DNA from: Spirochaetia bacterium
GTDB taxonomy: Bacteria; Spirochaetota; Spirochaetia; UBA9216
Direction of reading: 5' to 3'
Length of the DNA stretch: 64,000 nucleotides
NCBI GenBank assembly: GCA_963675665.1
Contig: OY776510.1
Coordinates: forward strand, 3,712,001-3,776,000
Shown here: piece after piece, positions 1-64,000 of the stretch
Layout: the number at the start of each line of letters is the position of its first letter
Numbering within the stretch: position 1 is the first letter of the stretch
Notes under the pieces: model-generated
Told to the model about the DNA's origin: nothing
Databases searched by the model: none
Seen by the model: the letters and a program-made list of their open reading frames with translations, nothing else
Program-made: the position numbers and the translations under genes

Positions 1-2
1 TT

Positions 3-1061
3 GACTGTTTCCTTCTTTCCGAGAACAAAGCCGAATCGCTCCGGGACATTCTCGGAAGTGCTGCCGGTATTTTTACAGTACAGGGTGAATATGCCTGCCA
101 TTTCGGAGCGCTCAAGTACGCCCAATTAATCTTTGAGAAAGCATACGGCATAAGAGCGGGTTTCAAGCTTGATACCGATGAAGGCATTCACTCACAGGAT
201 TTAAAAGAAGCAACCGGCCGAACCTGGCTTGAACACCTCTGCCACCCATTCTGGGGCGGTTCGGCAGTTACTTCGGACAACCGCAGGGTAATGCTTGGAT
301 TCAATATCGGTGAATATGTAGATTCAAGGGACATGGATAATCTGGGATATGCAACTGCAATCAGAACACCGGAAGTCAAGCTGAAAGAAGACCTTAGGGG
401 GCCGTTTCTGCTTTTCAATAAAGGTGCCGCCCAGGCCAAGGGAACTGCTTTACTGAACCGTACGGAAAAACTTGAAGATTTTATCTCACACCCCCTCGTA
501 AAAGGCGGCGGATACGGGGTTGATAACTTCACATTAAAAGCAGCTGTTCCTGTCGGGTTTTCAATGGTCGGCAGGGCTGAAGATCAGCAATTCTATTTTT
601 CAGCCCTGGGAAGCGGGTTTCGGGGTATATTTAATCCTTTTCTCAGAATAATCCATTACAAGGACTCTGTAGCTGGAGCTGAACATAAAAATGAAGCTGT
701 CCGAAATGTAGCGGACATCTACCGGATGCTGATTTTCAGGGAAATGATGAAAAACCTTGATGTAATAGATCTGACACGTCCGTTCCCGTCTGTTTATGCT
801 TCAGAACTTGCGCCGCTTCAGGCATTCATCCTGTGGATATACTTTATCTTTAAGAGTTCTCTGGAAGGAGATGAGGCAACAGCGGAAGTTTACCTGAATG
901 AAGGCAAAAGCCGGTTAATCCCGCTTCTTTCTGAAATCTCGTGCGGCAAGGTTATGAAGCAATTTAATAAAGAGCGTTCGGATTGGAAATTCTTTATCAA
1001 TTCGGTAATGGATATTTCGGTCGAAGCCGCCCGCAGCTGGACAGAATCACTCAAACTCTGA
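3..1061 (+). CDS. Hypothetical protein, 5'-truncated by the window edge; possibly GT-A-fold-like
   Basis: The frame of ORF 291..1061 stays open back to position 3 (DCFLLSENKAES...GFKLDTDEGIH...). It has a DxD-like motif; no family recognised. Confidence 0.6.
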   Translation, partial: DCFLLSENKAESLRDILGSAAGIFTVQGEYACHFGALKYAQLIFEKAYGIRAGFKLDTDEGIHSQDLKEATGRTWLEHLCHPFWGGSAVTSDNRRVMLGFNIGEYVDSRDMDNLGYATAIRTPEVKLKEDLRGPFLLFNKGAAQAKGTALLNRTEKLEDFISHPLVKGGGYGVDNFTLKAAVPVGFSMVGRAEDQQFYFSALGSGFRGIFNPFLRIIHYKDSVAGAEHKNEAVRNVADIYRMLIFREMMKNLDVIDLTRPFPSVYASELAPLQAFILWIYFIFKSSLEGDEATAEVYLNEGKSRLIPLLSEISCGKVMKQFNKERSDWKFFINSVMDISVEAARSWTESLKL

Positions 1062-1079
1062 TTTATTTGGAGATTCTGC

Positions 1080-2864
1080 TTAATATCCCAGGTATTCACG
1101 TATCCTTTCTATAAAAACAGGTCCGTATGCCGACAGTTTGTGATCTCCCACACCATGAACTCTTAAAAAACTGCAGTTGTCCACGGGTTTTACAATACAC
1201 ATATCTTTCAGACTCTTATCCGAAAAAATTATATAAGGCGGCACATTTTTTTTTGAAGCCAATTCCGCCCGCACCACTTTTAAATATGAAAACATCTTTT
1301 CGTCATATATCCCGGAGCTTCGTTGCTCAGTGTTTAATTCCGCTGCCTTTTTCTCCTTCCTGATAATGAAAAAAGGTTTGCGGCCGTACAGTATCTCATA
1401 ACCTTTTGGAGTCAGTTTAACCGCATTGTAGGATTCGGAATCCTGGACAATTGCTTCCTGCCTTATCAAGTCGTCAACTATGCTTCTCCACCACTTTTTG
1501 GATTTTTCAGCGCCGGCTCCCCATGTTTTCAGTTTGTCATGATTGAATTTTCTGATTTTCTCGGTATCTGCGCCGCTGACAACATCAATTACATGCATTA
1601 TTCCAAAACGCTCGCCAGTCCTTACCGCTGCCGACATTATCTTCTGAGCGTCTTCCGTTGCATTCACTTTTTCAATCTGATCTGTGCATATATCACAGAA
1701 CCCGCAATTATCAGAAGCTTTTTCATCAAAATACTCAAGTAACTGCTTTCTTCGACATACATTTACCGATGCAAAAACAGACATCCTTCTTAGATTATCC
1801 GCTGCTTTCTTCTTCTCTTTATTATCCTTCATATTATCTATGTGATACTGAATCTTCATAATATCGCCTGTGCTGTACAGCAGAAGACATTGCGATGCAG
1901 AACCGTCTCGCCCGGCCCTTCCGGTTTCCTGATAATATCCTTCCATGCTGCGGGGAAGATCTCCGTGTATGATAAACCTGATGTTATTTTTGTTTATGCC
2001 CATTCCGAAAGCAATAGTTGCACATATTACGTCAATTCTGTCCCTGTTGAAAAGCTCCTGATTGGTGCGTCGAACTTCCGCGGACAGCCCGGCATGATAC
2101 GGCAGCGCTTTTATACCCCGCCCCGACAGATATTCAGCGGTTTTTTCAACATCTTTTCTTGATGTCCTGTAAACAATTCCGGCCTGTCCGCCGTGATCAC
2201 GTATAAAGGCTTCTATCTGTCCCAGCGCCTTGTCTTTTTTTTCCACCCGGTAAAAAAGTTCCGGCCTGTCGAATGAAGCTCTGACTTTCAGCGGGTTTTT
2301 AAGCTTAAGCAGCCGTATAATATCTTTCTGAACATGAAGAGTTGCTGTAGCTGTAAAAGCCGCTACCGGAATTCCCGGAAAGTATTTTTTTATCTTTGAA
2401 AGATTAAGATAATCCGGCCTGAAATCGTGGCCCCATTCCGACAGGCAATGCGCTTCATCAACAGCAAAAAGCCTTATTGGAAGTTTGCCGAGCTTTTCAT
2501 AATAGCCTTCAAGAGATAATCTCTCCGGTGAAAGATAAAGCAGTTTTATCTCTCCGCGGTACAACGAGGAATAAACCGACGATGTTTCTTCCGCAGACAA
2601 AGATGAATTAATAAATGCTGCGGACAGACCGTTTTCGACAGCTTCATCAACCTGGTCTTTCATGAGCGCTACCAGGGGGCTTACTACAATTGTAATACCA
2701 TCGAAAATTATTGAAGGCAATTGGTAGCAAATCGATTTGCCTCCGCCGGTCGGCATTGCGGCAAACACATCCCTTCCGTCAAGTACCGCCTTGATAATAT
2801 TCTCCTGGTTATCCCTGAATTTTTTGTAGCCGAACTGATCTTTTAAAATCTTCTTAAGATTCAT
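1080..2864 (-). CDS. recQ: ATP-dependent DNA helicase RecQ
   Basis: MPTGGGKS Walker A, VDEAHC, ATIAFGMGI, QETGRAGRDG, Zn-binding Cys cluster, RQC and C-terminal HRDC (VPPYIIFSD). Confidence 0.97.
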   Translation of the reverse strand: MNLKKILKDQFGYKKFRDNQENIIKAVLDGRDVFAAMPTGGGKSICYQLPSIIFDGITIVVSPLVALMKDQVDEAVENGLSAAFINSSLSAEETSSVYSSLYRGEIKLLYLSPERLSLEGYYEKLGKLPIRLFAVDEAHCLSEWGHDFRPDYLNLSKIKKYFPGIPVAAFTATATLHVQKDIIRLLKLKNPLKVRASFDRPELFYRVEKKDKALGQIEAFIRDHGGQAGIVYRTSRKDVEKTAEYLSGRGIKALPYHAGLSAEVRRTNQELFNRDRIDVICATIAFGMGINKNNIRFIIHGDLPRSMEGYYQETGRAGRDGSASQCLLLYSTGDIMKIQYHIDNMKDNKEKKKAADNLRRMSVFASVNVCRRKQLLEYFDEKASDNCGFCDICTDQIEKVNATEDAQKIMSAAVRTGERFGIMHVIDVVSGADTEKIRKFNHDKLKTWGAGAEKSKKWWRSIVDDLIRQEAIVQDSESYNAVKLTPKGYEILYGRKPFFIIRKEKKAAELNTEQRSSGIYDEKMFSYLKVVRAELASKKNVPPYIIFSDKSLKDMCIVKPVDNCSFLRVHGVGDHKLSAYGPVFIERIREYLGY

Positions 2865-2953
2865 GGACGCATTATATCTGCAATTATATTTACAGTATAC
2901 TGCAATCGTCTCATGTGATAATCTTGTTTAATAATTTAATTACAGGAGATATT

Positions 2954-3301
2954 ATGAAAAAAATAGCTTTTTTCGGATTCACCGGTGAACTGATGTGTTT
3001 TGCTCACGCCCTTTTTAATGCGGATGAGATGATAACAAACGGATGGGACGTCAAAGTAGTTTTGGAAGGACAATCAACCGGGCTGATACCGATTCTTGAT
3101 GATGAGAAAAATCCGTTTCGAAGCCTTTATATAAAACTCAGGAACATGCCCGATACTGTTTCCGTCTGCCAGGCCTGCGCTAACAAGATGGGAACGCTTG
3201 AAAATGCAAAATCCCAGAACCTTAAACTTGAAAACAACCTGCTCGGACATCCTTCGATTAAAGATTATATAGACAAAGGTTATCAGATAGTAACAATCTG
3301 A
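2954..3301 (+). CDS. DsrE/DsrF-like small protein
   Basis: HAL..A, VVLEG and VCQACA motifs; AGGAG RBS before ATG 2954. Confidence 0.7.
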   Translation: MKKIAFFGFTGELMCFAHALFNADEMITNGWDVKVVLEGQSTGLIPILDDEKNPFRSLYIKLRNMPDTVSVCQACANKMGTLENAKSQNLKLENNLLGHPSIKDYIDKGYQIVTI

Positions 3302-3325
3302 CGGTAATAAAGTGTTTAAAAAGTA

Positions 3326-3376
3326 TTGACAGATCCATATTTAGATAATATATTGTGTACTATCTTATTAGAACAC
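3326..3376 (+). promoter_or_regulatory. Sigma70 promoter plus YtrA/GntR-like operator palindrome for the export operon
   Basis: TTGACA(3326)-17 nt-TATATT(3349), then the imperfect inverted repeat GTGTACTATCTTATTAGAACAC (3355-3376). Confidence 0.6.
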
Positions 3377-3469
3377 TAATATTGTAACTATGATATTTAT
3401 TCTGCTTATATGAATAAATACTACTGTAAATTGTATGTATAAACGAGATTAAATAAAAAGGACGAAAAT

Positions 3470-4231
3470 ATGAAAAATACGATCAAAAAATGGGCAGGTA
3501 TAATCAGCTCGCCTTCGACAGGATTTGCTACCGTAAATGATGCCACACCGTTTTTCCTGGCGCTGATTATCATACTTATCCTTACATTAGCCTCTTCAGC
3601 TCTTTTACTCCCGGTTCTCGGAAGCGACGGTTACATGAACGCCCTTTCCCGAGCACAGATAAATACACTTAAGGAAAGGGGAACCGTCATGTCTGAGGAT
3701 CAGATAGAGGCGATGCAGAAACAGCTTCAGTCCGACAGTGTCCGTACCATTACCATGGTCAGCGCAACTGCGGGATCTGTAGTAACATATGTTGCTATGC
3801 TTTTTGTATCCGTTCTGCTGATGAAACTGATTCTTCTTATCTTCAGGGAAAAAACTTCATTTAAACTTCTTCTCAGGATAATGATTTTCATCGCACTCAT
3901 TACAGCATTTCAAATGATTGTAAAAAACCTTATAACAGTTCTGACCGATTACGAACGTGTTCTTTCAAGGGTTCAGTATGCTTTAGATCTACAGTATGCC
4001 CTGTCGTCTTCAGTAAGCCTTGCGGCCCTGTTTTCTCCGGCCGGGATGAACCCGTCCCTGTATTATCTTCTCGATGCTTTTACCGATATTTTCAACTGGC
4101 TTTATTACGGTTACCTGTATGCCGGGCTCAGATGGGCAGCAGGACTGAATAAAAGCAAAGCCCTTTCTGTAACAATCGTATCAGCAATTGTAATGATCGG
4201 TATAGGCCTGATTATTACCCTGATAGTTTAA
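3470..4231 (+). CDS. Yip1-family membrane protein
   Basis: N-terminal IISSPSTGF, about 5 TM segments, first gene of a MacAB/TolC-like operon. Confidence 0.75.
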   Translation: MKNTIKKWAGIISSPSTGFATVNDATPFFLALIIILILTLASSALLLPVLGSDGYMNALSRAQINTLKERGTVMSEDQIEAMQKQLQSDSVRTITMVSATAGSVVTYVAMLFVSVLLMKLILLIFREKTSFKLLLRIMIFIALITAFQMIVKNLITVLTDYERVLSRVQYALDLQYALSSSVSLAALFSPAGMNPSLYYLLDAFTDIFNWLYYGYLYAGLRWAAGLNKSKALSVTIVSAIVMIGIGLIITLIV

Positions 4232-4246
4232 TTTATTAGAGAACAG

Positions 4247-5752
4247 ATGAAAAAGATATTTCTATTAATTTTTTTAACAGCCGTTTCAGCCCGGTTATTC
4301 GCGCTGAACACCCCTGAAATCAATGATTCAGTATTGCAGAACCTTCTTCAGGCCCAACAGCAGAACAGCAGGGCTTATGCTTCAAATGAAGCATTTCTGG
4401 AAACCGGGGCGCTGCAGTACGATATATCCAAATCAGGTCTTTACCCCCAGATTAATCTGGATCTATCGGGAACAGGCTCAAATGCCTTTTATCAGCGCTA
4501 TAAATATGAACCGGACGCCCTGCCCGATACAACCTTTGACATCGAGCTTAATAACAGTTATTTATTTTCAGCCGGTCCGGAGATAAGCATAACCCAGCTT
4601 CTGCCTTCTGCAGGCGTGTTAAGCGGAAGCATAACCGATTCGGTTTCAGCCGCAGGGCTTGAAGAATCCAGCCATCCGGATTTTTATGAAACAAGCGATC
4701 CAAAATATTCGAATGATCTGACCTTTTCATTAGGAGTGTCGCAGCCTTTGTATTTCGGCAATGCATATAAAGCCGGGCTTGTCCAGATTAACGAATCCCG
4801 CGAGATCAACAGGATAACCTACCTGGATAATCGAAACAGCCTGATAATATCGGCTGTCGCAGATTATTACGAATTGATTCAAAAAGCTTATCAACTTGAT
4901 CTTGTGCAGGCGCGCCTGGAAGTCAATTCTGAAAATGAAAAAAAAATGCTTCGCGAACATGAACTCGGCATGTGGACCAGGGCACAGCTTAACTCTGCCG
5001 CCGCAGTAAGGCTTCAATCGGAAGCGGACCTGCTTAAGTCTGAAATGGCATTAACTTCAATACTGGACAGGATTGCAGCGCTTTATGGAATTGTACTTGA
5101 TATGGAATCGACAACACGACAGATAGAGCAGATTTCATTCAGTTTGTCCGATGTTAATCCTGATGATGCTGACATCCTTTCGTCAAGCCCGGCCATACTG
5201 ATTTTTCAGAAAAGAATAATGATTGCAGATTCCGCCGTTACCATTCAGAAAAAAGATTCTGCCATCACCCTCTCGGCAGGCGGAAGTTATACAATTTCAA
5301 ACGGTATAACAGACGAATCCAGCGCTTCGGATAATCTTGTTTTCAGCCTTGGGCTCTCCGTACCGGTTGCTGACGGAAAAGCGTCAGGAAAAAGTATTGA
5401 ATTGAAACAGAAGGAATCTGAAAAACTGCAAAACGATTACGATGATCAACAAAAACGAACCAGGGCCGAACTTCAGACACTTCTGAATAATATCAGCGTC
5501 AGTAAAAGACTTTCAGAAATTTACCGTCTGCAGGAAGAAGCTGCTGCTTTCGATTTGGAAAAAGGCGTGCGGGAACTCGAGCTTGGAGGAATAAGCCAGA
5601 AAGAATTGCTCGATCTTCAAATTAATCTGGAAAATACCAGGCTTACAATGTTGGTCAATAAAATTGAATATAATCTTACGGTTCTTAATATTTACAGACT
5701 TCTCGGCATCGATTTACAAATGCTGACAATGAATCCTTTAGGAGAGAAATAG
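4247..5752 (+). CDS. TolC-family outer membrane efflux protein
   Basis: Signal peptide, LYPQINL, helical repeats, LGLSVPV strand; operon context. Confidence 0.8.
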   Translation: MKKIFLLIFLTAVSARLFALNTPEINDSVLQNLLQAQQQNSRAYASNEAFLETGALQYDISKSGLYPQINLDLSGTGSNAFYQRYKYEPDALPDTTFDIELNNSYLFSAGPEISITQLLPSAGVLSGSITDSVSAAGLEESSHPDFYETSDPKYSNDLTFSLGVSQPLYFGNAYKAGLVQINESREINRITYLDNRNSLIISAVADYYELIQKAYQLDLVQARLEVNSENEKKMLREHELGMWTRAQLNSAAAVRLQSEADLLKSEMALTSILDRIAALYGIVLDMESTTRQIEQISFSLSDVNPDDADILSSSPAILIFQKRIMIADSAVTIQKKDSAITLSAGGSYTISNGITDESSASDNLVFSLGLSVPVADGKASGKSIELKQKESEKLQNDYDDQQKRTRAELQTLLNNISVSKRLSEIYRLQEEAAAFDLEKGVRELELGGISQKELLDLQINLENTRLTMLVNKIEYNLTVLNIYRLLGIDLQMLTMNPLGEK

Positions 5753-7060
5753 ATGAACAGAAAAAAAATACTCATCGCAGTTGGTGCGCTTGTGGTCCTG
5801 GCAGTTTTTGTAACAATCAGCATTATAAATAAAAACAGGGAAAAACCGATAGAAGTTGCAGCTTATGAAATTGAGCTTCAGGATTTCATCCGTGAAGTCT
5901 CTGCTAACGGCGATATCAGCTCAAAAGAATATACAAGAATATATGCTGCTGTAGCCGCGTCTGTAGAAAATGTCACTGCAGAAGAAGGAGATTCTGTTCG
6001 GAAAGACCAGGTTTTAATAAGACTTGATCAGGAAAGCCTTGAGAACAATTTAATTAATGCTGAAAATGCTGTTACCAATACAAAAATGGCAGTCAGGGCC
6101 GAACTTCTTAATCTAAGATCCGCCTATTCAAATGCGGTTACTACATTTGCCCAGACCGAACGCGAATGGAAAAGGAAATCTGAACTCTATAAAATTGGTT
6201 CAGTCAGTGACGAGGAATTAAAACTTGTGCAGGAACAGCTTGTTATAGCTGAAGAGAATCTGGATTCTGCCCTTCAGAAACTCAATTTCCGTGAAGGACG
6301 GGAACTTGACGACGACAGGAGCAGTCCTTATTTGTCGGATACGGAAATCGTTAACCGTTCTCCTGAAGTAATAAAGGCGTTGTCCGATTACGATATAAAC
6401 CTGAAAAATCTGAAATATTATGAAATAAAAAGTAAAACGGAAGGAACCCTCACTGCTCTGAATGTAGACAACAACAGCGTAGTTGAACCTGGAATGCTTA
6501 TGGCAGAAATTCATGATGAAGAACAGCTGATTGTTGAAGCGGCGATTGACGAAGTTGACCTGTCTTACATCAAAATTGGGCAGGAGGTTAAAATCACTTC
6601 AGATTCTTTCATTGGAACCGAGATCTCCGGAAAGGTTTCAAAAATTGCGCCCATCATTCGAAAAGTCGGCGATTCAAGGGTATGTGAAATTGAGGTTGAA
6701 CTACTTGAAAACCCCGACAAGGTTGCGCGTATAGGCGCCAGCGCTTCAATTTTTATTATTGTTGACACAAGACTGCAGAAGCCTGCAATACCTGTGGAAG
6801 CATATTTCATTGAGGAAAACCAGAAGTTTATATTTGTTCTTAAACCTGCTGATGACCAGGATCCGGATAATCCGGAATATTTTATTGCCGAACGCAGACA
6901 GATCGAAACCGGCATCCTCGATATTGAAAATATCGAAGTAACTGAAGGGCTTTCAGAAGGAGATTTAATTCTTATCGGCAGAATCCCGGGTGTTGAGGAC
7001 GGCAGCGAAGTCAAAATTATCGCGGAAGATAAGTATGATGAAGAGAACAAAGAAGAATAA
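5753..7060 (+). CDS. Efflux periplasmic adaptor (MacA/HlyD-like)
   Basis: N-terminal TM anchor, [12 protein letters not shown] lipoyl half-motif, coiled coil, [10 protein letters not shown]. Confidence 0.88.
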
Positions 7061-7074
7061 AAGGCTGGATTAAA

Positions 7075-7857
7075 TTGGCTATTATAAAACTTGCTAATAT
7101 AAATAAAATCTACAAAATGGGAAACATCGAAGTGCGTGCGCTCGATAATGTAAGTCTTGAAATTGACGAGCATGAGTTTATCTGCATCATGGGCGCCTCC
7201 GGTTCGGGCAAATCAACCCTGATGAATATCATCGGATGTCTCGATCGTCCTACATCAGGTTCATATCATCTGGACAGTAAAGACGTCTCCAACCTGTCCG
7301 ATCTTGAACTGGCGGCTGTTCGAAATAAAAAGATCGGCTTTGTTTTTCAAACCTTCAATCTTCTTCCCCGAATAAGCGCCAGGCGAAATGTTGAATTACC
7401 GCTTATCTATTCCGGTTATTCTGCCCGTGAAAGGCGGAGCATGGCTGAAGCGGCCCTTGAACGTGTAGAACTTTCAGACAGGGCCGATCATAAACCGAAT
7501 GAACTCTCCGGAGGCCAGAGACAACGTGTTGCAATTGCAAGGGCCCTTGTAAATAATCCGAGTATTATTTTTGCTGATGAGCCGACCGGAAACCTGGACT
7601 CGCGAACCGGACTTACAATTATGTCGCTCTTCCAGAAACTGTATGAACAGGGCGCAACAATTGTAATGGTAACCCATGAAATGGATATTGCCATGTACGG
7701 ACACCGGATAATCCATCTTCGAGACGGGAAAATACACGGCGATGAAGAAGTCAGGGATCGGGCCAATGCGGAACAAACCCTGACCAAACTGGCGGATCTT
7801 AATACACAGAATCTGACCGAAGCAATCAATATTCATAAAACGGAGCAGGGAAAGTGA
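7075..7857 (+). CDS. ABC transporter ATP-binding protein (MacB/LolD-like)
   Basis: [33 protein letters not shown]. Confidence 0.95.
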
Positions 7858-9068
7858 AGTTTACCGAGGGACTTCGCGAGTCCACATCAGTTATCGGCGG
7901 CAATAAAGCCCGATCTTTTCTTACAATATTGGGTATTAATTTCGGAGTCGGCTGTCTCATAGCTATCTCCGTCATCGGACTTGCTTTCAGAGACTCTGTC
8001 GGCAGCGAGATAGGCCGATACGGTTCTACAATGCTCTGGGTCCAGGTTAACTGGCAATCATATGTGGACAATGAAAACAGAACAACCATGGACGGAAGAG
8101 ACATCACCTTTTTTCAACAGACACTTCCCGGCCTGAAATCATCAGGGTCGCTTTTCTCGGACATGTATACTGCAAGCTATATGGGAAATTCCGAAGAAGT
8201 GGAAGTTCTGGGGGTTGCCCCGGGACATTTCGATATGTTTGATATAAATATTGAAGAAGGCCGGCAGTATTATGAACAGGACATCTACCTCAGAAAAAGG
8301 GTATGTGTCCTGAGACCTGATATAGTTTCCAGACTATTCGAAGAAAAAGATCCTGTCGGAAAGACAATCAGGCTTTCAGGAAAAAACTATACGGTCATCG
8401 GGGTTACCGACCGCGTTTCCAATATGTTTCTTTCGGACGGTTCTGATAATAATACTGTCTTCATTCCGGATTATTTTGTAGGCTCAAGGATATGGGGCGG
8501 CAGATATATTAAATACTGGATCTATCTGTTCAAATTCGACTCGATTGAAGACGTGAATATTGCAGAAGAACGTATAGAATCTTACCTTACAAAAAAATAC
8601 GGCCTTATACGCGGCGAGCCCAGGTTCAGAATATCACGGCTTGATTCTTTTGTGGGAATGGTTGATCGGATACTCGGAATAATCACAACCCTGGTTACAG
8701 TTATCGCCGCCATATCAATAGTTGTCGGGGGCCTTGGCATTATGAATATCATGCTTGTGGCCGTTACCGAACGAACCAGGGAAATCGGCATTCGTATGGC
8801 GGTCGGGGCGACAAGGCAGGATATAATAATCCAGTTTGTTATTGAAGCAGTTGTGTTATGCCTGATAGGCGGCGGAACAGGTGTTGTTTTCGGTTCGGTT
8901 CTTGCAGCAGTAGTCTGCAGGATACTGGAGTGGAAGTTTCTTCTTAGTTTCTTTTATGTAGCCGGAGCACTTGCAATTTCAACTTTTATAGGTCTTGTGT
9001 TCGGCATTTACCCGGCATGGAAAGCTTCAAGACTTATGCCTGTTGAAGCTCTCCGCGCGGACATTTAA
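7854..9068 (+). CDS. ABC transporter permease (MacB/FtsX-like)
   Basis: [41 protein letters not shown]. Confidence 0.93.
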
Positions 9069-9164
9069 GGAAAAAATTACTTTTTTCCTTTTGAAGTTTG
9101 AAAACTCAAACTTCACATTTTATTCACCGCCCTCCATGGCGGGAATATAGTTTTTTTAAGGAGG
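9067..9164 (+). repeat. Three-hairpin intercistronic element, copy A
   Basis: AAGGAAAAAA-TTAC-TTTTTTCCTT; TGAAGTTTGA-AAAC-TCAAACTTCA; CCGCC-CTCCAT-GGCGG; then SD AAGGAGG. Same layout at 43158-43253(-) and 52695-52802(+). Confidence 0.75.
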
Positions 9165-9168
9165 ATTC

Positions 9169-10416
9169 ATGCGGACATCACGTTCGGTTACAATAGGAAA
9201 TCTCTTCAGGGAAGCCGGTTCGGCCATTATCTCAAATAAATCAAGAACCATACTGACACTTCTGGGAATTGTAATCGGGATTTCTTCAGTCATAACTGTT
9301 ATTGCTGCGGGGGCCGGCGGGCGTTCGATCATCATGAAGGAATTCGAAGGTCTGACTCCGACGACACTCTCAATATATACAAACTGGGAAGCCCGAAGCA
9401 AGAATGCCACTTATAAACCGGATACAATGACCGCCCGGGATATTGAAGATTTAAAGAAATACGCGCCACACCTCACTGCAATTGCGCCAATCCAGCAGAT
9501 GAGAACAATGCTTAAAGTCGGAAATATTGAAAAACAGCTTTCTGTAACAGGGACAACCGAAGCATATATAGAATACGTTGAAGTTGAGCTCCAGTCGGGC
9601 AGAATAATCACTTCAGAAGAAGTACTTCATCAGGAAAAAGTCGCTGTAGTAGGCTCTCTTATCAAAAAAGAGTTTTTTCCTGATTCCGATGCAGTCGGTA
9701 ACTATATTATTGCCTTTGGTGTTCCCGTTAAAATTGTCGGTGTGTTAAAGGAAAAGGAAAAAACCGATACTATTTCAATATCCGACCCTGATTCAAGCTT
9801 CAACAATGCTTTTGTAGTTCCTATCTCATTATTTAAACGTCTGTTCGGCGGGGATGGAAATTACTGGAGCGTTATTGCAAAGGCCACAAGCATCGAAGAT
9901 ATACCAAAAGCACAAAAAGAGACGCTCAACGTTCTTGCACGCAATCATGGCAAATGGGATGATAAAATAGACAAATATACGGTGATGTCGATGAAAGAAC
10001 AGCTTGAGATGATTAATAATGTTGTAACCACTATTACAGTCGGTGTTGCAGTTCTTGCCGGAATTGCCCTGCTGGTTGCAGCTATCGGAATAATGAATAT
10101 TATGCTGGTCTCAGTAAAAGAACGCACCAGGGAAATTGGAATAAGAAAAGCGCTCGGCGCAAGAGAATCAGATATAAGGATTCAATTTCTTGTAGAAACA
10201 CTTATACTCTGCGGCGGCGGAGGGCTCGGCGGCCTCACCGTATCAGTTGCTGCATCAATAATAATCGGGAAACTGGCATCATGGCCGGTTATACTTGATC
10301 CCCAGACGGCAGTAATTGCCGTAGTGCTGTCCCTGCTCACTGGTCTTTTGTCAGGTTTTTATCCGGCAGCAAGAGCGGCCAGGCTTGTTCCTCACGAAGC
10401 ATTGAGATATGAGTAA
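9169..10416 (+). CDS. ABC transporter permease (MacB/FtsX-like), second subunit
   Basis: [44 protein letters not shown]. Confidence 0.93.
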   Translation: MRTSRSVTIGNLFREAGSAIISNKSRTILTLLGIVIGISSVITVIAAGAGGRSIIMKEFEGLTPTTLSIYTNWEARSKNATYKPDTMTARDIEDLKKYAPHLTAIAPIQQMRTMLKVGNIEKQLSVTGTTEAYIEYVEVELQSGRIITSEEVLHQEKVAVVGSLIKKEFFPDSDAVGNYIIAFGVPVKIVGVLKEKEKTDTISISDPDSSFNNAFVVPISLFKRLFGGDGNYWSVIAKATSIEDIPKAQKETLNVLARNHGKWDDKIDKYTVMSMKEQLEMINNVVTTITVGVAVLAGIALLVAAIGIMNIMLVSVKERTREIGIRKALGARESDIRIQFLVETLILCGGGGLGGLTVSVAASIIIGKLASWPVILDPQTAVIAVVLSLLTGLLSGFYPAARAARLVPHEALRYE

Positions 10417-10464
10417 TTTCTTCAGTATGGATTATTTTTAAATTATCCGGTAGATTATTGCCAG

Positions 10465-12339
10465 ATGAAATTTCCTCACTTTCGCAGCAACATAAAATTG
10501 TTCAAAAATGATAAATTTTCGCGTGATAAAGATAACAAAGGGTTTTTAAATGAAATTATTCTTGAATCTCTGAATGAATCCGAACGTGAAAAAGAGCAGA
10601 TTCTTAACAGCCTGATGGAACAAATCAGTTACCTTGATTTGGATTATAAAATTAAATGGGTAAACGAAGCCGGTTTAAAAAATTTGCCGGTTGAATTATC
10701 CATTTCTGATGTTCTCGGCAAGCCATGCTATACAGTCTGGTACAACCGTAAAACTCCATGTGAATCATGCCCGGTATCGACAACAATTAAAACCGGCTGG
10801 CCGTGGAAAGAAGAAATCGAACACATTGACGGCACTACAAAGCTCATTTCGTCTCAGCCTGTACATGACGATAATGAAACACTAATCGGTATTATTGAAT
10901 CTGAAATAGATATCACATTACGAAAAGATGTTGAACGCGCACTTGAAAAGTCTCAGCATCGCTCAAGAGCACTTCTTGATGCAATTCCCGACATGCTTAT
11001 TGTCTTTAATAACAGCGGAAAATTTCTTGATTATCACCCGGGCGCAGATTTCGATTTGCTGACAACTGATTCTAATCTTGAAGGAAAATATCTCACGGAA
11101 ATAATGCCTGCCGGCCTTTCCGAAGAAATTGTCAAACAAAGCAAAGCTCTGGTTAATGTCGGAATTAAACGTAATTTTGAATTCAACACCCGGGTTTCAG
11201 GAGAAAACCTTTTTTATGATTGCCGGGTAATAAAAACCGGCACCGATGAAAACGTCTGTATAATTCAGGACATAAGCGTTCAGAAACACCGGGAAAAAGA
11301 TATTCTTATCAAGAGCTTCCACGACAGCCTGACAGGATTATACAATCGGTCTTACTTCGAAGAAGAACTTAAAAGGCTTGAAAACTCAAGGCATACGTTT
11401 CCTGTTTCAATTCTTGTTGTTGATGTTGACGGCCTGAAATTTACCAATGATGCCTTCGGTCATGATTTCGGCGATAAACTGCTGAAAAAGGTTTCTTCAA
11501 TTTTGGCATCGAACTGCAGAAAAGAAGACGTCATAGCACGCCTTGGAGGCGATGAGTTCGCCATCATTCTTCCCGGCAGTCCACTTATAAAAGCGGAGAT
11601 ACTGTCAAAGCGTATTCTTGAAGCATGCAGAACAAGCAAATGTGATGATTTCTTTGCCCGTCCAAGTGTCTCGATAGGCTGTGCCACCCAAAACGACGAC
11701 TCCGTCAGTTTGTCGGATATTATAAAAAAAGCCGATGAAAATATGTACAGGATGAAACTTGAAAACCGAAGTGCTCATCTAAATACATTAACCAAAGATA
11801 TCCTGAGTTCAATTAATAAATACAGTTATGAAAGTGAAGAACACTTAACCAGGTGCAGCACACTTTCAGAAAAATTCATCAGGACGTGCAATATCTCAAA
11901 TGTATCCATTGAAAACCTTCAAAAGCTTTCAATGCTTCATGACATCGGGAAAATCCGGATTCCGGGCGAAATTCTTTCAAAAAAAACTCCTTTATCAGAA
12001 ATTGAATTCTCAGAGATAAAGAAACATCCGATTATAGGTTACCGTATTATAAAAGCTTTACCTGATTATGCTTCAATTGCAAATTTAATCCTGTATCATC
12101 ATGAACACTGGGACGGCAGCGGGTATCCGTCCGGCCTTGCGGGTAAAGAAATCCCGCTTATCTGCCGGATTTTCAATATAGTTGAAGCCTTTGAGCTGAT
12201 CACAAACGGCAATATTTACAGGAAGGCCCGATCTATAAAGGATGCTGTATTCGAATTAGAAGAAAACGCCGGTAAACAGTTTGATCCGGATCTTGTTAAA
12301 AAATTCATCGACTTTATCACAAAAGAGAGCTTAAACTGA
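10465..12339 (+). CDS. PAS-PAS-GGDEF-HD-GYP c-di-GMP signalling protein
   Basis: DSLTGLYNR, RKED I-site, ARLGGDEF; HDIGK and HHEHWDGSGYP. Confidence 0.92.
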   Translation: MKFPHFRSNIKLFKNDKFSRDKDNKGFLNEIILESLNESEREKEQILNSLMEQISYLDLDYKIKWVNEAGLKNLPVELSISDVLGKPCYTVWYNRKTPCESCPVSTTIKTGWPWKEEIEHIDGTTKLISSQPVHDDNETLIGIIESEIDITLRKDVERALEKSQHRSRALLDAIPDMLIVFNNSGKFLDYHPGADFDLLTTDSNLEGKYLTEIMPAGLSEEIVKQSKALVNVGIKRNFEFNTRVSGENLFYDCRVIKTGTDENVCIIQDISVQKHREKDILIKSFHDSLTGLYNRSYFEEELKRLENSRHTFPVSILVVDVDGLKFTNDAFGHDFGDKLLKKVSSILASNCRKEDVIARLGGDEFAIILPGSPLIKAEILSKRILEACRTSKCDDFFARPSVSIGCATQNDDSVSLSDIIKKADENMYRMKLENRSAHLNTLTKDILSSINKYSYESEEHLTRCSTLSEKFIRTCNISNVSIENLQKLSMLHDIGKIRIPGEILSKKTPLSEIEFSEIKKHPIIGYRIIKALPDYASIANLILYHHEHWDGSGYPSGLAGKEIPLICRIFNIVEAFELITNGNIYRKARSIKDAVFELEENAGKQFDPDLVKKFIDFITKESLN

Positions 12340-13145
12340 TGCAGAATAAAAACAGTAAAATTAATTTGAGAAATGGTATTATCGATTCACATTTTCACCT
12401 GTTTCATATGAAAAAACGGGGAATGAATCACCTTGAAATTATTGAACAATGTTTTGATAGCGGGCTTGAATATGCTCTTGATATTGGAATAAACCCCGAG
12501 AATTTTCAGGAAAGAATTAAAACAGCGTTAAAATATCCGGGACTTTACACAGCACATGGTTATTATCCGTCGGAATGTACCAGTAAGGAACTTGATTCCA
12601 GCCTTGCCTATCTTGAGAGCTGCCTTAGCAATGATTCAAAAGCATTGGCTCTCGGAGAAATAGGTTTTGATTTTTTTCATGAATACGGCAATAAAAGTTT
12701 GCAGGAAGCCCTGTTACGCGATCAGCTTAAAATTGCTGACAAACTTGATTTGCCGGTTATTATTCACAGTCGTGATGCTGAAGCAGAGACTCTGCAGATT
12801 CTCGCAAATGAAACTCCTTCCAGGGGCGGTATTATTCACTGTTTTTCCTACTCTGCTGAAACGGCTTTGAAATTTATTGATATGGGCTTTTATATATCTT
12901 TCGCCGGGAATCTGACTTATAAAAAGTCCAAAACTATCCAGCAGGCGGCGGCTTTGATTCCTGTTGACCGCATTCTGCTTGAAACAGATGCCCCTTACCT
13001 GAGTCCGCAAAAAGTACGAGGACTTATGAATCATCCCGGCTATATCGGCTATACCTATGATTGCCTGGCTGAAATAAAAAATATCAACATCGAAGAACTG
13101 ATACCTGTAATAAATAATAACTTTAAAACACTTTTCAGGTTATAA
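12339..13145 (+). CDS. tatD: TatD-family deoxyribonuclease
   Basis: IDSHFH, GEIGFD, IIHSRDA, IIHCFS, LLETDAPYL. Confidence 0.93.
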   Translation: MQNKNSKINLRNGIIDSHFHLFHMKKRGMNHLEIIEQCFDSGLEYALDIGINPENFQERIKTALKYPGLYTAHGYYPSECTSKELDSSLAYLESCLSNDSKALALGEIGFDFFHEYGNKSLQEALLRDQLKIADKLDLPVIIHSRDAEAETLQILANETPSRGGIIHCFSYSAETALKFIDMGFYISFAGNLTYKKSKTIQQAAALIPVDRILLETDAPYLSPQKVRGLMNHPGYIGYTYDCLAEIKNINIEELIPVINNNFKTLFRL

Positions 13146-13221
13146 TCCGGGAACCTCTGATATGATGTGACCCATGTCAAGTTAAAATATCCAGGTTTTA
13201 TCTATAAGATCCCCCCCCTGT

Positions 13222-13420
13222 CCAGGACAGGAAGAAAGATAGAACAACGTTTATGCGGCGATAGACCACTCTGATATTCGCGGATTGGTTACCGCAGGTC
13301 AATGGGATCGTCGGGAGCTGCCTCTGTCTAAAACCGAGGATCAATATTATTATTGCCTCATAGAGGTGCCGAGGGTTCTCCTTTATCACTGTTGTTGTTC
13401 TATCCATCCTTCTGTCCTGG
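13222..13420 (-). ncRNA. Predicted seekRNA/bridge RNA of the IS1111-type element
   Basis: Long closing stem (CCAGGACAG...GATAGAACAAC / GTTGTTCTATC...CTGTCCTGG) encloses two loops carrying target-matching (GGCACCTCTA, TTTTAGA) and donor-matching (CATTG, ATATCAGA) segments. Confidence 0.75.
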
Positions 13421-13444
13421 TAGCTTATTAACCAACTATCGAAG

Positions 13445-14548
13445 TCATGCGACTTCTGTTCTACCTACCATCATTCCCCAAATAAATCCTGATAATTCTC
13501 TGGCAACTGCCGTAACAGTTTTCTGAGGGCATACCCCTCTACGAATCATCCTGAAATATTTCTTACTCAACCTTCTGCCGGCTTTATCAGCATAAGCTAT
13601 TGTTTCAGCAGATTGTCCTTTCCTTCTCGCTGTCAGTCGTTTCGATGGCGAATACCTTTGGTAATGCCAGCTTGATTCCACTAACAGCCGTCGTAGCCTG
13701 GAGTTGTCGGCCTTCGTAATCCCGCCAAGCTTCCGGCCCTCTCCGCTTGAGTATTCTGACGGCACAAGTCCAAGATACGCCATGAAGGATTCCGCTTTTT
13801 TAAATCTTCTGAAATCTCCTATCTCGCATACAAATGTTAATGCTGTTAATGTCTCTATACCTTTGAAACATCGAAGCCGGGATACCCTTTCTTTATATCT
13901 GTCTTCAGCAGCAATCTCTTCTATTTTTTCCTGCAACCGTTCAATCTTTTCCTCTAATTCCACAATCGCAAGATAATATTCTTTTAAAACTTCTTTATGC
14001 ATTACCTGTTCAAACTGCAAGTTTTTCAACCAGGTTCGATGCGCCCCTGTCCAGTACTTTTTCCCAATATCATATTTCTTCCCGTTCCTTAGCAGAAACT
14101 GTAAGAGCCTCTGTTTCTGTTTCCTCAAATCAATTTTCATATCGTTACACATCCTCATGTAATCACGAACTGATTCATCTGTGCGTGTCGGTATATTCAC
14201 CGGTGTTATTTCCTGATTCCTTAATGCTCTGGCTAATTTGACTGCATCCCTCTTGTCTGTCTTTATTCGGTCTCCGGGTTTCCTCGGCAATAATGATGGT
14301 GCTGCTACGTAACAGATAATTCCCATATCTTCAAGTAATCTATAAAGTGTAAATCCTGTAGGGCCTGCTTCGTAACAACACAGAATATTTTCTCCATTCT
14401 CTTTAAGTCGCTTGAAGAATCTTTTAATATTTCCGGGTTCGTTCCTGAGCTCTCTTTCAAACTCAGGATTCTGATAATTATCTCTGAATACCGCTACTGC
14501 GATTGATTCCTTGTGGACATCCATCCCTACATAAATTACACTATTCAT
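13445..14548 (-). CDS. IS110-family DEDD recombinase/transposase
   Basis: YVGMDVHK, YEAGPTG, KTDKRDA, LGLVPSEYSSG; GGAGG RBS before ATG 14548. Confidence 0.95.
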   Translation of the reverse strand: MNSVIYVGMDVHKESIAVAVFRDNYQNPEFERELRNEPGNIKRFFKRLKENGENILCCYEAGPTGFTLYRLLEDMGIICYVAAPSLLPRKPGDRIKTDKRDAVKLARALRNQEITPVNIPTRTDESVRDYMRMCNDMKIDLRKQKQRLLQFLLRNGKKYDIGKKYWTGAHRTWLKNLQFEQVMHKEVLKEYYLAIVELEEKIERLQEKIEEIAAEDRYKERVSRLRCFKGIETLTALTFVCEIGDFRRFKKAESFMAYLGLVPSEYSSGEGRKLGGITKADNSRLRRLLVESSWHYQRYSPSKRLTARRKGQSAETIAYADKAGRRLSKKYFRMIRRGVCPQKTVTAVARELSGFIWGMMVGRTEVA

Positions 14549-14652
14549 AGTGGCCTCCGTTCCTTTGTATGTGGCGTGTCTGCGCTTTGCCATTAGCCAT
14601 TGTGTAGGCTAATCCACGATTTTGCAAACACGGCGGTCACTTCATATTGTCT

Positions 14653-14790
14653 AATAACCCTAAATTGGGCTTATTAGAGGTTCCTTGGAGTTTATTTATT
14701 TCCTTATCAGTCAATAAATAAACATCCAGTACATCTAAGGAAGACTTCGAAAACTAAAGTTTTATAAAACTGCAGTTTTTAGAAGTCCCC
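14653..14790. repeat. Cluster of REP-like palindromes between convergent genes (right half of the IS target REP plus two more)
   Basis: Reconstructed GGAACCTCTAATAACCC-TAAATT-GGGCTTATTAGAGGTTCC; GTTTATTTATT...AATAAATAAAC; GACTTCGAAAACT...AGTTTTTAGAAGTC. Confidence 0.7.
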
Positions 14791-14796
14791 ATCCGT

Positions 14797-16029
14797 TTAT
14801 TCATCAAGTATTACAAGCTCAACCCTTCTGTTTACTGCACGTCCTTCATCTGTTGAATTATCCGCTAATGGTTCATCGCCGCCCCGCCCTTCATAAATAA
14901 AAACCTGCGGCAGCATGCCCAGTGCAGTAAGCTCATTTATTACAGTCAGCGCGCGCTGCTCTGATAAAACATACTGGCTTTCCTTTGTTCCGATATCCGC
15001 AGTATGTCCTATCACAAGAATCTTCTTTACATCAAGGCTGTTCAGAACATCAAAAATTGACTTAATCCTGTTCCTTTCTTCAGGCAGAATTTCAACAGAA
15101 TCAGGAACAAAATGCAAATTCTGAATACTTAGGGCTATACCCTCGGCTTTTTCAATTACTTCAACATCAGTCAGATCGGCAAGTTCCAGGCTCTTTTCCG
15201 TTTTCCCGGCAACGTCAACTCTATCCATTCCGATAATGTCATTATACCAGGTCAGAATAAAGCCGGAATGTTCTCTGACTCTCCCGCTGAAATACAAATA
15301 CTGTTCATCAAGCTGATCACGAATAAATATGGAAGACCTGTCTTCATCATCAATAGTTATAGTAAGCAGATGTTTTCCTGAAATCTGTTTCAAATCCGGA
15401 TCGTTCATACTGGAATCTCCAGGTTTATAACGCATTGCATACTGTGCGGTGATGAAATGCTTTGGCCCTGTTTTTGTCTCTTTCAACCCGTCATAGCGGT
15501 ATTCACAGTAAAATTTTACCCTGGTGTATTTACCGTTGTTGTCCGGATCTACAATCCGCTCTCCGTAATCTTTCCATTTGTCACCCGGAAGTACCTCTTC
15601 AGGAGAAAAGACCGGAAAACTTCGAAGAACAGGGACTACCTGATCCGGCCCGGTACGATAATGTCCCTGATCGTCGATCAGGATTTCACAATATTCATTG
15701 AGATTAACCGGATTAGCAATCAATCTTGTATCCTGTTTTGATGCTTCAAAAACATAGTAATTGCCGGCATACTGTGAATAACCGTCTTCATACCACATAT
15801 ACTGAAGGACCGCTCTTGATTCGTTATAGGTTAAACCTGCATAATTTCCGTTCTCAGTAACCCGTATATTTGAACGTTCAATTATTTTCAGCTTGTTCGA
15901 GCTTCCGAACATAAAGAGAACAGCTTCTTCAGAATATAAGTTCTGAAGCACGATAGAGGATAAGATAATCAACAAAACTGTAAAAAAAAGGTTCCTTCTG
16001 CGAAGGAACCTGAAAATGTATCTATACAT
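14797..16029 (-). CDS. OmpA-family (peptidoglycan-binding C-terminal domain) protein
   Basis: IGHTAD, LSEQRA, GRGGDEPLADN, NRRVEL. Confidence 0.88.
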   Translation of the reverse strand: MYRYIFRFLRRRNLFFTVLLIILSSIVLQNLYSEEAVLFMFGSSNKLKIIERSNIRVTENGNYAGLTYNESRAVLQYMWYEDGYSQYAGNYYVFEASKQDTRLIANPVNLNEYCEILIDDQGHYRTGPDQVVPVLRSFPVFSPEEVLPGDKWKDYGERIVDPDNNGKYTRVKFYCEYRYDGLKETKTGPKHFITAQYAMRYKPGDSSMNDPDLKQISGKHLLTITIDDEDRSSIFIRDQLDEQYLYFSGRVREHSGFILTWYNDIIGMDRVDVAGKTEKSLELADLTDVEVIEKAEGIALSIQNLHFVPDSVEILPEERNRIKSIFDVLNSLDVKKILVIGHTADIGTKESQYVLSEQRALTVINELTALGMLPQVFIYEGRGGDEPLADNSTDEGRAVNRRVELVILDE

Positions 16030-16034
16030 TTATT

Positions 16035-16763
16035 CTACCATACGTCGGCAATATCATCCTCATCTCTGTTGTTTTCAGTGAAGAGATCCGTAGTTGCTCT
16101 AAGATCATCAAAATAAATATAATACGAACCATATGTTTCTTCAGGATCACAGTCAACCCTGAAACCAAGAATCTCTATCCCCATACGGTTAACATAGTGA
16201 TAATCTTTCTGAACAATATGGGTAGGTATTGCAACAGTCATTTTTTTCCAGCCTGCAAAATTCAGTTTACCCATCGTAACTTCGGCTTTATTACCGAACT
16301 GATCTTTGATCAAAAGTTTAAGAGTATGATTTGTATTTCTTCCGATTACCCAAACCGAAACGGTTTTACAGATACCTTCAATAGGCATGGGATGTGATGG
16401 AATAACCGAAAAAGAGGTTACTGACCTTTTATAAAAATTCACACGACAGCCTAAAACATAATCATCCGCCTCGTTAATACCAAGGTTTTCTTCATCCGCT
16501 ATAGGTTCCTTGTCTATCGGACTTCCTTCTATCTTCCTGATTGAAGTTATACCGGAATCTCTCGGCATCTGACTTGACCACATACCTGCATCTTCAAATT
16601 TCGTAATTGAGATTTCCTTAAGCTCCTGCTGAGCAGTATCTACTCCGACCTGGGCAGGATCAGGTTCCCCGACCCGGCTTGTCGACTGCGCGAACAGACC
16701 TGTAACAGAAAATGTGAAAATAACAAGAAGCACCAGAACTGTTTTGAATCTTTTAATATTCAT
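16035..16763 (-). CDS. flaA: Flagellar filament outer layer (sheath) protein FlaA
   Basis: Signal peptide; VSVWVIGRN, GKLNFAGWKKM, YIYFDDL typical of spirochaete FlaA. Confidence 0.85.
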   Translation of the reverse strand: MNIKRFKTVLVLLVIFTFSVTGLFAQSTSRVGEPDPAQVGVDTAQQELKEISITKFEDAGMWSSQMPRDSGITSIRKIEGSPIDKEPIADEENLGINEADDYVLGCRVNFYKRSVTSFSVIPSHPMPIEGICKTVSVWVIGRNTNHTLKLLIKDQFGNKAEVTMGKLNFAGWKKMTVAIPTHIVQKDYHYVNRMGIEILGFRVDCDPEETYGSYYIYFDDLRATTDLFTENNRDEDDIADVW

Positions 16764-17494
16764 TATTCACCCCACATCTCATCAATCTTCTCAGGCCAAG
16801 TGAGCGTATCACCGTCAAATCTAGACTCAAACACATCAGTTAGAACCTTCAAATGGTCGACATATACAAAATATTCATGAACAGATTCCTGCGGTTTTGT
16901 CCATATCATAAGCTTTTCGAAGGTCATCTGTTTGTAATACGGTATATACTGTGTCGCCTGAGGGATATAATTAGGTATATCTACGGCAAGGTTTTTCCAC
17001 CCTGAATATCTGAGATTTCCAAGCGGCAGAACCCAGTTCATACCGTTATAATCCATTAAATGCATTTCAATGTCGTAATCATACATCGAACCCCATACCC
17101 AGCAATCAAAAGTTTTTACGCGGCCGCGCAACGGAATCGGGTTGTGTTCCCATTCTTCGGCTGTTGCGTCGACAACAGGAATTATTTCCAGGTAGTTATA
17201 TCCCTTTCTGTCGAACCTGGCATTAATACCAAGGACCTCATAGTCAATCTGTTCTTTGTTATATCCCCAAAGAGCTTCCGGCCAGGTTTTTGCATAAACC
17301 TGTTTCGGGTAATCTTCTGTTATAAATTTACTGCCTACTACAAGCCAATCACTCGTTCTGTCGTCCGGATCGAAGCTTTCCACAACTATCGAAACCAGAT
17401 TTTCTGTTGATTCGTCGGCAAACACCGTCGATGGAATAACGAAAGCAATGGCGAGTAACATACACAGGGAAAAGACGCTACCTCGTTTCATCAT
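16763..17494 (-). CDS. flaA: Flagellar filament outer layer (sheath) protein FlaA paralogue
   Basis: Signal peptide; FDCWVWGS, LGNLRYSGWKNL, IPQ, YVDHLKVLTD. Confidence 0.85.
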   Translation of the reverse strand: MMKRGSVFSLCMLLAIAFVIPSTVFADESTENLVSIVVESFDPDDRTSDWLVVGSKFITEDYPKQVYAKTWPEALWGYNKEQIDYEVLGINARFDRKGYNYLEIIPVVDATAEEWEHNPIPLRGRVKTFDCWVWGSMYDYDIEMHLMDYNGMNWVLPLGNLRYSGWKNLAVDIPNYIPQATQYIPYYKQMTFEKLMIWTKPQESVHEYFVYVDHLKVLTDVFESRFDGDTLTWPEKIDEMWGE

Positions 17495-17568
17495 TTTTAC
17501 TCCTTAATGTAGTACAAAAGTCACATATTACAAGACATTTTGAATTATATTTCTTACGAATATGTTTG

Positions 17569-18492
17569 TCAAATCTTTTTCTTTTTTAACCCGTTCTGGT
17601 ACAAAAAAAATTCAGCTTCTATCAAAATCGGATCATCATAATTATCTATGCTGATATAGTTTACGATTTCCGTCAGAATACGAATTGTACCCAGTTCTAT
17701 TGAAGCCGCAATACTGTAACCAGCAAAATTCCACGGTCCTGAATTAATTGTAACAACAGAAACCGGTTTGTCGCTTAAACCCGTAACGACAGTTTCAGTA
17801 TACGGCCCTGCGAAAACTGCCGCAATACCTTCGCCGCCCTGAAAAAAAGCCTCATACCCGGTCAGAAGATCATTACCGGACACCTCCGTATCCTTAACAC
17901 TTGAAACATTCAGATTTTTTCGTTCATTTACAGTCTCCCATCCGCTGATAAAAGATGATTCAGAATCTGGATAAAGTTTTTCATCCTTAAAAAACACAGC
18001 ATGGGTTTTTTCATCCCTTGTCCCTGCCCAGACGCCTGCCGAATGGAAAGCTTTTTTGTAATCATATACAACTTTTACGGTATTATCAGTCCCGGCAGTA
18101 CTTCCGGTTCCGGTAAGAACAAATATTTTATCAGTGTATTCTCCGGCAATTTCTCCTGCTTCAGCGGAAAAAAGCGGGCTGAGGATAATATAACTTTCGC
18201 CGCAATTCTTAACCGCATCAGCAACCGCAGCCCTGTCTTTATCTTTTCCTTCAGCTTCTATTACAATTTTTTTTACTTTTTTTCCTTTGAGCCTGAAGCT
18301 TTCGCTTTGCAGAAACGGTATGTGTGAAAAAACAGCATTTTTCAGCGAATAGAATTTATCAGCTTCCAATTCACGATTCAGCGCAATATCCCAGAATTGA
18401 TCAGTGATGAGACACACAGGCTGAGAGTTTGCAGCCGCAATAAAAAATAAAACTAAAAAAACTGAAATAATTATTATCTTTTTATGATTCAT
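17569..18492 (-). CDS. Exported protein with periplasmic-binding-protein (BMP-like) character
   Basis: Signal peptide; AGEYTDKIFVL and YDYKKAFHSAG resemble BMP/PnrA segments. Confidence 0.5.
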   Translation of the reverse strand: MNHKKIIIISVFLVLFFIAAANSQPVCLITDQFWDIALNRELEADKFYSLKNAVFSHIPFLQSESFRLKGKKVKKIVIEAEGKDKDRAAVADAVKNCGESYIILSPLFSAEAGEIAGEYTDKIFVLTGTGSTAGTDNTVKVVYDYKKAFHSAGVWAGTRDEKTHAVFFKDEKLYPDSESSFISGWETVNERKNLNVSSVKDTEVSGNDLLTGYEAFFQGGEGIAAVFAGPYTETVVTGLSDKPVSVVTINSGPWNFAGYSIAASIELGTIRILTEIVNYISIDNYDDPILIEAEFFLYQNGLKKKKI

Positions 18493-18571
18493 TCCAGCTA
18501 ATGCTACCCTGTTCAGCCCGGTTTATTCAACCACAAATTTTGATATAATGTGCTATTCCATCCGCTTCGCC

Positions 18572-18600
18572 TTGACATTGTAAACATCTGTGATTAATCT
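18572..18600 (+). promoter_or_regulatory. Sigma70 promoter of fba
   Basis: TTGACA-17 nt-TAATCT upstream of the AAGGAG RBS. Confidence 0.55.
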
Positions 18601-18633
18601 ACAAATTGAATCAACCTACAAAGGAGTTAAAGG

Positions 18634-19626
18634 ATGACTTCATATAAAGAACTTGGTCTTGTAAACACTAAAGAAATGTTTGCCAGGGCTGTGAAAGGCG
18701 GATATGCTATTCCCGCTTATAATTTTAATAATATGGAACAGATGCAGGCAATTATCCAGGCATGTGTTGAAACAAAATCACCTGTTATTCTTCAGGTTTC
18801 CGCCGGAGCAAGGAAGTATGCCAACGGTACGCTTCTCAGAAATATGGCGAAGGGTGCTGTTGAATATGCCCATGAGCTTGGATACGATATTCCTGTAGTA
18901 CTTCATCTTGACCACGGCGCCGACTTCGAAATCTGCAAAGAATGTATTGATAACGGTTTTTCTTCAGTAATGATAGACGGAAGCCATTTTCCCTATGAAG
19001 AAAATGTAGCTCTTACAAAAAAAGTTGTTGAATACGCCCACAAGTTCGACGTAACAGTTGAAGGCGAGCTTGGCGTTCTTGCAGGTATTGAGGATGATGT
19101 TGTTGCAGAACACTCAACCTATACACAACCCGAAGAAGTAATTGATTTTGTTGAGAAAACAGGTGTTGATTCACTTGCAATCTCGATCGGGACTTCACAC
19201 GGGGCCAATAAATTCAAACCGGAACAGTGCACCAGAAATGCCGAAGGCATCCTGATTCCTCCTCCGCTGCGTTTCGATATCCTCGAAGAAATTGAAAAAC
19301 AGCTTCCCGGTTTTCCGATTGTTCTTCACGGTTCTTCATCCGTACCCCAGGATCAGGTTGCAATAATTAATGCCAACGGCGGAGCCCTTCAGGATGCAGT
19401 CGGTATTCCCGAAGAACAGTTGAGAAAAGCCGCCAAATCTGCCGTCTGCAAGATAAATATTGATTCAGACGGAAGACTTGCAATGACAGCCGCCATCAGA
19501 AAACATCTTGCGGAGAATCCGGGGCATTTTGATCCCAGGCAGTACCTGGGCCCGGCCAGAGAATCACTTAAAAATATTTACAAAGCAAAAAACATCAATG
19601 TTCTCGGTTCTGCCGGCCAGGCATAA
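18634..19626 (+). CDS. fba: Class II fructose-bisphosphate aldolase
   Basis: LHLDHG, SVMIDGS, GTSHGA, VLHGSS, KINIDSD, FDPRQYL. Confidence 0.97.
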   Translation: MTSYKELGLVNTKEMFARAVKGGYAIPAYNFNNMEQMQAIIQACVETKSPVILQVSAGARKYANGTLLRNMAKGAVEYAHELGYDIPVVLHLDHGADFEICKECIDNGFSSVMIDGSHFPYEENVALTKKVVEYAHKFDVTVEGELGVLAGIEDDVVAEHSTYTQPEEVIDFVEKTGVDSLAISIGTSHGANKFKPEQCTRNAEGILIPPPLRFDILEEIEKQLPGFPIVLHGSSSVPQDQVAIINANGGALQDAVGIPEEQLRKAAKSAVCKINIDSDGRLAMTAAIRKHLAENPGHFDPRQYLGPARESLKNIYKAKNINVLGSAGQA

Positions 19627-19647
19627 ACTTTCTATAAAAACCAAAAA

Positions 19648-19679
19648 GGGGCATCTTCCGGCAAGGTGCCCTTTTTTTT
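19648..19679 (+). terminator. Rho-independent terminator after fba
   Basis: GGGCATCTT-CCGGC-AAGGTGCCC followed by a T8 run. Confidence 0.8.
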
Positions 19680-19726
19680 ATTGAAAAGTATCGTAAACGG
19701 AATAAATGGTTTAAAATATTTCGGTA

Positions 19727-22288
19727 ATGATAATATCAAAACACGCTGATCATACTGAAAAGCTATGCGGAATACGAGCCGAAGACATACACAAGTGGAT
19801 TGACGGGTATTTCGACAGACATAGTTTTGAGAATTTTATCGAATACGGCAGAACGCAGGGTTATGATCCGTATAACCACAGGCAGTTCAGACACTGCATT
19901 GAAGCCCTTCCCGAAGCTGTTAAGGAATTTTCCGACAAATACAGCAACAAGGATATTGAGTGCGTATTTAAATGTCACCTGGCTGATGATTATAGCGGAT
20001 ATATTCCCAACCGGGCGGATTTCACCGACGGACGCTTCATAAATAAATACCATGAAACTGCCGAAGAACCCGAAGCTGTTCTCAGCAGGACCGAGCTGGA
20101 AAAATATTTTAAAGGTCTGCATTATAAAAGTGAAGACAGGAACAAACGGCAGGGTCCTTTAAATCGGTTTTTTCTCAGAATAGCGTTGCCGTCAACAGCA
20201 GCTGTCGCTCTGTTTGTCGCCGCAGTATTCCTTTTCATGCTTCCGCAGTTTCATGACAGCCTTATGGCTGAAAAGGAGAACACCCTTGAGGAAATAACAT
20301 CGGTTGCCGTCAGCATACTGGACTACTATGCAGGGCTTGAAGCCTCCGGCGAGCTCTCCAGGGATGAAGCCCAGCGGGCATCCATAGAGGAGATAACCAA
20401 GCTTCGATATGGTCCCGATAATGACAATTACTTCTGGATTACGGACATGACGCCCGTGATGATTATGCATCCGTGGCGCCCTGATCTTATTGGTACCGAC
20501 CTGAGTGATTACAAGGACAGCATGAATCGCAGCGGTAAAAGACTTTTTGTTGAATCCGTAAAACTTGTTAATGAATCGGGAGGCGGCTTCCTTGAATACC
20601 TCTGGCAGCTTGATGAAAACGACAATCGTACTGTCCCGAAACTTTCCCGGGTAGAGGGATTTGCACTTTGGGGATGGATTATCGGAACAGGTATATACGT
20701 TAACGATGTTGAAGATGAAATTTCAGGATTAAGCAGACAGCTTGTAATAATTTTATTTTTAATCTCGGCTGTCCTGACTGTATTTCTTCTATACCTTGCG
20801 CTCCAAAGCCTCAGAATAGAACGTGAACGCAGACAGGCTGAAGCAGGGCTGATTGAAGCCAAGGAAAGGTATAGAGCCCTTGTTGAAGCCTCCAATGAAG
20901 GCTACCTCCTGATAGTGAACGGCTTGAATATCTTTTCAAACCATACCTTCAGGCGCATGACCGGCTTCCAGGAGGAAGAGATTGCCCAACCTGATTTTAC
21001 AAAAAAACTTTTTCCTGAAATAGACACAAACCAAAGAATTAAAAAACTTATTGATGAAATAAGCCGTCCGGGTTCTGCGGAATTTGAAGCCGTTATTGCA
21101 TGCCGAAGCGGTGCACGACTTGATGTTATAGTACGTAAATCCAACATTTTCCTGACAGAGTATAACGGCGTAATAGTCTCTTTCCGGTTGCTTCTTGGCA
21201 ACAGAAATATATTCTCTCCGTTTTTTGCTGCCGACACATCTCAGGCTGATCCTTATATTCTGTTTGATCAACTTGACGAAAGTCTGAACGCCATCAATGC
21301 TGTCCGTATACTGAATCTGCTTCCGGTTGCCGTCAGAACGCTTGTTTCCGACAGGGCCACATCAGAAGACATCCGCATTTTCATTTCAGACATCTATAAA
21401 AAAGGCCTTAAAAAGATTGCTTTTTTTGCTGAACAGGAACTCGGACCGCCTGTCTGTGAATATACTTTTCTGTCGCTGGGCAGCAGCGGCCGCAGCGAAC
21501 TGACTCTTTTTTCCGATCAGGACAATGCTCTTGTATTTCGAAGTGATGCCATTGATCCGGAACCCGTAAGACTTTACTTTCTTAATCTTGCAAACAGGAT
21601 CTGCAGTCTTCTAAACCAGGCGGGATTTCCTTTCTGTCCCGGCGGAATTATGGCGGTAAATCCGGCATATTGCCTTAGCTTGCAGGAATGGAAAAACAGA
21701 TACAAAGAGTGGTTTAACCAGGCGGATAAAATCTCGATTCTGGATATACACGTTTTCTTTGATATCACAACAGGATGGGGCTCCGACAGCCTGGTAAAAG
21801 AATTATACAGCTTTATTTTCTCGCAGAATGGTGTCAGTTCCGAATTCCTTCTTCACTTTGCACGCAACTGTCTTGAATACAAAGCGCCGCAGGGTATTCT
21901 AGGCAGTCTGAAAACTGAAATTCATGACGGGGTTCAGGTAATTAATCTGAAAGAAACCCTGATACCGCTGGTAAATTTCGCCCGCATTTCAGCACTAAGA
22001 GACGGAATAGAAAATCCTTCAACAACAGGCCGGCTTGAAATCTTGTACAGTAGCGGAAAGATTGACCTGGCATCATTTACAGAAATAACCCGTGCATTCG
22101 GAACCCTCTGGAAACTCAGGTTTTCCAATCAGGTTTTTGCCCATGGCGAGCTTAGAAAGGTCAACGATGATCTTGATCCGACGGCTCTCAATGCAAGGGA
22201 TTTAAAAGAACTTAAAGATGCAGTATCGGTAATCGCGGCGGTTCAGTCGCGTCTGAGCTATGAATTTCTCGGCGTGGATCTGTCATAA
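19727..22288 (+). CDS. Membrane sensor: His-rich N-terminal domain (DUF6915-like)-TM-sCache_2-TM-PAS-DUF294 nucleotidyltransferase-DUF294_C
   Basis: IHKWID/HRQFRH/HLADD; LRYGPDNDNYFWI..IMHP..GWIIGTGIYV (sCache_2); ERYRALVEAS (PAS); LGSSGRSELTLFSDQDNAL and CPGGIMAVNP (DUF294). Confidence 0.8.
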   Translation: MIISKHADHTEKLCGIRAEDIHKWIDGYFDRHSFENFIEYGRTQGYDPYNHRQFRHCIEALPEAVKEFSDKYSNKDIECVFKCHLADDYSGYIPNRADFTDGRFINKYHETAEEPEAVLSRTELEKYFKGLHYKSEDRNKRQGPLNRFFLRIALPSTAAVALFVAAVFLFMLPQFHDSLMAEKENTLEEITSVAVSILDYYAGLEASGELSRDEAQRASIEEITKLRYGPDNDNYFWITDMTPVMIMHPWRPDLIGTDLSDYKDSMNRSGKRLFVESVKLVNESGGGFLEYLWQLDENDNRTVPKLSRVEGFALWGWIIGTGIYVNDVEDEISGLSRQLVIILFLISAVLTVFLLYLALQSLRIERERRQAEAGLIEAKERYRALVEASNEGYLLIVNGLNIFSNHTFRRMTGFQEEEIAQPDFTKKLFPEIDTNQRIKKLIDEISRPGSAEFEAVIACRSGARLDVIVRKSNIFLTEYNGVIVSFRLLLGNRNIFSPFFAADTSQADPYILFDQLDESLNAINAVRILNLLPVAVRTLVSDRATSEDIRIFISDIYKKGLKKIAFFAEQELGPPVCEYTFLSLGSSGRSELTLFSDQDNALVFRSDAIDPEPVRLYFLNLANRICSLLNQAGFPFCPGGIMAVNPAYCLSLQEWKNRYKEWFNQADKISILDIHVFFDITTGWGSDSLVKELYSFIFSQNGVSSEFLLHFARNCLEYKAPQGILGSLKTEIHDGVQVINLKETLIPLVNFARISALRDGIENPSTTGRLEILYSSGKIDLASFTEITRAFGTLWKLRFSNQVFAHGELRKVNDDLDPTALNARDLKELKDAVSVIAAVQSRLSYEFLGVDLS

Positions 22289-22690
22289 GCAGCAATTTCG
22301 GACAGCAGCAGCGGTGCCGCGATATTTGTAAAAACGCCGGAAGATTTCAACAGCTGGACAGTAACCTCATCCGTACATGCTTTAGGCGTAATGCCCATTT
22401 CTGTAACAGCCCGCGTAAAATCAATATAGACGCTGCGGTATGCATTAATCTCTTCTTTAAGCAGTTTTCTCTTTTTCGGAAAAAAAAGCAGTGTGAATAT
22501 ACCTTCAACAGACAATGTCCCGATCAATACCTGCTGCAGTTTTGAAGGCAGGTCAATATCGTAATGATGGGTCCTTTCCCCCTCAATCAGGCCGGGCAAT
22601 ACTCCCAGATAAAGAATCCGGTCGTCACTGCCTGCCTTGAAGAGGTATCCGCCCTTCTCTGTAAGAATTTCCCTGCTGTTGAATGCGGAA
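22258..22690 (-). pseudogene. Probable 5'-truncated gene remnant
   Basis: The open frame extends upstream of the TTG at 22599 to the actP terminator, with no ATG or RBS seen. Confidence 0.35.
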
Positions 22691-22693
22691 ACA

Positions 22694-22725
22694 AGGGCCG
22701 ACCTCTGCCTGAGATCGGCCTTTTT
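22694..22725. terminator. Terminator hairpin downstream of actP (possibly bidirectional)
   Basis: GGCCGACCTC-TGCCT-GAGATCGGCC with a T run on + and CTTGTTT on -. Confidence 0.65.
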
Positions 22726-22729
22726 ATTA

Positions 22730-24637
22730 TTAATTACCAGCTGTTTCAGTTTCTTTTTTAACCTGGGTCAGAAGCGATACTATAACCAGGGTCAGCAAAC
22801 TGAGCGGAATTGATATAATACCCGGATTATCAATAGGTATTATCGCCTGCGACGCACTGAGTCCGTAACGCTCAAACATGCTCGGCGACAACAGAATTAT
22901 TCCGATAGCCGAAACCATGCCTACGGCAACTGATGCAGCAATACCCTTTGCAGTTGTTTTCTTCCAGAAAAGAAGCATGATGATAGCCGGAAAGTTGGCT
23001 GAGGCAGCAATTGCAAATGCCCATCCGACAAGAAACGATACATTCATTCCTTTAAAAAGGATACCAAGCAGTATGGCTATAATTCCTACGCTTACGGCAG
23101 CTATCTTTCCGATAATGACCTTTTTCCTGTCGGTCATTTCCACTTTAAAGTATCTGTCTACCAAATCATGTGCAACCGCGCCCGAAGCAGCAACAATCAG
23201 TCCGCTGACCGTTCCAAGGACCGTTGCGAATGCTATTGCGGAGATTATTGAGAACAGTACCTTGCCGAAAGCCTTTGCAAGCAACGGCGCGGCCATATTC
23301 GAACTCTCTACATCAAGAACGCCGTTAGTCATTGCACCTAGACCAATAAACAGGGTAAGTATATAGAAAAATCCTATTGCTATTATAGCAAGAATCGTAG
23401 ATTTCCTGGCATCCCTGGCGCTTGGAACCGTATAGTACCTTATTAATACATGAGGAAGTGCTGATGTGCCGAAGAACAGTGCCAGCATCAGCGAAACAAA
23501 GTTCATCTTGGATACAGGGGTTGCGCCCTTATCTACCTTGAATTTCAAACCGGGTCGAAGGATCTCGCTTCCCGGAGTGGGCTCCTGGTACCAGACGGAA
23601 ACATGACCGTCCTCGTAATCAAAGACATGTTTGGTAAAGCGGATTACAGTGCTGCTTTCGATTGTTGATATATAACTGAACGGGGTCAGAGGCCCTGTTG
23701 CATCAACCTCCTCACCGTCAACGATTATCCTGTCAAGATGCCCTACCGGATAAAAACGCTCTTCCTCTATCGGAGCCCCGTTATACAGCATTCCACTGTC
23801 TTCCAAATCAACAATGCTCAGGGCCTCGGTAAGCTTTCCCTCTTCGGTAAGCATCCACCAGTTGTCATACCCGTTATTGTGAAGCCTGACAAAACTGCCG
23901 ACTGAATCCCTGTATTGTCCGGTTATCTCATACCCGGGTTCGGCTATGGATGTTATATCTTCTCCGGCAGTCACTGCAGTCAATTCTGTAAAATCATGGT
24001 AATCGTCAGAAACATCCTTATCAAATCCTCTTGTTATTAACAGAACGACCAGAACTGTTGAAAAAACTATCAGAAGAGCACCTTTAATAAACTGAACATA
24101 CGTTGTTGATTTCATTCCTGCTGTCGCTACTATAAAAATAACAATGGACCCGACCATTATTACACCTGCATAATGCGGAAGTCCCAAAAGAGGGGTTACA
24201 AGAGCGCCGGCGCCTACCATCTGCGGTATAAGATAGAAGATGGAAACAAGAAGAGTGCTGATTCCGGCCATAAGCTGAATGGCAGGTGAATTGAACCTGG
24301 AATCAAGGGCATCGGTAAAAGTGTACTTTCCAAGTTTTTTCATCGGTTCGGCAACAACAAACAGGGCCATTACCCACCCTGCAAGATAACCTATCGAATA
24401 GAGAAACCCATCGTATCCCGAAAACGCAATCATTCCGCATATACCGAGAAACGATGCTGCAGACAGATAGTCTCCGGCAAAAGCGATACCGTTCACGGAC
24501 CAGGGAATGGTGCCGCCTGCGGCAAAATACCCTTTTGCAGAGCTTGTTTTTCTTGCGGACAGAATTGAAATTGTCAGGACCGAAGCAACAATAGCCAGAA
24601 AGAGAATTATCGGCATTAAAGAAGCGTTATAAATCAT
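22730..24637 (-). CDS. actP: Cation/acetate symporter (SSS family, ActP-like) with a large extramembrane insert
   Basis: NGIAFAGDYLSAASFLG, YLIPQMVGAG, GMKSTTYVQ, GTSALPHVLIRYYTVP, FAIAASANFP. Confidence 0.9.
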   Translation of the reverse strand: MIYNASLMPIILFLAIVASVLTISILSARKTSSAKGYFAAGGTIPWSVNGIAFAGDYLSAASFLGICGMIAFSGYDGFLYSIGYLAGWVMALFVVAEPMKKLGKYTFTDALDSRFNSPAIQLMAGISTLLVSIFYLIPQMVGAGALVTPLLGLPHYAGVIMVGSIVIFIVATAGMKSTTYVQFIKGALLIVFSTVLVVLLITRGFDKDVSDDYHDFTELTAVTAGEDITSIAEPGYEITGQYRDSVGSFVRLHNNGYDNWWMLTEEGKLTEALSIVDLEDSGMLYNGAPIEEERFYPVGHLDRIIVDGEEVDATGPLTPFSYISTIESSTVIRFTKHVFDYEDGHVSVWYQEPTPGSEILRPGLKFKVDKGATPVSKMNFVSLMLALFFGTSALPHVLIRYYTVPSARDARKSTILAIIAIGFFYILTLFIGLGAMTNGVLDVESSNMAAPLLAKAFGKVLFSIISAIAFATVLGTVSGLIVAASGAVAHDLVDRYFKVEMTDRKKVIIGKIAAVSVGIIAILLGILFKGMNVSFLVGWAFAIAASANFPAIIMLLFWKKTTAKGIAASVAVGMVSAIGIILLSPSMFERYGLSASQAIIPIDNPGIISIPLSLLTLVIVSLLTQVKKETETAGN

Positions 24638-24930
24638 TTTTCATCTTCTCCTTCGTCCGATAAAGCATTTAATTCATTTTCTTTTTTCGTACATATTGCG
24701 TTATAGACTATTCCGGCAATTATTGCCAGGATAATAAGTCCGAACCCGTAAGTGACGGCCAGATTCAAGCCCAGAACAACAGAAACCCCCATAAGTTTGG
24801 GAGCTACAGTGTTTATAATGATAAATCCGGCATACACAACAGCATAAGCAATAAACATTCGGATTCCTATTTTCTTTTTAAATTCAGATGCTGGATCTTT
24901 CCCGGCGGGAACGGCAGGTTCGTGCAACAT
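24634..24930 (-). CDS. DUF485 (YjcH-like) small membrane protein
   Basis: Two TM helices, overlaps the actP start, which is the canonical yjcH-actP arrangement. Confidence 0.85.
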   Translation of the reverse strand: MLHEPAVPAGKDPASEFKKKIGIRMFIAYAVVYAGFIIINTVAPKLMGVSVVLGLNLAVTYGFGLIILAIIAGIVYNAICTKKENELNALSDEGEDEK

Positions 24931-25117
24931 TAAATTCTCCTTTTAATAATGTTTATTAACAATATCATATTAATATGGATAGTCAAGTTTTATACTGTTT
25001 ACAATTTCAAAACGATTTCAAAATGATCATTCAAATTGTATAGCCAAGAAAACTATAATTTTGTATAGTAACCCGCTGATTCTTCAGCTAAAGTTATATA
25101 AATCATGGGAGATTTTA

Positions 25118-25726
25118 ATGTCTACATCACAGACTTACGGAAACCCGGCGCCGTTAGGCCTTCTGGGTTTCGGTTTGACTACAGTTCTGCTTAATATTCA
25201 CAATGCAGGGTTTTATCCTCTTACATCGATGATACTCGGAATGGGAATTTTCGTCGGGGGGCTGGCACAGGTCATTGCCGGTATCCAGGAATGGAAAGTC
25301 AATAATACCTTTGGTGCCACAGCATTCACTTTGTACGGTTTTTTCTGGCTGTCATTTGTTGCACTCAAGGTTTTACCTTCAGAAACAGTTATGTCAGCCG
25401 CTTCCGCTGATATGGGTTTTTATCTGCTTTTGTGGGGGCTGTTCACTCTTTTCATGTTTTTCGGAACACTTAAAATCAGCCGCGCACACCAGACTGTTTT
25501 CATGAGTCTGACTATTCTTTTTTTCCTTCTTGCAATCGCCGATTTTACGGAAAATCATACAATTAAAACAATTGCAGGATTTGAAGGTATTTTCTGCGGA
25601 GCTTCCGCTTTCTACACTGCTGCAGCAATTGTGCTTAACGAGGTGTATGGGAAAACAATCCTGCCGCTTGGAATTGCCGCAGATGTAATCGCAGGCAAAG
25701 CGGAACTTGAAGCAATAGCAATCTGA
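25118..25726 (+). CDS. satP: Acetate uptake transporter (GPR1/FUN34/YaaH, SatP)
   Basis: [14 protein letters not shown] signature, [15 protein letters not shown]. Confidence 0.93.
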
Positions 25727-25738
25727 TTCTTTCTTCCG

Positions 25739-26752
25739 TCAGGGATATGTCTTCCTGAATCCGGCTACTCTTGAGCCGGCGCCGAGATCAACATCAGATC
25801 GGTCGCCGCGCTTAAGGTAGTGGTAACCCAAACCTGCCACCATGGCGGCATTATCGGTGCACAGCTCCATTAACGGAAAAAACACCTCTATATTATTCTT
25901 TTTTGCAAGCAAAGTTCGTAAATATGAATTAGCCGCGACACCGCCGCCTGCTACAACCCTGTTTATTCCCGTATCACCGACAGCCTTAAAAAGTCTTTTT
26001 GTCAGCATCTTTATGGCCGCCTTCTGAAAAGATGCGGCAATATTCTCCGGAGTTTTTTCGTAACCCTCATTATGAAACTGATCAAGCTGGTTTATAACGG
26101 CAGTTTTCAGACCCGAATATGAAACATCATAACGGTGTTCGCCCTTGTGAAGCGAAGGATCAGGGAAACTGAATGCCGAAGGGTCCCCCTTCGCTGCAAG
26201 CCGGTCTATAAGAAGTCCGCCGGGATAACCGAAGCCGTAATGCTTGGCAACCTTGTCGTATGCTTCACCGCATGCATCATCAATTGTGGTACCCAGAACC
26301 TCTACTTTATCAAATGAGCTTACTACTGATATTATTGTATGGCCTCCTGATACTATAAGACCTATGAAAGGATAATTTATATCATATTCGAGCTGTGCAG
26401 CATACATATGGGCAAGTATATGGTCTATACCGATAAACGGTATACCTGCAGATAAAGAAAGCCCCTTTGCAAATGACAGGCCTACCATTAGCGAACCTAT
26501 CAGGCCGGGTCTGTTGGTTACAGCAATACCGTCTATATCATTCAGTGTTTTGCCGGAAGCATCAATTGCATTCTCGACTACGCTTTTTATCCACTCGGTA
26601 TGAGTTCTTGATGCGATCTCCGGGACAACTCCGTCATAGGGTTTATGAATATCAATCTGTGTTGCGATATTATTGCTCAGGATTTTCTTTCCGTTTTCGA
26701 CCACTGCGGCCGAACACTCATCACATGAACTTTCAATACCCAGAACCAACAT
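25739..26752 (-). CDS. tsaD: tRNA N6-adenosine threonylcarbamoyltransferase
   Basis: LGIESSCDE, GVVPEIASRTH, HILAH, VSGGHT, DDACGEAYDK, CTDNAAM. Confidence 0.97.
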   Translation of the reverse strand: MLVLGIESSCDECSAAVVENGKKILSNNIATQIDIHKPYDGVVPEIASRTHTEWIKSVVENAIDASGKTLNDIDGIAVTNRPGLIGSLMVGLSFAKGLSLSAGIPFIGIDHILAHMYAAQLEYDINYPFIGLIVSGGHTIISVVSSFDKVEVLGTTIDDACGEAYDKVAKHYGFGYPGGLLIDRLAAKGDPSAFSFPDPSLHKGEHRYDVSYSGLKTAVINQLDQFHNEGYEKTPENIAASFQKAAIKMLTKRLFKAVGDTGINRVVAGGGVAANSYLRTLLAKKNNIEVFFPLMELCTDNAAMVAGLGYHYLKRGDRSDVDLGAGSRVAGFRKTYP

Positions 26753-26753
26753 T

Positions 26754-27713
26754 TCAGTTTTCGTCCGTAATCGCAGAATTCATTTCAAGATAAAGCTCTG
26801 AAATCTCTTTTAGTGAGAAGCCGTCCTCAATGAAATTCGGGTAAAGTTCCAGCATCAGCTCTGCAAGTTCTCCGGACATGACATGACCAATCATAACAGC
26901 ATGACCGTTCTTTCCGGCTGTTTTTTTCCCTTCGTTTATCGCTTTCTGTATTGATTCATGATCTTTTTCGTTGTCTAAAAACATACTGTTCCTTTTCATA
27001 TATTGTACTTCGTGACTTGCAGCAGACTCTTTTCCAAGACTGTTTGAAACCGTAAAACTGTCGAGGAAAAACAGATTGTTTTCCGACAGGTATTCCATAA
27101 CGGAATTCATAACAGCCGTATCGGTTGTTGCAGCCGATCCCATATGGTTGTTCATGCCATTTGCATCGGGCAGCTGCTTAAAATTATGCGCTAACACAGC
27201 TTTAATCTCTTTATCTGTCATGCCCGTGTATATTGCTGATTTGCCGGGGTCTGCTCCGCCGACAGCTTCCATTGGCTGATGCAGAATATATTCCTTTCCG
27301 GCAGCTTTTATCATTTCGGCACATTCCCTTGTATAACGCCTGTCCGGCATTACAGCAAATGTAACCGGGAACGGAATTTCAAGAAACGCTTTGAGCTGTG
27401 CAATGCTGTTGCCCACATCATCAATAATAAAAACAAGTTCAGGGCTGTAGACTACATCGGGTTTTTCAGGAATTCCTGCCGTATTTTCAATAACACTATC
27501 GGTTTTCCCGTCAGGTATTTCTTCCTGTTTCGGCACAACTTTATCAGTTGGTTCCGCCGTATATTCAAATTCAGAAACCTGATATTCTGCCGATCCTGCA
27601 TTTTTAAGTATTATCAGAATGATGCAGAGCAGAATTATTATAATTCCTATAATAATATAATAGGGTTTAAGCCCCTTGAGACCCAAACCCCTTTTTTTTC
27701 TGTTTTCAGTCAC
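26754..27713 (-). CDS. Divergent polysaccharide deacetylase family protein
   Basis: IIDDVG, ILHQPME, GMNNHMGS, FLDN, IGH; N-terminal TM. Confidence 0.9.
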   Translation of the reverse strand: MTENRKKRGLGLKGLKPYYIIIGIIIILLCIILIILKNAGSAEYQVSEFEYTAEPTDKVVPKQEEIPDGKTDSVIENTAGIPEKPDVVYSPELVFIIDDVGNSIAQLKAFLEIPFPVTFAVMPDRRYTRECAEMIKAAGKEYILHQPMEAVGGADPGKSAIYTGMTDKEIKAVLAHNFKQLPDANGMNNHMGSAATTDTAVMNSVMEYLSENNLFFLDSFTVSNSLGKESAASHEVQYMKRNSMFLDNEKDHESIQKAINEGKKTAGKNGHAVMIGHVMSGELAELMLELYPNFIEDGFSLKEISELYLEMNSAITDEN

Positions 27714-27763
27714 AGACTAAAAAATATTACTAATATCATCTTTGGTCAACTGTAATACGGTAT

Positions 27764-28603
27764 CTATCCCGTATAAACATACTCTCTAAGCTTTTCTGAT
27801 TCCTTGCTCAATTTTTTCAGGGCCCGCATTTCAATCTGTCGTACAGTTTCGGGAGAAATACCGAATTTGTCACCGATTTTTTTTAATGTATATTTCTTTC
27901 CGTCATAAAAAGAATACCGGTACAGAAGTACCTGTTTTTCCTTTTCTGCAAGTATATTCATGGTTTTCAGCGTATCCGCACGCATAAACTTGTTAAATAC
28001 TGCTGTTGCAGGTTCAAAAGATTTGTCCTCAAACATGGTTATCAATGTTCCCGCATCATCGTTTATCTCGGCATCAAGCGATACGATGTCCCCGCTCATT
28101 TGCATAATAGTTGTAAGCTCATCCTCATCAATATTCAGTTCTTTGGCTATTTCGCTTATTTTGGGCTCGCGCATGTAGACCTGACTGAGAGAATAATACG
28201 CCTGTTTGATTTTTCTGATTATTTCTTCTTTTCTGTGCGGCAACCTTATAGGGCGTCGCTTATTCGATATGGCACGTACAATAGCTTGACGTATCCACCA
28301 GGCTGCATATGTGGAAAAACGTACATTCTTCCTGTAATCATATTTCTCTGCGGCTTTCATAAGACCAAGATTTCCTTCCTGAATTACATCAAGGAAACTC
28401 ATCTCTTTGCTTACATACGGCTTCGCGATTTTTACAACCAGGCGTAAATTGGATTCAACCAGAATTTTCTGGGCATCCCTGTCTCCCGACTGTATTTTTT
28501 TTGACAATTCTATTTCCTGATCAAAATCAAGGAGCGGATACTTCTGTATCTGTCTGAAATATGATTTTATGGCACTGTCCTGAACTACTGCTCTATTTGA
28601 CAT
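27764..28603 (-). CDS. rpoS: RpoS-like sigma-70 family factor
   Basis: NLRLVVKIAK, DVIQEGNLGL, RFSTYAAWWIRQ, ETVRQIE; lacks region 1.1; GAGGTG RBS before ATG 28603; neighbourhood like Borrelia rpoS. Confidence 0.75.
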   Translation of the reverse strand: MSNRAVVQDSAIKSYFRQIQKYPLLDFDQEIELSKKIQSGDRDAQKILVESNLRLVVKIAKPYVSKEMSFLDVIQEGNLGLMKAAEKYDYRKNVRFSTYAAWWIRQAIVRAISNKRRPIRLPHRKEEIIRKIKQAYYSLSQVYMREPKISEIAKELNIDEDELTTIMQMSGDIVSLDAEINDDAGTLITMFEDKSFEPATAVFNKFMRADTLKTMNILAEKEKQVLLYRYSFYDGKKYTLKKIGDKFGISPETVRQIEMRALKKLSKESEKLREYVYTG

Positions 28604-28625
28604 ACATATCACCTCATAATAGAGA

Positions 28626-28642
28626 TGCAAAATACGTGCCAA
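28626..28642 (-). promoter_or_regulatory. Sigma54 (-24/-12) promoter
   Basis: TTGGCACGTATTTTGCA matches the consensus TGGCAC-N5-TTGC and ends 22 nt upstream of the ATG. Confidence 0.85.
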
Positions 28643-28850
28643 GAAGAATAATTTGTTTATGTATTCAATTATTTCTATACTGGATAAAGATTTATATAAT
28701 ACTCAACAAATATGTAGGTGTTTTTACTTTGAATTTGTATACTTTTTTATACGTCTCTTATTAATAAAACTGTACAGTTTGACAATTAATATAACACTTA
28801 ACAATTATTTTTCAGCGATTTTTTATATTTTTAAATAATTATTGTCCTTT

Positions 28851-29171
28851 TTATTTCACTCCGGCAAGTTCATCATACATCAGCCTCGCAATTCCGAAGC
28901 TTCCTGTATCGGCCATTGATTTGGAATATTCATCATAAAGCATATCTTCAAAAATATTTTCAGCCATCCCGCCGTCAAGTAATCCGCTTTTATTTACCGT
29001 CTTTTTCATGGTGTCAAGCATTTGCTTGATAAATAATGCCTCAAAGTCCCGGCATGCTTCCTTAAGCTTTTCTGATTCTGCATTATTTAGCTTGCCGTTT
29101 TTCATGCTGTTCAGCTGACTCTCAAGTAAAGTGTTATTGTATTGAAGGCTTGCCGTATCCGTTACCGTCAT
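28851..29171 (-). CDS. flgJ: Rod-binding single-domain FlgJ
   Basis: LKEACRDFEALFIKQML, FEDMLYDEY, FGIARLMY. Confidence 0.85.
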   Translation of the reverse strand: MTVTDTASLQYNNTLLESQLNSMKNGKLNNAESEKLKEACRDFEALFIKQMLDTMKKTVNKSGLLDGGMAENIFEDMLYDEYSKSMADTGSFGIARLMYDELAGVK

Positions 29172-29183
29172 TTATCTACCCTG

Positions 29184-29978
29184 CTATCTTTTAAGATTAT
29201 TTGCGATTTGAAGCATCGAGTCCGACGTCTGTATGGCTTTCGAATTAAGTTCATATGCTCTCTGGGCAACAATCATGTTAACCATCTCCTGAACTACCGA
29301 AACATTGGACATTTCGAGGAATTTATGCTGGACCGTTCCCATGCCGTCGAACCCGGGCCTGCCGCCTATGGGATCGCCGGAAGCGTTTGTAACCTTCAGA
29401 AGGTTTTCACCAATAGCGTTAAGTCCGGCAGGGTTAACAAAGCGGAAAAGCTGCATCTGGCCGACCTGAAGGGGATCATCGCTGCCTGCAATTTTTACTG
29501 TTATCCGGCCGTCCTGCGAAATAGTCAGAGAATCCCGTACAAAACCTTCCGGCAGTACTACATCAGGCATAAGCCGATAACCCTGAGATGTGACCAGCTG
29601 CCCGTTTGAATCGATTTTAAGCGCTCCGTCGCGCGTGTATCCGTATGTTCCGTCAATCAGCATTACACGCATAAAGCCTTCGCCCTGAATGGCAAGGTCT
29701 GAAATATTGCCGGTGTTCTGAAGAGCTCCCTGTGTGTACATTTTCTGGGTAGCTGCAACCTTTACACCATGGCCCACCTGAACTCCGGTAGGAACAACAG
29801 TCAATTCGGTCGCCGGGGTTCCCGCAGTTCTGGTTGTCTGGTACAGAAGATCTTCAAAATCAACACGATTCTGTTTGAATCCGGTAGTATTTACATTCGA
29901 AAGGTTATTTGAAATTGTATCAATATTGTACTGCTGTCCGGTCATTCCGGAAGCTGCTGTATACAATGATCTCATCAT
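29184..29978 (-). CDS. flgG: Flagellar basal-body distal rod protein FlgG
   Basis: ISNNLSNVNTTGFK, FEDLLYQ, YTRDG, LEMSNV, QRAYELNSKAI. Confidence 0.95.
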   Translation of the reverse strand: MMRSLYTAASGMTGQQYNIDTISNNLSNVNTTGFKQNRVDFEDLLYQTTRTAGTPATELTVVPTGVQVGHGVKVAATQKMYTQGALQNTGNISDLAIQGEGFMRVMLIDGTYGYTRDGALKIDSNGQLVTSQGYRLMPDVVLPEGFVRDSLTISQDGRITVKIAGSDDPLQVGQMQLFRFVNPAGLNAIGENLLKVTNASGDPIGGRPGFDGMGTVQHKFLEMSNVSVVQEMVNMIVAQRAYELNSKAIQTSDSMLQIANNLKR

Positions 29979-29991
29979 GGTCGTTTACCCC

Positions 29992-30837
29992 TTATACCCT
30001 TACTGCCTGGTTTATCAGTTTATCCGTCATCTGATCATGAGCCGATATTACTTTCTGGTTTGCTTCATAAGCCCTGTTTACCGAAATCATTGCAACCATT
30101 TCGGTAACAGAATTGACATTGGATTTTTCAAGAAAACCCTGGATTGTTTTTGTTGATGCTCCAAGAGCAACATTTTTCGGATCACCTGATTCATCAGTGG
30201 CCATCCACATTGAATTTCCCTGCTTCTTCAAATATCTGTCTCTGGTAAAATCTACAATTTTCAGCGTATCGACAAGCTCCATATTTGCCCAGTCGTTTTC
30301 CTTCATTGAAACAAGTCTTTCGGGGTCGTCTGCAAAGTCTGCGTTCTGGTAAACCCTGCCCTGCTTATCGATTACAAAATTGTTCAACTTCAGATATATT
30401 TTTCCATTTTCACCTTCAACGGGCATACCGTCCTTTGTGACGAGAAGGCCGTTGTCATCTATCAAAAAAGTTCCGTTTCTTGTGTATCTCTCTCCGAGAG
30501 GAGTTTCAACTGTAAAAAATCCTTTTCCGTCCAGGGCTATATCAAAGGGGTTTCCGGTTTCTTTCAGCGATCCCTGTTCAAATTGTGTATAAATCTCATT
30601 CAGCTCAACACCGCTTCCGAGTTTACCAACAACGGGCGTTGTATCAACTGATCCGAATGGAAACTTATAGACTTCGTCATTCATCCTGCGGATAAGCATT
30701 TGAGGAAAAGATTTTTGTACAGAGGTATCTTTCTTGTAGCCTGTTGTATCAACATTGGCCAGATTGTTCGCAAGCGCGTCCATTTTGTGAATCTGGGCCT
30801 GCATTCCGCTGGCACCGGTATATATACCCCTTAGCAT
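29992..30837 (-). CDS. flhO: Flagellar basal-body rod protein FlhO/FlgF
   Basis: ANNLANVDTTGYK, TGNPFDIAL, YTRNG, GFLEKSNVN, RAYEANQK; directly upstream of flgG. Confidence 0.85.
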   Translation of the reverse strand: MLRGIYTGASGMQAQIHKMDALANNLANVDTTGYKKDTSVQKSFPQMLIRRMNDEVYKFPFGSVDTTPVVGKLGSGVELNEIYTQFEQGSLKETGNPFDIALDGKGFFTVETPLGERYTRNGTFLIDDNGLLVTKDGMPVEGENGKIYLKLNNFVIDKQGRVYQNADFADDPERLVSMKENDWANMELVDTLKIVDFTRDRYLKKQGNSMWMATDESGDPKNVALGASTKTIQGFLEKSNVNSVTEMVAMISVNRAYEANQKVISAHDQMTDKLINQAVRV

Positions 30838-31064
30838 TTTTTCCTCCGCAGAAACTTCTATTTTGAATATCGGATTTTGAAAAAATGTCTTGAGATTTTA
30901 TTAAAGGATATTTTTCATATAAATAAAATTGTCAGCAGACTTCATTTTTTTTGTCCATGTGGATAGCTATGGACGATATGAATCCCCGATTTAGATATAT
31001 TTTTCCCAATCATTCAGAAATCTTCCTGCGGCATCGGGAAGTTTTTTAATAACGGAGGATATTT

Positions 31065-32141
31065 ATGAAAAATACTAACAGAAAACCGCTTGTCCGTAAA
31101 AAGTATTCATTTTTTGAACTGCTTAAGGTGATTTTTTCGAAAATTTCAGGCGGAAAATCTAAAAGCGAATTGTGTATTCCGGGTTTCGCCGAAACAATCC
31201 AATTCAGGTCTGTAGCTTCATATCAAGAAAACAGCTCAGCTGCAGACACCGCATCTCAATTGAGCCGGGAGCAAATCTTTTCGGCCATGCTAACGAATAA
31301 TCTGCGCGGTTTTGGGGGCGCCGGATTCCCGATGGCTGAAAAACTGAAGGCTGTTCTGGATTCCGGGCACGCCGAACCTGTTCTGATCATTAACAGCACA
31401 GAATGCGATCCCGGACTCTATCATGATAAATGGATTCTTGAAAACAAACAGAAGGAACTTGAAAACATTTCAGGAATTCTCCGTTCGGTTTTCGGCTTAT
31501 CCGGCATCTATCTTGCCAAAAAGAAAGGAACGCCTCCGGTTAGGCTGGAGGGCGTAACTGTCGTTGATATACCGGATATATATCCTGCCGGAGAGGAGAA
31601 CAAACTGGTTTCCTGGCTTCTGGGCATCGAATGCGGGGAGAATGAATATCCCGCACAAAAAGGGGTCTGGGTCCAGAATGTGCAGTCGCTCCTTATGTTG
31701 CATTCAGTTCTATCGGGCGATCTGCCTCTCAGATATATCACCATGACGGATCTGAACCGAAAGCATGCAGTTGTTGTTGAGTGTAATATCGATTCTTCAA
31801 TAGAGTATTTGGCCAGGGAAGTTTTCGGAAAATACGATCAGCTGTATCTCGGCGGAGGAATAATGCAGAGTTATCCCGCAACCGGCAATAAAACACTTGA
31901 CAGCAGAATAAACCTGATTGCCGCCGGTAAAACCGCAGAATTTTCCGATAAAGACTGCCACCACTGCGGTCAGTGCACTCGATACTGCACGGCTGATCTT
32001 CCTGTGGAAGATCTTGTTGCCGAAATTGCAAAAGGCGCGTCTGTTCCTGAAGATATGAAGGCAAAATGCAGCCGGTGCGGAGCCTGCTCATTCCTTTGTC
32101 CCGCAGGCAAGGATGTATGTTCGCTGATTGCATCCGCATAA
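31065..32141 (+). CDS. RnfC/PduS-like flavin-binding, 2x[4Fe-4S] protein
   Basis: GFGGAGFP, INSTECDP, YPAGEE, QNVQS; CHHCGQCTRYC and CSRCGACSFLCP. Confidence 0.8.
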   Translation: MKNTNRKPLVRKKYSFFELLKVIFSKISGGKSKSELCIPGFAETIQFRSVASYQENSSAADTASQLSREQIFSAMLTNNLRGFGGAGFPMAEKLKAVLDSGHAEPVLIINSTECDPGLYHDKWILENKQKELENISGILRSVFGLSGIYLAKKKGTPPVRLEGVTVVDIPDIYPAGEENKLVSWLLGIECGENEYPAQKGVWVQNVQSLLMLHSVLSGDLPLRYITMTDLNRKHAVVVECNIDSSIEYLAREVFGKYDQLYLGGGIMQSYPATGNKTLDSRINLIAAGKTAEFSDKDCHHCGQCTRYCTADLPVEDLVAEIAKGASVPEDMKAKCSRCGACSFLCPAGKDVCSLIASA

Positions 32142-32177
32142 TACCGGACCTATATTTAACACTTAAGGAATCATAAA

Positions 32178-32708
32178 ATGAATATCAAGATATTTTACTA
32201 TTCCCTGACGGGAAACAACAAGATTCTGGCCCTAAGCCTTGCCGAAAGGCTTGGGGCACAATACAATGAAGTAACAGAATGGAAAGAGAGAACCGTTTGG
32301 ACAACCGCCTTCGACATGATGTTCAATCGCACGCCCAAAGTTAGTTATGAGTTGGCAGAAATACAACCGGAAGATCTGGTTATTTTCATTGCCCCTATCT
32401 GGATGGGAAGCGCAGCCTCACCCTTGCGGGACTGTTTTAAACGTTTGCGTAAATCAATCGGCACCTTTGCCTTTATTTCCATCAGCGGAGGAGCGGACGA
32501 CAATCCAAACCCGAAACTTGATGTTGATCTAAAAAAAAGGCTTGGGAAAAAACCGGCAGCAGTCATTGCTCTTTATATAGCCAATCTGCTTCCACCGGTG
32601 CCGAAACCTACGAGGGATGATACATCCGCTTACAGAATTACCGCAAACGATACAAAAAAGCTTACCGAAGAAGCATTGTCAATTCTCAATAAAAAAGGTG
32701 TTATATGA
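32178..32708 (+). CDS. Flavodoxin-like protein
   Basis: FYYSLTGNN FMN loop, APIWMGS. Confidence 0.75.
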   Translation: MNIKIFYYSLTGNNKILALSLAERLGAQYNEVTEWKERTVWTTAFDMMFNRTPKVSYELAEIQPEDLVIFIAPIWMGSAASPLRDCFKRLRKSIGTFAFISISGGADDNPNPKLDVDLKKRLGKKPAAVIALYIANLLPPVPKPTRDDTSAYRITANDTKKLTEEALSILNKKGVI

Positions 32709-34273
32709 AAAAGAATTTTATTTTTATCTGCCGCTGCGTTTCAGCGGCAATTTTACTGGCCCTTTCGTTCCCGGCAATGCTTCAGGCGGACGAAACTAAG
32801 GGGCAGAAAAACTCCGTCGATATCTATAAAGCAGTTGATGCATACCTGGACAGACAACTGTACAGGCTGAATATCCCCGGAACGGCGTTGGCAATTGTAG
32901 AAGGTACGGAAATCGCTCATTTTTACAATTTCGGCGAAGCAGGACCTTCCGGAGAAAAGCCGGCTTTGACGACCCCTTTTATTCTGGGTTCGCTCACAAA
33001 ATCAATTACCGCCATGGCAATTATGCAGCTTGCTGAAGCCGGAAAGTTGACCCCGGACGCCCCGGTTCAGCAGTATCTGCCCTGGTTTAAAACAGCCGAT
33101 GCCTATGCTTCTGCAAAGATAACGGTGCGGCACCTGCTTAACCATACCAGCGGGCTTTCGATGTTCTCGGGAATGAAGCACCTTGCTGTTTTCGATGATT
33201 CTGCCGATGCCTGCGAACAGCGGATCAGAGAGCTTGAAACATTCTCCCCTTCCCGGGCTCCAGGCGAAGCTTTCGAATACAGCGATGTCAATTACAACCT
33301 GCTTGGACTTGTCATTGAGGCGGCCGGCGGGGAACGCTACGATGATTATATTGAAAAGCACATTTTTGCCCCGCTGGGAATGGTCAACAGCCATACTAAC
33401 CAGGGCGATGCCGTCTCAGACAATATGGCCACAGGACATACCATGCGTTTCGGCCTCACAAAGCCCGAGCCCGACCTTCCGAGACCCACAGGTTCAACAC
33501 CTTCGGGGCAGCTGATATCCAGCGCAGGAGACATGTCTCGTTATATGGCGGCCATGCTGCAGGGCGGCGCCGTTAACGGGACCCGGGTGCTTTCCACGGA
33601 AAGCACAGCCGAACTTGTCCGCCCTGCTGTAAGTGCCGGTTCAATGGGTGTTGATATGGGTGATTACGCCATGGGCTGGTTTATCGAGAACGGCGCCGGG
33701 GAACTTCGCATCTGGCACGACGGCATGGTTCCGGACTTTTTTTCGTATATGGTTCTTCTGCCGGAGCAGGACCGCGGCCTGATTTTTCTGGTAAATGCCA
33801 ATCACATGATTGTAAACTATTCACTTCTGGATGTGAGCGAGGCAATTACGGATATGCTGACAAATCAACCCGTTGAAACCGGAGATATGGGAGGCGTATT
33901 CAGGACGCTGCGTCTTTTCCTTCTTCTTCTCCTGCTACAGATTTTCGGTATCGTTTTTACCGTAAGCCGGGTAAGGCGATGGAGGAACAACCCCGAGCGG
34001 CGTCCGGGTAAAGCGGTTGTTTTCTGGATTTATATCATCCCGGCTTCTGTTTTCCATTTTCTGATTGTCGTTTCCGCTGCCGCGCTACTGTTCATGGGCA
34101 TGACACGGTTTATGATGCTTTTTCTGCCCGATCTAACAGGACTTCTGCTTTTCAGCGGCGGCATTTCTTTTATCTGGATCTGGCTGCGGATATTGCTTAT
34201 ATTTCGGAAAGCGCCGATCGGGAGCAAAAAGCCTTTCAGCCGGCAACGGAGGCCAGATACTGCCGGGGCGTGA
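32705..34273 (+). CDS. Serine hydrolase (beta-lactamase class C-like) with C-terminal TM helices
   Basis: SLTK (SxxK), LLNHTSG, FEYSDVNY, WHDG. Confidence 0.88.
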   Translation: MKKNFIFICRCVSAAILLALSFPAMLQADETKGQKNSVDIYKAVDAYLDRQLYRLNIPGTALAIVEGTEIAHFYNFGEAGPSGEKPALTTPFILGSLTKSITAMAIMQLAEAGKLTPDAPVQQYLPWFKTADAYASAKITVRHLLNHTSGLSMFSGMKHLAVFDDSADACEQRIRELETFSPSRAPGEAFEYSDVNYNLLGLVIEAAGGERYDDYIEKHIFAPLGMVNSHTNQGDAVSDNMATGHTMRFGLTKPEPDLPRPTGSTPSGQLISSAGDMSRYMAAMLQGGAVNGTRVLSTESTAELVRPAVSAGSMGVDMGDYAMGWFIENGAGELRIWHDGMVPDFFSYMVLLPEQDRGLIFLVNANHMIVNYSLLDVSEAITDMLTNQPVETGDMGGVFRTLRLFLLLLLLQIFGIVFTVSRVRRWRNNPERRPGKAVVFWIYIIPASVFHFLIVVSAAALLFMGMTRFMMLFLPDLTGLLLFSGGISFIWIWLRILLIFRKAPIGSKKPFSRQRRPDTAGA

Positions 34274-35354
34274 TTCCGGTTATGCGTTTAAAAGCATTGT
34301 AAAACGCACCCTTTGAATTGAAACCGGAAGCGAAGGCAAGATCAAGAATATTCGCATTCCGGTCCTGCATAAGCAGTTTCTTAAAATGTTCGATTCGGTA
34401 GGAATTTACAAAATGATAAAAACTTGATCCCGACTGGCTGTTGATCACTTCAGACAATTCGTTCCTGTAAAAACTGGTTTTCTCGGCCAGCAGCGGGAGC
34501 GTCAGTTCGGGATTAAGATGATGTTTGTTCTGCTCCATTTCCTGTTTAATAACAACGTACATATCGGTCAGCTGCTTCTGCGGAATCTTGCCTTTCAGAG
34601 GATTAGGATCATGTCTGACCGGACTGCTCGGAAAAAGGTTGAGCAGGTAGCTGTATCCTATAACTATAAGGTAAACGGCAGGAAACATAGCTGAGGCTTT
34701 AAGGGTAACTTCCACCATCCACCGGTTAATGCTGAATGCACATAAAAGGGCTATTACGATCCAGCATATGAAAAGAAGCCAGATCTCCCTGCTCATAAGG
34801 GAAAGATCGATTCCTTCCGTATTGGAATGCTCTTTCATAAGGGATCTTCGGTAGCTCCTGATCTTCAGCAATGCCATTGCAAGAAGAAACCAGTTGAATG
34901 CCAGTCCCGTAAGCCAGACGACCCAGTCATAATCCGGAAAATTATGGTTCTGTCGGATAAAGAGCAGATATTCCGCCCGGGCCGCACTGTCTTTAATAAA
35001 AAATGGGACAGATAACGCAATTCCCGCACCCAATCCGATAAACAGCCAGCATAACTGCTTAACCGATGTCCGGACATCTTCCATCAGGGAGTAAACATAA
35101 AAAAGAGTAAAAAATCCGGAGATGAAAATGAACGGATATGGAATACCGATCAGCTGCGGGAACAGCGAAAACATATTGGTTGTAGTTACCAGTGAAGAAC
35201 TCAATACCATGGCCCCCGACATTTGGGTCAGCCCCAGAAAGAGAGCGGATATCCCGCGTTTGTTTACCTGAAACATCAGAAAGATACCTATGAGAATGCT
35301 GTGGAATATTGCAAACATCGCTATAATTCCGAAAAAATCAGTCTCCAGTTTCAC
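34236..35354 (-). CDS. Membrane-embedded AraC-family regulator
   Basis: About 7 TM N-terminus; SFYHFVNSYRI, AFASGFNSKGAFYNAFKRITGITP. Confidence 0.9.
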   Translation of the reverse strand: MKLETDFFGIIAMFAIFHSILIGIFLMFQVNKRGISALFLGLTQMSGAMVLSSSLVTTTNMFSLFPQLIGIPYPFIFISGFFTLFYVYSLMEDVRTSVKQLCWLFIGLGAGIALSVPFFIKDSAARAEYLLFIRQNHNFPDYDWVVWLTGLAFNWFLLAMALLKIRSYRRSLMKEHSNTEGIDLSLMSREIWLLFICWIVIALLCAFSINRWMVEVTLKASAMFPAVYLIVIGYSYLLNLFPSSPVRHDPNPLKGKIPQKQLTDMYVVIKQEMEQNKHHLNPELTLPLLAEKTSFYRNELSEVINSQSGSSFYHFVNSYRIEHFKKLLMQDRNANILDLAFASGFNSKGAFYNAFKRITGITPRQYLASVAG

Positions 35355-35532
35355 AATGAAAGAATATCATCAACAAATATTTTAGTAAAGAAAATATCGG
35401 AGCAGGCGAATTTTCATGAAAGTTAAACTGCTGCGGGCTATTAAAAAATATAAAATGGTTTGAATTCTCATTTTTATTTATTATAATTCGGATATTAGAC
35501 AATTTGTGGTGATGTAAGACATGGAGAGAATT

Positions 35533-38514
35533 ATGAATAACCTTCCCAAATTCCGGATTCATTTCAGGTTAAGTATAATAATTACCGTCGCGTTGATAGT
35601 TCTCATTCTGACAACCGGAATCTTCATTATTGTATTCACAACAAGCATGAATTCCGCCCGTAATAATATGAACACGCTATTCATAGAGATCGGGGCCAGA
35701 GCGCAGGAAAAAATAGAAAACCAGATGAACATGCTTATGCGAACTGCAAGCATGGGAGCGGCTATAGAGGATTTTGATGAGGAAATATCAGGAACCGGTA
35801 TTAATCATTCGTCCATAGTTTTCATGAAACAATGCCTGGATCAGCATGAACTTATTTATTCTGTCTATTACGGGAAAGAGAACGGAAACTTTATCCAACT
35901 TATAAAAACCAACGGAAATCCTGATATTATACAAACACATAATGCTCCGGATGCAACAATGTATATACTTAGAAGTATTGTAGATATTGCCGGAACCAGG
36001 GTTCAGCATTGGACATTTCTTGATTCCGGCTGGTCAGTTTTGGATCAGCAGGATGAAACAACCCCCGATTATGACCCGAGAGAACGACCCTGGTATTCGA
36101 CGTCATTATCCGTCGGTAAAACAATGATATCCGAAGCCTATCTTTTCAATTCTCTTCAGCAGCTAGGAATTACCGCGTCAAAACAAATGGTAACCGGGAC
36201 AGGTGTATTCGGTGTTGATATGACCCTTCAGGATTTAAATAATTTTATGGAAGAAGGAAAACCTTCTGAAAACGGGGGTTTGTTTCTTATTGATCAGCAG
36301 GATAGAATTTTGGCGGCAACTCCTGAACTGATGACCTTGTTCAAATCCGAATTTGTTCCCCTTTGCCGGACACCCGATTTGCTGCAGAATTTTCTTGAAG
36401 GTAACAAGTACCTTAATAATGAAGAGTATCTAAGCAGTCAGACTGTATGGAATGACGGAACTGATAATCTTATTCAGATTGTAATATTATCCCCTTTGTC
36501 TGATTTCACCAAATATCTGATAGATATGCGTGCCAAAATCATTTTATTTTCCACAATACTGCTGACTGTTTTACTCGGATTTTCAATTATCATTTTACGA
36601 AAACTTACTGCAATCCTCTTTTCATTGGCTGATGATGCCGAACGGGTAAAACAATTTGATTTTACCGGTGAAATTCCGATGGATTCATTTTTCATTGAGA
36701 TTCACAAGCTGGCGGAAGGGTTTCATCATATGAAGCAAACCATTGGGGAAAGAACTGAAGAGCTTGAATCAGCTAAAAAGAAATTGGAAAAAATTGTTGA
36801 ACTCGGTATTGCAATGGCATCTGAAAAGGATGTTAACCGTCTTGTGGAATTAATCCTTCTCGGTTCCAAGGAACTTTCCAACTCAGACGGTGGAAGTGTC
36901 TATTTAAAAAACAGCACCGAAAATCTTCTTGATTTTAAAATTGTTCTCAATGATACTTTAGGGTTTATTCAGGGCGGTACAAGCGGGACCCCGATAACCC
37001 TTCCTTCAGTACCCCTTTTAAACCCTGACGGTTCTCCGAATCATCACAATGTTGTTACCCATTGTTTTCATACGGGCGAAACAGTAAATATTGAAGACGC
37101 GTATAATAATGATTTTTTTGATTTTTCAGGAACAAAAAAGTTTGATGAAGGTAATAATTATGTGTCACATTCATTCCTTACAATTCCTTTAAAGCCCAGA
37201 GGCGGTGAGGTTCTGGGTGCATTACAGCTGATAAATGCGAAAGATATCAATAACGGAAGCAACATCAGCTTTTCGACTGAAATTCAAAGGTTTGTTGAAG
37301 CGCTTTCTGCATCAGCCGCGACTTCTCTCTATAATAGAGATCTTCTTGAAACACAGCATAAACTTTTTGATTCGATGATTGAGTTTACTGCAGGAGCAAT
37401 TGATGCCAAGAGCCGGTATACAGGAGGACACTGCTCCAGGGTTCCAAAGATTGCTTTAATGCTTTCAGAAGAAGCCCATAAACTTAAAGAAGGACCTCTG
37501 GCTGACTTTCAATTAAACAATCCGGATGATTGGAGAGAGCTGAGGATTGGAGCCTGGCTTCATGACTGCGGCAAGATGACGTCCCCTGAATTTGTAGTAG
37601 ATAAAGCAACCAAACTTGAAACTATTACAAACAGGATTCATGAAATAAGAACAAGGTTTGAGATTCTGTTGCGTGATGCGGAAATTGACAGCCTGAAATT
37701 AAAGATTAACGGTATTGATTCAAGGAAAGCTGATCTTCAATATTCAAAAAGAGAAGAAGAGCTTCAAAAGGATTTCAAATTTATTGCCGAATGCAATTCA
37801 GGCGACAAGTTTATTGAAGCTGAAGATATTGAACGGATAAAAAAAATTGGAGCTCAGAACTGGATTAGACACTTCGACGATAAACTTGGATTATCCTGGG
37901 AAGAGCTTAGCCGAATTTCAACCGGAAACGCCCCGGACGGGCCTGCAGTTGAAAATCTTTTGTCGGACAAACCTGAACATCTTATAAAACGGGATTTTGA
38001 TCTTGTTTCCGATTACACTGAATATAATCTGGAATTACCGGAATATCTGTACAACCGCGGAGAAATATACAACCTGACAATTCCGAGAGGTACGCTTACC
38101 CCGGAAGAACGTTTTAAAATTAATGAACATGTAATTCAGACAATAACCATGCTGGAAAATCTTCCGCTTCCCGACAGCATGAAAAAGGTTCCGCAATATG
38201 CCGGAACGCATCATGAAGCAATGAACGGCAAAGGATATCCCCGCGGACTGACATCAGCCGAATTGTCAATTCCGGCACGAATCATGGCTATTGCAGATAT
38301 CTTTGAAGCTCTTACTGCATCAGACAGACCATATAAAAAGATAAAGACATTATCCGAATGTATCAGGATCCTTTACTTCTTTAAAAAGGATGAACATATT
38401 GATCCGCATCTGTTCGATCTGTTTCTGACTTCAGGAATATACAAGAAATATGCGGATGAATTTCTAAAACCGGAACAGATCGACGAGGTGGATATAACTG
38501 AGTATACAGGTTAA
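35533..38514 (+). CDS. dCache-HAMP-GAF-HD-GYP phosphodiesterase
   Basis: YDPRERPWY (dCache), GAF (LGALQLIN), DAKSRYTGGHC, LHDCGK, HHEAMNGKGYP, IADIFEALTA. Confidence 0.9.
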   Translation: MNNLPKFRIHFRLSIIITVALIVLILTTGIFIIVFTTSMNSARNNMNTLFIEIGARAQEKIENQMNMLMRTASMGAAIEDFDEEISGTGINHSSIVFMKQCLDQHELIYSVYYGKENGNFIQLIKTNGNPDIIQTHNAPDATMYILRSIVDIAGTRVQHWTFLDSGWSVLDQQDETTPDYDPRERPWYSTSLSVGKTMISEAYLFNSLQQLGITASKQMVTGTGVFGVDMTLQDLNNFMEEGKPSENGGLFLIDQQDRILAATPELMTLFKSEFVPLCRTPDLLQNFLEGNKYLNNEEYLSSQTVWNDGTDNLIQIVILSPLSDFTKYLIDMRAKIILFSTILLTVLLGFSIIILRKLTAILFSLADDAERVKQFDFTGEIPMDSFFIEIHKLAEGFHHMKQTIGERTEELESAKKKLEKIVELGIAMASEKDVNRLVELILLGSKELSNSDGGSVYLKNSTENLLDFKIVLNDTLGFIQGGTSGTPITLPSVPLLNPDGSPNHHNVVTHCFHTGETVNIEDAYNNDFFDFSGTKKFDEGNNYVSHSFLTIPLKPRGGEVLGALQLINAKDINNGSNISFSTEIQRFVEALSASAATSLYNRDLLETQHKLFDSMIEFTAGAIDAKSRYTGGHCSRVPKIALMLSEEAHKLKEGPLADFQLNNPDDWRELRIGAWLHDCGKMTSPEFVVDKATKLETITNRIHEIRTRFEILLRDAEIDSLKLKINGIDSRKADLQYSKREEELQKDFKFIAECNSGDKFIEAEDIERIKKIGAQNWIRHFDDKLGLSWEELSRISTGNAPDGPAVENLLSDKPEHLIKRDFDLVSDYTEYNLELPEYLYNRGEIYNLTIPRGTLTPEERFKINEHVIQTITMLENLPLPDSMKKVPQYAGTHHEAMNGKGYPRGLTSAELSIPARIMAIADIFEALTASDRPYKKIKTLSECIRILYFFKKDEHIDPHLFDLFLTSGIYKKYADEFLKPEQIDEVDITEYTG

Positions 38515-38522
38515 ATCGTCTG

Positions 38523-39312
38523 TTATTTAACTGCGCAAATTGTACAGCTCCATGACGGACCCGCACAATCCGCCCTTCTGCTCAGTTCCAATTCAATTTT
38601 CTTATATCTTTTTAGAAGTTCGGTATCAAATTATTTTGAATACCGAATGTCCAGCGGCAACGTATTGGATAGCATAATAAGGCCGAATTGTAAGCGGATT
38701 TTAAAACCGCTGTTATCAAGCAGCGTTTTCATTTTATTTATGCTGAAAATTCGCGCCGGATACTCCCAATCCGGCATTTGTATCAATTTCTCATCTTCGA
38801 GGGCAATTTCGGATTTAAAAGTCATATCCGGCGATTCAATCGCCCAGCCCAGAGAATTTATAAAATCAAAGAAAAGTAATCCCCCGGGTTTTAATATACG
38901 GAAAACTTCTTCTAATAATTTTCGTGGATTAGGCGTATAACTTATTACCCCCCCCATTCATCATAACAAAGTCATAAGATTCATCCTTAAAATCAGTTTT
39001 TTCACTATTTCCGACATAAGTTGATATCATCACATTCTGTTCAGCGGTTTTTCCTTTTGCAATATTTACGCTTTCTTCGCTGATATCAATGAGATCAATT
39101 TTATAACCCATTTTTGCCAGAAATAAAGAATATTTACCGGTTCCACCGCCTGAATCCAATATTCGAATCGTCCGATTTTCCGGTAATATTTCAAGCAAAT
39201 TGTTTATTGTTACGTGTTCAATGATTTTATGATGGAATGTATTCGTTTCATTATCATAATCGCCGGAGATATTATTAAAAGTTTTTAATAGATTCAATAG
39301 TTTTTGTTCCAC
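38523..39312 (-). pseudogene. Class I SAM-dependent methyltransferase pseudogene (frameshift plus nonsense)
   Basis: ILDSGGGTG motif; G8 run at 38948-38955 shifts the frame (G7 gives NGGVISY); in-frame TAA at 38631-33, after which the frame continues FDTELLKRY...CAVK to 38523. Confidence 0.8.
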
Positions 39313-39350
39313 TTAAAACCTCTCTACAACAATTGGACGCTTCCTGAGAA

Positions 39351-39680
39351 TTAATTATCAATACTTTTTTTCTTCTTTTTCACTGGTATTTTAATTACTT
39401 TCTCAAGCTCTTCAATAATTTTATTAAAAGACTCCCTTTCCTCAACATCAACGATGTAATGTTCTTTGGCACCGCTATACGGAAAACCACAATTCTCTTC
39501 TATGAAAAACTGTTTTATACAATCCAGCTTTTTTACATAAACTGTATTATCACAAACAATCAGTACCGGCTTCTCGTTTACGTAGACCATATATTCTCCG
39601 AACATTTTTCTATATCGTTTATTCCATACGTTATCGATCTGGTCGTAAACAAAATCTATAAAATCAGGTGTTGTTGACAT
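39351..39680 (-). CDS. TfoX/Sxy N-terminal-domain protein
   Basis: RYRKMFGEY, VCDNTVYVK, FPYSGAK. Confidence 0.85.
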   Translation of the reverse strand: MSTTPDFIDFVYDQIDNVWNKRYRKMFGEYMVYVNEKPVLIVCDNTVYVKKLDCIKQFFIEENCGFPYSGAKEHYIVDVEERESFNKIIEELEKVIKIPVKKKKKSIDN

Positions 39681-39770
39681 TGTACCTGTTACTCCTTTAC
39701 AAGTTCTCCGTCTGAACGGATCTGTTGATAATTACGTAAATTAAAAAATAGACTTTCGCTTTGTCTGAGC

Positions 39771-40601
39771 CTATACATGTGAATACTGTACCTCAGGTTC
39801 TGTTATTCCGTTAATGGAAACCGTAATATGATAATGCATATCTGTTCTATAATATCTCCTATTTTCAGAAATGAACTCCTGTAACACGATATCATGCGGG
39901 TGACGGTAATCACGTCTAAACATACAACTAATCCCGAGCATCGCTTCTGCAGGGCATTGTCGTAACCAGGTCGGCCGACCGTGATGATCCAGACTGCCGT
40001 TCCGGGAACCATGATGAGGCACCTTAAAAAAAACAGTATCCGTCGGTATTTTTGAGGCTATTTCATCCCAGACTTCCTGCTCGGCATCTCCTGTCAACAA
40101 TGCTGTACTGTTCCCGTATTTCATGGAAATCACTACGGAATTATTGTTTTCATTATCGGAAATCCGGCCGTCATGGGGCCATAAGGTCTTCATTTCGACA
40201 TCTCCAAAAACAGGAAGTTCCTTGCTTGTATGTGCAGCGTCATATTGTTCTACTTTTGCCCTTGGATTGGCACAGTATTTCATTAACAGCGAATTCTGAT
40301 TCAATTTATGCGACTTTGGATGAAGGAAGTATCGTGTGCCGAATTTTTGCATAATACCCTTGATACCATTCATATGATCGTCATGGGGATGAGACAACAG
40401 AATAAAATCAAACAGGGGTGACGGGGTGTCTATACGCTTCAGACTGAAAAAACGCTTTATGAAAATCTGTGTTGATTTGATTTCCTTAGTGTCATTCGAA
40501 TCGATCAATCCGTAATGAGCATTGCCCTGTTCATCTATATGCTCGATAAAAATCGAATCACCCCATCCTGAATCAATTAATGTAATATTTAATTTTCCCA
40601 T
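39771..40601 (-). CDS. ComEC/Rec2-like metallo-beta-lactamase-fold hydrolase, cytoplasmic
   Basis: GWGDS, LIDS, SHPHDDHMNG, NNNSVV, LTGDAE, KVPHHGS, HPH; no signal peptide or competence TM domain. Confidence 0.85.
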   Translation of the reverse strand: MGKLNITLIDSGWGDSIFIEHIDEQGNAHYGLIDSNDTKEIKSTQIFIKRFFSLKRIDTPSPLFDFILLSHPHDDHMNGIKGIMQKFGTRYFLHPKSHKLNQNSLLMKYCANPRAKVEQYDAAHTSKELPVFGDVEMKTLWPHDGRISDNENNNSVVISMKYGNSTALLTGDAEQEVWDEIASKIPTDTVFFKVPHHGSRNGSLDHHGRPTWLRQCPAEAMLGISCMFRRDYRHPHDIVLQEFISENRRYYRTDMHYHITVSINGITEPEVQYSHV

Positions 40602-40602
40602 T

Positions 40603-41157
40603 TCAGTTTATCCTTTTTAATTCGAGTTTGCTGTTCTTGGGATATACTTCAATGACGTTTTTCAATACATTCTCACCCCATCTGGTAAAAGCCCTGGTTT
40701 CATTCTCAGAGAACACGATTTCGGAATTCACATCCCGAATACCGAAATCGTATGCAGAGGAAACAGCATTATCTCTTTTAAGCAGATATAACCTGGTAAA
40801 AAGATCAGCTGAAATCCTGAAAACATCACCCTTTTCCGGTTTTTTTTCTGCCCTTAACAAGGCATTAGGAATCCAGATATAATCAGCTTCGATATAAAAG
40901 TGTTCCAAATCTTCAGCATAATTAAACAGTTGTTCAAACTCGTCAGGCGAGTCGAAATACAACTTTTTTCCGACAGGTTTGTAAATCACACCTGCTATTT
41001 CAAGCGGAAAAAAAGCAATTTCAAAATTTTCAAAAGAAAAGTTCAGATTTCCTGCAGGTTCCAGTAGTTCAATATAATAATAACTTGCCCTTGTCATTTT
41101 AAAATCGTCAAAAATTTTCTGATCATCAATAATTATTGGAATAGTAAATAAATTCAT
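40603..41157 (-). CDS. Hypothetical protein coupled to the MBL hydrolase
   Basis: 184-aa ORF with AAGGAG RBS; its stop is 1 nt from the next start. Confidence 0.7.
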   Translation of the reverse strand: MNLFTIPIIIDDQKIFDDFKMTRASYYYIELLEPAGNLNFSFENFEIAFFPLEIAGVIYKPVGKKLYFDSPDEFEQLFNYAEDLEHFYIEADYIWIPNALLRAEKKPEKGDVFRISADLFTRLYLLKRDNAVSSAYDFGIRDVNSEIVFSENETRAFTRWGENVLKNVIEVYPKNSKLELKRIN

Positions 41158-41170
41158 AAATTCTCCTTTT

Positions 41171-41719
41171 TTATATCACGTTTTTGCTTTTTATTAATTC
41201 AATCTTCTTTGCTATTTCATTTATAGAATCATGGCATTTTTGCTGGTTTTTAATGTTGCCTCCTTTTATACCAAAAAACTGTAAACCTGAGCTATCAGCA
41301 AAGATTCTATCACTTTCAGAGTCTCCAATCATTATTGAGTCACCAGCTTTTATATTACTATATTTGCTTAATGCCTGTTTAAACATCCCTGTTTTAGGTT
41401 TCTTACACTCGCAGTTTTCCTGATCTGTATGCCTGCAGTAAAATACATCTAATACGTTTACAGCATTTTCTACCAATTGACTTAGGATTTTTTCCGAAAA
41501 AGCGTTATATTGCTCCAAACTAATAATACCTTCATTTATTATATATTGATTTGTAATTATAATGATCTCATATTCCAACTTAATTAATCTTTGTATCCCT
41601 TTAATGGAATCTTCAAGAAAGTCCGGTTCGGTTATATAGCTCCATTCACTGTCAGGATAATCACGAATAATTGTTCCGTCTCTATCTATAAATGCAACCT
41701 TCATTGTATTATTCTCCAT
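41171..41719 (-). CDS. HAD-IIIA hydrolase (GmhB/HisB-N-like)
   Basis: FIDRDGTI, ITNQ, CRH..C.C.KPKTGM, MIGDSESD. Confidence 0.9.
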   Translation of the reverse strand: MENNTMKVAFIDRDGTIIRDYPDSEWSYITEPDFLEDSIKGIQRLIKLEYEIIIITNQYIINEGIISLEQYNAFSEKILSQLVENAVNVLDVFYCRHTDQENCECKKPKTGMFKQALSKYSNIKAGDSIMIGDSESDRIFADSSGLQFFGIKGGNIKNQQKCHDSINEIAKKIELIKSKNVI

Positions 41720-41752
41720 CCGCCGGATCTCATTTTACCAAAGCCCATGAAT

Positions 41753-41785
41753 AAAAAAAAGACCGGTTAGCACTTAACCGGTCCC
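41753..41785 (-). terminator. Rho-independent terminator after xylA
   Basis: On - strand GACCGGTTA-AGTGC-TAACCGGTC followed by T8. Confidence 0.8.
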
Positions 41786-41807
41786 ATTCAATTCAGATGA
41801 AATATTT

Positions 41808-43151
41808 TTATTTTCCGTAAATAGCACTGTTTATCAGGTTCTCATACAGTTCCTGTTTCCCGCTCAGCATGGCAGGCTCCGCGGTTTCCGCCGCAAGATC
41901 ACGCAGCTGTTCAAGACTGTAATTGCCTTTTTCAAATTCAGATCCATTGCCCGAATCGTATGATGCATAGCGCTTCTTTAGCATTGACGGAATTTTGCCT
42001 TCGTTCTTGATTTTATACGCTGCCTCAAGACCAAGTGCAAAGGCGTCCATTCCACCGATATGAGCAATAAAAAGATCTTCCGGGTCAGTAGAATTTCTTC
42101 TTCGCTTAGCATCAAAATTCAATCCGCCTTTTCCGAGTCCGCCGTTATCAAGCACAACCATCATAGCCCTGGTAGTTTCGTATACGTTAGTCGGAAATTG
42201 ATCGGTATCCCACCCATTCTGATAATCACCCTGGTTGGCGTCTATACTGCCCAGAAGCCCGGCGTCTACAGCTACCTGCAGATCATGCCAGAAGGTATGG
42301 CCTGCAAGTGTTGCATGGTTATTTTCTATATTGACGCGAAAATCCTTGTCCAGACCATTGGTTTTAATAAATGCCACAACGGTCTCAGTGTCATAATCAT
42401 ACTGGTGTTTGGTCGGTTCCATCGGCTTGGGCTCAATCATGAACTGGCCCTTAAATCCCATTTTCCGGCCGTAATCGCGGGCTGTTTCGAGCATTCTGAG
42501 AAGGTGTTCCTTTTCCCGTTTCATATTGGTGTTAAGAAGACTCATATAACCTTCGCGTCCGCCCCAAAAGACATAACCTTCACCGCCCAAATAAATAGTT
42601 GCATCAATTGCAGCCTTAATCTGAGCGGCAGCATAGGCAAGAACCTCAAAATTGGGATTGGTAAAAGCGCCGTTCATGTACCGTTCATGAGAAAAAAGAT
42701 TGGCAGTACCCCAGAGAAGATTCATCCCGGTAGCATCCTGCCTTTCCTTCGCCATTTCGACTATCGTCTGAAGATTTTTTTCCGTTTCGGCTACGTTTGC
42801 CCCTTCAGGTGCTATATCGCGATCATGAAAACAGTAATAAGGCGCATCTATTTTTGTGAAGAACTCAAAAGCTGCATCTACCTTGTCTTTTGCCTTATCC
42901 ATAGGATCCGACTTTTCATTCCAGGGGTAAAAGTGGGTTGTACCGCCGAAAGGATCTGTTCCGTCTCCGCAGAATGAATGCCAGTAGGCAATCGCAAACC
43001 TTAAATGTTCCTTCATTGTTTTTCCGCCGATCATTTTGTCGGGATCATAAAACTTGAATGCAAGCGGATTATCAGACTGCGAACCTTCAAACCTGACCTT
43101 GCCTATCCCGGGAAAATACTCCCTGTTACCAATAAAAAAATCTTTTGCCAT
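41808..43151 (-). CDS. xylA: Xylose isomerase (class II)
   Basis: [41 protein letters not shown]. Confidence 0.98.
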
Positions 43152-43157
43152 ATTAAT

Positions 43158-43253
43158 CTCCTATTTTTTCCGCCATGGATGGCGGTATGTATTTGAGTAA
43201 GTTTGCTTAAGCAAACTTCAGATTTAAAAATTACATGGAAGTAATTTTTAAAT
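43158..43253 (-). repeat. Three-hairpin intercistronic element, copy B
   Basis: On - strand ATTTAAAAATTAC-TTCCAT-GTAATTTTTAAAT; TGAAGTTTGC-TTAA-GCAAACTT; CCGCC-ATCCAT-GGCGG; then ATAGGAG SD of xylA. Confidence 0.75.
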
Positions 43254-44741
43254 AAACTTTGGTTTTAGCAGTTCAAGATACTGCTTGTACTCGTCATATA
43301 CTTGTTCGTATTCCTTAACCGAGGATGGATCAGGAAAAACGGTTTCTTCCTCTCTCAGCCTTATATGCTTATCCGTAATGTCCGACAGTTCCGAATGACT
43401 CTCCTCGGAATTCTTCAAAGCCCATAATGCCTGAAGCGCGGCGCCCAGCGCGGCAGCCTCTTCTTCAACAAGGGTAACAACCTTTGCGTTTAATGCATCC
43501 GCCGTGATTTTCCGCCACAGCGCGCTTTTTGCTCCGCCGCCGATAAGTCGAACCTCATTTGTTTTCACTCCAAGAGCTGCAAGCGACTCAAATCCAAGCT
43601 TCAAACCGAAAACAGCAGACTCCATTGAAGCGCGCATGATATTGGCTTCGGTCACATTATTCATGTTCATACCGGCAATTACGGCACGTCCGTTCGGAAG
43701 GCTGGGAGTCCTCTCGCCGCTGAAATACGGAAGCATAATTATTCCGCCTGCGCCGGGACCCGCAGATTCGGCTTTGGCATTGAGTTCGTCAAGCGGCATC
43801 TCAAACAGCGCCCGCATCTGCTCGGTCGCCACGGTACAGTTCATTGTACAAAGAAGCGGCAGCCAGCCGCCTGTGGATGAACAGAAAGCCGCAAGGTTTC
43901 CTTCCGGATCAATCAACGGATTGTCTCCGTATACATAGATTGTGCCTGATGTTCCGAGGCTCATCGTCAAAACGCCTTCCTGAACAGCACCTGTTCCCAC
44001 CGCACCCATCATGTTATCGCCGCCGCCGGTTGAAACGGGGATGCCTTCAGGTATCCCGAAATACGACGCTGCTTTTTGCGTAACGAAACCTGCCAGATCA
44101 TCAGCGTCCTTCAGTTCAGGAAGGCATGACAGCAAATCCCTGTCGGGATCAATTGCCCTTAGCACGTCTTTTGACCAGCAACGTTTTCGAACATCCAGAA
44201 AAGCCGTTCCCGAGGCATCGCCGTATTCAGCCGTATATTCGCCGGTCAGAATAAAGTTCATATAGTCATGCGGAAGCATGATATGAGCAAGCCTGGCATA
44301 AAGTTCAGGTTTGTTCTTTTTAAGCCAGAGCACTTTCGGCGCCGTGTATCCCGGCAGTACTTTGTTACCGGCTTTCTCAATAAGTTCAGCCTCGCCGCCG
44401 AACCGTTCCGTTATTTCCCTGCATTCCGCCGCCGTTGAAACATCATTCCACAGCTTGGCATTGTAAAGAGGTTTTCCGTCGGAGTCCGCCGGCACAAAAC
44501 CATGCTGCTGCCCGGAAACCCCGACAGCCCTTATCGTCTTTCTGATGCCTGGTTCAATTGAATCCGAACATATCTTTGCGGCTTCTATCCACCATTCAGC
44601 TTTCTGCTCGCTTGTTCCGTCAGCTTTTGTAATGATATCAAGCTTCTGCTGGGCCGTAGCTACTGTTTTCTTCGATTCGTAATCATAAACAAGGAACTTG
44701 ATGCTTTGAGTTCCCATATCGATTCCAAGAACCGTATTCAT
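43248..44741 (-). CDS. xylB: Xylulokinase
   Basis: LGIDMGTQS, SGQQHG, GDASGT, GGGDN, GERTP, GGGAKS. Confidence 0.96.
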   Translation of the reverse strand: MNTVLGIDMGTQSIKFLVYDYESKKTVATAQQKLDIITKADGTSEQKAEWWIEAAKICSDSIEPGIRKTIRAVGVSGQQHGFVPADSDGKPLYNAKLWNDVSTAAECREITERFGGEAELIEKAGNKVLPGYTAPKVLWLKKNKPELYARLAHIMLPHDYMNFILTGEYTAEYGDASGTAFLDVRKRCWSKDVLRAIDPDRDLLSCLPELKDADDLAGFVTQKAASYFGIPEGIPVSTGGGDNMMGAVGTGAVQEGVLTMSLGTSGTIYVYGDNPLIDPEGNLAAFCSSTGGWLPLLCTMNCTVATEQMRALFEMPLDELNAKAESAGPGAGGIIMLPYFSGERTPSLPNGRAVIAGMNMNNVTEANIMRASMESAVFGLKLGFESLAALGVKTNEVRLIGGGAKSALWRKITADALNAKVVTLVEEEAAALGAALQALWALKNSEESHSELSDITDKHIRLREEETVFPDPSSVKEYEQVYDEYKQYLELLKPKFI

Positions 44742-44856
44742 ATTTCCCCCTTTGCGTAATTCCACTTTAATACCGGATCCGGACTTTTAATATGGAAAAG
44801 ATTGCCATTACATATATATAATTGACATTGATTTTAACAAATGGTAGCTTTTTAAC

Positions 44857-45675
44857 ATGCAGATCAGCATAAGCGATGCAGTTTTCGTATACCTTCTTCA
44901 GGATGACGATCAGATAAGGTGGCACAGCCGGACTCACACTCACAGAGACGATGAATATGAGATTCATTACTTTTTACAGGGAGCAGGATCATTTCAGAAT
45001 GCCGGCGTGACAAGGAAGCTTACGCCCGGTTCCCTTTTTTTAAGCGCTCCCGGCGAAATCCACACGGTAATGCCCGCCTCCAAAACACATCCGATAACCT
45101 ACTACGCCATTCTTTTCAGGGTCACGGAAAATGATTCGGAATTCATTAAACTTCTTGAACAGCTTGATATCCATCGAAAACACAGCAATGTCGGAACCAA
45201 TTACCGTTTCTTTTTTGAGGAGCTGAAAGACAAATTTCTGTCCCACAACAGAGCCAGGGTAAACTCGGGCATTCATCAGTTTATTTCTTTTTTGTATATG
45301 CTCAGCGACGACAGCTGGAATTTTCATTATTCGGACGGAAGCAACACCCATATTGAGCGTTCACTGAGGATAATGCAGAATAATGTGTTCGATAAACTCA
45401 CCCTGGAGGAACTTTCCGACAAGCTCAAGCTGAACAAGTCGTATTTTATCAGGCTGTTCAGTAAAAAGATGAACACAACGCCTATGAAATATTTCACAAA
45501 ACTAAAGATTGAAGCAGCGTCGTCAATGCTTATAAGTACGCCGCTGCCCATATATGAGATATCAGAAAAGCTGTGTTTTTACAGCGAATTTCATTTCAGT
45601 AAATGTTTCAAACATTACAAGGGAATTCCGCCCAGTGAATACAGGGCCAATTACAGCGCGACTCAGATAGGATAA
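44857..45675 (+). CDS. AraC-family regulator (cupin plus HTH), divergent from xylBA
   Basis: HTH..YEIHY cupin; FYSEFHFSKCFK..PSEYR HTH. Confidence 0.9.
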   Translation: MQISISDAVFVYLLQDDDQIRWHSRTHTHRDDEYEIHYFLQGAGSFQNAGVTRKLTPGSLFLSAPGEIHTVMPASKTHPITYYAILFRVTENDSEFIKLLEQLDIHRKHSNVGTNYRFFFEELKDKFLSHNRARVNSGIHQFISFLYMLSDDSWNFHYSDGSNTHIERSLRIMQNNVFDKLTLEELSDKLKLNKSYFIRLFSKKMNTTPMKYFTKLKIEAASSMLISTPLPIYEISEKLCFYSEFHFSKCFKHYKGIPPSEYRANYSATQIG

Positions 45676-45681
45676 TCCGTT

Positions 45682-46104
45682 TCACTCACACGGAATAACC
45701 AGCACCGGAATATTGAGCTGATTTATTATTCGTCTTTCCTTTGTGTTTTCTGAAAGCCTCTGAAGAATTGAATGTTTGTGATGTCCGACAACAAGCATGT
45801 CCGGTTTCCATTCTTTTACAACGGTTTTTATTTCCTCTACCGGATCACCGACCTGTTCGAAATCTACAAAACCCGCATCAGGAAACTTTTTTTTCACATC
45901 CTCTACAGTTTTTTCCGCCCTCATCCTGTCGATATCTTCAAGATCAGACGGATATATTCCCGCTTCGATATAACCAATGGACAATCGGGCAACATCAATC
46001 AGGCCAACCTCAGCATTCAGCTGTTCTGCAACCTCCAGAGCCCTGCTGACCAGGCAAGTATCCGGAAGTTGATCATCGATTGCTATAAGAATTTTCCTTA
46101 TCAT
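45682..46104 (-). CDS. Universal stress protein
   Basis: KILIAID, GDPVEEI, DMLVVG, IPVLVIP. Confidence 0.88.
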   Translation of the reverse strand: MIRKILIAIDDQLPDTCLVSRALEVAEQLNAEVGLIDVARLSIGYIEAGIYPSDLEDIDRMRAEKTVEDVKKKFPDAGFVDFEQVGDPVEEIKTVVKEWKPDMLVVGHHKHSILQRLSENTKERRIINQLNIPVLVIPCE

Positions 46105-46352
46105 AACGCACCTCCTGTACGTTAATGCCTTTAACGTACCGCAACACTGCTGTAATACTGTGTTACGTTACTTGTTAATAGTATATTATGAATTCTGTTG
46201 AAAACAAAGCCTGCGTCAGGATAAATTAATCAGAGACACCGCATAAACTGATTAGACAGATAATTACTCCAAACAATAATTATAGATCTCTTAATGCTTG
46301 ATGCAGATGCTGTTTTTATGTATTATCATCGACAGTTGAAATAAATCAGCGA

Positions 46353-46424
46353 GCCAGAATAGCTCAGCGGTAGAGCAGCTCACTCGTAATGAGCAGGTCT
46401 GGGGTTCAATTCCCCATTCTGGCT
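46353..46424 (+). tRNA. tRNA-Thr(CGT)
   Basis: GCCAGAA/TTCTGGC acceptor stem, GCTC/GAGC D arm, GCTCA-CTCGTAA-TGAGC anticodon arm, TGGGG-TTCAATT-CCCCA T arm; CCA not encoded. Confidence 0.96.
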
Positions 46425-46907
46425 TTTTCCAAAGCCCGCCTTGTTATTGATAACCAAATTTTATTCTTTTTCGTAATGACGCAGGTAGAGCAATTTACAG
46501 CGGAGCCGGCACGGCGCAGATGGAAATTGCTCCGGGTTCCAATTCCCCATTCTGGCTTGATGGGCAGACGGTTTTTATATCCCTGGTTCGTGCTCACTCG
46601 TAATGACGCAGGTAGAGCAATTTACAGCGGAGCCGGCACGGCGCAGGTGGAAATTGCTCCGGGTTCCAATTCCCCATTCTGGCTTGATGGGCAGACGGTT
46701 TTTATATCCCTGGTTCGTGCTCACTCGTAATGACGCAGGTAGAGCAATTTACAGCGGAGCCGGCACGGCGCAGGTGGAAATTGCTCCGGGTTCCAATTCC
46801 CCATTCTGGCTTTTTCCAAAGCCCGCCTTGTTATTGATAACCAAATTTTATTCTTTCTCGTAATGACGCAGGTAGAGCAATTTGCAGCGGAGCCGGCACG
46901 GCGCAGA
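46425..46907 (+). repeat. tRNA-derived repeat/spacer array (3 full plus 1 partial unit)
   Basis: Units begin TCGTAATGACGCAGGT at 46471, 46598, 46725 and 46858 and end AATTCCCCATTCTGGCT (the tRNA 3' end). Spacer order is A,B,B,A. Confidence 0.9.
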
Positions 46908-47795
46908 TTATTGTCTCAAATCGGATACAAGATCCCCAAGCAGATCGGCTGTAACAGCCCCGTTTCTTACTGAATGGATTTTCCCGGTCAGGTTGATTAT
47001 GAATGTGGTCGGAACTGTTGAGATCCTGTAGGCTTCTGCAACTGTACCTGCTGAATCGAACAGAACGGGAAAATTCAGCCGGTTCTCCTCAAGATATCTC
47101 TTTATGTTTTCCGGATCAGATTCAGTTGAATACAAATTAACGGACAGAAAGACAACTTCCTCTTCATTGATCCCGGCAGCAAACTCAACAAGTTCAGGCA
47201 TTTCGGCACGGCAGGGAGGACACCAGCTTGCCCAGAAATTCAGCACTACTGTTTGCCCTCTGTAATTCGAAAGCCGGAAAATTTTTCCATTCTCATCTTG
47301 AAGGCTGAAATCAGGGGCTGCATCTCCTTCGACAACTGAGATTGGTGCATTCCAGGCCGTTTTTTTATTAATAAAAAACATGCCGCTCCCGAGCAAAATA
47401 AAAAGTACAGCAAAAACCGTAATATTCAAAACAAGGGCTTTCACGGCCTCTTTACGGCCTTTCTTTTGCCGTAAAAGGGCTGCCGAGGCATATACTGCAG
47501 CAACGCCTGAAGCCGCAAAAAGACCTGTCTTTCCGCCGGGCAGGTAAAGAATCGCGGCAGGATTGCTTAATACCGTTGAAAATTGAAATATAAGCGGAGA
47601 CAACTTCCATACTGCTATAACGATGAAAAATATATTAAACAGAATTTTATCGGCACGCCCGAGAAGTTCTTTCCTGTCTTTATACAGGAACCTGATAACA
47701 ATAGAATACATAACCAGGCAGAGAAAAAATACGATCACCCCTGCCGGGATATTAAGGGGACCTATTGAAATTGTCTGTCCGAGCGAATTTAACAT
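46908..47795 (-). CDS. TlpA-family thiol:disulfide oxidoreductase with N-terminal membrane domain
   Basis: APDFSL, NFWASWCPPCRAEMP, VPTTFII. Confidence 0.9.
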   Translation of the reverse strand: MLNSLGQTISIGPLNIPAGVIVFFLCLVMYSIVIRFLYKDRKELLGRADKILFNIFFIVIAVWKLSPLIFQFSTVLSNPAAILYLPGGKTGLFAASGVAAVYASAALLRQKKGRKEAVKALVLNITVFAVLFILLGSGMFFINKKTAWNAPISVVEGDAAPDFSLQDENGKIFRLSNYRGQTVVLNFWASWCPPCRAEMPELVEFAAGINEEEVVFLSVNLYSTESDPENIKRYLEENRLNFPVLFDSAGTVAEAYRISTVPTTFIINLTGKIHSVRNGAVTADLLGDLVSDLRQ

Positions 47796-47853
47796 TCCGC
47801 GACACCTCTACTGAAAGCTTGAAGAAATCTTAAAAGCATAGCATATTTTACTC

Positions 47854-49164
47854 ATGGATCCGAGTTCTGAAAACCTTAAAAAACAGGCGCTGACAGTTAC
47901 CCTGGTCAAAATCACGTCTTTTGCCCGAACCTGTTTTCTCCATTATTTCCTCGACGGGGAACACTACAATGCAATCCTAAAAAATCCGGATGTATTAAGC
48001 GGAAACATAATCACCGGGACCGAACTGAAGATCAACCTTTATACTTCAGATACTGATGCATTTCCGGAGGCTGAGCTGTTACTCAGTGATAATGATTTTA
48101 TTCCTGAAGATTTCATCGCAGTCCATAAAAAACAGCTGCCTGCATATTCAACATTTTTCGGCCTGATTTCAAAACCGGAGAATGGGCGCGGCCGGTATTA
48201 TATGCTGCGTGACCATAATGCCGATGGTTTGCTGCTGTGCACGGGCACCTATGAAATTAAAAACGGAAAAGGCTGCTGCAGCGTATTCGACGGGCAGTGG
48301 CCGCTCAGATACAATATAATTGAGAACTACTATTACGGAATTGACAGGCCTGAAAGCGAAATTGAATACTGGAAACATCCCCGGATAAAACTCAGAAAAA
48401 TCGACGACAACCTTATATTCAAAAACCTTAAAAAGTCTTACAGGGACTACGCCGCAGGCTGGCACAGATACAATTTCTTTTTCTCCGACGACTGGTCGCT
48501 TCAATTTTACCGAAAACAGGCAATCCTTGGTTTCATATCCATAACCCATACTGAAAACGGAAAAAACCGCCTGACTCCGCAGCTTCAGCGCGAATATGCA
48601 GTGCTTGACTGGAAAAATCTTGTTATCGATAAAGGCGTCGGTAAAATCATCGGCAGCGGGCGCATTGAAAAAGAAAATATCAGCCTTCATATAGACGCCG
48701 ACCCGGCAACAGCGCTTGAACAGCTTAGAAAAGCGTGGCCGGAAACCTGGATTACCGACAGGTATGCGGAACTTGTCATAAAACTCGCTGCCGAATGCAT
48801 CAGGAAAAAAGATAAACGATTCAGAATGTGGGGAGTAACGCTCACCGCCGGAAGCGATAAAAACATCATTGCAGGCGAACTCGGTTACTCGATAGGAAAA
48901 ACCTACACGAGCCTTTCTGGATTTTTTCACCGCGGTGAAAAACAATACAACAACTTCGGGAAACTTCAGATGGTTATGCTCGCGGATGTTCTGCGTAAAG
49001 CCGGTATTAAATTCTGGAACCTCGGCCAGCCTTACATGGAATATAAAATCAAGCTTGGCGCTGAAGTAGTCCCCCGGGGTCTTTTTCTGAAACGATGGGA
49101 CAAGGCCGTCAGAGGCAGAACACCCGAGCTGGGAAAATACTGCCGAGGCAAACCCGCAGTATGA
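47854..49164 (+). CDS. Leucyl/phenylalanyl-tRNA-protein transferase-like protein with extra N-terminal domain
   Basis: TWI, AGELGYSIG..YTSLSGF, GKLQM, WNLG, KLGA in the C-terminal half. Confidence 0.65.
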   Translation: MDPSSENLKKQALTVTLVKITSFARTCFLHYFLDGEHYNAILKNPDVLSGNIITGTELKINLYTSDTDAFPEAELLLSDNDFIPEDFIAVHKKQLPAYSTFFGLISKPENGRGRYYMLRDHNADGLLLCTGTYEIKNGKGCCSVFDGQWPLRYNIIENYYYGIDRPESEIEYWKHPRIKLRKIDDNLIFKNLKKSYRDYAAGWHRYNFFFSDDWSLQFYRKQAILGFISITHTENGKNRLTPQLQREYAVLDWKNLVIDKGVGKIIGSGRIEKENISLHIDADPATALEQLRKAWPETWITDRYAELVIKLAAECIRKKDKRFRMWGVTLTAGSDKNIIAGELGYSIGKTYTSLSGFFHRGEKQYNNFGKLQMVMLADVLRKAGIKFWNLGQPYMEYKIKLGAEVVPRGLFLKRWDKAVRGRTPELGKYCRGKPAV

Positions 49165-49791
49165 TTACTGTTTTTCTGCGGCAATATAATAATTCGGGGG
49201 AGACTCAAAAAGATTCTTTTCCAGAATAATTTTAAAACCGGCATTCTCAACAGATTCAAGCAGATCTGAAGTACTTAACGGGTTAAGATAGGGAAAAACC
49301 CCCAGCCTGCTTAAAAATACCTCAATTGCGGTTTTTAAAGTCGCTTTTTCACCGATACAGTCGGTAACTGACAGAAAGACTCCTCCCGGTTTTAAAAGGT
49401 CGTGGATTCTGCCCAGCAGACCGTCAAGATCCCTGATAAAATAAAGCACGTTAAATGCGGTAACGGCATCGAATGAGCATTCGGAAAATTTCCCTGAAAA
49501 AATGTCGTCGGTGCTGAATTCAACATTCTTGATACCTTTTTCATTCGCTTTGGTCTTTGCGATTGATATCATGCCGCCCGACAGATCAATAGCCTTAATT
49601 TCAGAAACATGTCCTGCAAGCTCTACCGTAGTTATTCCTGTTCCGCAGGCATAATCCAGAACAAGGTCGTCGCTGCCGAGATATTCCTTTGAAAGTTCAA
49701 TAGTGTTTTTATATGCTTCTGCATAAACTGAATTAACCGAATTGTCATAACCTGATGCAATTCTGTCCCAGAATTTTGTTAACTTTTTCAT
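49165..49791 (-). CDS. Class I SAM-dependent methyltransferase
   Basis: FWDRIA, VLDYACGTG, FDAVTAFNVL, LKPGG. Confidence 0.9.
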   Translation of the reverse strand: MKKLTKFWDRIASGYDNSVNSVYAEAYKNTIELSKEYLGSDDLVLDYACGTGITTVELAGHVSEIKAIDLSGGMISIAKTKANEKGIKNVEFSTDDIFSGKFSECSFDAVTAFNVLYFIRDLDGLLGRIHDLLKPGGVFLSVTDCIGEKATLKTAIEVFLSRLGVFPYLNPLSTSDLLESVENAGFKIILEKNLFESPPNYYIAAEKQ

Positions 49792-49903
49792 GGATCTCCT
49801 GTTTCTTTATAATTCCTTTTTTTACAGGATATTACAAGAGGTATAAATTATGGAAAAAAAGTTGAAATGTTGATATACTAACCGCATAAAGGGAATTTTA
49901 TTT

Positions 49904-52717
49904 TTGAAGATTAAAAGTTTAATTTATTTGATAACAGGTATTTTTATATTTACCATACTCACCTCCTGCCCTTCTCCGCTTGAACCTGAAAAGCTTGCTT
50001 TGCTTAAGGATCTTGAAGCACCCAGGATTGTCATTACATCTCCGGCCGACTACAGCGAATACGCCACAGTTATCGAGCTTGAAGGCTATATTGAAGATAC
50101 ATCTCTTGCAAACCTGCCGGCCGACAGCGGGCTATCCGTTTCATACAGCATTCCCGGAACAAGCATCAACGGGACTGTTGATGTTAGTCTTCCCGACGGT
50201 TCTTTTTCGGGAATCATTAATGTGGCCGCGCTCAGCGGAGAAAAGGTGATTGAATTCAGCACTACTGATATAAACGGAAATTCAGCTTCTGCGTCTGTAA
50301 ATATTCTCAAACCTGAAGGTGGAGATATCTCCGGATTCACAGTCACGCCCGGCAACAGACAGGTAACAATATGCTGGGCCCCTGTTTCCGGCGCAGAGTC
50401 ATATTCGATATTTGAGTCGTCATACGGAGAGACTATAGAACCCGGAGAGATAACCGGAACAAGCTATACCTGGACCGGTCTTGAAAACGGCGAGATATAC
50501 AGCTTTCAGCTTACCGCGCACCTGCCCGTCGGAATCGGTGAAGATGCGTATTCCTCGACGGCTACAACAATGCCGCTTTCTCCCTTTAACCTCACTCCGG
50601 TGATAAAGAATACCGAACATAAAGCAATAACCATTGAATGGCCTGCTAATGATAATATCGACCGGTTCATCGTTGAACGCAGCGGCAGCCATCTCGGTCC
50701 ATGGGAAATAAAAAGGGTACTGACTCAAAATGTATTTACCGACGAAAAAGTTGAATACGATACTAACTACTATTACAGGATTACTCCTTCCGGCTTTACA
50801 GAGATAAACAGCCTCTGCGCCGGGAGCAGCCCCACCAGGTTCTCAGGTGACGATATCATCGCTACTTTGCCGTTGCCGGGCTCAATCACGCCCTTCTCGC
50901 TGCAAATCGATGATAACTATGCCTATATTGCAAACTTCAGAGACGGTTTAGCGATTGCTGATATATCGGACCCATACAATCCGATTATTGTTTCAAGTTA
51001 CGGCGTGGCTTCCACAGTGGAGATACGGGACATTTTCGTGAGAGACCGTATTGCATATCTTGCCGGTTATGACGACGGCCTTCTTCTTGTCGACATATCC
51101 GATATTGACAACCCCGTACTTCTATCCTCATGCAGCACACCCGGCAACGCGTTGGGAGTATATGTTTCCGGCGATTATGCGTATATAGCCGATGATTCTG
51201 AAAGAATATCTATCGTCGACATCTCAACCCCGGCTTCGGTAACAGACAGCTCATTGATATCCGGCTGCAGCACCGACGGGATTGCGGACAAAGTCCTTGT
51301 AAAGAACGGTTACGCCTATGTGGCTGCCGACGGGCTGGAGGTAATTGATGTATCCAATCCTCCGCTTGTAAATGATCTTTCAACAAAGGGAAGCTGGAGC
51401 AGCCTGGACGGAAAAATAAGCAAGGATATATACATCTCCGGTGAATATCTGTATATAGTGCTTCAACCCCCGCCTCCCGGCATTCCCCCGGGTCCGAGTT
51501 CCCTGCATATAATCGATATTTCAGTCCCTGCGAATGTAACGAACTCATCCGGTGTCGGCAGCTGTGAAATCTTAGGAAACGCGGAAGGCGTTACAGTATC
51601 CGGAAATCTCGCATACGTAGCATCATATGACGCCGATTTGCAGGTAATCGATGTATTTAATCCGGCAGCGCCGGTATTGGAAAGGACATACGCCACCTCC
51701 GGCGACCCGTTTGATGTAAAGGTTTCCGGTTATTACGCATATATCGCAGATCGCTACGGCAGCGGCCTCGTTGTATTGGATCTTGCAAAGCCCGGATCAC
51801 CTTCAATTGTTTCCGCTTCTGCGGACATGTACCGGACAAGCGATATAGAAATATTCGACGAATATGCCTATATTGCCGACGGCACTGACGGGTTAAAGAT
51901 TATGGATATATCCGAACCGGAAGAGATCTCACCGGCCTCCAATATTATTGAGTTTTCTCTCCCCGGCGAATGTCTTGAAATTAATATCCGCTATCCCTAT
52001 GCTTTTATAGCGGCACAGGGCTCAGGGCTTGTTGTCGTAAATATTGCTGATCCGCTTCATCCGTCCCTGCTTAGCAGCACTGAAACAACCCAGAATGCTA
52101 AGGATTTATATGTGCTGGGAAATTATGCATATGTTACGGACAGCGGATGCAGTCTTGAAATAATCGACATCACATTTCCGGAAACTCCTTCCATAGTTTC
52201 CACATGCGACACCGACGGGACTGTAAGCGGCATCACCGTATCCGGTGATTACGCATATATTTGCGCCGGAGGAAGCGGGCTTCAAATCATAGATATCTCC
52301 GATCCGCTCAGTCCGTATATTGCCGCATCCTGTACAAGCGCGGGAGGGGCGAGAAAAGCTGAAATCATCGGCAATTACGCCGTTGTCTCTTCAAATAGCG
52401 CAGGATTATATATTATTGATATTTCCGACCCGTCCGGAGTTACAAACACATCTATTGTAGCCAGCCATCCCGTAACAGGTCACGGATACAGCCTTGCAAT
52501 TGCCGGCGATTTTGTCTATGTCGGCGGAGACGAACGTTTCACGGTTGTGGATATAACCGACCCCGAATCTCCCTCAACCTTTTCCGGCTGCGCGCTGCCG
52601 ACACTCGGTATCGGCTACGGAATTGCCGTCGCAGACTCATACGCCTACATTGCAGACATTAATAGCGGACTTCAGATAATAAACCTCTTAGGAGGAATGA
52701 TAAAAAGTCCTCCATGA
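49904..52717 (+). CDS. Lipoprotein with Ig/FN3 domains and LVIVD beta-propeller repeats
   Basis: LTSC lipobox; FN3-like segments; about 14 repeats of YAYIA..GL.IIDIS.P. C-terminal GMIKSPP is encoded by the inserted mini-element. Confidence 0.88.
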   Translation: MKIKSLIYLITGIFIFTILTSCPSPLEPEKLALLKDLEAPRIVITSPADYSEYATVIELEGYIEDTSLANLPADSGLSVSYSIPGTSINGTVDVSLPDGSFSGIINVAALSGEKVIEFSTTDINGNSASASVNILKPEGGDISGFTVTPGNRQVTICWAPVSGAESYSIFESSYGETIEPGEITGTSYTWTGLENGEIYSFQLTAHLPVGIGEDAYSSTATTMPLSPFNLTPVIKNTEHKAITIEWPANDNIDRFIVERSGSHLGPWEIKRVLTQNVFTDEKVEYDTNYYYRITPSGFTEINSLCAGSSPTRFSGDDIIATLPLPGSITPFSLQIDDNYAYIANFRDGLAIADISDPYNPIIVSSYGVASTVEIRDIFVRDRIAYLAGYDDGLLLVDISDIDNPVLLSSCSTPGNALGVYVSGDYAYIADDSERISIVDISTPASVTDSSLISGCSTDGIADKVLVKNGYAYVAADGLEVIDVSNPPLVNDLSTKGSWSSLDGKISKDIYISGEYLYIVLQPPPPGIPPGPSSLHIIDISVPANVTNSSGVGSCEILGNAEGVTVSGNLAYVASYDADLQVIDVFNPAAPVLERTYATSGDPFDVKVSGYYAYIADRYGSGLVVLDLAKPGSPSIVSASADMYRTSDIEIFDEYAYIADGTDGLKIMDISEPEEISPASNIIEFSLPGECLEINIRYPYAFIAAQGSGLVVVNIADPLHPSLLSSTETTQNAKDLYVLGNYAYVTDSGCSLEIIDITFPETPSIVSTCDTDGTVSGITVSGDYAYICAGGSGLQIIDISDPLSPYIAASCTSAGGARKAEIIGNYAVVSSNSAGLYIIDISDPSGVTNTSIVASHPVTGHGYSLAIAGDFVYVGGDERFTVVDITDPESPSTFSGCALPTLGIGYGIAVADSYAYIADINSGLQIINLLGGMIKSPP

Positions 52718-52802
52718 CTTTTTATCATTTTGAAGTTTACAAACTTTGTTTGAAAACTTCACTATTCATTACCTGCATCCATGCAGGAATTTCTTATAGG
52801 AG
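52695..52802 (+). mobile_element. 108-bp mini-element with IS110-like ends; three-hairpin element copy C
   Basis: Begins GAATGATAAAAAGTC (identical to the IS left end) after TTAGGAG and ends AATTTCTTATAGGAG (12/15 match to the IS right end). Confidence 0.65.
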
Positions 52803-52827
52803 GAATGATAAAAAGTCTTCATGAGCT

Positions 52828-52980
52828 GGTGAATTGATATACTGCCTTAACTTTAATTGAGGCAGTAAGGTTACTGTTCGACATTTTTACTGGTCCGCGA
52901 GACCGTTTAGGAGATTGAAGAGCCGTAACCGAAACATTCAATGGTCTGCGAGACCGGATAGGAGAATGGAACAATTCACC
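52828..52980 (+). ncRNA. Predicted bridge RNA (IS110 copy 1)
   Basis: Closing stem GGTGAATTG/CAATTCACC, 5' hairpin ACTGCC/GGCAGT, and two homologous loops each capped by GGTC-N-GCGA-GACC and followed by TAGGAG. Confidence 0.8.
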
Positions 52981-53015
52981 GTATAGGCACTGCTTCAAAC
53001 TATTGGAGATAGAAC

Positions 53016-54128
53016 ATGAAGATGAGTATTGGCGTGGATCTTCACAAAACGCAGTTTACAGTATGCCTTTTAAGTGAAGACCGAAAAATTGATCAATTGG
53101 GAATGTATCCGACCAGCGGAAATGGTTATGGAGCATTTCTGAAAATGCTGGATGAATATTGTGAAGAGGAATATGAGTTGAGAGCAGCGGTGGAAACAAC
53201 CGGGAATGCCCGTTATTTCCGCAATAAACTGTTAAAGGCTGGAGTCGAAGTGGTTGTAGTGAATACTTTGAAATTCAAGGTAGTGAATGAATCTGTAAAA
53301 AAGACAGACAAACATGATGCACGCACCCTGGCGGAGTTTCTTGAGAAAGACATGCTGCCTGAATCGATATTATGTTCCCAAGAGAGTGAGGATATTCGAA
53401 GGGTGCTGAAATCCAGGTCGATACTGGTAAAATCTGTTGTGTCGTTAAAGAACCAGGTGCATGGCTTATTACTTGGTTATGGAATAGAGACCAAACGCGG
53501 ACAGCTGCAGAGTAAAAAAGAAAGGCAGCGAATCCTGAACGGTCTCGAGGACCACGACTTTTACGGAAGCGCTGCCAAAACGGTAATACCGTTACTGGAT
53601 ATGATAGATAATCAGGCATCGCAAGTCAAGCAGCTTGAAAAGGTTTTGGCTGAGCTTGTGGAGGACGATGAAGATGTTGAGCTTCTGCAGACAATACCAG
53701 GCGTGGGTCTAATAACAGCAGCAACAGTAAGAGCCTATACAGACGATATCGGCAGATATGATAGTGCGAAGAAATATGCAGCAAACGCCGGGCTTGTGCC
53801 ATGGGTGCAGAACTCAAATATGACAATACATCATGGACATATAACAAAGCGTGGGCCTGTAGAACTGAGGACAGCCTTCGTACAGATGGTGATGGGAATG
53901 GTTCGTATGCAAAAGAAGACCGGGACGTACCGAATAATGACGAAGTATGCAGCGATGAAGAAGCAGAAAGGCTCGGGTAAGAGTGTAATAGCTGCCGCCC
54001 GCAAGATGAGCACTTTGGTATATACAATTTTAAAAACCAGAGAGCCGTTTGATCCGATGAAAATGGCTTTTAGAAAAGAATACAGGGAAATGCAGGCAGC
54101 AGCATGGGAAGCTGTAATGGTCGGTTGA
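53016..54128 (+). CDS. IS110-family DEDD recombinase/transposase
   Basis: IGVDLHK, VETTG, KTDKHDA, IPGVG, AGLVPWVQNS, HITKRG. Confidence 0.96.
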   Translation: MKMSIGVDLHKTQFTVCLLSEDRKIDQLGMYPTSGNGYGAFLKMLDEYCEEEYELRAAVETTGNARYFRNKLLKAGVEVVVVNTLKFKVVNESVKKTDKHDARTLAEFLEKDMLPESILCSQESEDIRRVLKSRSILVKSVVSLKNQVHGLLLGYGIETKRGQLQSKKERQRILNGLEDHDFYGSAAKTVIPLLDMIDNQASQVKQLEKVLAELVEDDEDVELLQTIPGVGLITAATVRAYTDDIGRYDSAKKYAANAGLVPWVQNSNMTIHHGHITKRGPVELRTAFVQMVMGMVRMQKKTGTYRIMTKYAAMKKQKGSGKSVIAAARKMSTLVYTILKTREPFDPMKMAFRKEYREMQAAAWEAVMVG

Positions 54129-54191
54129 TATCCGACTAGATCATAAGCTTATATTTTTAGCTTGTGGTTGACTTTTTATAGGAGAATAAAT

Positions 54192-56381
54192 ATGAAAAAA
54201 GGATTTCAAACAATAAAAACAATACTTTTTGCGGGACTCATCCTGCTACTGACTACCCTGCTTCCCCTCACTGCATTCTCCCAAAGCGGGGAAGTCGATT
54301 TAAACGAATATTACGCCTACCCGGTTTCCGCCGGGGCTTATTATCATCAGCTTTCGGGGCTGGGCAACAAAGCCCTTGCCGACTTCAGCATAAATGAGAT
54401 TTCCAGCGAAGCGCGCGTGCCGATTCCCGGTATTCCCGTACTGCAGCCGCTTGTCAGGGCCGGATACCTTAGCTACGGTTTTACCGGCAGCGTTGAAGAA
54501 CTGCACCAGGACTGGACACATTTTCATGTCTTCGGCGGGCCGGGCGTTGCCTACTGTTCCCGTATATCACGCGAATTCGAAATCGGCGCTGATCTTTTCG
54601 GGGCGCTGACACAGTCATATTTTACGGAACTGGTTTTCAACGGCGTCCAGGAAACACAGGGGCAATTGAATATACTGGCAGGACTGTCGGGGCGTCTTGC
54701 CTTGAATCCGTCCTATAATTTTTCCATATCGGTTAACCCGGCGCTGAATTACCTGTACGGGCTCGGCCCGCTGCATGATTACGACGGATTTACGTTCGGG
54801 GTCGGCTTTTCGGGTACATACCGCTTCGGACAGGACCCCGACGCGGCGCAGTCTTCAATAAAGGCGATACGTTTCGACGATGTTGATCTGCCTCCGCTGT
54901 TTGCCGCGATGCAGAGTTACTATGTAAAAAACCCGGCGGGAACGCTGACAATTTCCAACAAGGAAAAATACACGCTTGAAGGCGTCTCCCTGTCATTTAT
55001 GCAGCCGGGATTCATGGATTCGCCGAGCCCTATGGCGTCGGATATTGTTCTTGAGCCGGGCGAGAGTATAGAGGTCCCCATCACCCTGACTTTTAATAAC
55101 GAGGTTTTTTCAACCCAGGGGGTCACCCCGCTTACAGGCGAAATAATCGCAGGTTATACCGTACGCGGGCGCGAGGTTGAGCAGAGACAGTCGGTTACCT
55201 ACGATCTGCATGATCGCAACGCCCTTACGTGGGACGACGACCGGAAGGCCGCCGCATTTATTACAGCCCAGGACAGCGCCGTCCGCAACTATTCAAGCTA
55301 TATCCGCCAGATTCACCGCGACGCGGTCAGACCTTATATCAGCAGCAACCTTCAGTTTGCCATGCAGGTATTCAACGCCCTCGGCGAACTGGGCATTCTG
55401 TACCAGATTGATCCGACCGCTCCGTTTACCGAGGTCCAGGGCGACACCTTCGTCGTCGACTCAATCAGCCTGCCCCGCGAAACGCTAAAACGGCTGACCG
55501 GCGACTGCGACGATCTTACAGTACTTTTCTGCACAATGCTTGAATCAATCGGCATCGAATCCGCGCTGGTTACCGTTCCGGGACATATCTTCTGCGCTTT
55601 CAACACCGATGTTGAGTCTTCGGACTACATGATGATAAACCCCGACCGCAACCAGATAATCGAAGTTGACGGCAACATCTGGATACCGGTTGAAATTACA
55701 ATGATAGGAAAACACAGCTTTACGGAAGCCTGGAACAAGGGATACTCGGAATTCGCGGAATGGGACGCCGAACCCGACCGCAGGGGTTTTTATAAAACCG
55801 GCGATGCACAGGGCATATTCCGGCCTGTAGTCCTGCGCGAAACCGATCTTGGGCTTCAGTACGGAGACGATGAGGCGGTTGTTTCGGCATTTGAAAAGGA
55901 CCTTGATTCCCTGTCGCAGTCAATCTTAAAACCTGCCAAAGCCGACGCTGAGGCAAAAGGCACCCCGAAAGCCTGGAATTCCTACGGGGTAGCCGCGGCA
56001 AAACTCGGCGCGTACGGCACTGCGGAAACCGCCTTTGACAAGGCCGTAAAATCAAAACCCGATTACACAAGCGCCAAGCTGAACCTCGGCTCACTGTATT
56101 ACATAATGGAAAAATATTCAGATGCGTTTAAAGTTTACCAGAATATCGAACAGAATGCCGCAAACCTGAATATTTCCGACCGTACCATGTTCAATCTTTA
56201 CCTTAACATGAGCAAAACAAGCTATGCTCTTGAGAAAAATGACGAGGCTGATTCCTATTTCCGCAAAGCCACTCAGCTTGACGCTGATAAAGCCGCCGAT
56301 TTCGCCTACCTCGGCACAGGCGGTACAGGTGTCGCAAGAGCTGCCGAGGCTGCTGACAGTAAGATATCGTTTTTTGAATAG
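54192..56381 (+). CDS. Exported protein with transglutaminase-like and TPR domains
   Basis: Signal peptide; GDCDD, VPGHIF, WIPVEIT; C-terminal TPR helices. Confidence 0.8.
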   Translation: MKKGFQTIKTILFAGLILLLTTLLPLTAFSQSGEVDLNEYYAYPVSAGAYYHQLSGLGNKALADFSINEISSEARVPIPGIPVLQPLVRAGYLSYGFTGSVEELHQDWTHFHVFGGPGVAYCSRISREFEIGADLFGALTQSYFTELVFNGVQETQGQLNILAGLSGRLALNPSYNFSISVNPALNYLYGLGPLHDYDGFTFGVGFSGTYRFGQDPDAAQSSIKAIRFDDVDLPPLFAAMQSYYVKNPAGTLTISNKEKYTLEGVSLSFMQPGFMDSPSPMASDIVLEPGESIEVPITLTFNNEVFSTQGVTPLTGEIIAGYTVRGREVEQRQSVTYDLHDRNALTWDDDRKAAAFITAQDSAVRNYSSYIRQIHRDAVRPYISSNLQFAMQVFNALGELGILYQIDPTAPFTEVQGDTFVVDSISLPRETLKRLTGDCDDLTVLFCTMLESIGIESALVTVPGHIFCAFNTDVESSDYMMINPDRNQIIEVDGNIWIPVEITMIGKHSFTEAWNKGYSEFAEWDAEPDRRGFYKTGDAQGIFRPVVLRETDLGLQYGDDEAVVSAFEKDLDSLSQSILKPAKADAEAKGTPKAWNSYGVAAAKLGAYGTAETAFDKAVKSKPDYTSAKLNLGSLYYIMEKYSDAFKVYQNIEQNAANLNISDRTMFNLYLNMSKTSYALEKNDEADSYFRKATQLDADKAADFAYLGTGGTGVARAAEAADSKISFFE

Positions 56382-56618
56382 AACATTATGAAGCATCTCT
56401 GAGAGGACTATATTGAATATTCAACGTTGCCGCTTCCTGAAGTCTTTACATATTGTCAAACTATGGAAGGAATAGTCTCATAACGCAGGAACAGGTTTTA
56501 CGACCGATCGGTCTTTTTTTGTATGTATACTCAATCCTCTTTAATATTTATAAAACCATTTGCGTTTTTTTTAATTTTCGGATATTCTACTATAATCTGT
56601 TTTTATAAGGAGAAACGC

Positions 56619-57650
56619 ATGAAAAAACTTTTTATCGTTGCGGCAGCCCTGCTTGTTCTTTTTTCGGGCTGTTCAAAAGACGACGGAGGCTCCGACGCAG
56701 CAGCCAAAACCCCTGAAAAAAAGAAAACATACGAATTCAATTATGCCGTCTTTTTCCCGGCAACCCATCTTCAGGCACAGACAGCCGAAGCCTGGGCAAA
56801 GGAAGTTGAAAAGAGGACTGACGGTCAGATTAAAATAACCATGTTCCATGGCGGGACACTATCACAGGCAGCCCAGACCTATGAAGCTGTAGAATCAGGT
56901 ATTGCGGACATCGGCATGAGTGTTTTTGCATATACCCGCGGCCGCTTCCCGCTGCTTGAAGGTCTTGATCTGCCGCTCGGCTATCCAGATGGAGTAACTG
57001 CAACAAAAGTTGCCAACGATATGGTAAAAAAATACCAGCCTGAAGAATTATCCGGAGTACATGTCCTTTATCTGCACGCTCACGGCCCCGGAATTCTTGC
57101 AAGCAAAAAAGAGGTAAAAAGTGCATCGGATCTTGCAGGAATGCAGATCAGGGGTACAGGACTCTCTGCCAAAATTGTAGAGGCGCTCGGAGCAACACCT
57201 ATTTCAATGAGCCAGGGTGACACGTATGAAGCACTTCAGAAAGGCGTTGTAGACGCCACTTTCTGCCCTATCGAAACACTAAAAGGCTGGAAACAGGGCG
57301 AAGTTATTGATTATGTCGTAGATACAAAATCGATTGGATACACAACAGCAATGTTTGCGGTAATGAACAAGGACAAATGGGAATCACTTCCTGAAGATCT
57401 GCAGAAAATTGTTACGGAAGTCAGCGAGGAATGGATATTAAAACAGGGCGAGGCCTGGGATGAAGCTGATAACGCCGGAGAGTCTTTTGTCAAGGATCTC
57501 GGAAAAACCTTCATTGATCTGCCCGCTTCCGAGAAGGCTGCTCTTGTAGATGCAATGGCCCCGATCTATCAAGCCTATATTGACGCAACCAGTGAACAGG
57601 GCCTTCCCGGAGATGAATTTCTTGCAGATATTCAGGCTATGCTCAAATAG
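56619..57650 (+). CDS. dctP: TRAP transporter substrate-binding lipoprotein
   Basis: FSGC lipobox, [37 protein letters not shown]. Confidence 0.93.
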
Positions 57651-57665
57651 CAGAACTTTCGTTAA

Positions 57666-58148
57666 ATGAAATTCTTTTCTTTCATCAAGCGAATTATAAT
57701 TATATTCGCATACATATCAGGAGCCGCAGGACTTTTAATGATGGGCATTACGGTAGTTGATGTTTTTCTGCGGCTCTTTAATACCGGTATTACCGGAGCA
57801 TATGATCTTGTTCGGGCCTGCGGCGCGCTCTCAGTCGCTTGCGGCCTGCCTTACCTGACGGCAGTTAAAGGCCATATAGCTATTGAGTTTTTCTACCATA
57901 AAAGCGGTCGTACCGGAAGATTTTTAATGGACACTATAATACGAACCTCATCGCTTCTGATTTTCGGTTTATTATCTTTTTACACTTTCAGACACGGTAT
58001 TGCCCTTTTTGACAAAGGAGAAGTTTTCCCGAACCTGGGCCTTCCCGTATTCTGGATTCCGATTGTTATAAGCTTCAACAGCGCTTTGATGATTATCGTC
58101 TTTCTTTATCACATGATACATCCGGGAAAGGAGTATATAAAACCATGA
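57666..58148 (+). CDS. dctQ: TRAP transporter small permease
   Basis: VVDVFLR, GHIAIE, 4 TM. Confidence 0.9.
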   Translation: MKFFSFIKRIIIIFAYISGAAGLLMMGITVVDVFLRLFNTGITGAYDLVRACGALSVACGLPYLTAVKGHIAIEFFYHKSGRTGRFLMDTIIRTSSLLIFGLLSFYTFRHGIALFDKGEVFPNLGLPVFWIPIVISFNSALMIIVFLYHMIHPGKEYIKP

Positions 58149-59446
58149 CCCCGATTCAGATTGGTATTATAGGATGCCTTATTCTTTTTGCATTGCTGAT
58201 CACCTCCATGCCTGTTGCCTTCGCAATGATTGCTTCCGGAGTTATCGGTTTTGCCCTGATTGTCAATCCCGGTGCAGCTTTCAGTATGGTAATTGCTGAT
58301 CTTTATGAGACATTCTCCTCTTACAGCCTTTCGGTAATTCCCCTGTTTGTCATGATGGGCCAGATTGCACTGCATGCCGGAATCAGTAAACGGCTTTTCC
58401 GGACTACTTACGTTTGGGCCGGACATCTTAAAGGCGGCCTTGCCATGGCCACTGTATGGGCATGTGCCGGATTCGGCGCAATATGCGGATCAGGACCTGC
58501 AACAGCCGCTACAATGGCTTCGGTTGCGTTGCCGGAGATGAAACGCTATAACTATGCCGACAAGCTTGCATCAGGGACTGTCGCCGCCGGCGGTTCGCTT
58601 GGAATGCTTATTCCTCCATCGGTAGTATTCATTGTCTACGCATTAATGACCGAACAATCAATTGGTTCTCTTTTTCTTGCGGGAATTATTCCGGGAATTA
58701 TGATTGCCGGCTTATTCTGCGTTTCCATATGGTTTCAATGCAGCAGAAATAATGCCCTCGGTCCCGCCTGTGAAAAACACAGCTGGAAAGAGAGATTTCA
58801 ATCGTTGAACGGCGTAATTGAAACGGTCGTACTTTTTGTTCTGGTTATGGGCGGAATGTTTCTTGGACTTTTTACTCCGATCGAAGCGGCTGCAATCGGC
58901 GCAGCCGGAAGTTTTGTTATAGCTTTAATACAAAAAGAAATGAACATGCATAAACTGAAACAGATTTTGCTGGAAACAGTGCGTACCTCCTGCATGGTCT
59001 TTTTTATTGTTGCAGGCGCGACAATATTCGGCCGTTTTCTTGCTGTTTCACGTATACCGTTTGCCCTTGCACAGTTTTTTATATCACTGCCGCTTCCGGG
59101 ATGGTCAATTATGCTTTTAATAATTTTATTTTTCCTGGTTGCCGGATGTTTTATAGACGCGCTGGCGCTTATCCTGCTTACAATCCCCATATTCTATCCG
59201 GTTATAATTGAATTGGGATACGATCCGATATGGTTCGGTGTAATTGCAGTAGTTATCACCCAGATGGGGGTAATAACACCGCCGGTCGGAGTCAATGTTT
59301 ATGTAGTCAGCGGCATGGAAAGGGATATTCCGCTAACAGAGATTTTCAAAGGTGCAATGCCGTATCTGCTGATGCTTGTGCTTTCGGCAATTATACTTAT
59401 AGCGTTTCCGCAGATTTGCCTTTTTCTGCCGGGGTTATTAAAGTAA
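58145..59446 (+). CDS. dctM: TRAP transporter large permease
   Basis: IPLFV, GSLGMLIPPS, GIIPG, TPPVG. Confidence 0.95.
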   Translation: MTPIQIGIIGCLILFALLITSMPVAFAMIASGVIGFALIVNPGAAFSMVIADLYETFSSYSLSVIPLFVMMGQIALHAGISKRLFRTTYVWAGHLKGGLAMATVWACAGFGAICGSGPATAATMASVALPEMKRYNYADKLASGTVAAGGSLGMLIPPSVVFIVYALMTEQSIGSLFLAGIIPGIMIAGLFCVSIWFQCSRNNALGPACEKHSWKERFQSLNGVIETVVLFVLVMGGMFLGLFTPIEAAAIGAAGSFVIALIQKEMNMHKLKQILLETVRTSCMVFFIVAGATIFGRFLAVSRIPFALAQFFISLPLPGWSIMLLIILFFLVAGCFIDALALILLTIPIFYPVIIELGYDPIWFGVIAVVITQMGVITPPVGVNVYVVSGMERDIPLTEIFKGAMPYLLMLVLSAIILIAFPQICLFLPGLLK

Positions 59447-59457
59447 GGGAGGCTGTT

Positions 59458-59919
59458 ATGCCGCATAGAAATATTTTTAAAAAGATACTTTTCTGTACCG
59501 ATTTCAACACGGATGCAATGACGGCGTTCCACTATACTCTGAATATCGCCGAAGGGAATACCGATAGCGAGATTATAATTTTTCATGCAATTCCGGAACC
59601 GGACGCCCAGTTCTGGAAATCCTATATTTACGAAGTAGATAATGTCGATGAAAAGGCAAAGGCGGATATCGACAAGAAAATTCAGGAAGTATATCTGCCA
59701 AAGATTCCCGAAGGAATAAGCTTTTCATCGCATTTTGCAGTAGGCAATGTTGGTGAGGAAATTCTCAAGCATTCGGTTGAGATAGATGCTGATCTTATAG
59801 TTATAGGCCGCGGAGCCGGAGCCAATATGGTCAACCGGCTGCTTGGCAATTTTACTGAAAAAGTTATCAGGAAATCACACTGCCCCGTTCTCGTTGTCCC
59901 GGACGAAACAGAAGATTGA
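59458..59919 (+). CDS. Universal stress protein (TRAP-associated, TeaD-like position)
   Basis: KILFCTDF, DLIVIGRG, LLGN..EKVIRKSHCPVLVV; GGAGG RBS. Confidence 0.9.
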   Translation: MPHRNIFKKILFCTDFNTDAMTAFHYTLNIAEGNTDSEIIIFHAIPEPDAQFWKSYIYEVDNVDEKAKADIDKKIQEVYLPKIPEGISFSSHFAVGNVGEEILKHSVEIDADLIVIGRGAGANMVNRLLGNFTEKVIRKSHCPVLVVPDETED

Positions 59920-59935
59920 TACCCCCTATACAATT

Positions 59936-60085
59936 TCAGTTCCTGCATCCTTTTTTAATATAATCTTTCAATATCATCCTTATAAGAAGACTGAGGTTTC
60001 CTTCGTATTTTTCTTCTGCTTCCTTTTTAAGCGGTGCCCGCATTTCAGGATCAATCCTGACTGATGCATGTAAAGATTTTCTCAT
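59936..60085 (-). CDS. Small ribbon-helix-helix (CopG-like) DNA-binding protein
   Basis: AGGAG RBS; 49 aa with ASVRID strand then two helices (NLSLLIRMILKDY). Confidence 0.65.
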   Translation of the reverse strand: MRKSLHASVRIDPEMRAPLKKEAEEKYEGNLSLLIRMILKDYIKKGCRN

Positions 60086-60201
60086 TTTGTACTCCTGTTT
60101 TTTATAAATGTTTTCAATATATTTCTTCAATGTCGGACTTTGGTCCACATTTTATTATCGGTAATATTCTAACACATTACTTTCCATACAGAAAGATATA
60201 T

Positions 60202-61074
60202 CTATAACCCCCTCATCCATTGCGGTCTCATACCTATTTCTCCATCAAGGGCTTGTTCAATTTTCGAAATAAGCCTGTTCCTGTCTGCAGGCAGAGTTCC
60301 CCTTAATGCAAGCGCATTTGATGCATGATTTGACCTGAATATAATGTTGCCGGGAGGATCTATCAGTTTTATCAGAAGCTTTTCTTCTTCCAGCATTCCT
60401 TCATCGGTTTGCGATGTAAAATTATCAAACGCATCAGTAAATTGTTTCTTTGCAGTAGGGCTGAGCATGAGAGACAATGTCGATAGAAACGCAGGAACAG
60501 CCTGACTTACAAGCTCCGCACTCTTTTCAATATGTTCGCGCCATAGTTCTTTTCCACCCAGGCCGGTAATAATTGTTGCTGAAACATCGATCCCGTTATC
60601 CATCGCTTTAATTATGGCTTCTTTATGATTTGCAAAAAGCGCGCCCTTATTAATCTTCTTCAAAATCAAATCGGAACCCGATTCGATTCCCAGGTAAAGA
60701 AGCGTCAGTCCCGCCTCCGAAAGCTTTTTCAGTTCCGAAGCGGTTTTCTTCAACAAGTTACCGGGATTAGCATAAATCGAAACCCGCTGAATTGACGGAA
60801 AAACAGAATGAAGTTTGTCCAGAATCTGCATCAGCTTATCGGTATCCAGCGCCATAGCATCGCCATCCGCCAGGAAAACCCTGCGAACAGGTCCGTAAGC
60901 CGACATGATATCAATCTCGTCAAGAATATCTTTAATATTTCTTTCTTTGTAAGTTTTTGACTTATACATCTCACAAAACGTACACCGGTTATGGCTGCAA
61001 CCGAGTGTTGCCTGAATTATCAGGCTGTTTGCTTCTGAAGGAGGTCTGAATAACGGTTCGTCATAGAATATCAT
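60202..61074 (-). CDS. Radical SAM protein
   Basis: FRPPSEA, CSHNRCTFC (CxxxCxxC), FLADGD, GIESG, FRSNHASN. Confidence 0.92.
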   Translation of the reverse strand: MIFYDEPLFRPPSEANSLIIQATLGCSHNRCTFCEMYKSKTYKERNIKDILDEIDIMSAYGPVRRVFLADGDAMALDTDKLMQILDKLHSVFPSIQRVSIYANPGNLLKKTASELKKLSEAGLTLLYLGIESGSDLILKKINKGALFANHKEAIIKAMDNGIDVSATIITGLGGKELWREHIEKSAELVSQAVPAFLSTLSLMLSPTAKKQFTDAFDNFTSQTDEGMLEEEKLLIKLIDPPGNIIFRSNHASNALALRGTLPADRNRLISKIEQALDGEIGMRPQWMRGL

Positions 61075-61105
61075 ATCATCATATTACAGTTTTTTATTTT
61101 TATAT

Positions 61106-61852
61106 TCAATCTGACGGATTTGCCCGCTGTCTTCTCAATTCTTCGCACATGATTTCATGACACTTCAACGCAAGCACGGCAGGATCGGAACCTTTTTCAA
61201 CTTCAACAGGCGGCATTACATGCATGTGCAGAATAAATACCCCGTTTACAATAATACCGCTTTTCGGAAGCGCCTGATACGCGCCGTCGAGCAGCACAGG
61301 AAGGACCGGAGTGCCTGTTCCTGTTGCGGATCTGAACGCTCCCTTTTTAAAATCGGCTATCTCACCATTGCGGGTTCTTGTTCCTTCAGGATACACAAGC
61401 AAAGAGTCCCCATAGTTCAACAACGCTTCCATTTTTCTTATTGCCTCAAACTGGCTCTTGCGGCTTTTCCTGTCCACAAACAGGTGTCCGCCTATTACCA
61501 GGTTCCATCCCAGAAAAGGTACTCTTGACAGTACTTTCTTACCGATCATCTTGCATGGATAAAACAGAATGAAAGACAAAAGAATATCCAGAAGCGACTG
61601 ATGGTTCATAACTACAACATGGGCTTTTGATCTGTCCAGATTCTCACGACCTGTAACCTTAACCCTGAAAACAGGGCTGATAAACAGGGCAAAACGGGCA
61701 AATGCCGAACCAATGTAATGTACTGCATGTCTTTTTTTATCAAATGCAAAGGTAAAAAGAAAAACAACCGCCTGAATCGGTGTATAAATTATAAAGAGCA
61801 GAAATATCTCAGCCCATGTAAAAATCGAAGCTGCAGCATATAAAAAATACAT
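61106..61852 (-). CDS. plsC: 1-acyl-sn-glycerol-3-phosphate acyltransferase
   Basis: NHQSLLD, FVDR, YPEGTRT, FKKGAF. Confidence 0.88.
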   Translation of the reverse strand: MYFLYAAASIFTWAEIFLLFIIYTPIQAVVFLFTFAFDKKRHAVHYIGSAFARFALFISPVFRVKVTGRENLDRSKAHVVVMNHQSLLDILLSFILFYPCKMIGKKVLSRVPFLGWNLVIGGHLFVDRKSRKSQFEAIRKMEALLNYGDSLLVYPEGTRTRNGEIADFKKGAFRSATGTGTPVLPVLLDGAYQALPKSGIIVNGVFILHMHVMPPVEVEKGSDPAVLALKCHEIMCEELRRQRANPSD

Positions 61853-61914
61853 CTTAATCTCCTATAAAAAGTCAACCACAAGCTAAAAATATAAGCTTAT
61901 GATCTGGTCGGATA

Positions 61915-63027
61915 TCAACCGACCATTACAGCTTCCCATGCTGCTGCCTGCATTTCCCTGTATTCTTTTCTAAAAGCCATTTTCATCGGATCAAACGGCT
62001 CTCTGGTTTTTAAAATTGTATATACCAAAGTGCTCATCTTGCGGGCGGCAGCTATTACACTCTTACCCGAGCCTTTCTGCTTCTTCATCGCTGCATACTT
62101 CGTCATTATTCGGTACGTCCCGGTCTTCTTTTGCATACGAACCATTCCCATCACCATCTGTACGAAGGCTGTCCTCAGTTCTACAGGCCCACGCTTTGTT
62201 ATATGTCCATGATGTATTGTCATATTTGAGTTCTGCACCCATGGCACAAGCCCGGCGTTTGCTGCATATTTCTTCGCACTATCATATCTGCCGATATCGT
62301 CTGTATAGGCTCTTACTGTTGCTGCTGTTATTAGACCCACGCCTGGTATTGTCTGCAGAAGCTCAACATCTTCATCGTCCTCCACAAGCTCAGCCAAAAC
62401 CTTTTCAAGCTGCTTGACTTGCGATGCCTGATTATCTATCATATCCAGTAACGGTATTACCGTTTTGGCAGCGCTTCCGTAAAAGTCGTGGTCCTCGAGA
62501 CCGTTCAGGATTCGCTGCCTTTCTTTTTTACTCTGCAGCTGTCCGCGTTTGGTCTCTATTCCATAACCAAGTAATAAGCCATGCACCTGGTTCTTTAACG
62601 ACACAACAGATTTTACCAGTATCGACCTGGATTTCAGCACCCTTCGAATATCCTCACTCTCTTGGGAACATAATATCGATTCAGGCAGCATGTCTTTCTC
62701 AAGAAACTCCGCCAGGGTGCGTGCATCATGTTTGTCTGTCTTTTTTACAGATTCATTCACTACCTTGAATTTCAAAGTATTCACTACAACCACTTCGACT
62801 CCAGCCTTTAACAGTTTATTGCGGAAATAACGGGCATTCCCGGTTGTTTCCACCGCTGCTCTCAACTCATATTCCTCTTCACAATATTCATCCAGCATTT
62901 TCAGAAATGCTCCATAACCATTTCCGCTGGTCGGATACATTCCCAATTGATCAATTTTTCGGTCTTCACTTAAAAGGCATACTGTAAACTGCGTTTTGTG
63001 AAGATCCACGCCAATACTCATCTTCAT
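61915..63027 (-). CDS. IS110-family DEDD recombinase/transposase
   Basis: Protein identical to 53016..54128. Confidence 0.96.
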   Translation of the reverse strand: MKMSIGVDLHKTQFTVCLLSEDRKIDQLGMYPTSGNGYGAFLKMLDEYCEEEYELRAAVETTGNARYFRNKLLKAGVEVVVVNTLKFKVVNESVKKTDKHDARTLAEFLEKDMLPESILCSQESEDIRRVLKSRSILVKSVVSLKNQVHGLLLGYGIETKRGQLQSKKERQRILNGLEDHDFYGSAAKTVIPLLDMIDNQASQVKQLEKVLAELVEDDEDVELLQTIPGVGLITAATVRAYTDDIGRYDSAKKYAANAGLVPWVQNSNMTIHHGHITKRGPVELRTAFVQMVMGMVRMQKKTGTYRIMTKYAAMKKQKGSGKSVIAAARKMSTLVYTILKTREPFDPMKMAFRKEYREMQAAAWEAVMVG

Positions 63028-63062
63028 GTTCTATCTCCAATAGTTTGAAGCAGTGCCTATAC

Positions 63063-63215
63063 GGTGAATTGTTCCATTCTCCTATCCGGTCTCGCAGACC
63101 ATTGAATGTTTCGGTTACGGCTCTTCAATCTCCTAAACGGTCTCGCGGACCAGTAAAAATGTCGAACAGTAACCTTACTGCCTCAATTAAAGTTAAGGCA
63201 GTATATCAATTCACC
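63063..63215 (-). ncRNA. Predicted bridge RNA (IS110 copy 2)
   Basis: Reverse complement of 52828-52980. Confidence 0.8.
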
Positions 63216-64000
63216 AGCTCATGAAGACTTTTTATCATTCCTCCTATAAAATACAGGCGCGAACCGAAGTCTCCTACAAGCCTCGTTTTTTCGGTGTAGC
63301 CCGTTCCGGTGAATTGATGGTAAGGTCTTATTCCAGCGAACATCAGTTCGTCGCCGAAAGCTTCAAATTCCTCTACCTCGTTTTCCAACATATAGTTATT
63401 GCTGATAACAGTGTGAAGAATACCGTCGGCCTTCAGCTTTATCGGGCTGATATGATTTACCAGATTACCGAATGCACGGATATTCACATACTGTCTTCTT
63501 GTTATAACTTTATACATCATATCCGGTTCAAGGCCAACAGTTTTAAGCTGCTCAAAACCTCCGTTTGGTTTCTGCAGAATCTGGTAATAACCGAGAACGG
63601 CATTTTTTTTATCTTTGCTTACAGTAATCCATAACGGCTGGTTATCTGAAAACGGAGATTTTAACCGGTAAAAATCTCCGTACTGAAAGAGGCTGCGCCG
63701 GCTTTTATAGTCGGTTATCTGCTGTTTTATTGTTTTCTTTTCAAAATTGGAAAGTTTCGTCAGATCCAGTTCATAGCCCAGAAGACCGAAAGCTGCAACA
63801 TTGAATCTTGTCTCAAGAGGCGTATTACGCAGTACCTGATGCGAAGGCGCGGCGCTTACGTGCGCCCCCATTACCGACGGCGGGTATACCATTGAAGTAC
63901 CGTACTGAATACTGATTCTTTCAACCGCGTCGGTATTGTCGCTTGTCCAGGTCTGGGGCATATAGTACAGCATTCCGAGATCAAAGCGGTTTCCGCCGCT
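63206..64000 (-). CDS. GH36 alpha-galactosidase, 5'-truncated by the window; C-terminus altered by the IS
   Basis: SGGNRFDLGMLYYMPQTWTSDNTDA, GAHVS, LGYELDL, GDFYRL, GDFGSRL. Confidence 0.92.
   Translation of the reverse strand, partial: SGGNRFDLGMLYYMPQTWTSDNTDAVERISIQYGTSMVYPPSVMGAHVSAAPSHQVLRNTPLETRFNVAAFGLLGYELDLTKLSNFEKKTIKQQITDYKSRRSLFQYGDFYRLKSPFSDNQPLWITVSKDKKNAVLGYYQILQKPNGGFEQLKTVGLEPDMMYKVITRRQYVNIRAFGNLVNHISPIKLKADGILHTVISNNYMLENEVEEFEAFGDELMFAGIRPYHQFTGTGYTEKTRLVGDFGSRLYFIGGMIKSLHELVN

Follow-up and report, generated by a model that had tools for sequence, protein, structure and literature searches.

How does an insertion sequence that sits inside one arm of an extragenic palindrome find its site? 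The question was raised by a 64,000-nucleotide stretch of a Spirochaetia genome (hereafter the window; positions are those of the window unless given as genome positions), in which the original prediction had placed an IS1111-type element that targets a repetitive extragenic palindrome (REP) by means of guides in its downstream RNA. Judged by its sequence, the segment 13159-14652 is indeed an IS110-family element of the IS1111 type. In agreement with the IS110 family, insertion is site specific, uses a short core common to donor and target and leaves no long target duplication. In agreement with the IS1111 group, subterminal inverted repeats (sTIRs), which measure 7-17 bp in that group, match at 12 of 13 bases, the non-coding end downstream of the transposase gene is long (286 bp, 13159-13444) and the upstream one short (104 bp, 14549-14652), and the translation contains GLVPSEYSSG, fitting the GL-P----S(T)G motif. 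The sTIR match amounts to at least 11/14 in most relatives. Since the trinucleotide TCT is common to both boundaries (13156-58 and 14650-52), these can be moved by up to three bases; a family-wide comparison places the crossover core at AG in the sense of the transposase gene, that is CT on the plus strand. This core is found at both junctions of all seven genomic copies, and excision of the element in silico rebuilds the site. As predicted, removal of 13159-14652 joins GGAACCTCT to AATAACCC.. and restores a near-perfect palindrome with one bulged base. The features of the locus are collected in Table 1.

Table 1. Coordinates of the element, its predicted RNA and its insertion site in the window
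Feature	Position	Strand	Remarks
Palindrome arm, outer half	13150..13158	+	Right target flank (transposase sense): core AG, then AGGTTCC
Core CT	13157-13158	+	Within outer palindrome half
Insertion sequence, 1494 bp	13159..14652	-	7 genomic copies
Right-end sTIR	13160..13172	-	Pairs with 14635-14647, 12/13 bases
TTGACA, -35 box (predicted)	13175..13180	-	Completed only across circle junction
Outer stem, 3' arm	13221..13255	-	Stem of ~27 bp around RNA core; folding energy
Bridge/seekRNA core (predicted), 126 nt	13256..13381	-	Target-binding internal loop, then donor-binding internal loop
Left-donor guide ATATCAGA	13270..13277	-	3' strand of donor loop; same sense as right end ..ATATC + core AG
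Right-donor guide CATTG	13300..13304	-	5' strand of donor loop; complementary to CAAT of left end
Bottom-strand (left-target) guide GGTTTTAG + extension AC	13326..13335	-	AC = first two bases of left end
Top-strand (right-target) guide GGCACCTCTA	13361..13370	-	5' strand of first loop; complementary to T-AG-AGGTGCC
Outer stem, 5' arm	13382..13417	-	Folding energy
Transposase gene, 367 aa from MNSVIYVGMDVH	13445..14548	-	Pfam, NCBIfam, IS621 homology; window copy = G281D
Left-end sTIR	14635..14647	-	Partner of 13160-13172
GACAAT, -10 box (predicted)	14646..14651	-	Overlaps core G + left end
Palindrome remainder (cut arm's inner part, loop, intact second arm)	14653..14684	+	Left target flank ..GGGTTATT (transposase sense)

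The only long open reading frame of the element encodes the transposase. The start at MNSVIYVGMDVH is conserved among relatives, while an in-frame ATG further upstream (14593) would give 382 aa. Searches with the translation returned PF01548 (DEDD_Tnp_IS110, E 2.6e-13) and PF02371 (Transposase_20, E 1.3e-20) in Pfam and the NCBIfam model NF033542, 'IS110 family RNA-guided transposase', with 234.4 bits against a cut-off of 140. The IS621 chain 8wt6_A could be aligned at E 2.1e-9 across the Ser-Gly region, where YSSG of our protein faces YESG of IS621. Residues D10, E60, D98, D101 and S268-G269 do not vary among the relatives (10-sequence alignment) and, by analogy with characterized homologs, are the probable catalytic residues. 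With 367 aa the protein exceeds the length given for IS1111 transposases (330-350 aa in the sections cited of PMC11187229), a range that is descriptive and no mechanistic criterion. Six of the seven copies are identical and the window copy differs from them by a single base (99.9-100% identity); in contigs assembled from four public DNA runs of one study, covering the span 12600-15200, the depth of the element was about seven times that of its flanks. The one difference changes glycine 281, in the motif ..ITKAGN.., to aspartate, while the other six copies have G. As this glycine is near-invariant among relatives and kept even in IS621, those six copies are the better candidates for a functional enzyme.

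We then compared the insertion sites of the seven copies. Each lies at a junction between ..ACCTCT and AA.., the other flank being AA(A/T).., and the consensus in the sense of the transposase is TT(A/T)TT-AG-AGGT(T/G)(C)(C). Positions RT1-4 read AGGT and LT-1/-2 read TT at all seven sites; RT5 agrees with the guide at one site and is mismatched at the other six, and LT-3 is A at three sites, where the guide has U. None of the insertion points falls inside an open reading frame of at least 100 aa, so that all seven are extragenic. A single palindrome type supplies the arms for six of them; the seventh copy (genome 2621209) is located inside a different palindrome and adjoins a copy of the other IS110-type element of this genome. 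The outer flanks of the copies are mutually unrelated, which indicates separate insertions and not segmental duplications. Two pairs of sites have longer flanking repeat modules in common. All seven copies lie on one genome strand; an explanation by the direction of replication was considered and rejected, for three copies are on one replichore and four on the other (skew minimum near 0.8 Mb, maximum near 3.5 Mb).

The palindrome family itself is small. Using blastn and a regular expression, we recognized about 13 members in the genome, six occupied and about seven unoccupied, and in at least three of the latter (genome 386485, 2935126 and 4993755) the fit to the guides equals that of the occupied sites. 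REPs classically number tens to hundreds per genome. The REP label of the original prediction thus holds for the extragenic and palindromic character of the sites, whereas a high copy number was not observed. Targeting of REPs by the IS110 family has reportedly long been known (the names to be mentioned are Tobes & Pareja 2006 and Choi et al. 2003). A palindromic context was found for seven of seven occupied sites vs 10 of the 38 unoccupied TT-AG-AGGT 8-mers of the genome (Fisher p = 0.0004). The palindromic sites also fit the guides better further out, at RT6-7 and LT-4 to -6, and the contributions of structure and sequence are for this reason inseparable in this comparison.

The non-coding end downstream of the gene was examined for a conserved RNA. 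Folding of the minus strand of 13159-13450 gave a long outer stem that encloses two stem-loop modules (z = -2.1). The energy of the outer stem is -40.2 kcal/mol vs -17.5 ± 3.2 in shuffles, and 22 of 24 relatives tested have a comparable stem of unrelated sequence. Relatives were gathered from the same family and phylum, plus one genome per species; the latter set comprised 80 loci, mostly from Spirochaetota and Clostridia, the closest at 67% amino acid identity. An RNAalifold consensus from ten close relatives contains the helices P1 (GGAG/CUCC) and P2 (CCUC/GAGG), a first internal loop closed by P3 and a variable hairpin, and a second one closed by UGCGG/CCGCG. The covariance model built on this ten-relative alignment (R1) matches 75 of 85 related loci, always 3' of the transposase gene and on the same strand. 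Its sole match in the window is 13256-13381 (144.4 bits, E 1.5e-34), and the eight matches in the whole genome all lie within the seven copies and one relative; solo RNA genes, as in ISPpu9, were therefore rejected, there being no match outside these eight elements. In the resulting 75-row alignment, 92.7% of cells are paired vs 74.1% in shuffled and 31-47% in slid-partner controls, and for 24 of 26 pairs both partners have changed in a compensatory way, counts that lean towards the model because the alignment was fitted to it. A search of the region 12900-14900 against Rfam 15 at permissive thresholds gave no match, which means that no curated family covers this RNA. By analogy with known bridge RNAs and seekRNAs, it would be transcribed and bound to the transposase.

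All four guide segments that had been predicted were read on the minus strand at the expected positions, GGCACCTCTA (13361-13370), TTTTAGA (13327-13333), CATTG (13300-13304) and ATATCAGA (13270-13277), and all of them fall on strands of the two internal loops of the conserved fold, TTTTAGA forming the 3' strand of the first. The copy at genome 2046245 has a site for which GGCACCTCTA is a perfect fit. Sequences with at most one mismatch to GGAACCTCTA occur six times in the 64-kb window vs 2.53 ± 1.74 expected, and 7 of 100 shuffles reach six; the 10-mer match by itself is within chance, and the case consequently rests on the same-site copies, the family tests and the covariation of columns. For TTTTAGA, the prediction had also named a neighboring palindrome arm (~14777-14790) as an exact match. 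The match is there, although this arm differs from the guide at RT2; none of the seven copies is found in an arm of that type.

For the family tests, 48 elements whose flanks were fixed by conserved ends and sTIRs were reduced to 40 non-redundant ones, and the targets were permuted among them. The right flank was scored by the contiguous run of complementarity directly 5' of the core complement in the non-coding region, and the left flank by the contiguous run of identity 5' of the core; a comparison without this anchor (longest common substring between whole non-coding regions and targets) proved too noisy and was replaced by the core-anchored run test. With their own targets, the 40 elements reached a sum of 150 for the right flank (top-strand guide), compared with 85.6 ± 6.5 and a maximum of 114 for permuted ones, and of 133 for the left flank (bottom-strand guide), compared with 85.6 ± 5.6 and a maximum of 111. 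No permutation out of 20000 reached either sum, figures that overstate the significance because the relatives are not independent. The best right- and left-flank matches are usually 31-40 nt apart. Own-flank misses were L076, L067 and L063 for the top-strand guide and L088 for the bottom-strand guide. Single columns behaved accordingly among 37 elements: complementarity to RT1-5 holds for columns 27, 25, 23, 22 and 17 in 78, 86, 83, 89 and 54% (about 27% expected), and columns 143, 142, 141 and 138 are identical to LT-1 to -4 in 92, 94, 67 and 54%.

Two further observations separate the loops from their scaffold. Relatives with the same scaffold and other loop bases are inserted at unrelated, often non-palindromic flanks that fit their own loops. 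Furthermore, a relative in the same genome (4456572-4458051; 68% DNA identity, transposase broken by a stop) has an RNA whose donor half departs from the one studied here at a single position of 58, as compared with 8 of 10 positions for the T loop and 4 of 10 for the B loop; these changed loops fit the relative's own, different, target flanks. The assignment of both target guides was borne out by covariation with the relatives' targets at RT1-5 and LT-1 to -4.

The second loop was compared with the joined ends of the element, a match to this donor being one of the features of a bridge RNA or seekRNA, and such a match was found. Of 40 elements, 35 carry at the homologous place in the loop an exact 7-mer consisting of the last five right-end bases and the core, and this 7-mer follows the right-end variants ATATC, ATAAC, ATATA, ATATT and ATATG; columns 259/260 are identical to LD-2/-1 in 95% and 97% of 37 elements. 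On the other strand of the loop, CATTA replaces CATTG in 8 of the 10 elements with a left end that begins with ATAAT instead of ACAAT; of the two others, one retains G (a G-T wobble) and one (L094) reads CATTACAC. Column 191 is complementary to RD2 in 89% vs 58% expected (37 elements). These changes support the role predicted for CATTG, which, with a 4-bp match and few independent changes behind it, is the weakest of the four guides, and the donor-guide assignments of the original prediction agree with the way in which both segments, ATATCAG and CATTG, track the element ends.

The bottom-strand target guide does not stop at the core. It runs on with AC, or with AT where the left end starts with AT, and column 147 is identical to RD2 in 89% vs 53% expected (37 elements). 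The change from AC to AT occurred in L053 separately from the ATAAC clade, within which L048, L063 and L116 retain AC. A tentative reading, to which we give somewhat less than even weight, is that this 2-nt 3' extension (AG-AC/AG-AT) of the left-target guide reads the bottom strand of the donor left end. The LT-core-RD junction would then be read by both loops, because the extension and CAUUG/CAUUA would read opposite strands of the same base. The handshake bases of IS621 are described, in the sections cited, as extensions of the right-target and right-donor guides (PMC11208158). A donor-matching extension of the left-target guide may be a new detail; if true, the handshake would lie on the opposite guide and strand from IS621, which would imply either that strands are exchanged in another order or that recognition of the integrated left junction, for excision, is built in.

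A scan of the minus strand of the integrated copy for sigma-70 promoters and terminators called no promoter-like and no terminator-like site. The sequence TTGACA-17-GACAAT forms only when the right end joins the left end, and a junction-spanning TTGACA-17/18-GA(C/T)AAT is present in 36 of 40 relatives. A junction promoter, Pjunc, is said to have been described in ISEc11. Such a promoter is also the published model for these families, as outlined in the part of a review cited here (PMC13604230).

We observe the anatomy, the seven same-site insertions, the conserved fold, the covariation of guides with targets and donors and the junction promoter, and we consider it very probable that the element belongs to the IS1111 type of the IS110 family and is moved by recombination under the guidance of its RNA. 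The identity of its copies suggests that it is active now. The cycle that we propose would begin, by analogy with work on IS110/IS1111 elements, with excision as a circle whose junction reads ..CATATC-AG-ACAATATG.. The joined ends would create the TTGACA-17-GACAAT promoter, driving the transposase gene and the downstream non-coding region as one transcript, and the latter would fold, within its long outer stem, into the two internal loops. Target recognition would fall to the first of these, whose 5' strand (GGCACCUCU-A) would pair with the site (T-AG-AGGTKCC) on its top strand and whose 3' strand (GGUUUU-AG) would pair with the left flank (TTWTT-AG) on its bottom strand. Donor recognition would fall to the second, CAUUG pairing with the left end (CAAT) on the top strand and AUAUC-AG with the right end on the bottom strand. 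At the common AG core (CT on the other strand), the DEDD/Ser recombinase would then swap strands, and the circle would enter one arm of a member of the small family of extragenic palindromes.

Three other explanations were weighed against this cycle. The element might be a fossil or now inactive, with guides that are relics and copies that stem from a past burst or from duplication together with a host repeat. In line with this, a search for RNA sequencing runs of this organism listed none, and neither an empty-site nor a circle-junction contig was present in the four DNA runs, although contigs drop rare forms; furthermore, the copies share one genome strand, two pairs of sites share longer repeat modules, and the window copy carries G281D. 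On the other hand, six copies have intact reading frames and show no difference over 1494 bp, the unrelated outer flanks speak for separate insertions and against duplication, and the well-fitting palindromes still free at the three genome positions named above are what ongoing spread would leave. We therefore regard an inactive element as unlikely, and it is the most probable of the three.

Somewhat less probable still is a choice of target made mainly by the protein or by a hairpin or cruciform of the palindrome, to which the RNA matches would be secondary. The excess of palindromic contexts among occupied sites fits this idea, as does the combination of sequence and structure reported, in the portion cited, for the REP-targeting ISPpu10 (2026 preprint, 10.64898/2026.03.19.712850). 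That excess is confounded by the better fit of palindromic sites to the outer guide positions, and relatives with the same scaffold that occupy unrelated, often non-palindromic flanks matching their own loops argue against a leading role of protein or structure. A structural contribution on top of RNA guidance may nevertheless exist. Finally, instead of acting as a guide, the fold could form the 3' end of the transposase mRNA or stabilize it, given that it lies directly 3' of the gene, inside a long stem and without a promoter of its own. We consider this highly improbable; such an element would not explain why loop bases covary with host flanks and element termini, and the scan of the minus strand yielded nothing resembling a terminator. 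RNA-guided movement into the palindromes is accordingly the reading that we prefer.

Its agreement with the published biology of bridge RNAs and seekRNAs makes this a further element of a known mechanism and not a new mechanism, and the finding leaves that mechanism unchanged. What it adds is the clean annotation, in a spirochaete genome, of an IS1111-type bridge/seekRNA system, together with explicit guide-site rules (about four to five bases on each side of the AG core carry most of the signal) and a covariance model with which the RNA is found at 75 related loci of Spirochaetota and Clostridia. In evolution, the RNA behaves as two separate modules, its target half and its donor half. The other IS110-type element of this genome is very different, its transposase being 29% identical over 91 aa and its sequence giving no match to the RNA model, and orthogonality between the two is plausible from these sequence data; the prediction that both have the same order of guides agrees, by eye, with the left end of that element. 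Together with the naturally re-targeted relative, it makes one genome a test bed for cross-talk between guide RNAs, and for tool building the six copies with G281 would be preferable to the window copy.

Known systems were compared on the basis of the sections cited of the respective reports. The closest are the IS1111 elements with seekRNAs, such as ISEc11, ISPa11, ISKpn4 and ISPst6, which likewise combine a DEDD transposase carrying GL-P----SG with sTIRs and a long non-coding region 3' of the transposase gene. Their seekRNAs are encoded downstream, with the top-strand match 5' of the bottom-strand one (Siddiquee 2024, PMC11187229), and the two segments overlap at the insertion point, as they do here. 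Short (82-96 nt) and long (148-172 nt) forms of the seekRNA have been published there; our target-loop module of 68 nt between the P1 strands and the core of 126 nt plus outer stem fit these two forms. Unlike the elements treated in those sections, the present one belongs to another host phylum (its relatives being from Spirochaetota and Clostridia), encodes a protein of 367 aa and uses another target. A bridge RNA in the right end has been predicted for 93.0% of IS1111 elements, with target and donor loops demonstrated for example elements (Durrant 2024, PMC11208160).

ISPpu9 and ISPpu10 of Pseudomonas putida (PMC12288879; 10.64898/2026.03.19.712850) resemble it as multi-copy insertion sequences in extragenic palindromes, and ISPpu9 has an sRNA gene downstream of the transposase gene, like here (PMC12288879). 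According to the same passages, P. putida has solo copies of the sRNA gene, whereas all eight matches of our RNA model are inside elements, and the palindrome family described here is far smaller. As for IS621, its RNA is, in the parts cited, upstream in the left end and the match order published for the IS110 type is reversed, sTIRs of the IS110 group measure 2-3 bp and are thus short compared with ours, and its handshake guides extend the right-target and right-donor guides, the donor-matching extension of our element being on the left-target guide. Nevertheless, IS621 (Durrant 2024, PMC11208160; Hiraizumi 2024, PMC11208158; 8wt6) shares with our element the CT core, a promoter at the junction, a target of the REP type, a homologous recombinase (E 2.1e-9) and an RNA with two internal loops, each of which reads both strands of one DNA partner.

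Modular re-targeting has a natural example in the same genome, namely a relative of the IS1111-type element (locus L008/L022; see the table below). The donor half of its RNA is nearly identical to that of the element studied here, its target loops have been re-written, and these loops match the relative's own insertion site, ..CCCGT-AG-CTTTTTT... The transposase gene of this relative is interrupted by a stop codon. The transposase of the window copy may be impaired, since it is the only copy with the substitution G281D in the ITKAGN motif (codon 281 at window 13707); glycine occupies this position in the other six copies, in all nine aligned relatives and in IS621, the bridge RNA element with a solved transposase structure.

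Locations of the features discussed in this section
Feature	Location	Strand	Remark
Element copies (7)	genome 553746, 2046245, 2621209, 2818569, 3725159, 4981509, 5030463	transposase on minus	
Relative L008/L022	genome 4456572-4458051		68% identical to the element studied
Outer stem around guide RNA core	window 13221-13255 with 13382-13417		25-30 bp
Second, related palindrome	window 14738-14790		arms like GGGGACTTCTAAAAAC
Second IS110-family element	window 52798-54184	+	15 genome copies of this element
Second IS110-family element	window 61854-63249	-	

The outer stem that encloses the guide RNA core is retained, with unrelated sequences, in 22 of 24 relatives; if an RNA is cut out of the transposase transcript, this stem might help to process or stabilise it. 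Two relatives from Spirochaetales MAGs (loci L085 and L086) still have the transposase gene and both ends, but a deletion has shortened their non-coding end to only 198 bp: the whole target-binding loop is gone, and so is the donor loop's 5' strand. In three public DNA runs (X1-X3), some contigs skip 13181-13250 (joined 13180/13251), and one low-depth contig skips 13306-14508 (joined 13305/14509). The latter would be a derivative that has lost the transposase but still has both ends and some of the RNA. It is just as likely that these contigs arose in assembly, by joining of different repeat copies or of a copy with the L008/L022 relative.

In all seven copies the transposase is encoded on the assembly's minus strand, although every palindrome has a possible site on each of its strands. 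This shared orientation is not accounted for by the direction of replication, because the copies are split 3 + 4 between the replichores defined by GC skew. The second arm is the poorer site in three of the six occupied palindromes, and the orientation could be due to chance (two-sided p of about 0.016). The related palindrome, which is separated from the target palindrome by ~60 bp, is also found beside other members of the family; together with a TTGGAGTTTATTTATTTCC module it forms a composite intergenic repeat, and it contains no IS copy. The 8-mer at the core of the target site, ACCTCTAA, is rarer in the whole genome than base composition alone would predict: one strand has 15 occurrences and the other 23, against an expectation of about 95 for each. 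This deficit might reflect dinucleotide bias or avoidance.

The insertion sites of the second IS110-family element, TTTTAT-AGGAG, lie a few bases 5' of ATG start codons and are Shine-Dalgarno sites. The element itself carries TTTTTATAGGAG at its right end, and thus a ribosome-binding site is retained for the downstream gene. In its left end, two stem-loop modules are arranged in tandem about a TGGTC(C/T)GCGAGACCG hairpin, and the strands that flank these modules match, by eye, target and donor. The element has a 10-bp subterminal inverted repeat, and the order of its target and donor matches is, again by eye, that of the IS1111-type element.

Follow-up and report, generated by a model that had tools for sequence, protein, structure and literature searches.

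A candidate transmembrane carboxylate receptor with a DUF294 nucleotidyltransferase and a fused DUF6915-like partner domain

The analysed window, a stretch of 64,000 nucleotides from a Spirochaetia bacterium, contains a gene whose product probably senses acetate-like acids in the surroundings of the cell, and probably signals by a nucleotide-transferring enzyme in place of a kinase. In the reading that we prefer (probability about 0.45), it is a carboxylate receptor in which the DUF294 nucleotidyltransferase acts as a writer and the N-terminal domain as an eraser, together governing carboxylate uptake or use. A periplasmic sCache_2 domain would bind a small monocarboxylate. The signal would pass through the second transmembrane segment and a conserved helical linker to the PAS domain and then to the GlnD/GlnE-type DUF294 nucleotidyltransferase, whose catalytic motif is intact. 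The DUF6915-like domain, tethered to the first transmembrane segment on the cytoplasmic face, would be the dedicated partner of this enzyme, most likely a small metal-dependent phosphoesterase undoing its product. Ligand binding would then set the balance of writing and erasing on a candidate acceptor, and the output, with no DNA-binding component, would be control of the uptake or use of short-chain carboxylates along with the adjoining transporter genes. The features of the region are as follows.

19727..22288, plus strand, sensor gene, an intact ORF of 853 aa
19727..20119, plus strand, N-terminal DUF6915-like domain (N-domain; aa 1-131), rich in His, Asp and Arg, predicted cytoplasmic
20180..20236, plus strand, first transmembrane segment (TM1; aa 152-170), with a basic linker before it; hydropathy scan
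20246..20731, plus strand, sCache_2 domain (aa 174-335), predicted extracytoplasmic; Pfam match at aa 180-334, E 9e-32, 110.5 bits versus a cut-off of 25
20741..20797, plus strand, second transmembrane segment (TM2; aa 339-357); hydropathy scan
20858..21196, plus strand, PAS domain (aa 378-490), predicted cytoplasmic; Pfam match at aa 380-476, E 3e-5, above cut-off
21329..21727, plus strand, DUF294 pol-beta-type nucleotidyltransferase core (aa 535-667); Pfam E 6e-36, 123.8 bits
21842..22267, plus strand, DUF294_C helical substrate-binding domain (aa 706-847); Pfam E 2e-27, 96 bits
22258..22599, minus strand, small conserved ORF of 113 aa between the sensor and the ActP-like gene, with a 31-nt overlap with the sensor 3' end
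22696..22720, minus strand, terminator-like hairpin just after the ActP-like gene; consensus scan only
22730..24637, minus strand, ActP/MctC-like sodium:solute symporter (SSF) of 635 aa; Pfam
23498..24034, minus strand, acidic insertion domain of the symporter (aa 202-380, about 180 aa), predicted extracytoplasmic
24634..24930, minus strand, DUF485 small membrane protein (YjcH-like), overlapping the symporter start
25030-25059, promoter-like site upstream of the SatP/AceTr gene
25061..25726, plus strand, SatP/AceTr acetate uptake transporter, with the start probably at the ATG at 25118; Pfam

The domain order is DUF6915-like His-rich domain, TM, sCache_2, TM, PAS, DUF294 and DUF294_C. The ORF and the Pfam matches, all of which exceed the gathering cut-offs for sCache_2, PAS, DUF294 and DUF294_C, confirm the composition given in the initial annotation. 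The sCache_2 domain sits between two hydrophobic segments (152-170 and 339-357 in the hydropathy scan), and the basic linker ahead of TM1 points to its extracytoplasmic orientation. A highly conserved helical linker (aa ~360-393) follows TM2. This layout supports the proposed transmembrane one-component receptor. Pfam gave no match for cNMP_binding or CBS in the sensor; Cache and PAS stand in their place. Literature searches found no paper on this architecture. The family is found at 121 or more places in a collection with one genome per species, and 699 homologues were found at E<=0.001 among 7,997 scored candidates. The relatives behind the counts of homologues, loci and partners given below are not independent of one another.

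The Cache domain matches PDB entries 4k08 and 5g4y (E about 1e-33). The ligand contacts of PscD, as given in an excerpt of PMC5062169, are Y90, W92, H103, F126, Y143, W145 and K156. In the alignment they correspond to Y235, W237, H248, F274, Y291, W293 and K305 of the sensor, with 7/7 identical, and these pocket residues are kept in 119-120 of the 120 homologues. This agrees with the earlier assignment to the short-carboxylate sensor type. The predicted ligand class is small monocarboxylates (acetate, propionate, glycolate or pyruvate).

The GS..DQD motif of the nucleotidyltransferase given in the initial annotation is LGSSGRSELTLFSDQDNAL (aa 584-601). Positions G585, S586, D597, D599 and D679 are identical in 73/73 aligned homologues, and the first four are also retained in 70/70 locus proteins. 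The third invariant aspartate, D679, lies just past the DUF294 Pfam match. On these residues, no homologue examined has lost the catalytic motif. However, literature searches found no activity on record for any DUF294 or DUF6915 protein, which counts against the preferred reading.

The N-domain is, by several sequence comparisons, a divergent DUF6915. The sole Pfam match of the N-terminal 149 aa is DUF6915, below threshold (E 0.011, 16.3 bits versus a cut-off of 27), but the resemblance noted originally is upheld by a shared motif, by the N-domain profile, which finds stand-alone proteins, 10 of them above the DUF6915 cut-off, and by the language-model neighbours (Atlas), 29/30 of which are DUF6915 clusters. 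PHROG gave no match for the N-domain of the window. The motifs quoted initially (KHA, IHKWID, HRQFRH, HLADD, IP) all lie within aa 1-95. Within the protein, conservation is highest in the N-domain (homologues average 0.58 identity to the query there, versus 0.47 in DUF294), and H22, W24, D26, H51, R52, H56, H84, D88, Y89 and H109 are kept in 120/120 homologues. Across 47 sequences of a wider DUF6915 set, no variation is seen at H22, D26, R52, H56, H84 or D88; in all, the residues fixed throughout the family comprise five His, two Asp and two Arg. The DUF294-linked clade adds the invariants Y89, G91, P94, D98, F99, F104 and H109, missing from the wider family.

The suggestion that the N-domain is like an HD domain was not supported. 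The H...HD...D motif is absent, no HD dipeptide is conserved in the N-domain, and the conserved motifs are HxWxD, HRxxRH and HxxxD. The structure model is confident (pLDDT 89.5), but no solved fold stood out as a match for it (best E 2.6 in Foldseek, best Z 4.9 in VIA), so no HD-like relationship was found at the structural level either. PDB sequences also gave no match. Since there is neither a fold nor a PDB match, the assignment of the N-domain as a hydrolase comes solely from its position and the invariant His/Asp/Arg pattern. Stand-alone relatives from DUF6915 are frequent in phages, where no DUF294 accompanies them, so the basic function of this fold need not concern a nucleotidyltransferase, which also counts against the preferred reading.

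Judged by gene linkage, DUF294 enzymes have a dedicated partner in the N-domain, and this association is new. The initial annotation had considered that orthologues may lack the N-domain; it is fused in 120/120 homologues and present in 70/70 locus proteins. The window genome carries a second, stand-alone N-domain copy of 110 aa, which starts 7 nt after a PAS-CBS-DUF294 paralogue, and two further genomes or loci (G251 and L084) have the same layout. In a metagenome locus (L086), an ActP-like gene precedes a Cache-CBS-DUF294 gene without an N-domain, and a 111-aa copy follows directly. As the nucleotidyltransferase and candidate opposing halves occur fused in one protein and as separate genes in the same genome, they can be expressed and mixed.

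Other DUF294 genes have other partners. In two gammaproteobacterial genomes an RNase_T gene lies immediately downstream of 4/4 soluble DUF294 genes examined. A sister family without the N-domain (0/120) has an N-terminal PHP domain in 6/120 proteins. Among 18 other DUF294 genes from 251 genomes of Spirochaetota, the fused partners are the N-domain (3), PHP (1), an MJ1311-like domain (1) and RNase_T (3), and the separate ones are RNase_T as the next gene (3) or in the cluster (1) and a coupled Dbr1-like metallophosphoesterase (1). Two kinds of partner together were seen in 0/18, and a partner was detected in none of the remaining 5/18, which weighs against the preferred reading. Of the 80 N-domain-fused loci, one has an RNase_T ORF within its flanks, 4.2 kb off and not adjacent, and none has a PHP, metallophosphoesterase or TIM-barrel domain; likewise, Pfam found no gene for an RNase_T-type exonuclease in the neighbourhood of the sensor in the window. 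These data support the view that the N-domain fills the gene and fusion slots held in relatives by RNase_T, PHP or Dbr1-like phosphoesterases. The initial proposal that it stands where an exonuclease-like partner is usual is thus borne out by gene position, that is, by fusion and adjacent slots and by the single RNase_T case in 80 loci. Such equivalence supports a built-in eraser, by position only.

The N-domain could instead be the acceptor of the nucleotidyltransferase, or a regulatory input such as a metal, redox or nucleotide switch or a self-modification site. Linkage by fusion and fission suits a substrate or a regulator equally well as an eraser, no hydrolase fold was recognised, and the extra invariants of the DUF294-linked clade include tyrosines, the kind of residue that GlnD and GlnE modify. 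However, the relatives fill these slots with four recognised or probable phosphoesterase families and not with acceptor- or sensor-like domains, and five His, two Asp and two Arg are more typical of a metal or phosphate site than of a docking surface. We consider this alternative rather unlikely. The most specific form of the eraser reading, a His/Asp metallo-phosphodiesterase of a new fold that makes with DUF294 a ligand-controlled make-and-break pair for a nucleotide tag or an oligonucleotide messenger, is also held with considerable doubt.

The product itself may be of another kind. The enzyme might make or extend a nucleotide-nucleotide linkage (a linear or 2'-5'/3'-5' oligonucleotide messenger, or an RNA tail) that the partner degrades. 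Among the partners identified are 3'-5' exonucleases (RNase_T) and an enzyme related to the RNA lariat debranching enzyme, all of which have nucleic-acid phosphodiesters as substrates. Moreover, a search with the family profile returned neither a GlnD nor a GlnE chain among solved structures at E<=1, and hence the analogy with protein NMPylation derives from the Pfam grouping only. Against this, PMC3710099 places DUF294_C in one group with the C-terminal domains of GlnD and GlnE, the homologue P0129 has a weak GlnD_UR_UTase match (2.8e-4), and no messenger effector or receptor was evident in the neighbourhoods surveyed. A nucleotide linkage seems an unlikely product. A receptor making such a linkage would be closer to a cyclase/phosphodiesterase pair than to GlnD or GlnE.

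The DUF485-actP and satP genes reported initially next to the sensor are indeed there. The insertion domain of the symporter has no family match. The 113-aa ORF has 40% identity to L004:12535-13041 (E 2e-26) and no Pfam family. Transporter linkage was defined as ActP-like plus DUF485, DUF4212 plus VC_2705-type SSS, DUF3360 or SatP within four genes. It was found in 42/80 loci, and in 31 of the 43 with full flanks (>=5 kb each side). The expected linkage to SSS or SatP genes holds for carboxylate-type transporters, but SatP itself is rare (2/80).

The transporters might be incidental, and the sensor a general carboxylate-responsive regulator of another process (metabolism, motility or stress). 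No transporter was seen near 38/80 loci, many of them short, which counts against the preferred reading; the neighbours there are heterogeneous. In the window the sensor is preceded by a class II aldolase gene, and the paralogue pair of the same genome has no transporter nearby. The sensor and the ActP-like operon converge and so do not share a transcript, which is a further argument against the preferred reading. However, several unrelated transporter families recur beside the sensor across several phyla, and relatives without the N-domain adjoin SSS genes too. Finally, pocket residue 237 co-varies with transporter type, the W237F change being present in 17/17 DUF3360-linked sensors versus 0/53 others. 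We consider incidental linkage quite improbable.

In well-studied bacteria, DUF294/COG2905 enzymes, a widespread family, form part of the acetate-uptake regulon, with no substrate or product on record. The receptor form combines a predicted external carboxylate ligand, an intact catalytic centre and a small candidate opposing enzyme. Should the write/erase reading be true, this would be signalling across the membrane without phosphorylation or a known second messenger, distinct from kinases, cyclases and chemoreceptors. The N-domain, by its place in the phosphodiesterase slot of related proteins, is a lead on an unstudied enzyme family. Were it a metallo-phosphodiesterase, this would be the first function for both DUF294/COG2905 and DUF6915, and many phage copies of DUF6915 could act on host nucleotide signals.

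Several known systems share parts of this design. The sCache_2 chemoreceptors PscD (5G4Y/5G4Z), Adeh_3718 (4K08) and McpP have the same sensor domain, with the seven PscD contacts identical. Their output is an MCP signalling domain, whereas that of the sensor, whose ligand binding is predicted from sequence, is a nucleotidyltransferase.

GlnD is a uridylyltransferase/uridylyl-removing enzyme with an HD domain, and GlnE is an adenylyltransferase/adenylyl-removing enzyme with an AR domain. Both combine adding and removing activity in one polypeptide, as the sensor would in the proposed logic. They have in common with it a pol-beta-type nucleotidyltransferase and a helical C-terminal domain of one Pfam grouping, according to the same excerpt of PMC3710099. 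However, the sensor has no HD or ACT domain, the window offers neither a PII nor a GS context, and the candidate removing module appears to have a different fold.

DUF6915 (PF21866; PHROG 8143) comprises small stand-alone proteins, frequent in tailed phages, with the core H..HxWxD..HRxxRH..HxxxD common to the N-domain. Unlike them, the N-domain is below the Pfam cut-off, shows additional invariant motifs in its C-terminal part and is found exclusively together with DUF294 enzymes.

The soluble COG2905-type proteins (cNMP-binding, CBS pair, DUF294 and DUF294_C, with an adjacent RNase_T gene; e.g. Pflu5625) have the same DUF294 and DUF294_C output and likewise lie near acetate-type uptake genes (acs, SSS, DUF4212 plus SSS). 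We take PA3233/PA3232 of P. aeruginosa, a protein of this type and the adjacent RNase_T exonuclease, to be another example. Propionate induces the ActP-containing PA3232-PA3235 cluster (PMC9765439). In P. fluorescens SBW25, Pflu5625 is part of the CrbS/R acetate regulon (PMC5715377), a point in favour of the preferred reading. In the same paper, growth on acetate was affected only negligibly by its deletion, which counts against that reading. The input of these proteins is cytoplasmic (cNMP/CBS), whereas the sensor is membrane-bound with PAS and an extracytoplasmic Cache domain as input, and its fused DUF6915-like domain replaces their exonuclease partner.

Two kinds of sister receptor, PHP-TM-Cache-TM-PAS-CBS-DUF294 and a Cache-DUF294 form coupled to a metallophosphoesterase, have the same body and make the same use of the N-terminal or the downstream slot. 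In them the phosphoesterase is a recognised one and a CBS pair is present, whereas the protein in the window carries the DUF6915-like domain and no CBS.

The reading frame at 19727-22288 on the plus strand is intact and encodes a protein of 853 aa, here named the sensor. Behind a His-rich N-terminal region (N-domain, aa 1-131) it contains four domains scoring over the Pfam cut-offs, sCache_2 (aa 180-334, E 9e-32), PAS (aa 380-476, E 3e-5), DUF294 (aa 535-667, E 6e-36) and DUF294_C (aa 706-847, E 2e-27). The Cache domain is flanked by hydrophobic segments (152-170 and 339-357), the first of them preceded by a basic linker, and thus the N-terminus is likely to be inside, the Cache domain outside, and the PAS and nucleotidyltransferase (NTase) parts inside. 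The genes of this region are as follows.

17569-18492, minus strand: ORF of 307 aa upstream of the aldolase gene, without a family in Pfam or NCBIfam at E<=0.01
upstream of the sensor gene: class II fructose-bisphosphate aldolase gene
19727-22288, plus strand: sensor gene, convergent with the symporter operon
22258-22599, minus strand: small ORF of 113 aa between the sensor and symporter genes, overlapping the sensor 3' end by 31 nt
22730-24637, minus strand: ActP/MctC-like symporter
24634-24930, minus strand: DUF485 partner of the symporter
25061-25726, plus strand: SatP/AceTr, listed start TTG at 25061

Thus the gene, domains and neighbours reported in the initial annotation are confirmed by the intact ORF, the Pfam matches and the adjacent ActP-like, DUF485 and SatP genes. 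An Rfam scan of positions 19400-25800 gave zero matches at E<=0.1. The sensor gene is real and belongs to a receptor family that is widespread and biochemically unstudied. When one genome per species was scanned, at least 121 places with a relative of the sensor were found; the 80 loci kept span Spirochaetales, Kiritimatiellia/Verrucomicrobiota, Planctomycetota, Cloacimonadota, Fibrobacterales, Vibrio and others.

Three lines of evidence support a dedicated partnership of the N-domain with DUF294 enzymes. Firstly, it is present, with ten invariant positions, in all 120 homologues, and is the best-conserved part of the sensor in this set. Secondly, the same genome encodes, outside the window, another DUF294 protein, cytoplasmic and 700 aa long, with the architecture PAS-CBS-DUF294-DUF294_C, and 7 nt after its stop codon there is a stand-alone copy of the N-domain of 110 aa (split pair at G000:C1:1310825-1313267, that is, L083:8826-11268). 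Hence each of the two DUF294 genes in this genome has the N-domain type as its partner, and neither has an exonuclease. The split pair is followed by ORFs of 323 aa and 504 aa (the latter with fn3 and purple-acid-phosphatase-N matches), a DEAD-box helicase and an FGGY kinase. G251, the nearest relative, and the metagenome locus L084 also have this pair, likewise with the helicase and kinase genes downstream, and the shared synteny counts as roughly one event. Finally, the metagenome locus L086 has, in this order, an ActP-like gene, a TM-Cache-TM-PAS-CBS-DUF294 gene without the N-domain and, directly after it, a stand-alone copy of 111 aa.

Upstream of the split pair in L084, two genes away, lies a type III glutamine synthetase gene (926-3046), absent from this place in the window's genome. 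In three other metagenome loci (L122, L126, L128) an N-domain-fused sensor of 928 aa adjoins a divergent cNMP-CBS-DUF294 gene (647 aa) and a sodium:solute symporter (SSS) gene, which would fit one N-domain working with two NTases; in L126, the three genes that were scanned close to the soluble DUF294 gene include no RNase_T.

In relatives the same slot is filled by other enzymes. An RNase_T-type exonuclease gene lies directly downstream of all four soluble (cNMP-)CBS-DUF294 genes considered in Vibrio mediterranei (three) and Corallincola (one), which adjoin acs, SSS or DUF4212 and SSS genes. The sister family of Cache-CBS-DUF294 receptors contains no N-domain in the 120 members listed; six of these have a PHP domain according to precomputed Pfam assignments, N-terminal and ahead of the first transmembrane segment, and two further members look PHP-like by eye. 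Of 251 evenly sampled genomes of the phylum, 16 have DUF294 genes and four have the N-domain. Apart from the two genes of the window's own genome, 18 DUF294 loci were read, 17 from the scan of this sample and one found later. The partner is a fused N-domain in three, an N-terminally fused PHP domain in one, an N-terminally fused MJ1311-like domain (PDB 3WQO, 9e-8) in one, RNase_T in seven (fused at the N-terminus in three, encoded by the next gene in three and elsewhere in the cluster in one), and a Dbr1-like metallophosphoesterase (PDB 4PEH, 1e-5) encoded by a translationally coupled downstream gene in one; in five no partner was detected. None of the 18 has two kinds of partner together. Conversely, among the 80 loci with a fused N-domain, an RNase_T ORF occurs within the flanks of only one, 4.2 kb off, and no PHP, metallophosphoesterase or TIM-barrel domain was found in these flanks. 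These partner samples are small and mutually related, and their annotation relies on our own query sequences rather than on curated models.

The locus L142 (G029:C63:1-16000) contains Cache-DUF294 paralogues of 856 and 967 aa on either side of SatP, beside ActP-like and DUF485 genes and a second SSS gene. Neither the N-domain nor PHP or RNase_T was detected there, and a neighbouring protein of 300 aa matches only hypothetical proteins in PDB (2G8L).

It is mainly the distribution of the N-domain, complementary to that of the known partners, that makes the N-domain a candidate phosphoesterase of the NTase pair. The proposal that it undoes the NTase product in place of an exonuclease has thus gained comparative support, from the shared slots and the complementary distribution; the evidence is positional, not chemical. 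One possible mechanism is that a carboxylate would bind the periplasmic pocket of the sensor, and the resulting helix movement would shift the balance between adding and removing the nucleotide. Such a shift is possible because the N-domain would hang on the first transmembrane helix and the PAS-NTase part on the second, via a very conserved linker. Instead of a protein adduct, the NTase product may be an oligonucleotide or a tail on an RNA. This is a serious rival, since the partner enzymes of relatives include ones acting on nucleic-acid phosphodiesters. With either product, the N-domain would be the removing half of the pair.

The N-domain is related to DUF6915, with a match below the cut-off (E 0.011, 16.3 bits, cut-off 27). 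A profile built from eight N-domains and run on 1.84 billion cluster representatives yielded 81 matches at E<=0.001, 29 of them at E<=1e-30, and 39 of the 81 were then scanned against Pfam. All eight long proteins among the 39 are Cache proteins (four complete with DUF294, four fragment-like), and the eight close stand-alone matches (110-151 aa) have no Pfam family. The more distant stand-alone matches lie above the DUF6915 cut-off (10) or just under it (9); the others are two proteins without a family and two unrelated repeat or low-complexity proteins. In the ESM Atlas, 29 of the 30 feature matches of the N-domain are DUF6915 clusters, mostly of tailed phages. PHROG 8143 is matched by two distant stand-alone relatives, and not by the N-domain of the window. 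Across 47 sequences of the N-domain/DUF6915 type, H22, D26, R52, H56, H84 and D88 are invariant, and H6, G15, W24, H51, R55 and F68 are conserved in at least 90%, with the core pattern H..HxWxD..HRxxRH..HxxxD.

The AlphaFold model built from these 47 sequences is all-helical and confident (pLDDT 89.5, pTM 0.75). It has no relative by Foldseek (best E 2.6) or by exhaustive structural alignment against 48,161 chains (best Z 4.9); an earlier model (pLDDT 70.7) gave a best Foldseek E of 0.76 and a best VIA Z of 5.2. The best VIA matches of both models are unrelated helical proteins, with HD-type hydrolases in the noise rows only, and the profile search of PDB sequences produced a single noise match (E 1.2). 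Since neither fold search gave a relative, the suggested likeness to HD domains is not borne out. The His/Asp spacing could also be read as that of a hemerythrin-like di-iron site, a reading that was dropped, as no fold match stands behind it.

The NTase motif of the sensor, LGSSGRSELTLFSDQDNAL, bears the G-S and D-x-D of pol-beta-type NTases. All 73 aligned homologues have G585, S586, D597 and D599 and also a third aspartate, D679, and the first four are retained in all 70 full-length proteins from the genome loci. The link to the protein nucleotidyltransferases GlnD and GlnE is indirect: DUF294_C is placed in one Pfam grouping with their C-terminal domains (PMC3710099), and one sensor homologue has a weak GlnD_UR_UTase match (2.8e-4). 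The whole-family profile matched only Cache and PAS chains in PDB and no solved chain of GlnD or GlnE. A predicted complex of the N-domain with the NTase part (aa 500-853), based on the 73-row family alignment, scored 0.17 against a mark of 0.32, a result that speaks neither for nor against their contact.

Within four genes of the sensor, the 80 loci contain an ActP-like symporter with an insertion of the window type in 15, a DUF485 gene in 13, another SSS in 10 (seven of them accompanied by DUF4212, the small subunit; VC_2705 is the type checked), a membrane protein of the DUF3360 family with nine or more hydrophobic segments in 18, and SatP in two; porin-like genes occur in 11 loci. Such a transporter is near the sensor in 42 of 80 loci, or in 31 of the 43 with flanks of at least 5 kb on both sides, and the loci without one have heterogeneous neighbours. 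A transporter as the NTase target, also proposed initially, remains unsupported. The start of the SatP gene in the window is probably ATG at 25118, as a promoter-like site (10 of 12 positions) within 25030-25118 ends at 25059 and the family match begins at residue 28.

The insertion of the symporter (aa 202-380, positions 23498-24034 of the minus strand) comprises about 180 residues and has no Pfam family at E<=1. It is common to all 14 full-length strong ActP-like neighbours of sensors in other genomes and is missing from more distant SSS neighbours. As it is acidic and follows six transmembrane segments counted from an outside N-terminus, it is probably extracytoplasmic, and on these grounds was rejected as a nucleotidylation target. 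Conceivable roles of this insertion are contact with the Cache domain or capture of the substrate. The small ORF 22258-22599 also has no Pfam family at E<=1. In L004, a Spirochaetales MAG, the corresponding place is occupied by an ORF of 168 aa with 40% identity to it (E 2e-26), and clustering gave a similar ORF in L044 and L062.

Solved relatives of the Cache domain include the chains 4K08 and 5G4Y, with E about 1e-33. Propionate in PscD is contacted by Y90, W92, H103, F126, Y143, W145 and K156, and these seven residues are identical in PscD, McpP and acetate-bound Adeh_3718 (PMC5062169). With chain positions converted to PscD numbering by the construct start stated there, HMMER aligns them to the identical residues Y235, W237, H248, F274, Y291, W293 and K305 of the sensor, retained in 119-120 of 120 aligned homologues. 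Thus the ligand is likely to be a small monocarboxylate. The position of W237 is occupied by phenylalanine in 17 of 17 DUF3360-linked sensors, drawn from few lineages (L031, L038, L039, L041, L046 and 12 more; Vibrio, Corallincola, a Fibrobacterales MAG), versus 0 of 53 others. This replacement, confined to the DUF3360-linked subgroup, suggests a different ligand there, and the pattern is consistent with ligand specificity tracking the transporter type.

Searches of open-access text found no paper on this receptor architecture, on DUF6915, on DUF3360, or on DUF294 together with acetate. PA3233 is presumably a DUF294 protein. On propionate, induction of the PA3232-PA3235 cluster, which includes ActP, is about 16-fold (PMC9765439). 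Deletion of the soluble relative Pflu5625, whose function is given as unknown by the authors, hardly affected growth on acetate; its gene is induced via CrbS/R together with acs and actP (PMC5715377).

Follow-up and report, generated by a model that had tools for sequence, protein, structure and literature searches.

A 108-bp unit with IS110-type ends and a TD-2 core, probably an old hitch-hiker of the insertion sequence beside it

The LVIVD–TPR locus

At the locus studied here, within a 64,000-nucleotide stretch of a Spirochaetia bacterium genome (the window), is the open reading frame of an LVIVD-repeat gene (positions 49904–52717, plus strand; Pfam LVIVD, E = 2.9e-92), whose last seven codons (GMIKSPP*) come from an inserted 108-bp unit (52695–52802, plus strand). 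Abutting the unit is an insertion sequence (IS) of the IS110 family (52803–54184, plus strand), one of 15 copies in the genome; its 1,382 bp include the AGGAG at the right end, within which the boundary is ambiguous. Beyond the IS is a segment (54185–56381, plus strand) comprising a 7-nt spacer, AATAAAT, and an open reading frame with matches to TPR families (Pfam) that starts at ATG 54192, and the Shine–Dalgarno (SD) sequence of this TPR gene is supplied by the IS right end.

Deletion of 52695–54184 in silico leaves CTC TTA GGA GAA TAA AT ATG. The LVIVD frame, which at present ends in ..NLLGGMIKSPP*, then ends in ..NLLGE*, 2 nt 5′ of the TPR ATG; the LVIVD gene has gained six codons here. An earlier note on this DNA had claimed that removing the unit and the IS together restores such a compact junction, and our reading of the sequence agrees. 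An empty site was found in the one syntenic relative recovered for the LVIVD–TPR junction, a metagenome locus (L105) in which the LVIVD stop codon, 13 nt and the TPR ATG follow one another with neither unit nor IS. A locus in G003 was rejected as an empty site, having a TPR orthologue (68% nucleotide identity) but another gene upstream. Also rejected was the orthology of a unit in G004 (L016) that is preceded by ATAAACCTCT, as here: the 188-aa open reading frame upstream of it has no tblastn match in the present genome (G000), and the likeness to this locus is therefore taken to be coincidental.

Anatomy of the 108-bp unit

The unit begins with GAATGATAAAAAGTC and ends with AATTTCTTATAGGAG (52788–52802), with AGGAG on both flanks. 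On the left, this AGGAG (52690–52694, plus strand) is the target-side copy of a core common to target and donor, and direct reading of 52688–52709 gives TTAGGAG|GAATGATAAAAAGTC. A 24-nt direct repeat, TAGGAGGAATGATAAAAAGTC(C/T)TC, occupies 52689–52712 and 52797–52820, with 23 of 24 positions identical and a spacing of 108. Compared with the left end of the adjacent IS, the left end of the unit is identical over 15 of 15 nt, a match that extends to 22/23 with one indel against unit 2291898; the right end agrees by direct reading with the IS right end GACTTTTTATAGGAG (54170–54184) at 12 of 15 positions. The repeated IS left junction and the 12/15 right end had both been claimed in the earlier note, and the sequence confirms them.

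Between these IS-like termini there is no recombinase gene, an organization that is MITE-like. The donor site ATAGGAG|GAATG is present in the unit without mismatch. The interior, of about 70 nt, has no match in the IS and is homologous to 87 other units and to the Rfam family TD-2. RNA folding and inverted repeats place three hairpins in the unit (at about 52696–52729, 52731–52761 and 52772–52787, plus strand; z = −5.76 for the fold).

The adjacent IS110-family element and its guides

Opening the IS is a non-coding left end of 213 nt (52803–53015, plus strand), presumed to be the bridge RNA (fold of −64.2 kcal/mol, z = −4.45), which contains two repeated loop modules. Loop A (52879–52917, plus strand), the putative target-binding module, has a 5′ arm CATTTTTACT and a 3′ arm GTTTAGGAG, the latter covarying with the left target flank. 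Loop B (52930–52968, plus strand), the putative donor-binding module, carries in its 5′ arm CATTC, the complement of GAATG, and in its 3′ arm GGATAGGAG, which corresponds to the right end ATAGGAG. Below the left end are the gene for a DEDD recombinase of 370 aa (53016–54128, plus strand; PF01548, E = 9.3e-18; PF02371, E = 1.4e-17) and a short right end of 56 nt (54129–54184, plus strand), in which GACTTTTTAT (54170–54179) is the inverted partner of ATAAAAAGTC (52808–52817). This 10-bp pair is the subterminal inverted repeat of the element and is longer than the 2–3 bp described for the IS110 group, the IS1111 group having 7–17 bp (PMC11208160). Judged by its inverted repeats, the IS is intermediate between the two groups.

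The 15 copies of the IS are 99.4–100% identical (blastn), and all of them, oriented like the gene, are placed at an AGGAG with an ATG downstream of it; the same holds for 44 of the 48 relatives with enough flanking sequence. The IS ends are conserved in relatives with 52–79% amino acid identity, in MAGs of Spirochaetota, Desulfobacterota, Patescibacteria, Chloroflexota and Bacteroidota.

In four multi-copy IS lineages, the 3′ arm of loop A matches the left target at 2.07–2.70 of 4 positions on the diagonal, against 0.6–1.8 off it. The 5′ arm of loop B follows nucleotides 1–5 of the left end through four compensated variants, with one 1-nt mismatch. From these matches we infer that in the bridge RNA of this subgroup the target loop reads a T/A-rich AGGAG SD site and the donor loop reads the joined ends ATAGGAG|GAATG. 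A contiguous pairing register for the 5′ arm of loop A fits poorly: it predicts a 5-nt spacer, yet the spacer is 6 nt at 12 of the 15 sites. Read by eye, the joint of right end and left end contains TTGACT (54168–54173, a possible −35 box), 17 nt and TG-n-TAAAAA, a candidate junction promoter.

A family of 88 units

Searching the genome with nhmmer detected 88 copies of the unit, with the 108-bp unit as the top match, and related units by the dozen were recovered by blastn, at E values down to 5e-27; the IS-like structure of the 108-bp unit is therefore not a chance resemblance. The consensus ends of the family, AGGAG|GAATGATAAAA and TTTTTATAGGAG, are those of the IS. Short elements of this kind, alike in their ends and in their AGGAG flanks, are found genome-wide. 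Conservation is 0.73–0.95 per base in the left consensus AGGAGGAATGATAAAA, apart from one base at 0.54, and 0.77–0.95 in the AGGAG before the left ends; the right consensus is TTTTTTATAGGAG. The motif AGGAGGAATGATAAAA occurs exactly 29 times in the genome, as against 0 occurrences of the reversed control. An ATG is located 5–7 nt downstream of the right end in 49 of 70 units, the left end reads GAATG in 19 of 50, and the donor site is matched perfectly by the 108-bp unit and by 15 of the 43 units in which both ends were scored.

Hairpins 1 and 2 covary in an alignment of 34 units, in which hairpin 3 is misaligned. One left-end position keeps the pairing and not the base (G–C in 16, A–U in 9 and U–A in 4 of the 34), and units share a conserved loop motif, TCCATG. 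Unlinked units are mostly at most 86% identical, the best pairs reaching 96.6% over 87 nt and 92%; the closest relative of the 108-bp unit elsewhere in the genome is 84% identical, and units within tandem arrays are 95–99% identical. The six units adjacent to an IS share at most 90% identity (894942 versus 4930172), and their IS copies 99.9–100% over the IS core. No mini family was found in five further genomes that host the IS subgroup, the left-end motif counts there being close to the IS copy numbers.

The TD-2 core and its distribution

On the minus strand, the 108-bp unit matches the Rfam model TD-2 (RF03162) over its full length (model positions 1–98) with 44.7 bits (E = 8.2e-5), below the gathering cut-off of 48.7 bits, which is exceeded by 18 other copies in this genome. 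The three hairpins of TD-2 are present, with covariation, and the strand of the model is opposite to the downstream gene. No match to TD-1 was obtained at E up to 1 in the window region or at E up to 0.1 in the loci of eight relatives.

TD-2 cores are also abundant, with scores of up to 95 bits, in four complete genomes of the genus g38 that yielded no homologue of the recombinase. The g38 units are without the AGGAG|GAATGAT and TTTTATAGGAG ends and lie away from SD+ATG sites and start codons, and they already show an nTGAAAAAT hairpin base. Among the lineages compared, only units with IS ends sit on SD+ATG sites with AGGAG on both sides. The alternative offered in the earlier note, in which an IS end was captured by a resident repeat, is partly right, as in g38 the core exists without IS ends.

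Stacking, age and mobility

The right end of a unit regenerates the TAGGAG target, as had been proposed: 6 of the 15 IS copies abut a unit, and several tandem arrays of units likewise lie on unit right ends. The tandem stack of unit and IS arose because the unit regenerates the target; as the supplier of that target, the unit lies on the upstream side of the IS. An enrichment of the IS at units beyond its target preference was considered and rejected, 21 of the 62 TWTAGGAG-N5-7-ATG sites being at units (P(≥6/15) = 0.4).

A recent amplification of units by the active IS is not visible: unlinked units are mostly at most 86% identical, while the IS copies are at least 99.4% identical. In contigs of four sequencing runs, which drop rare forms, none of the joints 52694–52803, 52802–54185 and 52694–54185 and no circle was found; an odd joint of left end, TGTTTA and right end is present in contigs of runs X1 and X3. 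Runs X3 and X4 stand for other strains of ‘organism A’, and an ‘organism B’ has a TPR gene that is about 96% identical and shows no coverage of the IS. A double-stranded circle of 108 bp would be strongly strained.

Units occur in all five congeners examined. Four of these five yielded no close homologue of the recombinase, two of the four assemblies being fragmented (320 and 480 contigs). Sampling at the ‘order’ level gave the same 11 genomes as at the ‘family’ level. Units shared between species at the same gene number seven by HMM and four more, diverged, by alignment, a pattern equally compatible with retained function and with old insertion. Presence and absence at orthologous sites are seen at the LVIVD–TPR junction, with its empty relative, and at L120, where G003 has a unit and the present genome an empty TAA-AACGGAG-AAAAAA-ATG site; the relatives in these comparisons are distant, and the exact junctions cannot be reconstructed from them. 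The congener G005 retains a solo IS left end of 108 nt that is 89% identical, which indicates that the IS lineage visited the genus earlier.

Origin of the unit

With moderate confidence we favour a reading in which the unit is a MITE-like, non-autonomous chimera of some age, a TD-2 core between donor ends of the IS110 subgroup (GAATGATAAAA... and ...TTTTATAGGAG), and was moved by an IS110 recombinase. The sequences show directly the anatomy of the unit, its family, the matches between guides and ends, the regenerated target and the relative ages, whereas movement by the recombinase is inferred. The unit is probably an old hitch-hiker of the IS, which later landed beside it. In such a history, a recombinase of the subgroup would have inserted the unit at the AGGAG overlapping the LVIVD stop codon, just 5′ of the TPR start, and the right end of the unit would have rebuilt a T-rich stretch, AGGAG, a spacer and ATG, and with them a new target. 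Into this target the IS that is active today, with its recent burst to 15 copies, would have inserted much later and so produced the tandem stack. The earlier note had claimed a non-autonomous element mobilised in trans; the two IS110 ends, the missing transposase and the match to the donor loop speak for this, and a recent mobilisation is opposed by the divergence of unlinked units, by their presence in congeners in which no such IS was found, by the end-less TD-2 cores of g38 and by the lack of excision products in the contigs of four runs. Weighing against the favoured reading are also the covarying stems, the minority of left ends with GAATG, the lack of a mini family in the five other hosts examined and the strain of so small a circle.

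Alternatively, the unit could be a resident structured 5′ leader of the TD-2/TD-1 type that was never moved by IS110 and was spread or kept otherwise, its likeness to IS ends coming from an ancient common ancestry or from constraints that both share (SD, A/T-rich leader, TGnTAAAA-like box), with the IS targeting the SD of the unit. Such a leader would be at home in g38, with its many cores, its four genomes in which no recombinase homologue was found and its ready-made hairpin base, and would explain covarying hairpins with a conserved loop motif and the retention of units at orthologous genes; the adjacency of IS and unit at 6 of 15 copies needs the target motif alone, and Weinberg et al. (2007) judged TD-1 to be ‘usually in a 5′ regulatory configuration’ (PMC1950547). 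We nevertheless consider this origin unlikely, though far from negligible. Convergence is hard to credit where 11 nt at the left end and 12 nt at the right end match exactly IS termini that are conserved across phyla, with 29 exact left motifs against none for the reversed control. SD+ATG placement with a double AGGAG is seen only in the lineage with IS ends on its units, and the 108-bp unit breaks the end of a coding frame that a syntenic relative has without it.

Current mobilisation by the adjacent active IS, either as a recent placement in trans or as a composite running from the left end of the unit to the right end of the IS, appears improbable. The unit ends do match the donor loop of this very IS perfectly, tandem arrays are nearly homogeneous, and several modular circles have been described for ISPpu9 (PMC12288879). 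Against this, the nearest other unit is as distant as 84%, the IS-adjacent units have diverged although their IS copies are nearly identical, neither the joint of a composite nor that of a circle is present in the contigs of the four runs, and unequal crossing-over can also grow arrays. That the unit is a scar of the IS, left by interior loss from a tandem second copy or by imprecise excision sparing both ends, is very improbable: it would account for the two IS ends and has parallels in a tandem 29-nt solo right end beside an IS relative (L053), the solo left end in G005 and the left-end-plus-right-end joint of runs X1 and X3, but not for an interior that is foreign to the IS and is shared with 87 units and with Rfam TD-2, also where the IS was not found.

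A broader picture can be put forward tentatively: TD-2/TD-1 motifs may be mobile hairpin modules, one of which here gained the donor site of an SD- and start-aimed recombinase and became an RNA-guided MITE, installing a leader and a new ribosome-binding site before some 88 genes, many of the copies being kept by the host. The idea of leaders retained by the host leans on the positions conserved between species, on the covarying hairpins and on the TCC loop motifs, which could pair with the GGA of the SD.

The favoured history would give an origin and a placement rule to a structured repeat that has been on record since 2007 with no function assigned to it. Here, in the present lineage, this repeat has the complete donor site of a bridge-RNA recombinase and sits only on targets of the type that this recombinase uses. 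TD-2 cores with IS ends on SD sequences and end-less cores away from them form a natural contrast, by which it can be tested whether 12 nt of donor suffice for hitch-hiking. The IS110 subgroup, spread over several phyla, would have guides aimed at ribosome-binding sites and a right end that restores the site, and this restoration makes insertions and stacks tolerable before genes. For annotation, units extend or truncate upstream open reading frames and can be confused with terminators or small RNAs.

Comparison with known systems

IS110 members of the IS900, IS901 and IS902 type are said to insert between ribosome-binding site and start codon in a specific orientation; they belong to another subgroup than the adjacent IS and to other hosts, and we know of no miniature partner for them. 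Our searches of the literature on IS110 and bridge RNA, MITEs and TD motifs turned up no paper that connects TD motifs with IS110.

TD-2 (RF03162) and TD-1 of Treponema denticola resemble the units in having the same three covarying hairpins and many copies per genome (Weinberg et al. 2007, as described in PMC1950547). The 108-bp unit departs from classic TD-2 in its score below the cut-off, and in the ends and start-codon placement that are absent from g38 units.

The adjacent IS shares with IS621 (PMC11208160) and with the seekRNA mini-IS constructs (PMC11187229) a DEDD recombinase, a long two-loop left end and guides that covary with target and donor, as far as those accounts describe them. 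Relevant to the units is that short donors move when RNA and enzyme are given in trans: a 22-bp donor is reported to be sufficient for IS621 when the bridge RNA is provided in trans (Durrant et al. 2024, PMC11208160), and mini-IS constructs are reported to be mobile with transposase and non-coding RNA in trans (PMC11187229). Unlike IS621, the IS described here has an AGGAG common to target and donor over 5 nt, a 10-bp subterminal repeat and a translation-start target.

The nearest counterpart to the stack is MITEPpu9 with ISPpu9, an IS110-family element of Pseudomonas putida KT2440, in which the stacked MITE-like partner forms minicircles (PMC12288879). As described there, MITEPpu9 differs from the units in carrying an sRNA gene, ssr9, in lying downstream of tnp, in targeting REP sequences, in having 8 copies and in its observed minicircles; the units, for their part, have 88 copies, a TD-2 three-hairpin core and an SD target, lie upstream of the IS, and yielded no circles in the contigs of four runs. 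Common to both are a short, transposase-less build with IS110-like ends and copies stacked beside the IS as well as elsewhere, and for MITEPpu9 too the use of the IS machinery in trans has been proposed (PMC12288879).

Structure of the LVIVD–TPR junction

Between the LVIVD gene and the TPR gene lies a 108-bp hairpin unit (52695–52802), followed directly by an IS110-family element (IS, 52803–54184) whose 370-residue recombinase (ORF 53016–54128) carries DEDD_Tnp_IS110 and Transposase_20 domains. The left junction of the unit, TTAGGAG|GAATGATAAAAAGTC at 52688–52709, belongs to a 24-nt direct repeat (52689–52712 and 52797–52820, spacing 108 nt, 23/24 identical), the second copy of which is the left junction of the IS. 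The right ends, AATTTCTTATAGGAG in the unit and GACTTTTTATAGGAG in the IS, are identical at 12 of 15 positions. The LVIVD ORF now runs for six codons inside the unit; deleting 52695–54184 in silico gives CTC TTA GGA GAA TAA AT ATG, in which the ORF terminates in NLLGE* and is separated from the TPR start codon by 2 nt. The duplicated left junction, the similar right ends and the restored gene junction had all been described in an earlier note, correctly in each case.

An IS that enters Shine–Dalgarno sequences

The genome (G000) holds 15 copies of the IS, 99.4–100% identical, including a second one in the window (61862–63240, minus strand), at TATAGGAG 5′ of a start codon. All 15 lie at ...AGGAG|GAATGAT...TTTTTATAGGAG|, followed by 5–7 nt and an ATG, and all are oriented as the downstream gene; the IS thus enters the Shine–Dalgarno (SD) sequence, which its own right end restores. 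Some IS110 members (the IS900 group) insert after the ribosome-binding site, ahead of the start codon.

Relatives with 52–79% amino acid identity occur in metagenome-assembled and other genomes of Spirochaetota, Desulfobacterota, Patescibacteria, Chloroflexota, Bacteroidota and Lentisphaerota, with near-constant ends (GAATGATAAAAAG... and ...TTGACTTTTTATAGGAG). An ATG lies 3–10 nt 3′ of the right end in 44 of 48 loci (those among 80 with the right-end motif and a flank of 12 nt or more), and GGAG directly precedes the left end in 40 of the 44 loci in which the left-end motif was found. The IS belongs to this subgroup, spread over several phyla, in which insertion is into AGGAG a few nucleotides before ATG and the right end restores the ribosome-binding site. 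At one such locus (L053), a tandem 29-nt copy of the right end (TTGAGCTCACGGTTGACTTTTTATAGGAG) follows the IS relative on the 3′ side of its recombinase gene, so that a regenerated target is stacked upon in a different way.

The left end of the IS (213 nt, fold z −4.45) contains two similar loop modules. By the IS621 geometry, as set out in passages of PMC11208160, loop A would bind the target and loop B the donor. The 3′ arm of loop A (GTTTAGGAG here; GCAAAGGAG, GTACAGGAG and GTTAAGGAG in other lineages) covaries with the bases immediately 5′ of AGGAG and, among four multi-copy lineages, fits the left target flanks of its own lineage better than those of others (2.07–2.70 of 4 variable positions on the diagonal versus 0.6–1.8 off it); in almost every lineage the 5′ arm starts with CAT, complementary to ATG. 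The 5′ arm of loop B tracks left-end bases 1–5 through four variants (GAATG/CATTC, GTATG/CATAC, GCACG/CGTGC and GCATG/CATGC), the exceptions being L077, with one mismatch, and L055, pairing through G:T wobbles only. Its 3′ arm, (G/A)ATAGGAG, equals the IS right end, and the predicted donor site is ATAGGAG|GAATG.

Other traces of the family were seen. A solo left end of 108 nt (89% identical, 5′ flank TTTAGGAG), ending inside loop A, lies at about 1501–1608 of L015 (G005:C379), a locus of a congener; it represents a fossilised member of this IS lineage, with no intact copy found in G005. A second, unrelated IS110-family recombinase (387 aa, 23% identical) is found at 13667–14299 (minus strand) and occupies seven places in the genome, and one more distant family member lies at genome 4457074–4457928. 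Contigs of sequencing runs X1 and X3 join base 52835 of the IS left end to base 54165 of its right end via TGTTTA, at depths of 7.9 and 5.1 with a shorter side of only 20 nt; absent from the assembled genome, this joint would be a left-end-plus-right-end remnant of about 60 bp.

A family of structured units with IS ends

The genome-wide search for relatives of the 108-mer that the earlier note had proposed (iterated nhmmer) returned 88 copies, 56 of which extend to the model's left end and 70 to its right end; further members in the window lie at 43158–43249 (minus strand) and 9076–9163 (plus strand). The left consensus is AGGAGGAATGATAAAA, preceded by an A/T-rich, unconserved flank, and that on the right is GGGAATTTTTTATAGGAG, in which AGGAG is almost invariant. 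The right end is followed after 5–7 nt by ATG in 49/70 copies, by the IS in 5/70 and by another unit in at least 4/70. Just 19 of 50 units have GAATG at the left end, and 15 of 43 a perfect donor site. Arrays have 5, 3, 2 and 2 members; in that of five (genome 1652333–1652891, 92–99% identity), the first unit is without the left AGGAG and the internal left ends are GATTTATGAT, not GAATGAT.

Three hairpins are predicted in the fold of the unit (z −5.76), with compensatory changes in hairpins 1 and 2 among 34 full-length units and TCCATG retained in the loops. The hairpin partner of the fifth left-end base changes along with it, indicating that the structure is under selection. Loops 1 and 3 (52708–52713 and 52778–52783) keep (C/T)TCCATG family-wide; in 32–34 of 34 units UCC of loop 3 is able to pair with the GGA in the SD on the right, as is CCUCC of loop 1 with the left AGGAGG, and an SD-masking role is possible. 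Hairpin 3 with its T-run has a terminator-like score.

On its opposite strand the unit resembles the Rfam three-hairpin motif TD-2 (RF03162; 44.7 bits, E 8e-5, below the cut-off of 48.7), which 18 other copies in the genome exceed; the unit had no match to TD-1. In G000 the TD-2 model strand is opposite to the downstream gene. The relevant passages of Weinberg et al. 2007 (PMC1950547) give both motifs as known solely from Treponema denticola, function unknown.

Origin of the units and of the stack

Among 151 genomes sampled from the class, G000 included, TD-2 was found only in the family of G000 (G000 and four of six others sampled) and in the genus g38, where all four complete genomes (G048, G075, G120 and G159; 2.7–2.8 Mb) have 19–25 matches each, of up to 95 bits. 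In 16 g38 loci the unit model aligns only from 6–14 to 84–107 (21 hits), left flanks are without AGGAG|GAATGAT, and right flanks are without TTTTATAGGAG or an adjoining ATG. Units at these loci (L137–L152) are often tandem and away from start codons. No recombinase homologue was found in the four complete g38 genomes with a query that gave matches in another search. A unit of G008, from a sister genus in the family of G000, has IS-like ends.

The TD-2 core thus exists without IS-type ends, and the alternative raised earlier, capture of an IS end by a resident repeat, is partly borne out. The IS ends, conserved across phyla, are an ancient property of the IS that the units have, not the reverse. 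Units of the G000 family combine a TD-type core with IS110 donor ends, and only there do they occupy IS-type targets and have AGGAG at either side; placement by an IS110 recombinase is argued mainly from this contrast.

The earlier note had proposed mobilisation in trans; a recent event driven by the neighbouring IS is unlikely. Unlinked units are mostly at most 86% identical, the best pairs reaching 96.6% (over 87 nt) and 92%. Apart from these, only arrays show high identity, and the nearest relative of the 108-bp unit is 84% identical. The low shares of left ends with GAATG and of units with a perfect donor site, and the selection on structure, point the same way. Units are present in all five congeners, in which no close recombinase homologue was found (of the four lacking a remnant like that of G005, two are assembled in 320–480 contigs, so a copy may have been missed); the only IS110-family member of G004 is 22% identical. 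Contigs of four sequencing runs have the unit and IS together at normal depth and include no unit-less or IS-less form, although contigs drop rare forms. No comparable mini family was found in five further genomes hosting this IS subgroup.

Orthologous sites also point to an old family. Among 28 unit hits in loci of the five congeners with a downstream ORF to query, G000 has a unit upstream of seven of the queried genes and, by the model, none at 12 clear orthologues. Eight of these 12 were aligned: at four, G000 has a unit that is diverged or shortened, and three show clean absence (one each against G003, G002 and G005), as at the empty site TAA-AACGGAG-AAAAAA-ATG opposite a G003 unit; the eighth alignment was ambiguous. 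Shared and absent positions together indicate that the family predates the species splits, with many positions kept and some turned over. The sole syntenic relative found, metagenome contig L105 (TPR 79% identical in amino acids), has an LVIVD-like ORF ending ...GLYIIDLYQ*, then 13 nt (AAGAGGATTAAAA) and the TPR ATG; the junction has neither unit nor IS, and prior residence of the segment at an orthologous locus, named as a refuting case in the earlier note, is not what this contig shows.

An IS110 recombinase would have placed the unit, a TD-2 core with donor ends, into an AGGAG site; its right end would have restored the target, later taken by the IS. The regenerated target explains the tandem stack, and serial insertion, suggested previously, agrees with the counts: 6/15 IS copies adjoin the right end of a unit, and 21 of the 62 T[AT]TAGGAG-N5-7-ATG sites in the genome (the six occupied ones counted) are at unit ends (P = 0.4), so special attraction of the IS to units is not needed.

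Relation to known systems

By sequence comparison, the unit is a genuine miniature element that has a complete IS110 donor site and comes from a large, old family in which a TD-2 core bears IS ends; its movement by an IS110 recombinase is the best explanation and a reasonably probable one. A literature search found no paper linking TD motifs to IS110. Sections of PMC11208160 and PMC11187229 report that short donors and mini-IS move given enzyme and RNA in trans. A precedent published in 2025 is ISPpu9/MITEPpu9 (PMC12288879), in which a MITE-like element stacked beside an IS110-family IS gives rise to minicircles.

Follow-up and report, generated by a model that had tools for sequence, protein, structure and literature searches.

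An IS110-family insertion sequence with a predicted two-loop guide RNA, placed between Shine-Dalgarno sequences and start codons

Introduction

A requirement for RNA has been shown experimentally for members of the IS110 family of insertion sequences (PMC11208160, PMC11187229). In IS621, as described by Durrant et al. 2024 (PMC11208160), the DEDD transposase carries a Transposase_20 domain, and the region 5' of its gene encodes a structured RNA. Loop 1 of this RNA reads the target and loop 2 the donor, on both DNA strands around a short core, and the sub-terminal repeats are 2–3 bp long. In the IS1111-type elements described by Siddiquee et al. 2024 (ISEc11, ISPa11 and ISKpn4; PMC11187229), the non-coding region is downstream of the gene, with ISMtsp17 as an exception that has it upstream. 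Sub-terminal inverted repeats of IS1111 elements are given as 7–17 bp (PMC11208160) or usually 11–13 bp (PMC11187229). Terminal extensions beyond these repeats measure 7 bp on the left and 3 bp on the right. The latter account also describes circle junctions that create a promoter in the IS110 family, and targets that are a repeat, an attC site or a transposon end.

Targeting of translation starts is not new in this family. IS900, an IS110-family element of Mycobacterium avium subsp. paratuberculosis, was reported to target translation-initiation signals in 1997 (title of Doran et al. 1997, in PMC8141618). No paper that connects IS900 with a bridge RNA turned up in a literature search. Weinberg et al. 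2007 (PMC1950547) published two motifs, TD-1 and TD-2, as candidate structured RNAs whose function was unknown.

Here we describe an IS110-family element in a Spirochaetia genome, starting from a window of 64,000 nucleotides (contig OY776510.1, positions 3,712,001 to 3,776,000). A preliminary description of this window had proposed that the element's guide RNA is programmed for translation-initiation regions.

Results

The transposase gene encodes a DEDD_Tnp_IS110 domain (PF01548, E 9e-18) and a C-terminal Transposase_20 domain (PF02371, E 1e-17). The protein scores 216.8 bits against the NCBIfam model NF033542, 'IS110 family RNA-guided transposase' (cut-off 140), and a PDB search returned matches to the ISCro4 and IS621 transposases. 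It is an IS110-family enzyme, and its guidance by RNA is predicted from these similarities. Feature coordinates are given in Table 1.

Table 1. Features of the element, its insertion sites and the associated repeats (window positions).
Feature	Position	Strand	Basis
Insertion sequence copy 1	52803..54184	+	1382 bp, shared AGGAG counted once; boundaries at flank divergence points
Insertion sequence copy 2	61859..63240	-	before plsC-like acyltransferase gene
Transposase gene, 370 aa	53016..54128	+	Pfam, NCBIfam, PDB matches
Left target half at copy 1, TTATAGGAG, host Shine-Dalgarno	52794..52802	+	flank sequence
Right target half at copy 1, AATAAAT plus ATG of TPR gene	54185..54194	+	flank sequence, TPR Pfam domain
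Bridge/seek RNA core (predicted)	52828..52980	+	sense-strand fold, consensus structure
Target loop 5' guide CATTTTTACT	52882..52891	+	CAT/ATG association, spacer co-variation
Target-loop distal hairpin GGTC-CGCGA-GACC	52892..52904	+	compensatory changes in 4/5 pairs (columns 136-140/148-152)
Target loop 3' guide GTTTAGGAG	52905..52913	+	co-variation with left flank
Donor loop 5' guide CATTCAAT	52935..52942	+	CATTC complementary to element's first bases GAATG
Donor loop 3' guide GGATAGGAG	52956..52964	+	same sense as element's last bases ATAGGAG
Left sub-terminal inverted repeat ATAAAAAGTC	52808..52817	+	10-bp perfect repeat, equal distance from ends
Right sub-terminal inverted repeat GACTTTTTAT	54170..54179	+	kept in most relatives
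-35-like TTGACT in right end	54168..54173	+	circle junction assembled from window sequence
TD-2-like repeat, 108 nt, probable miniature derivative	52695..52802	+	directly upstream of copy 1
TD-2 element	43169-43257	-	Rfam TD-2 51.1 bits, above 48.7 cut-off
Candidate unoccupied site ATAGGAG-ATTAAT-ATG	43149-43164	-	sequence; TD-2 element precedes; joint feature 43149..43257

Fifteen copies of the insertion sequence are present in the 5.15-Mb genome, each exactly 1382 bp long and with 0–1 differences. Both copies in the window lie where they had first been placed. They form a near-identical inverted repeat of 1396 nt, with two mismatches counted by eye. Under the IS1111 convention, in which the crossover dinucleotide AG is given to the left end, copy 1 would span 52801-54182. 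Each is preceded by TTATAGGAG and ends in TATAGGAG; AATAAATATG follows copy 1 and ATTAAGATG follows copy 2. The genes 3' of copies 1 and 2 encode TPR and Acyltransferase Pfam domains, respectively, the Acyltransferase ORF extending over 61109-61852. All 15 copies finish in TATAGGAG, which bears out the earlier claim that the right end restores the ribosome-binding site; the gene thus again has a Shine-Dalgarno sequence, spaced as before. Orthologous loci without the insertion are found in genomes of the same genus, e.g. TTAGGAG-AGTAAA-ATG in G001. The view of these sites as a safe harbour holds only in part: insertion of copy 2 alters the C-terminus of the upstream GH36 gene.

Every one of the 15 copies is found directly 3' of AGGAG, with an ATG 5–7 nt further on, and is co-oriented with the gene. 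The spacer from AGGAG to ATG is 6 nt in 12 copies, 5 nt in two and 7 nt in one. This placement is far above chance: an ATG at such a distance follows 825 of 6549 free AGGAG sites (12.6%) and 28 of 77 free TTATAGGAG sites (36%). Most free AGGAG sites fall in coding sequence under a crude coding mask that covers 90% of the genome; among the sites that this mask leaves as non-coding, the fraction is 163/403 for WWWAGGAG (40%) and 21/33 for TTATAGGAG (64%). Copies away from TAGGAG or start codons, the case against the preliminary description, were looked for, and all 15 lie between a Shine-Dalgarno sequence and an ATG. In the same genome, 6-nt spacers are enriched at occupied sites (12/15) as compared to free WWAGGAG sites with an ATG (132/417). 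Guide-like spacers are enriched as well, with 3.07 matches of 5 at occupied sites vs 1.84 at the 417 free sites (0/20000 resamples). Of 115 unique insertions of the element and its relatives, 52 have a 6-nt spacer, 17 a 5-nt, 15 a 7-nt and 8 an 8-nt spacer. An unoccupied site had also been proposed at the ribosome-binding site of xylA. The sequence, ATAGGAGATTAATATG, is present, and the ORF that follows it (447 aa) has a weak, below-cut-off match to a xylose-isomerase-like TIM barrel.

The transposase gene is flanked by non-coding sequence, 213 nt on its 5' side and 56 nt on its 3' side. The upstream region has the conserved fold of a two-loop RNA, a putative guide. Its outer helix is predicted to form between GGTGAATTG (52828-52836) and CAATTCACC (52972-52980) and to enclose a hairpin and two guide loops, which were found, as first described, at 52879-52913 and 52930-52964. 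The sense strand folds at -64.2 kcal/mol (z -4.45), whereas the antisense strand has a z of -2.28. In a consensus structure of 86 relatives, compensatory changes are seen in 20 of 30 pairs; those in the loop-2 hairpin include 38 GC-to-AU and 31 UA-to-CG changes.

The donor loop (loop 2) matches the ends of the element. Its 5' guide matches the left end at 5/5 positions in 130 of 139 elements, and seven left-end pentamers (GAATG, GCACG, GAACG, GTATG, GCATG, GAGTG and GTACG) each occur with a perfectly matching guide. ATAGGAG is present in both the donor guide and the right end of 128/133 elements, and one relative has ATAGAAG in both. This co-variation agrees with the initial reading of loop 2 as the circle junction ATAGGAG/GAATG. 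Ten nucleotides separate the sub-terminal repeats when the ends are joined. The joined ends also give TTGACT, then 17 nt, then TG-n-TAAAAA from the left end (52806-52814), a candidate junction promoter.

The target loop (loop 1) was compared to the flanks of the 115 unique insertions, a co-variation check that the preliminary description had suggested, and co-variation was found. The reverse complement of the 5' guide, a 10-mer, is AGTAAAAATG; the right flank of copy 1, aligned directly after AGGAG, matches it at 8/10 positions. Loop 1 had first been read as TTTAGGAG/AAAAATG. The Shine-Dalgarno sequence, A-rich spacer and ATG of that reading stand, but three guide bases had been dropped, and the 4-nt spacer it implied is not found at the genomic copies, where spacers are 5–7 nt. 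The 3' guide reads in the sense of the left target half, so that it would pair with the bottom strand. It matches target positions -7 to -1 in 83–100% of the 115 insertions. In 9 of the 15 genomic copies the left flank is TTATAGGAG, reading ATAGGAG against TTAGGAG in the guide, a mismatch at -7.

Guides and targets change together on both sides of the core. Across thirty distinct guides and the 115 insertions, in permutations that treat elements as unrelated and ignore differences in genome composition, the 3' guide has a mean of 2.07 matches at positions -8 to -6 vs 1.15 permuted (0/5000 permutations reach the observed value), and the five nucleotides before the ATG match the guide at 2.46 of 5 vs 1.96, a modest difference (z 6.7). 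The Shine-Dalgarno plus ATG setting is found in 97 of the 103 insertions with a CAT-starting 5' guide vs 2 of the 12 with other guides. Three registers of right-hand pairing each score above permutation over the 115 insertions. Because guide length is fixed but AGGAG and ATG lie at differing distances, a single contiguous right-hand register is impossible. Eleven relatives with other loop-1 guides are inserted at matching CACGGAG-type or GGGAG-type targets, which are not ribosome-binding sites. Ten of them have a full left flank, and in eight of these the left half matches at 7/7 positions; the sequence of the eleventh, L158, begins 3 nt before the left end. In relative L167, GCACAGA in the right flank is the same as guide positions 3–9 and adjoins an AG core. 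The site rule and the co-variation together support the original proposal that the guide is programmed for translation-initiation regions.

Copy 1 is preceded by a repeat that resembles the TD-2 motif. AGGAG (52690-52694) precedes this repeat, whose first bases are GAATGATAAAAAGTC and whose last are TTATAGGAG; positions 52695-52788 score 44.7 bits against Rfam TD-2 (RF03162), below the gathering cut-off of 48.7 bits. Genome-wide, 33 matches to this model were found, 18 of them above the cut-off, and the model matched in reverse complement. The repeats, of 113 nt, begin with GAATGATAAAA, like the left end of the element, and have TTATAGGAG as their right end. They follow the insertion rule of the element, with (A/T)GGAG on their 5' side and a spacer and an ATG on their 3' side. 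A sister copy of the repeat is inserted in its own genome between gataAGGAG and ttaagttagATG, and the orthologous site in G005 is empty, reading gataAGGAGttaacttaaATG. Element-like ends, a common target rule and presence or absence at an orthologous site are the marks of a MITE, and because of them the 113-nt repeats are probably miniature, non-autonomous derivatives of this element, with putative mobilization.

Discussion

We consider it very likely that this IS110-family insertion sequence is active, or was until recently, and that a two-loop RNA guides its transposase to Shine-Dalgarno/ATG sites, with the donor loop reading the element's own ends. The 5' guide of the target loop would read the top strand of the A-rich spacer plus ATG. 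The donor loop, through GGATAGGAG and CATTC, would read the junction that forms when the element is excised as a circle, TATAGGAG followed by GAATG. Recombination would occur at a short shared core within AGGAG, probably AG, and would insert the element, always in the orientation of the gene, between the Shine-Dalgarno sequence and the start codon. The junction after insertion is again a valid target, so serial insertions would be possible. From the mechanism published for the family we infer the circular intermediate, the junction promoter, expression by read-through from host promoters and the exact crossover position.

Three other explanations bear on how the sites are chosen. Only xxAGGAG might be recognized, with the ATG reflecting survival bias as intragenic insertions are lost and those in 5' UTRs are tolerated. 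The left half does hold the strongest guide matches, spacer matches are weak and of variable spacing, and free AGGAG sites are mostly coding under the crude mask. However, non-coding free sites have an ATG at 5–7 nt in only 40–64% of cases vs 15/15 for the element. The 5' CAT of the guide is kept in 103/115 insertions and is lost exactly in those relatives that are not before an ATG, and occupied sites differ from the 417 free ATG-bearing sites in both spacing and spacer sequence. Survival bias is therefore a very unlikely basis for the pattern. It is highly improbable that the target is instead the right end of the TD-2-like repeat, and that the link to Shine-Dalgarno sequences arises from the location of these repeats in 5' UTRs. 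Nine left flanks read TTATAGGAG, as the right end of the repeat usually does, copy 1 adjoins a full repeat, blastn detects repeat sequence directly upstream of about 5 of the 15 copies, and REP sequences are targeted by IS110-family members (PMC11187229). On the other hand, about 10 of the 15 copies are without a detectable repeat, and an upstream TD-2 match at E<=0.05 is found for only one. The guide also co-varies with flank bases outside any repeat. In a Syntrophales genome the motif GGAGGAATGATAAAA occurs nine times, equal to the number of element copies fetched there (L018-L026); all nine are 3' of AAGGAG, with an ATG 4–8 nt downstream in eight.

The upstream region might also not act as RNA at all, with AGGAG and CATTC being DNA-binding sites or remnants of ends and the protein choosing the site. 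Speaking for this, the guide segments do copy, in a trivial sense, the sequences of ends and targets. Against it, compensatory changes preserve the base pairing of the helices beside the guide segments, folding is stronger for the sense than for the antisense strand, and guides change along with targets and ends. The protein fits a model of RNA-guided transposases, and the need for RNA is experimentally established in family members (PMC11208160, PMC11187229). We regard this explanation as extremely improbable.

Guidance by RNA to translation starts, the reading we prefer, would make this a natural RNA-guided recombinase aimed not at one repeat but at a functional motif with hundreds of occurrences in a genome (417 free candidate sites in this one), and an element that repairs what its insertion interrupts. 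A target loop that encodes the signal would explain IS110-family landings between ribosome-binding site and start codon. A wider reading is put forward more tentatively and is open to real doubt: a lineage of RNA-guided recombinases may be programmed for Shine-Dalgarno sequence, spacer and ATG, may rebuild this signal with each insertion, and may mobilize TD-1 and TD-2 in trans as its miniature derivatives. If so, the landing site would renew itself, since each insertion rebuilds a translation-start signal. The same transposase and RNA would move the derivatives via the ATAGGAG/GAATG end junction, and these would pile up in tandem in 5' UTRs as portable ribosome-binding sites for many genes. 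This offers a testable origin for the TD-1 and TD-2 motifs, which have so far had no assigned function. Like TD-1, the repeats described here are 5' to genes; as compared to the published TD-2 RNA motif (PMC1950547), they have element-like ends and are absent from an orthologous site.

The element has the DEDD and Transposase_20 domains, the two-loop RNA region and the co-variation of loops with flanks and ends that are characteristic of the IS110 family. As in IS621, the structured RNA is upstream of the gene, and its first loop would read the target and its second the donor, on both strands around a short core (PMC11208160). The guide order, however, is the reverse of that in IS621 and the IS110 group, the sub-terminal repeats are 10 bp instead of 2–3 bp, and protein similarity to IS621 in the PDB search is confined to residues 202-348. 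The order agrees with the IS1111 rule (PMC11187229), as the right flank is complementary to the 5' guide and the left flank reads in the same sense as the 3' guide; in seekRNA, too, the top-strand complement is 5' of the bottom-strand match. Sub-terminal inverted repeats are also shared with ISEc11, ISPa11 and ISKpn4, although the perfect repeats here are 10 bp and not the usual 11–13 bp, and a junction promoter is predicted here from the assembled junction sequence. The ten-nucleotide gap at the joined ends would fit the IS1111 extensions, 7 bp on the left side and 3 bp on the right, only if the crossover is at the final AG, as we infer. Unlike IS1111-type elements, as characterized in PMC11187229, the long non-coding region is upstream here, the transposase is only 22.9% identical to that of ISEc11 (over residues 96-353), and the target is a generic functional signal. 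By guide order and sub-terminal repeats the element is IS1111-like, with its RNA gene upstream as in the IS110 group. This mix, together with natural reprogramming of the guide, is informative on how bridge/seek RNA geometry evolves. The closest precedent in target choice is IS900. Its transposase is antisense to the target gene and its hed ORF uses host signals, whereas the transposase described here runs in the same direction as the gene, and the Shine-Dalgarno sequence is restored from the element's own end.

Insertion of the element at Shine-Dalgarno sites

Two copies of one 1382-bp element are present in the window, each with TTATAGGAG on its left side and TATAGGAG at its right end. The right end of copy 1 is followed by AATAAAT-ATG of a TPR-domain gene and that of copy 2 by ATTAAG-ATG of an acyltransferase gene. 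The transposase carries the Pfam domains DEDD_Tnp_IS110 and Transposase_20 and scores above the cut-off of NCBIfam NF033542, 'IS110 family RNA-guided transposase' (216.8 bits versus 140). Its only solved relatives in a PDB search were the ISCro4 and IS621 transposases, aligned at residues 202-348.

Features of the element and its left neighbour in the window
Feature	Position	Strand	Remark
Three-hairpin TD-2-like repeat	52695-52802		directly 5' of copy 1
Element, copy 1	52803-54184	+	1382 bp
Loop 1, 5' side	52882-52891		CATTTTTACT; internal loop of consensus fold
Loop 1, 3' side	52905-52913		GTTTAGGAG; internal loop of consensus fold
Loop 2, 5' side	52935-52942		CATTCAAT; internal loop of consensus fold
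Loop 2, 3' side	52956-52964		GGATAGGAG; internal loop of consensus fold
Transposase ORF	53016-54128	+	370 aa; sole ORF of the element
Element, copy 2	61859-63240	-	1382 bp

The 5.15-Mb genome, a single contig, contains 15 full copies and one 28-nt fragment. All 15 copies are 1382 bp long and differ from the window copy at one position at most; element position 1335 is C in eight of them and T in seven. The preliminary description had placed the element between a Shine-Dalgarno sequence and a start codon, which is true of both window copies and of every copy in the genome: 15/15 lie directly 3' of AGGAG and 5' of an ATG, in the same orientation as the gene, with a spacer to the ATG of 6 nt in 12 copies, 5 nt in two and 7 nt in one. 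The left flank is TTATAGGAG in 9/15 copies and TTTTAGGAG, ATTTAGGAG, TTAAAGGAG, AATTAGGAG or ATAAGGAG in the others. In contigs assembled from public sequencing runs X1 and X3, a low-depth joint (depth 7.9 and 5.1) leads from 52835 to 54165 with TGTTTA between; it links the element's first 33 nt to its last 20 nt and hints at a 59-nt deletion derivative. The assembled genome has no short form joining these two positions.

Such placement could in principle reflect the sequence context of AGGAG, or simply the survival of insertions that fall between genes. In the same genome, an ATG lies 5-7 nt downstream at 825/6549 free AGGAG sites, 107/525 free T[AT][AT]AGGAG sites and 28/77 free TTATAGGAG sites. 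When sites within a crude ORF mask are excluded, the counts become 163/403 for [AT]3AGGAG and 21/33 for TTATAGGAG. Set against these rates, the 15/15 rule is explained neither by context nor by survival. The 15 occupied sites were also compared with 417 free [AT][AT]AGGAG sites having an ATG 4-9 nt downstream. The spacer was 6 nt at 12/15 occupied sites but at only 132/417 free sites, and AT or TT stood at -7 and -6 in 13/15 versus 135/417. Spacers at occupied sites resembled the guide at 3.07 of 5 positions versus 1.84 at free sites, a value reached by 0/20000 resamples.

Co-variation of guides with targets and element ends

Protein-guided scans yielded 80 genomic and 80 metagenomic loci. The transposase match was re-found in 175 loci, 156 of which had a recognisable left end; the co-variation counts use 139 elements, after removal of 16 with <45% identity (mainly a Lentisphaeria-like group with a left end 3 nt longer) and of L075, which lacks a left end. 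Nearly all relatives start with G[ACT][ACG][TC]GATAAAAAG and finish with TTGACTTTTTATAGGAG. Multi-copy sets were found in a Syntrophales genome (9 copies), an Oceanispirochaeta genome (10 copies) and Candidatus Marispirochaeta associata. A distant branch (L078-L095, a Lentisphaeria genome and relatives, 32-40% identity) likewise lies after (A)AAGGAG; its loop-1 3' guide is GGAAAGGAG and its left end is apparently 3 nt longer (ATGGTATGATAAATAG), and the right-end pattern used gave no match in it. At locus L154 a second copy begins 8 nt (GCACAGAG) past the end of the first, a tandem insertion, and locus L045 has a tandem duplication of the terminal 29 nt of its right end.

The left half of the target was assessed with 115 unique insertions carrying 30 distinct loop-1 3' guides. 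Guide and target agree at positions -7 to -1 in 83, 94, 97, 98, 99, 100 and 99% of insertions, respectively, but at -8 and -9 in just 30% and 17%. At -8 to -6 the mean number of matches was 2.07 versus 1.15 permuted, with 0/5000 permutations as high; permutations here and below ignore relatedness and genome composition, and their figures are indicative, not exact probabilities. The result was unchanged with each guide class counted once. Guide GTACAGGAG accompanies ..ACAGGAG flanks in 9/10 Oceanispirochaeta copies, guide GCAAAGGAG accompanies ..AAAGGAG in 8/9 Syntrophales copies, and guide GTCGAGGAG goes with the flank ..CAGAGGAG.

For the right half, the same number of insertions (115 unique) offered 53 distinct loop-1 5' guides. 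Where the guide starts with CAT, an ATG lies 4-9 nt past AGGAG in 97/103 insertions, versus 2/12 for extracted guides not starting with CAT; in one of these two, L152, the CAT is present, shifted by one inserted base. Over the five bases 5' of the ATG, matches to the guide averaged 2.46 versus 1.96 permuted (z 6.7), and most of the signal comes from -1 to -3. Among registers anchored at the junction, overlaps of 2, 1 and 0 nt each exceeded permutation, and an overlap of 1, corresponding to a 6-nt spacer, was best.

The preliminary description had named a change of guide as the test of whether the guide dictates the target, and eleven natural relatives provide it. These metagenomic elements (53-57% protein identity) carry other loop-1 guides, such as GCCACGGAG, GGCACGGAG, GCAGGGGAG and GCTAGGGAG, and sit in guide-matching repeats, not in ribosome-binding sites: a different guide goes with a different target. 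Their left halves match at 7/7 positions in 8 of 10 full-flank elements and at 6/7 in the other two. On the right, the flank GCACAGA of L167 equals guide positions 3-9 and adjoins an AG core; in others of these relatives, the right-flank match is displaced by 1-2 nt. Separately, L071, from a Leptospira MAG, has the loop-1 3' guide GGTTGAGAG and the left flank ..TTTAGAG, both devoid of GGAG; its 5' guide does not begin with CAT and no start codon is near its right flank.

Loop 2 matches the element's own joined ends, as had been proposed. In 130/139 elements its 5' side is the reverse complement of the five bases with which the element starts, and seven left-end pentamers (GAATG, GCACG, GAACG, GTATG, GCATG, GAGTG and GTACG) each have a perfect guide. 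In 128/133 elements the 3' side is identical to the terminal seven bases of the element, ATAGGAG, and one relative has ATAGAAG in right end and guide alike. The joined ends would also form TTGACT-17 nt-TAAAAA with TG before it, a promoter-like sequence present only in a circle; PMC11187229 reports junction promoters in the IS110 family.

Structure of the predicted guide RNA

The sense strand of the 213-nt region 5' of the transposase gene has a predicted folding energy of -64.2 kcal/mol (z -4.45 versus shuffled sequence). The consensus structure computed from 86 distinct relatives has 30 pairs, 20 of them with compensatory changes, including pairs of the loop-1 closing stem, both distal hairpins and one long-range helix; the loop-2 hairpin shows 38 GC-to-AU and 31 UA-to-CG changes. 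No Rfam family matches the element's non-coding region, and no curated bridge-RNA model was found at the thresholds used. Antisense transcription of the guide RNA was considered and rejected on the fold statistics, the antisense strand folding less well (z -2.28); nor would it restore the guide geometry of IS621.

The 113-nt TD-2-like repeat

The repeat adjoining copy 1 opens, after AGGAG, with the 15 bases that start the element (GAATGATAAAAAGTC) and closes with TTATAGGAG. As a group, these repeats have the left end of the element and a terminus resembling its right end, and are located after (A/T)GGAG and ahead of a spacer plus ATG. The repeat has 59 blastn matches in the whole genome, of which no fewer than 11 are nearly full length, and head-to-tail arrays of six units (1652349-1652894) and three units (2973058-2973369) are present. 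On the reverse complement, Rfam TD-2 (RF03162) gave 33 matches among 150 candidates scored, 18 over the cut-off; in 23/33 the sequence beyond is GGAG, then 4-9 nt, then a start codon. At one locus the sequence is gataAGGAG|113 nt|ttaagttagATG, and at its orthologue in the related genome G005 (89% protein identity) it is gataAGGAGttaacttaaATG. Judged by sequence comparison, the 113-nt repeat is a precise insertion, because the orthologous site in G005 is without it. The repeat is also absent from relatives at two more loci, among them the six-unit array.

Two genomes of the same genus in which the element was not detected contain the motif GGAGGAATGATAAAA, G004 20 times and G001 10 times; its count in the Syntrophales genome is just that of the element. 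The repeats are probably miniature derivatives of the element, relying on its target rule and on the same junction of ends. PMC1950547 describes TD-1 and TD-2 from Treponema denticola as candidate structured RNAs whose function is unknown, TD-1 having a 5' configuration relative to genes. The literature search found no paper describing either as mobile. Elsewhere in the window, a tRNA gene (46353-46424; Rfam, 70.6 bits) is overlapped in its 3' part by about four 127-nt direct repeats (46398-46908).

Consequences for host genes

In each of the 15 copies, TATAGGAG is re-created by the right end, with its spacing to the ATG unchanged. Because no terminator-like site was detected 3' of the transposase gene, transcription from the host promoter may plausibly read through the element, which would give a transcript of guide RNA, transposase gene and host gene in that order. 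Insertion is not always neutral to the host. The GH36 (melibiase-family) gene 5' of copy 2 extends ~35 nt into the element (63206-63240, minus strand), with an altered C-terminus; in same-genus relatives it stops just before the acyltransferase start codon, and the pair is uninterrupted in two genomes.

The site orthologous to the copy at genome position 1349702 varies among relatives. It is TTAGGAG-AGTAAA-ATG, close to the guide's own reading, in G001, and a simple Shine-Dalgarno site in G004 and G003. G005 has a TD-like repeat there, and G003 has traces of one. A DNA search of G001, G003 and G004 gave no match to the element.

Comparison with known systems

RNA-guided targeting in the IS110 family was established in 2024, and IS900 was reportedly described in 1997 as targeting translation-initiation signals. 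Full-text searches turned up no paper linking bridge or seek RNA to ribosome-binding-site targeting; such elements may already be present among the target logos and covariation tables that accompany the two 2024 papers as supplements. The placement of this element at Shine-Dalgarno sites is real, and the interpretation first given to it, targeting by a guide RNA, is right in substance. Its interest lies in a self-renewing target, a mixed architecture and, through probable derivatives of the element, a likely explanation of the TD motifs.

The guide order in this element is the other way round from that of IS621 and is the same reversed order as in IS1111-type seekRNAs (Siddiquee et al., PMC11187229). 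The same paper gives IS1111-type elements sub-terminal inverted repeats with terminal extensions of 7 bp and 3 bp. Here the sub-terminal repeat is a perfect 10 bp and the joined ends have 10 nt between repeats, which fits the 7 + 3 arrangement provided that crossover takes place at the final AG of AGGAG. The position of the RNA gene 5' of the transposase gene, however, is that of the IS110 group; PMC11187229 lists ISMtsp17 as a comparable exception in RNA placement. The architecture of the element is thus mixed, IS1111 and IS110.
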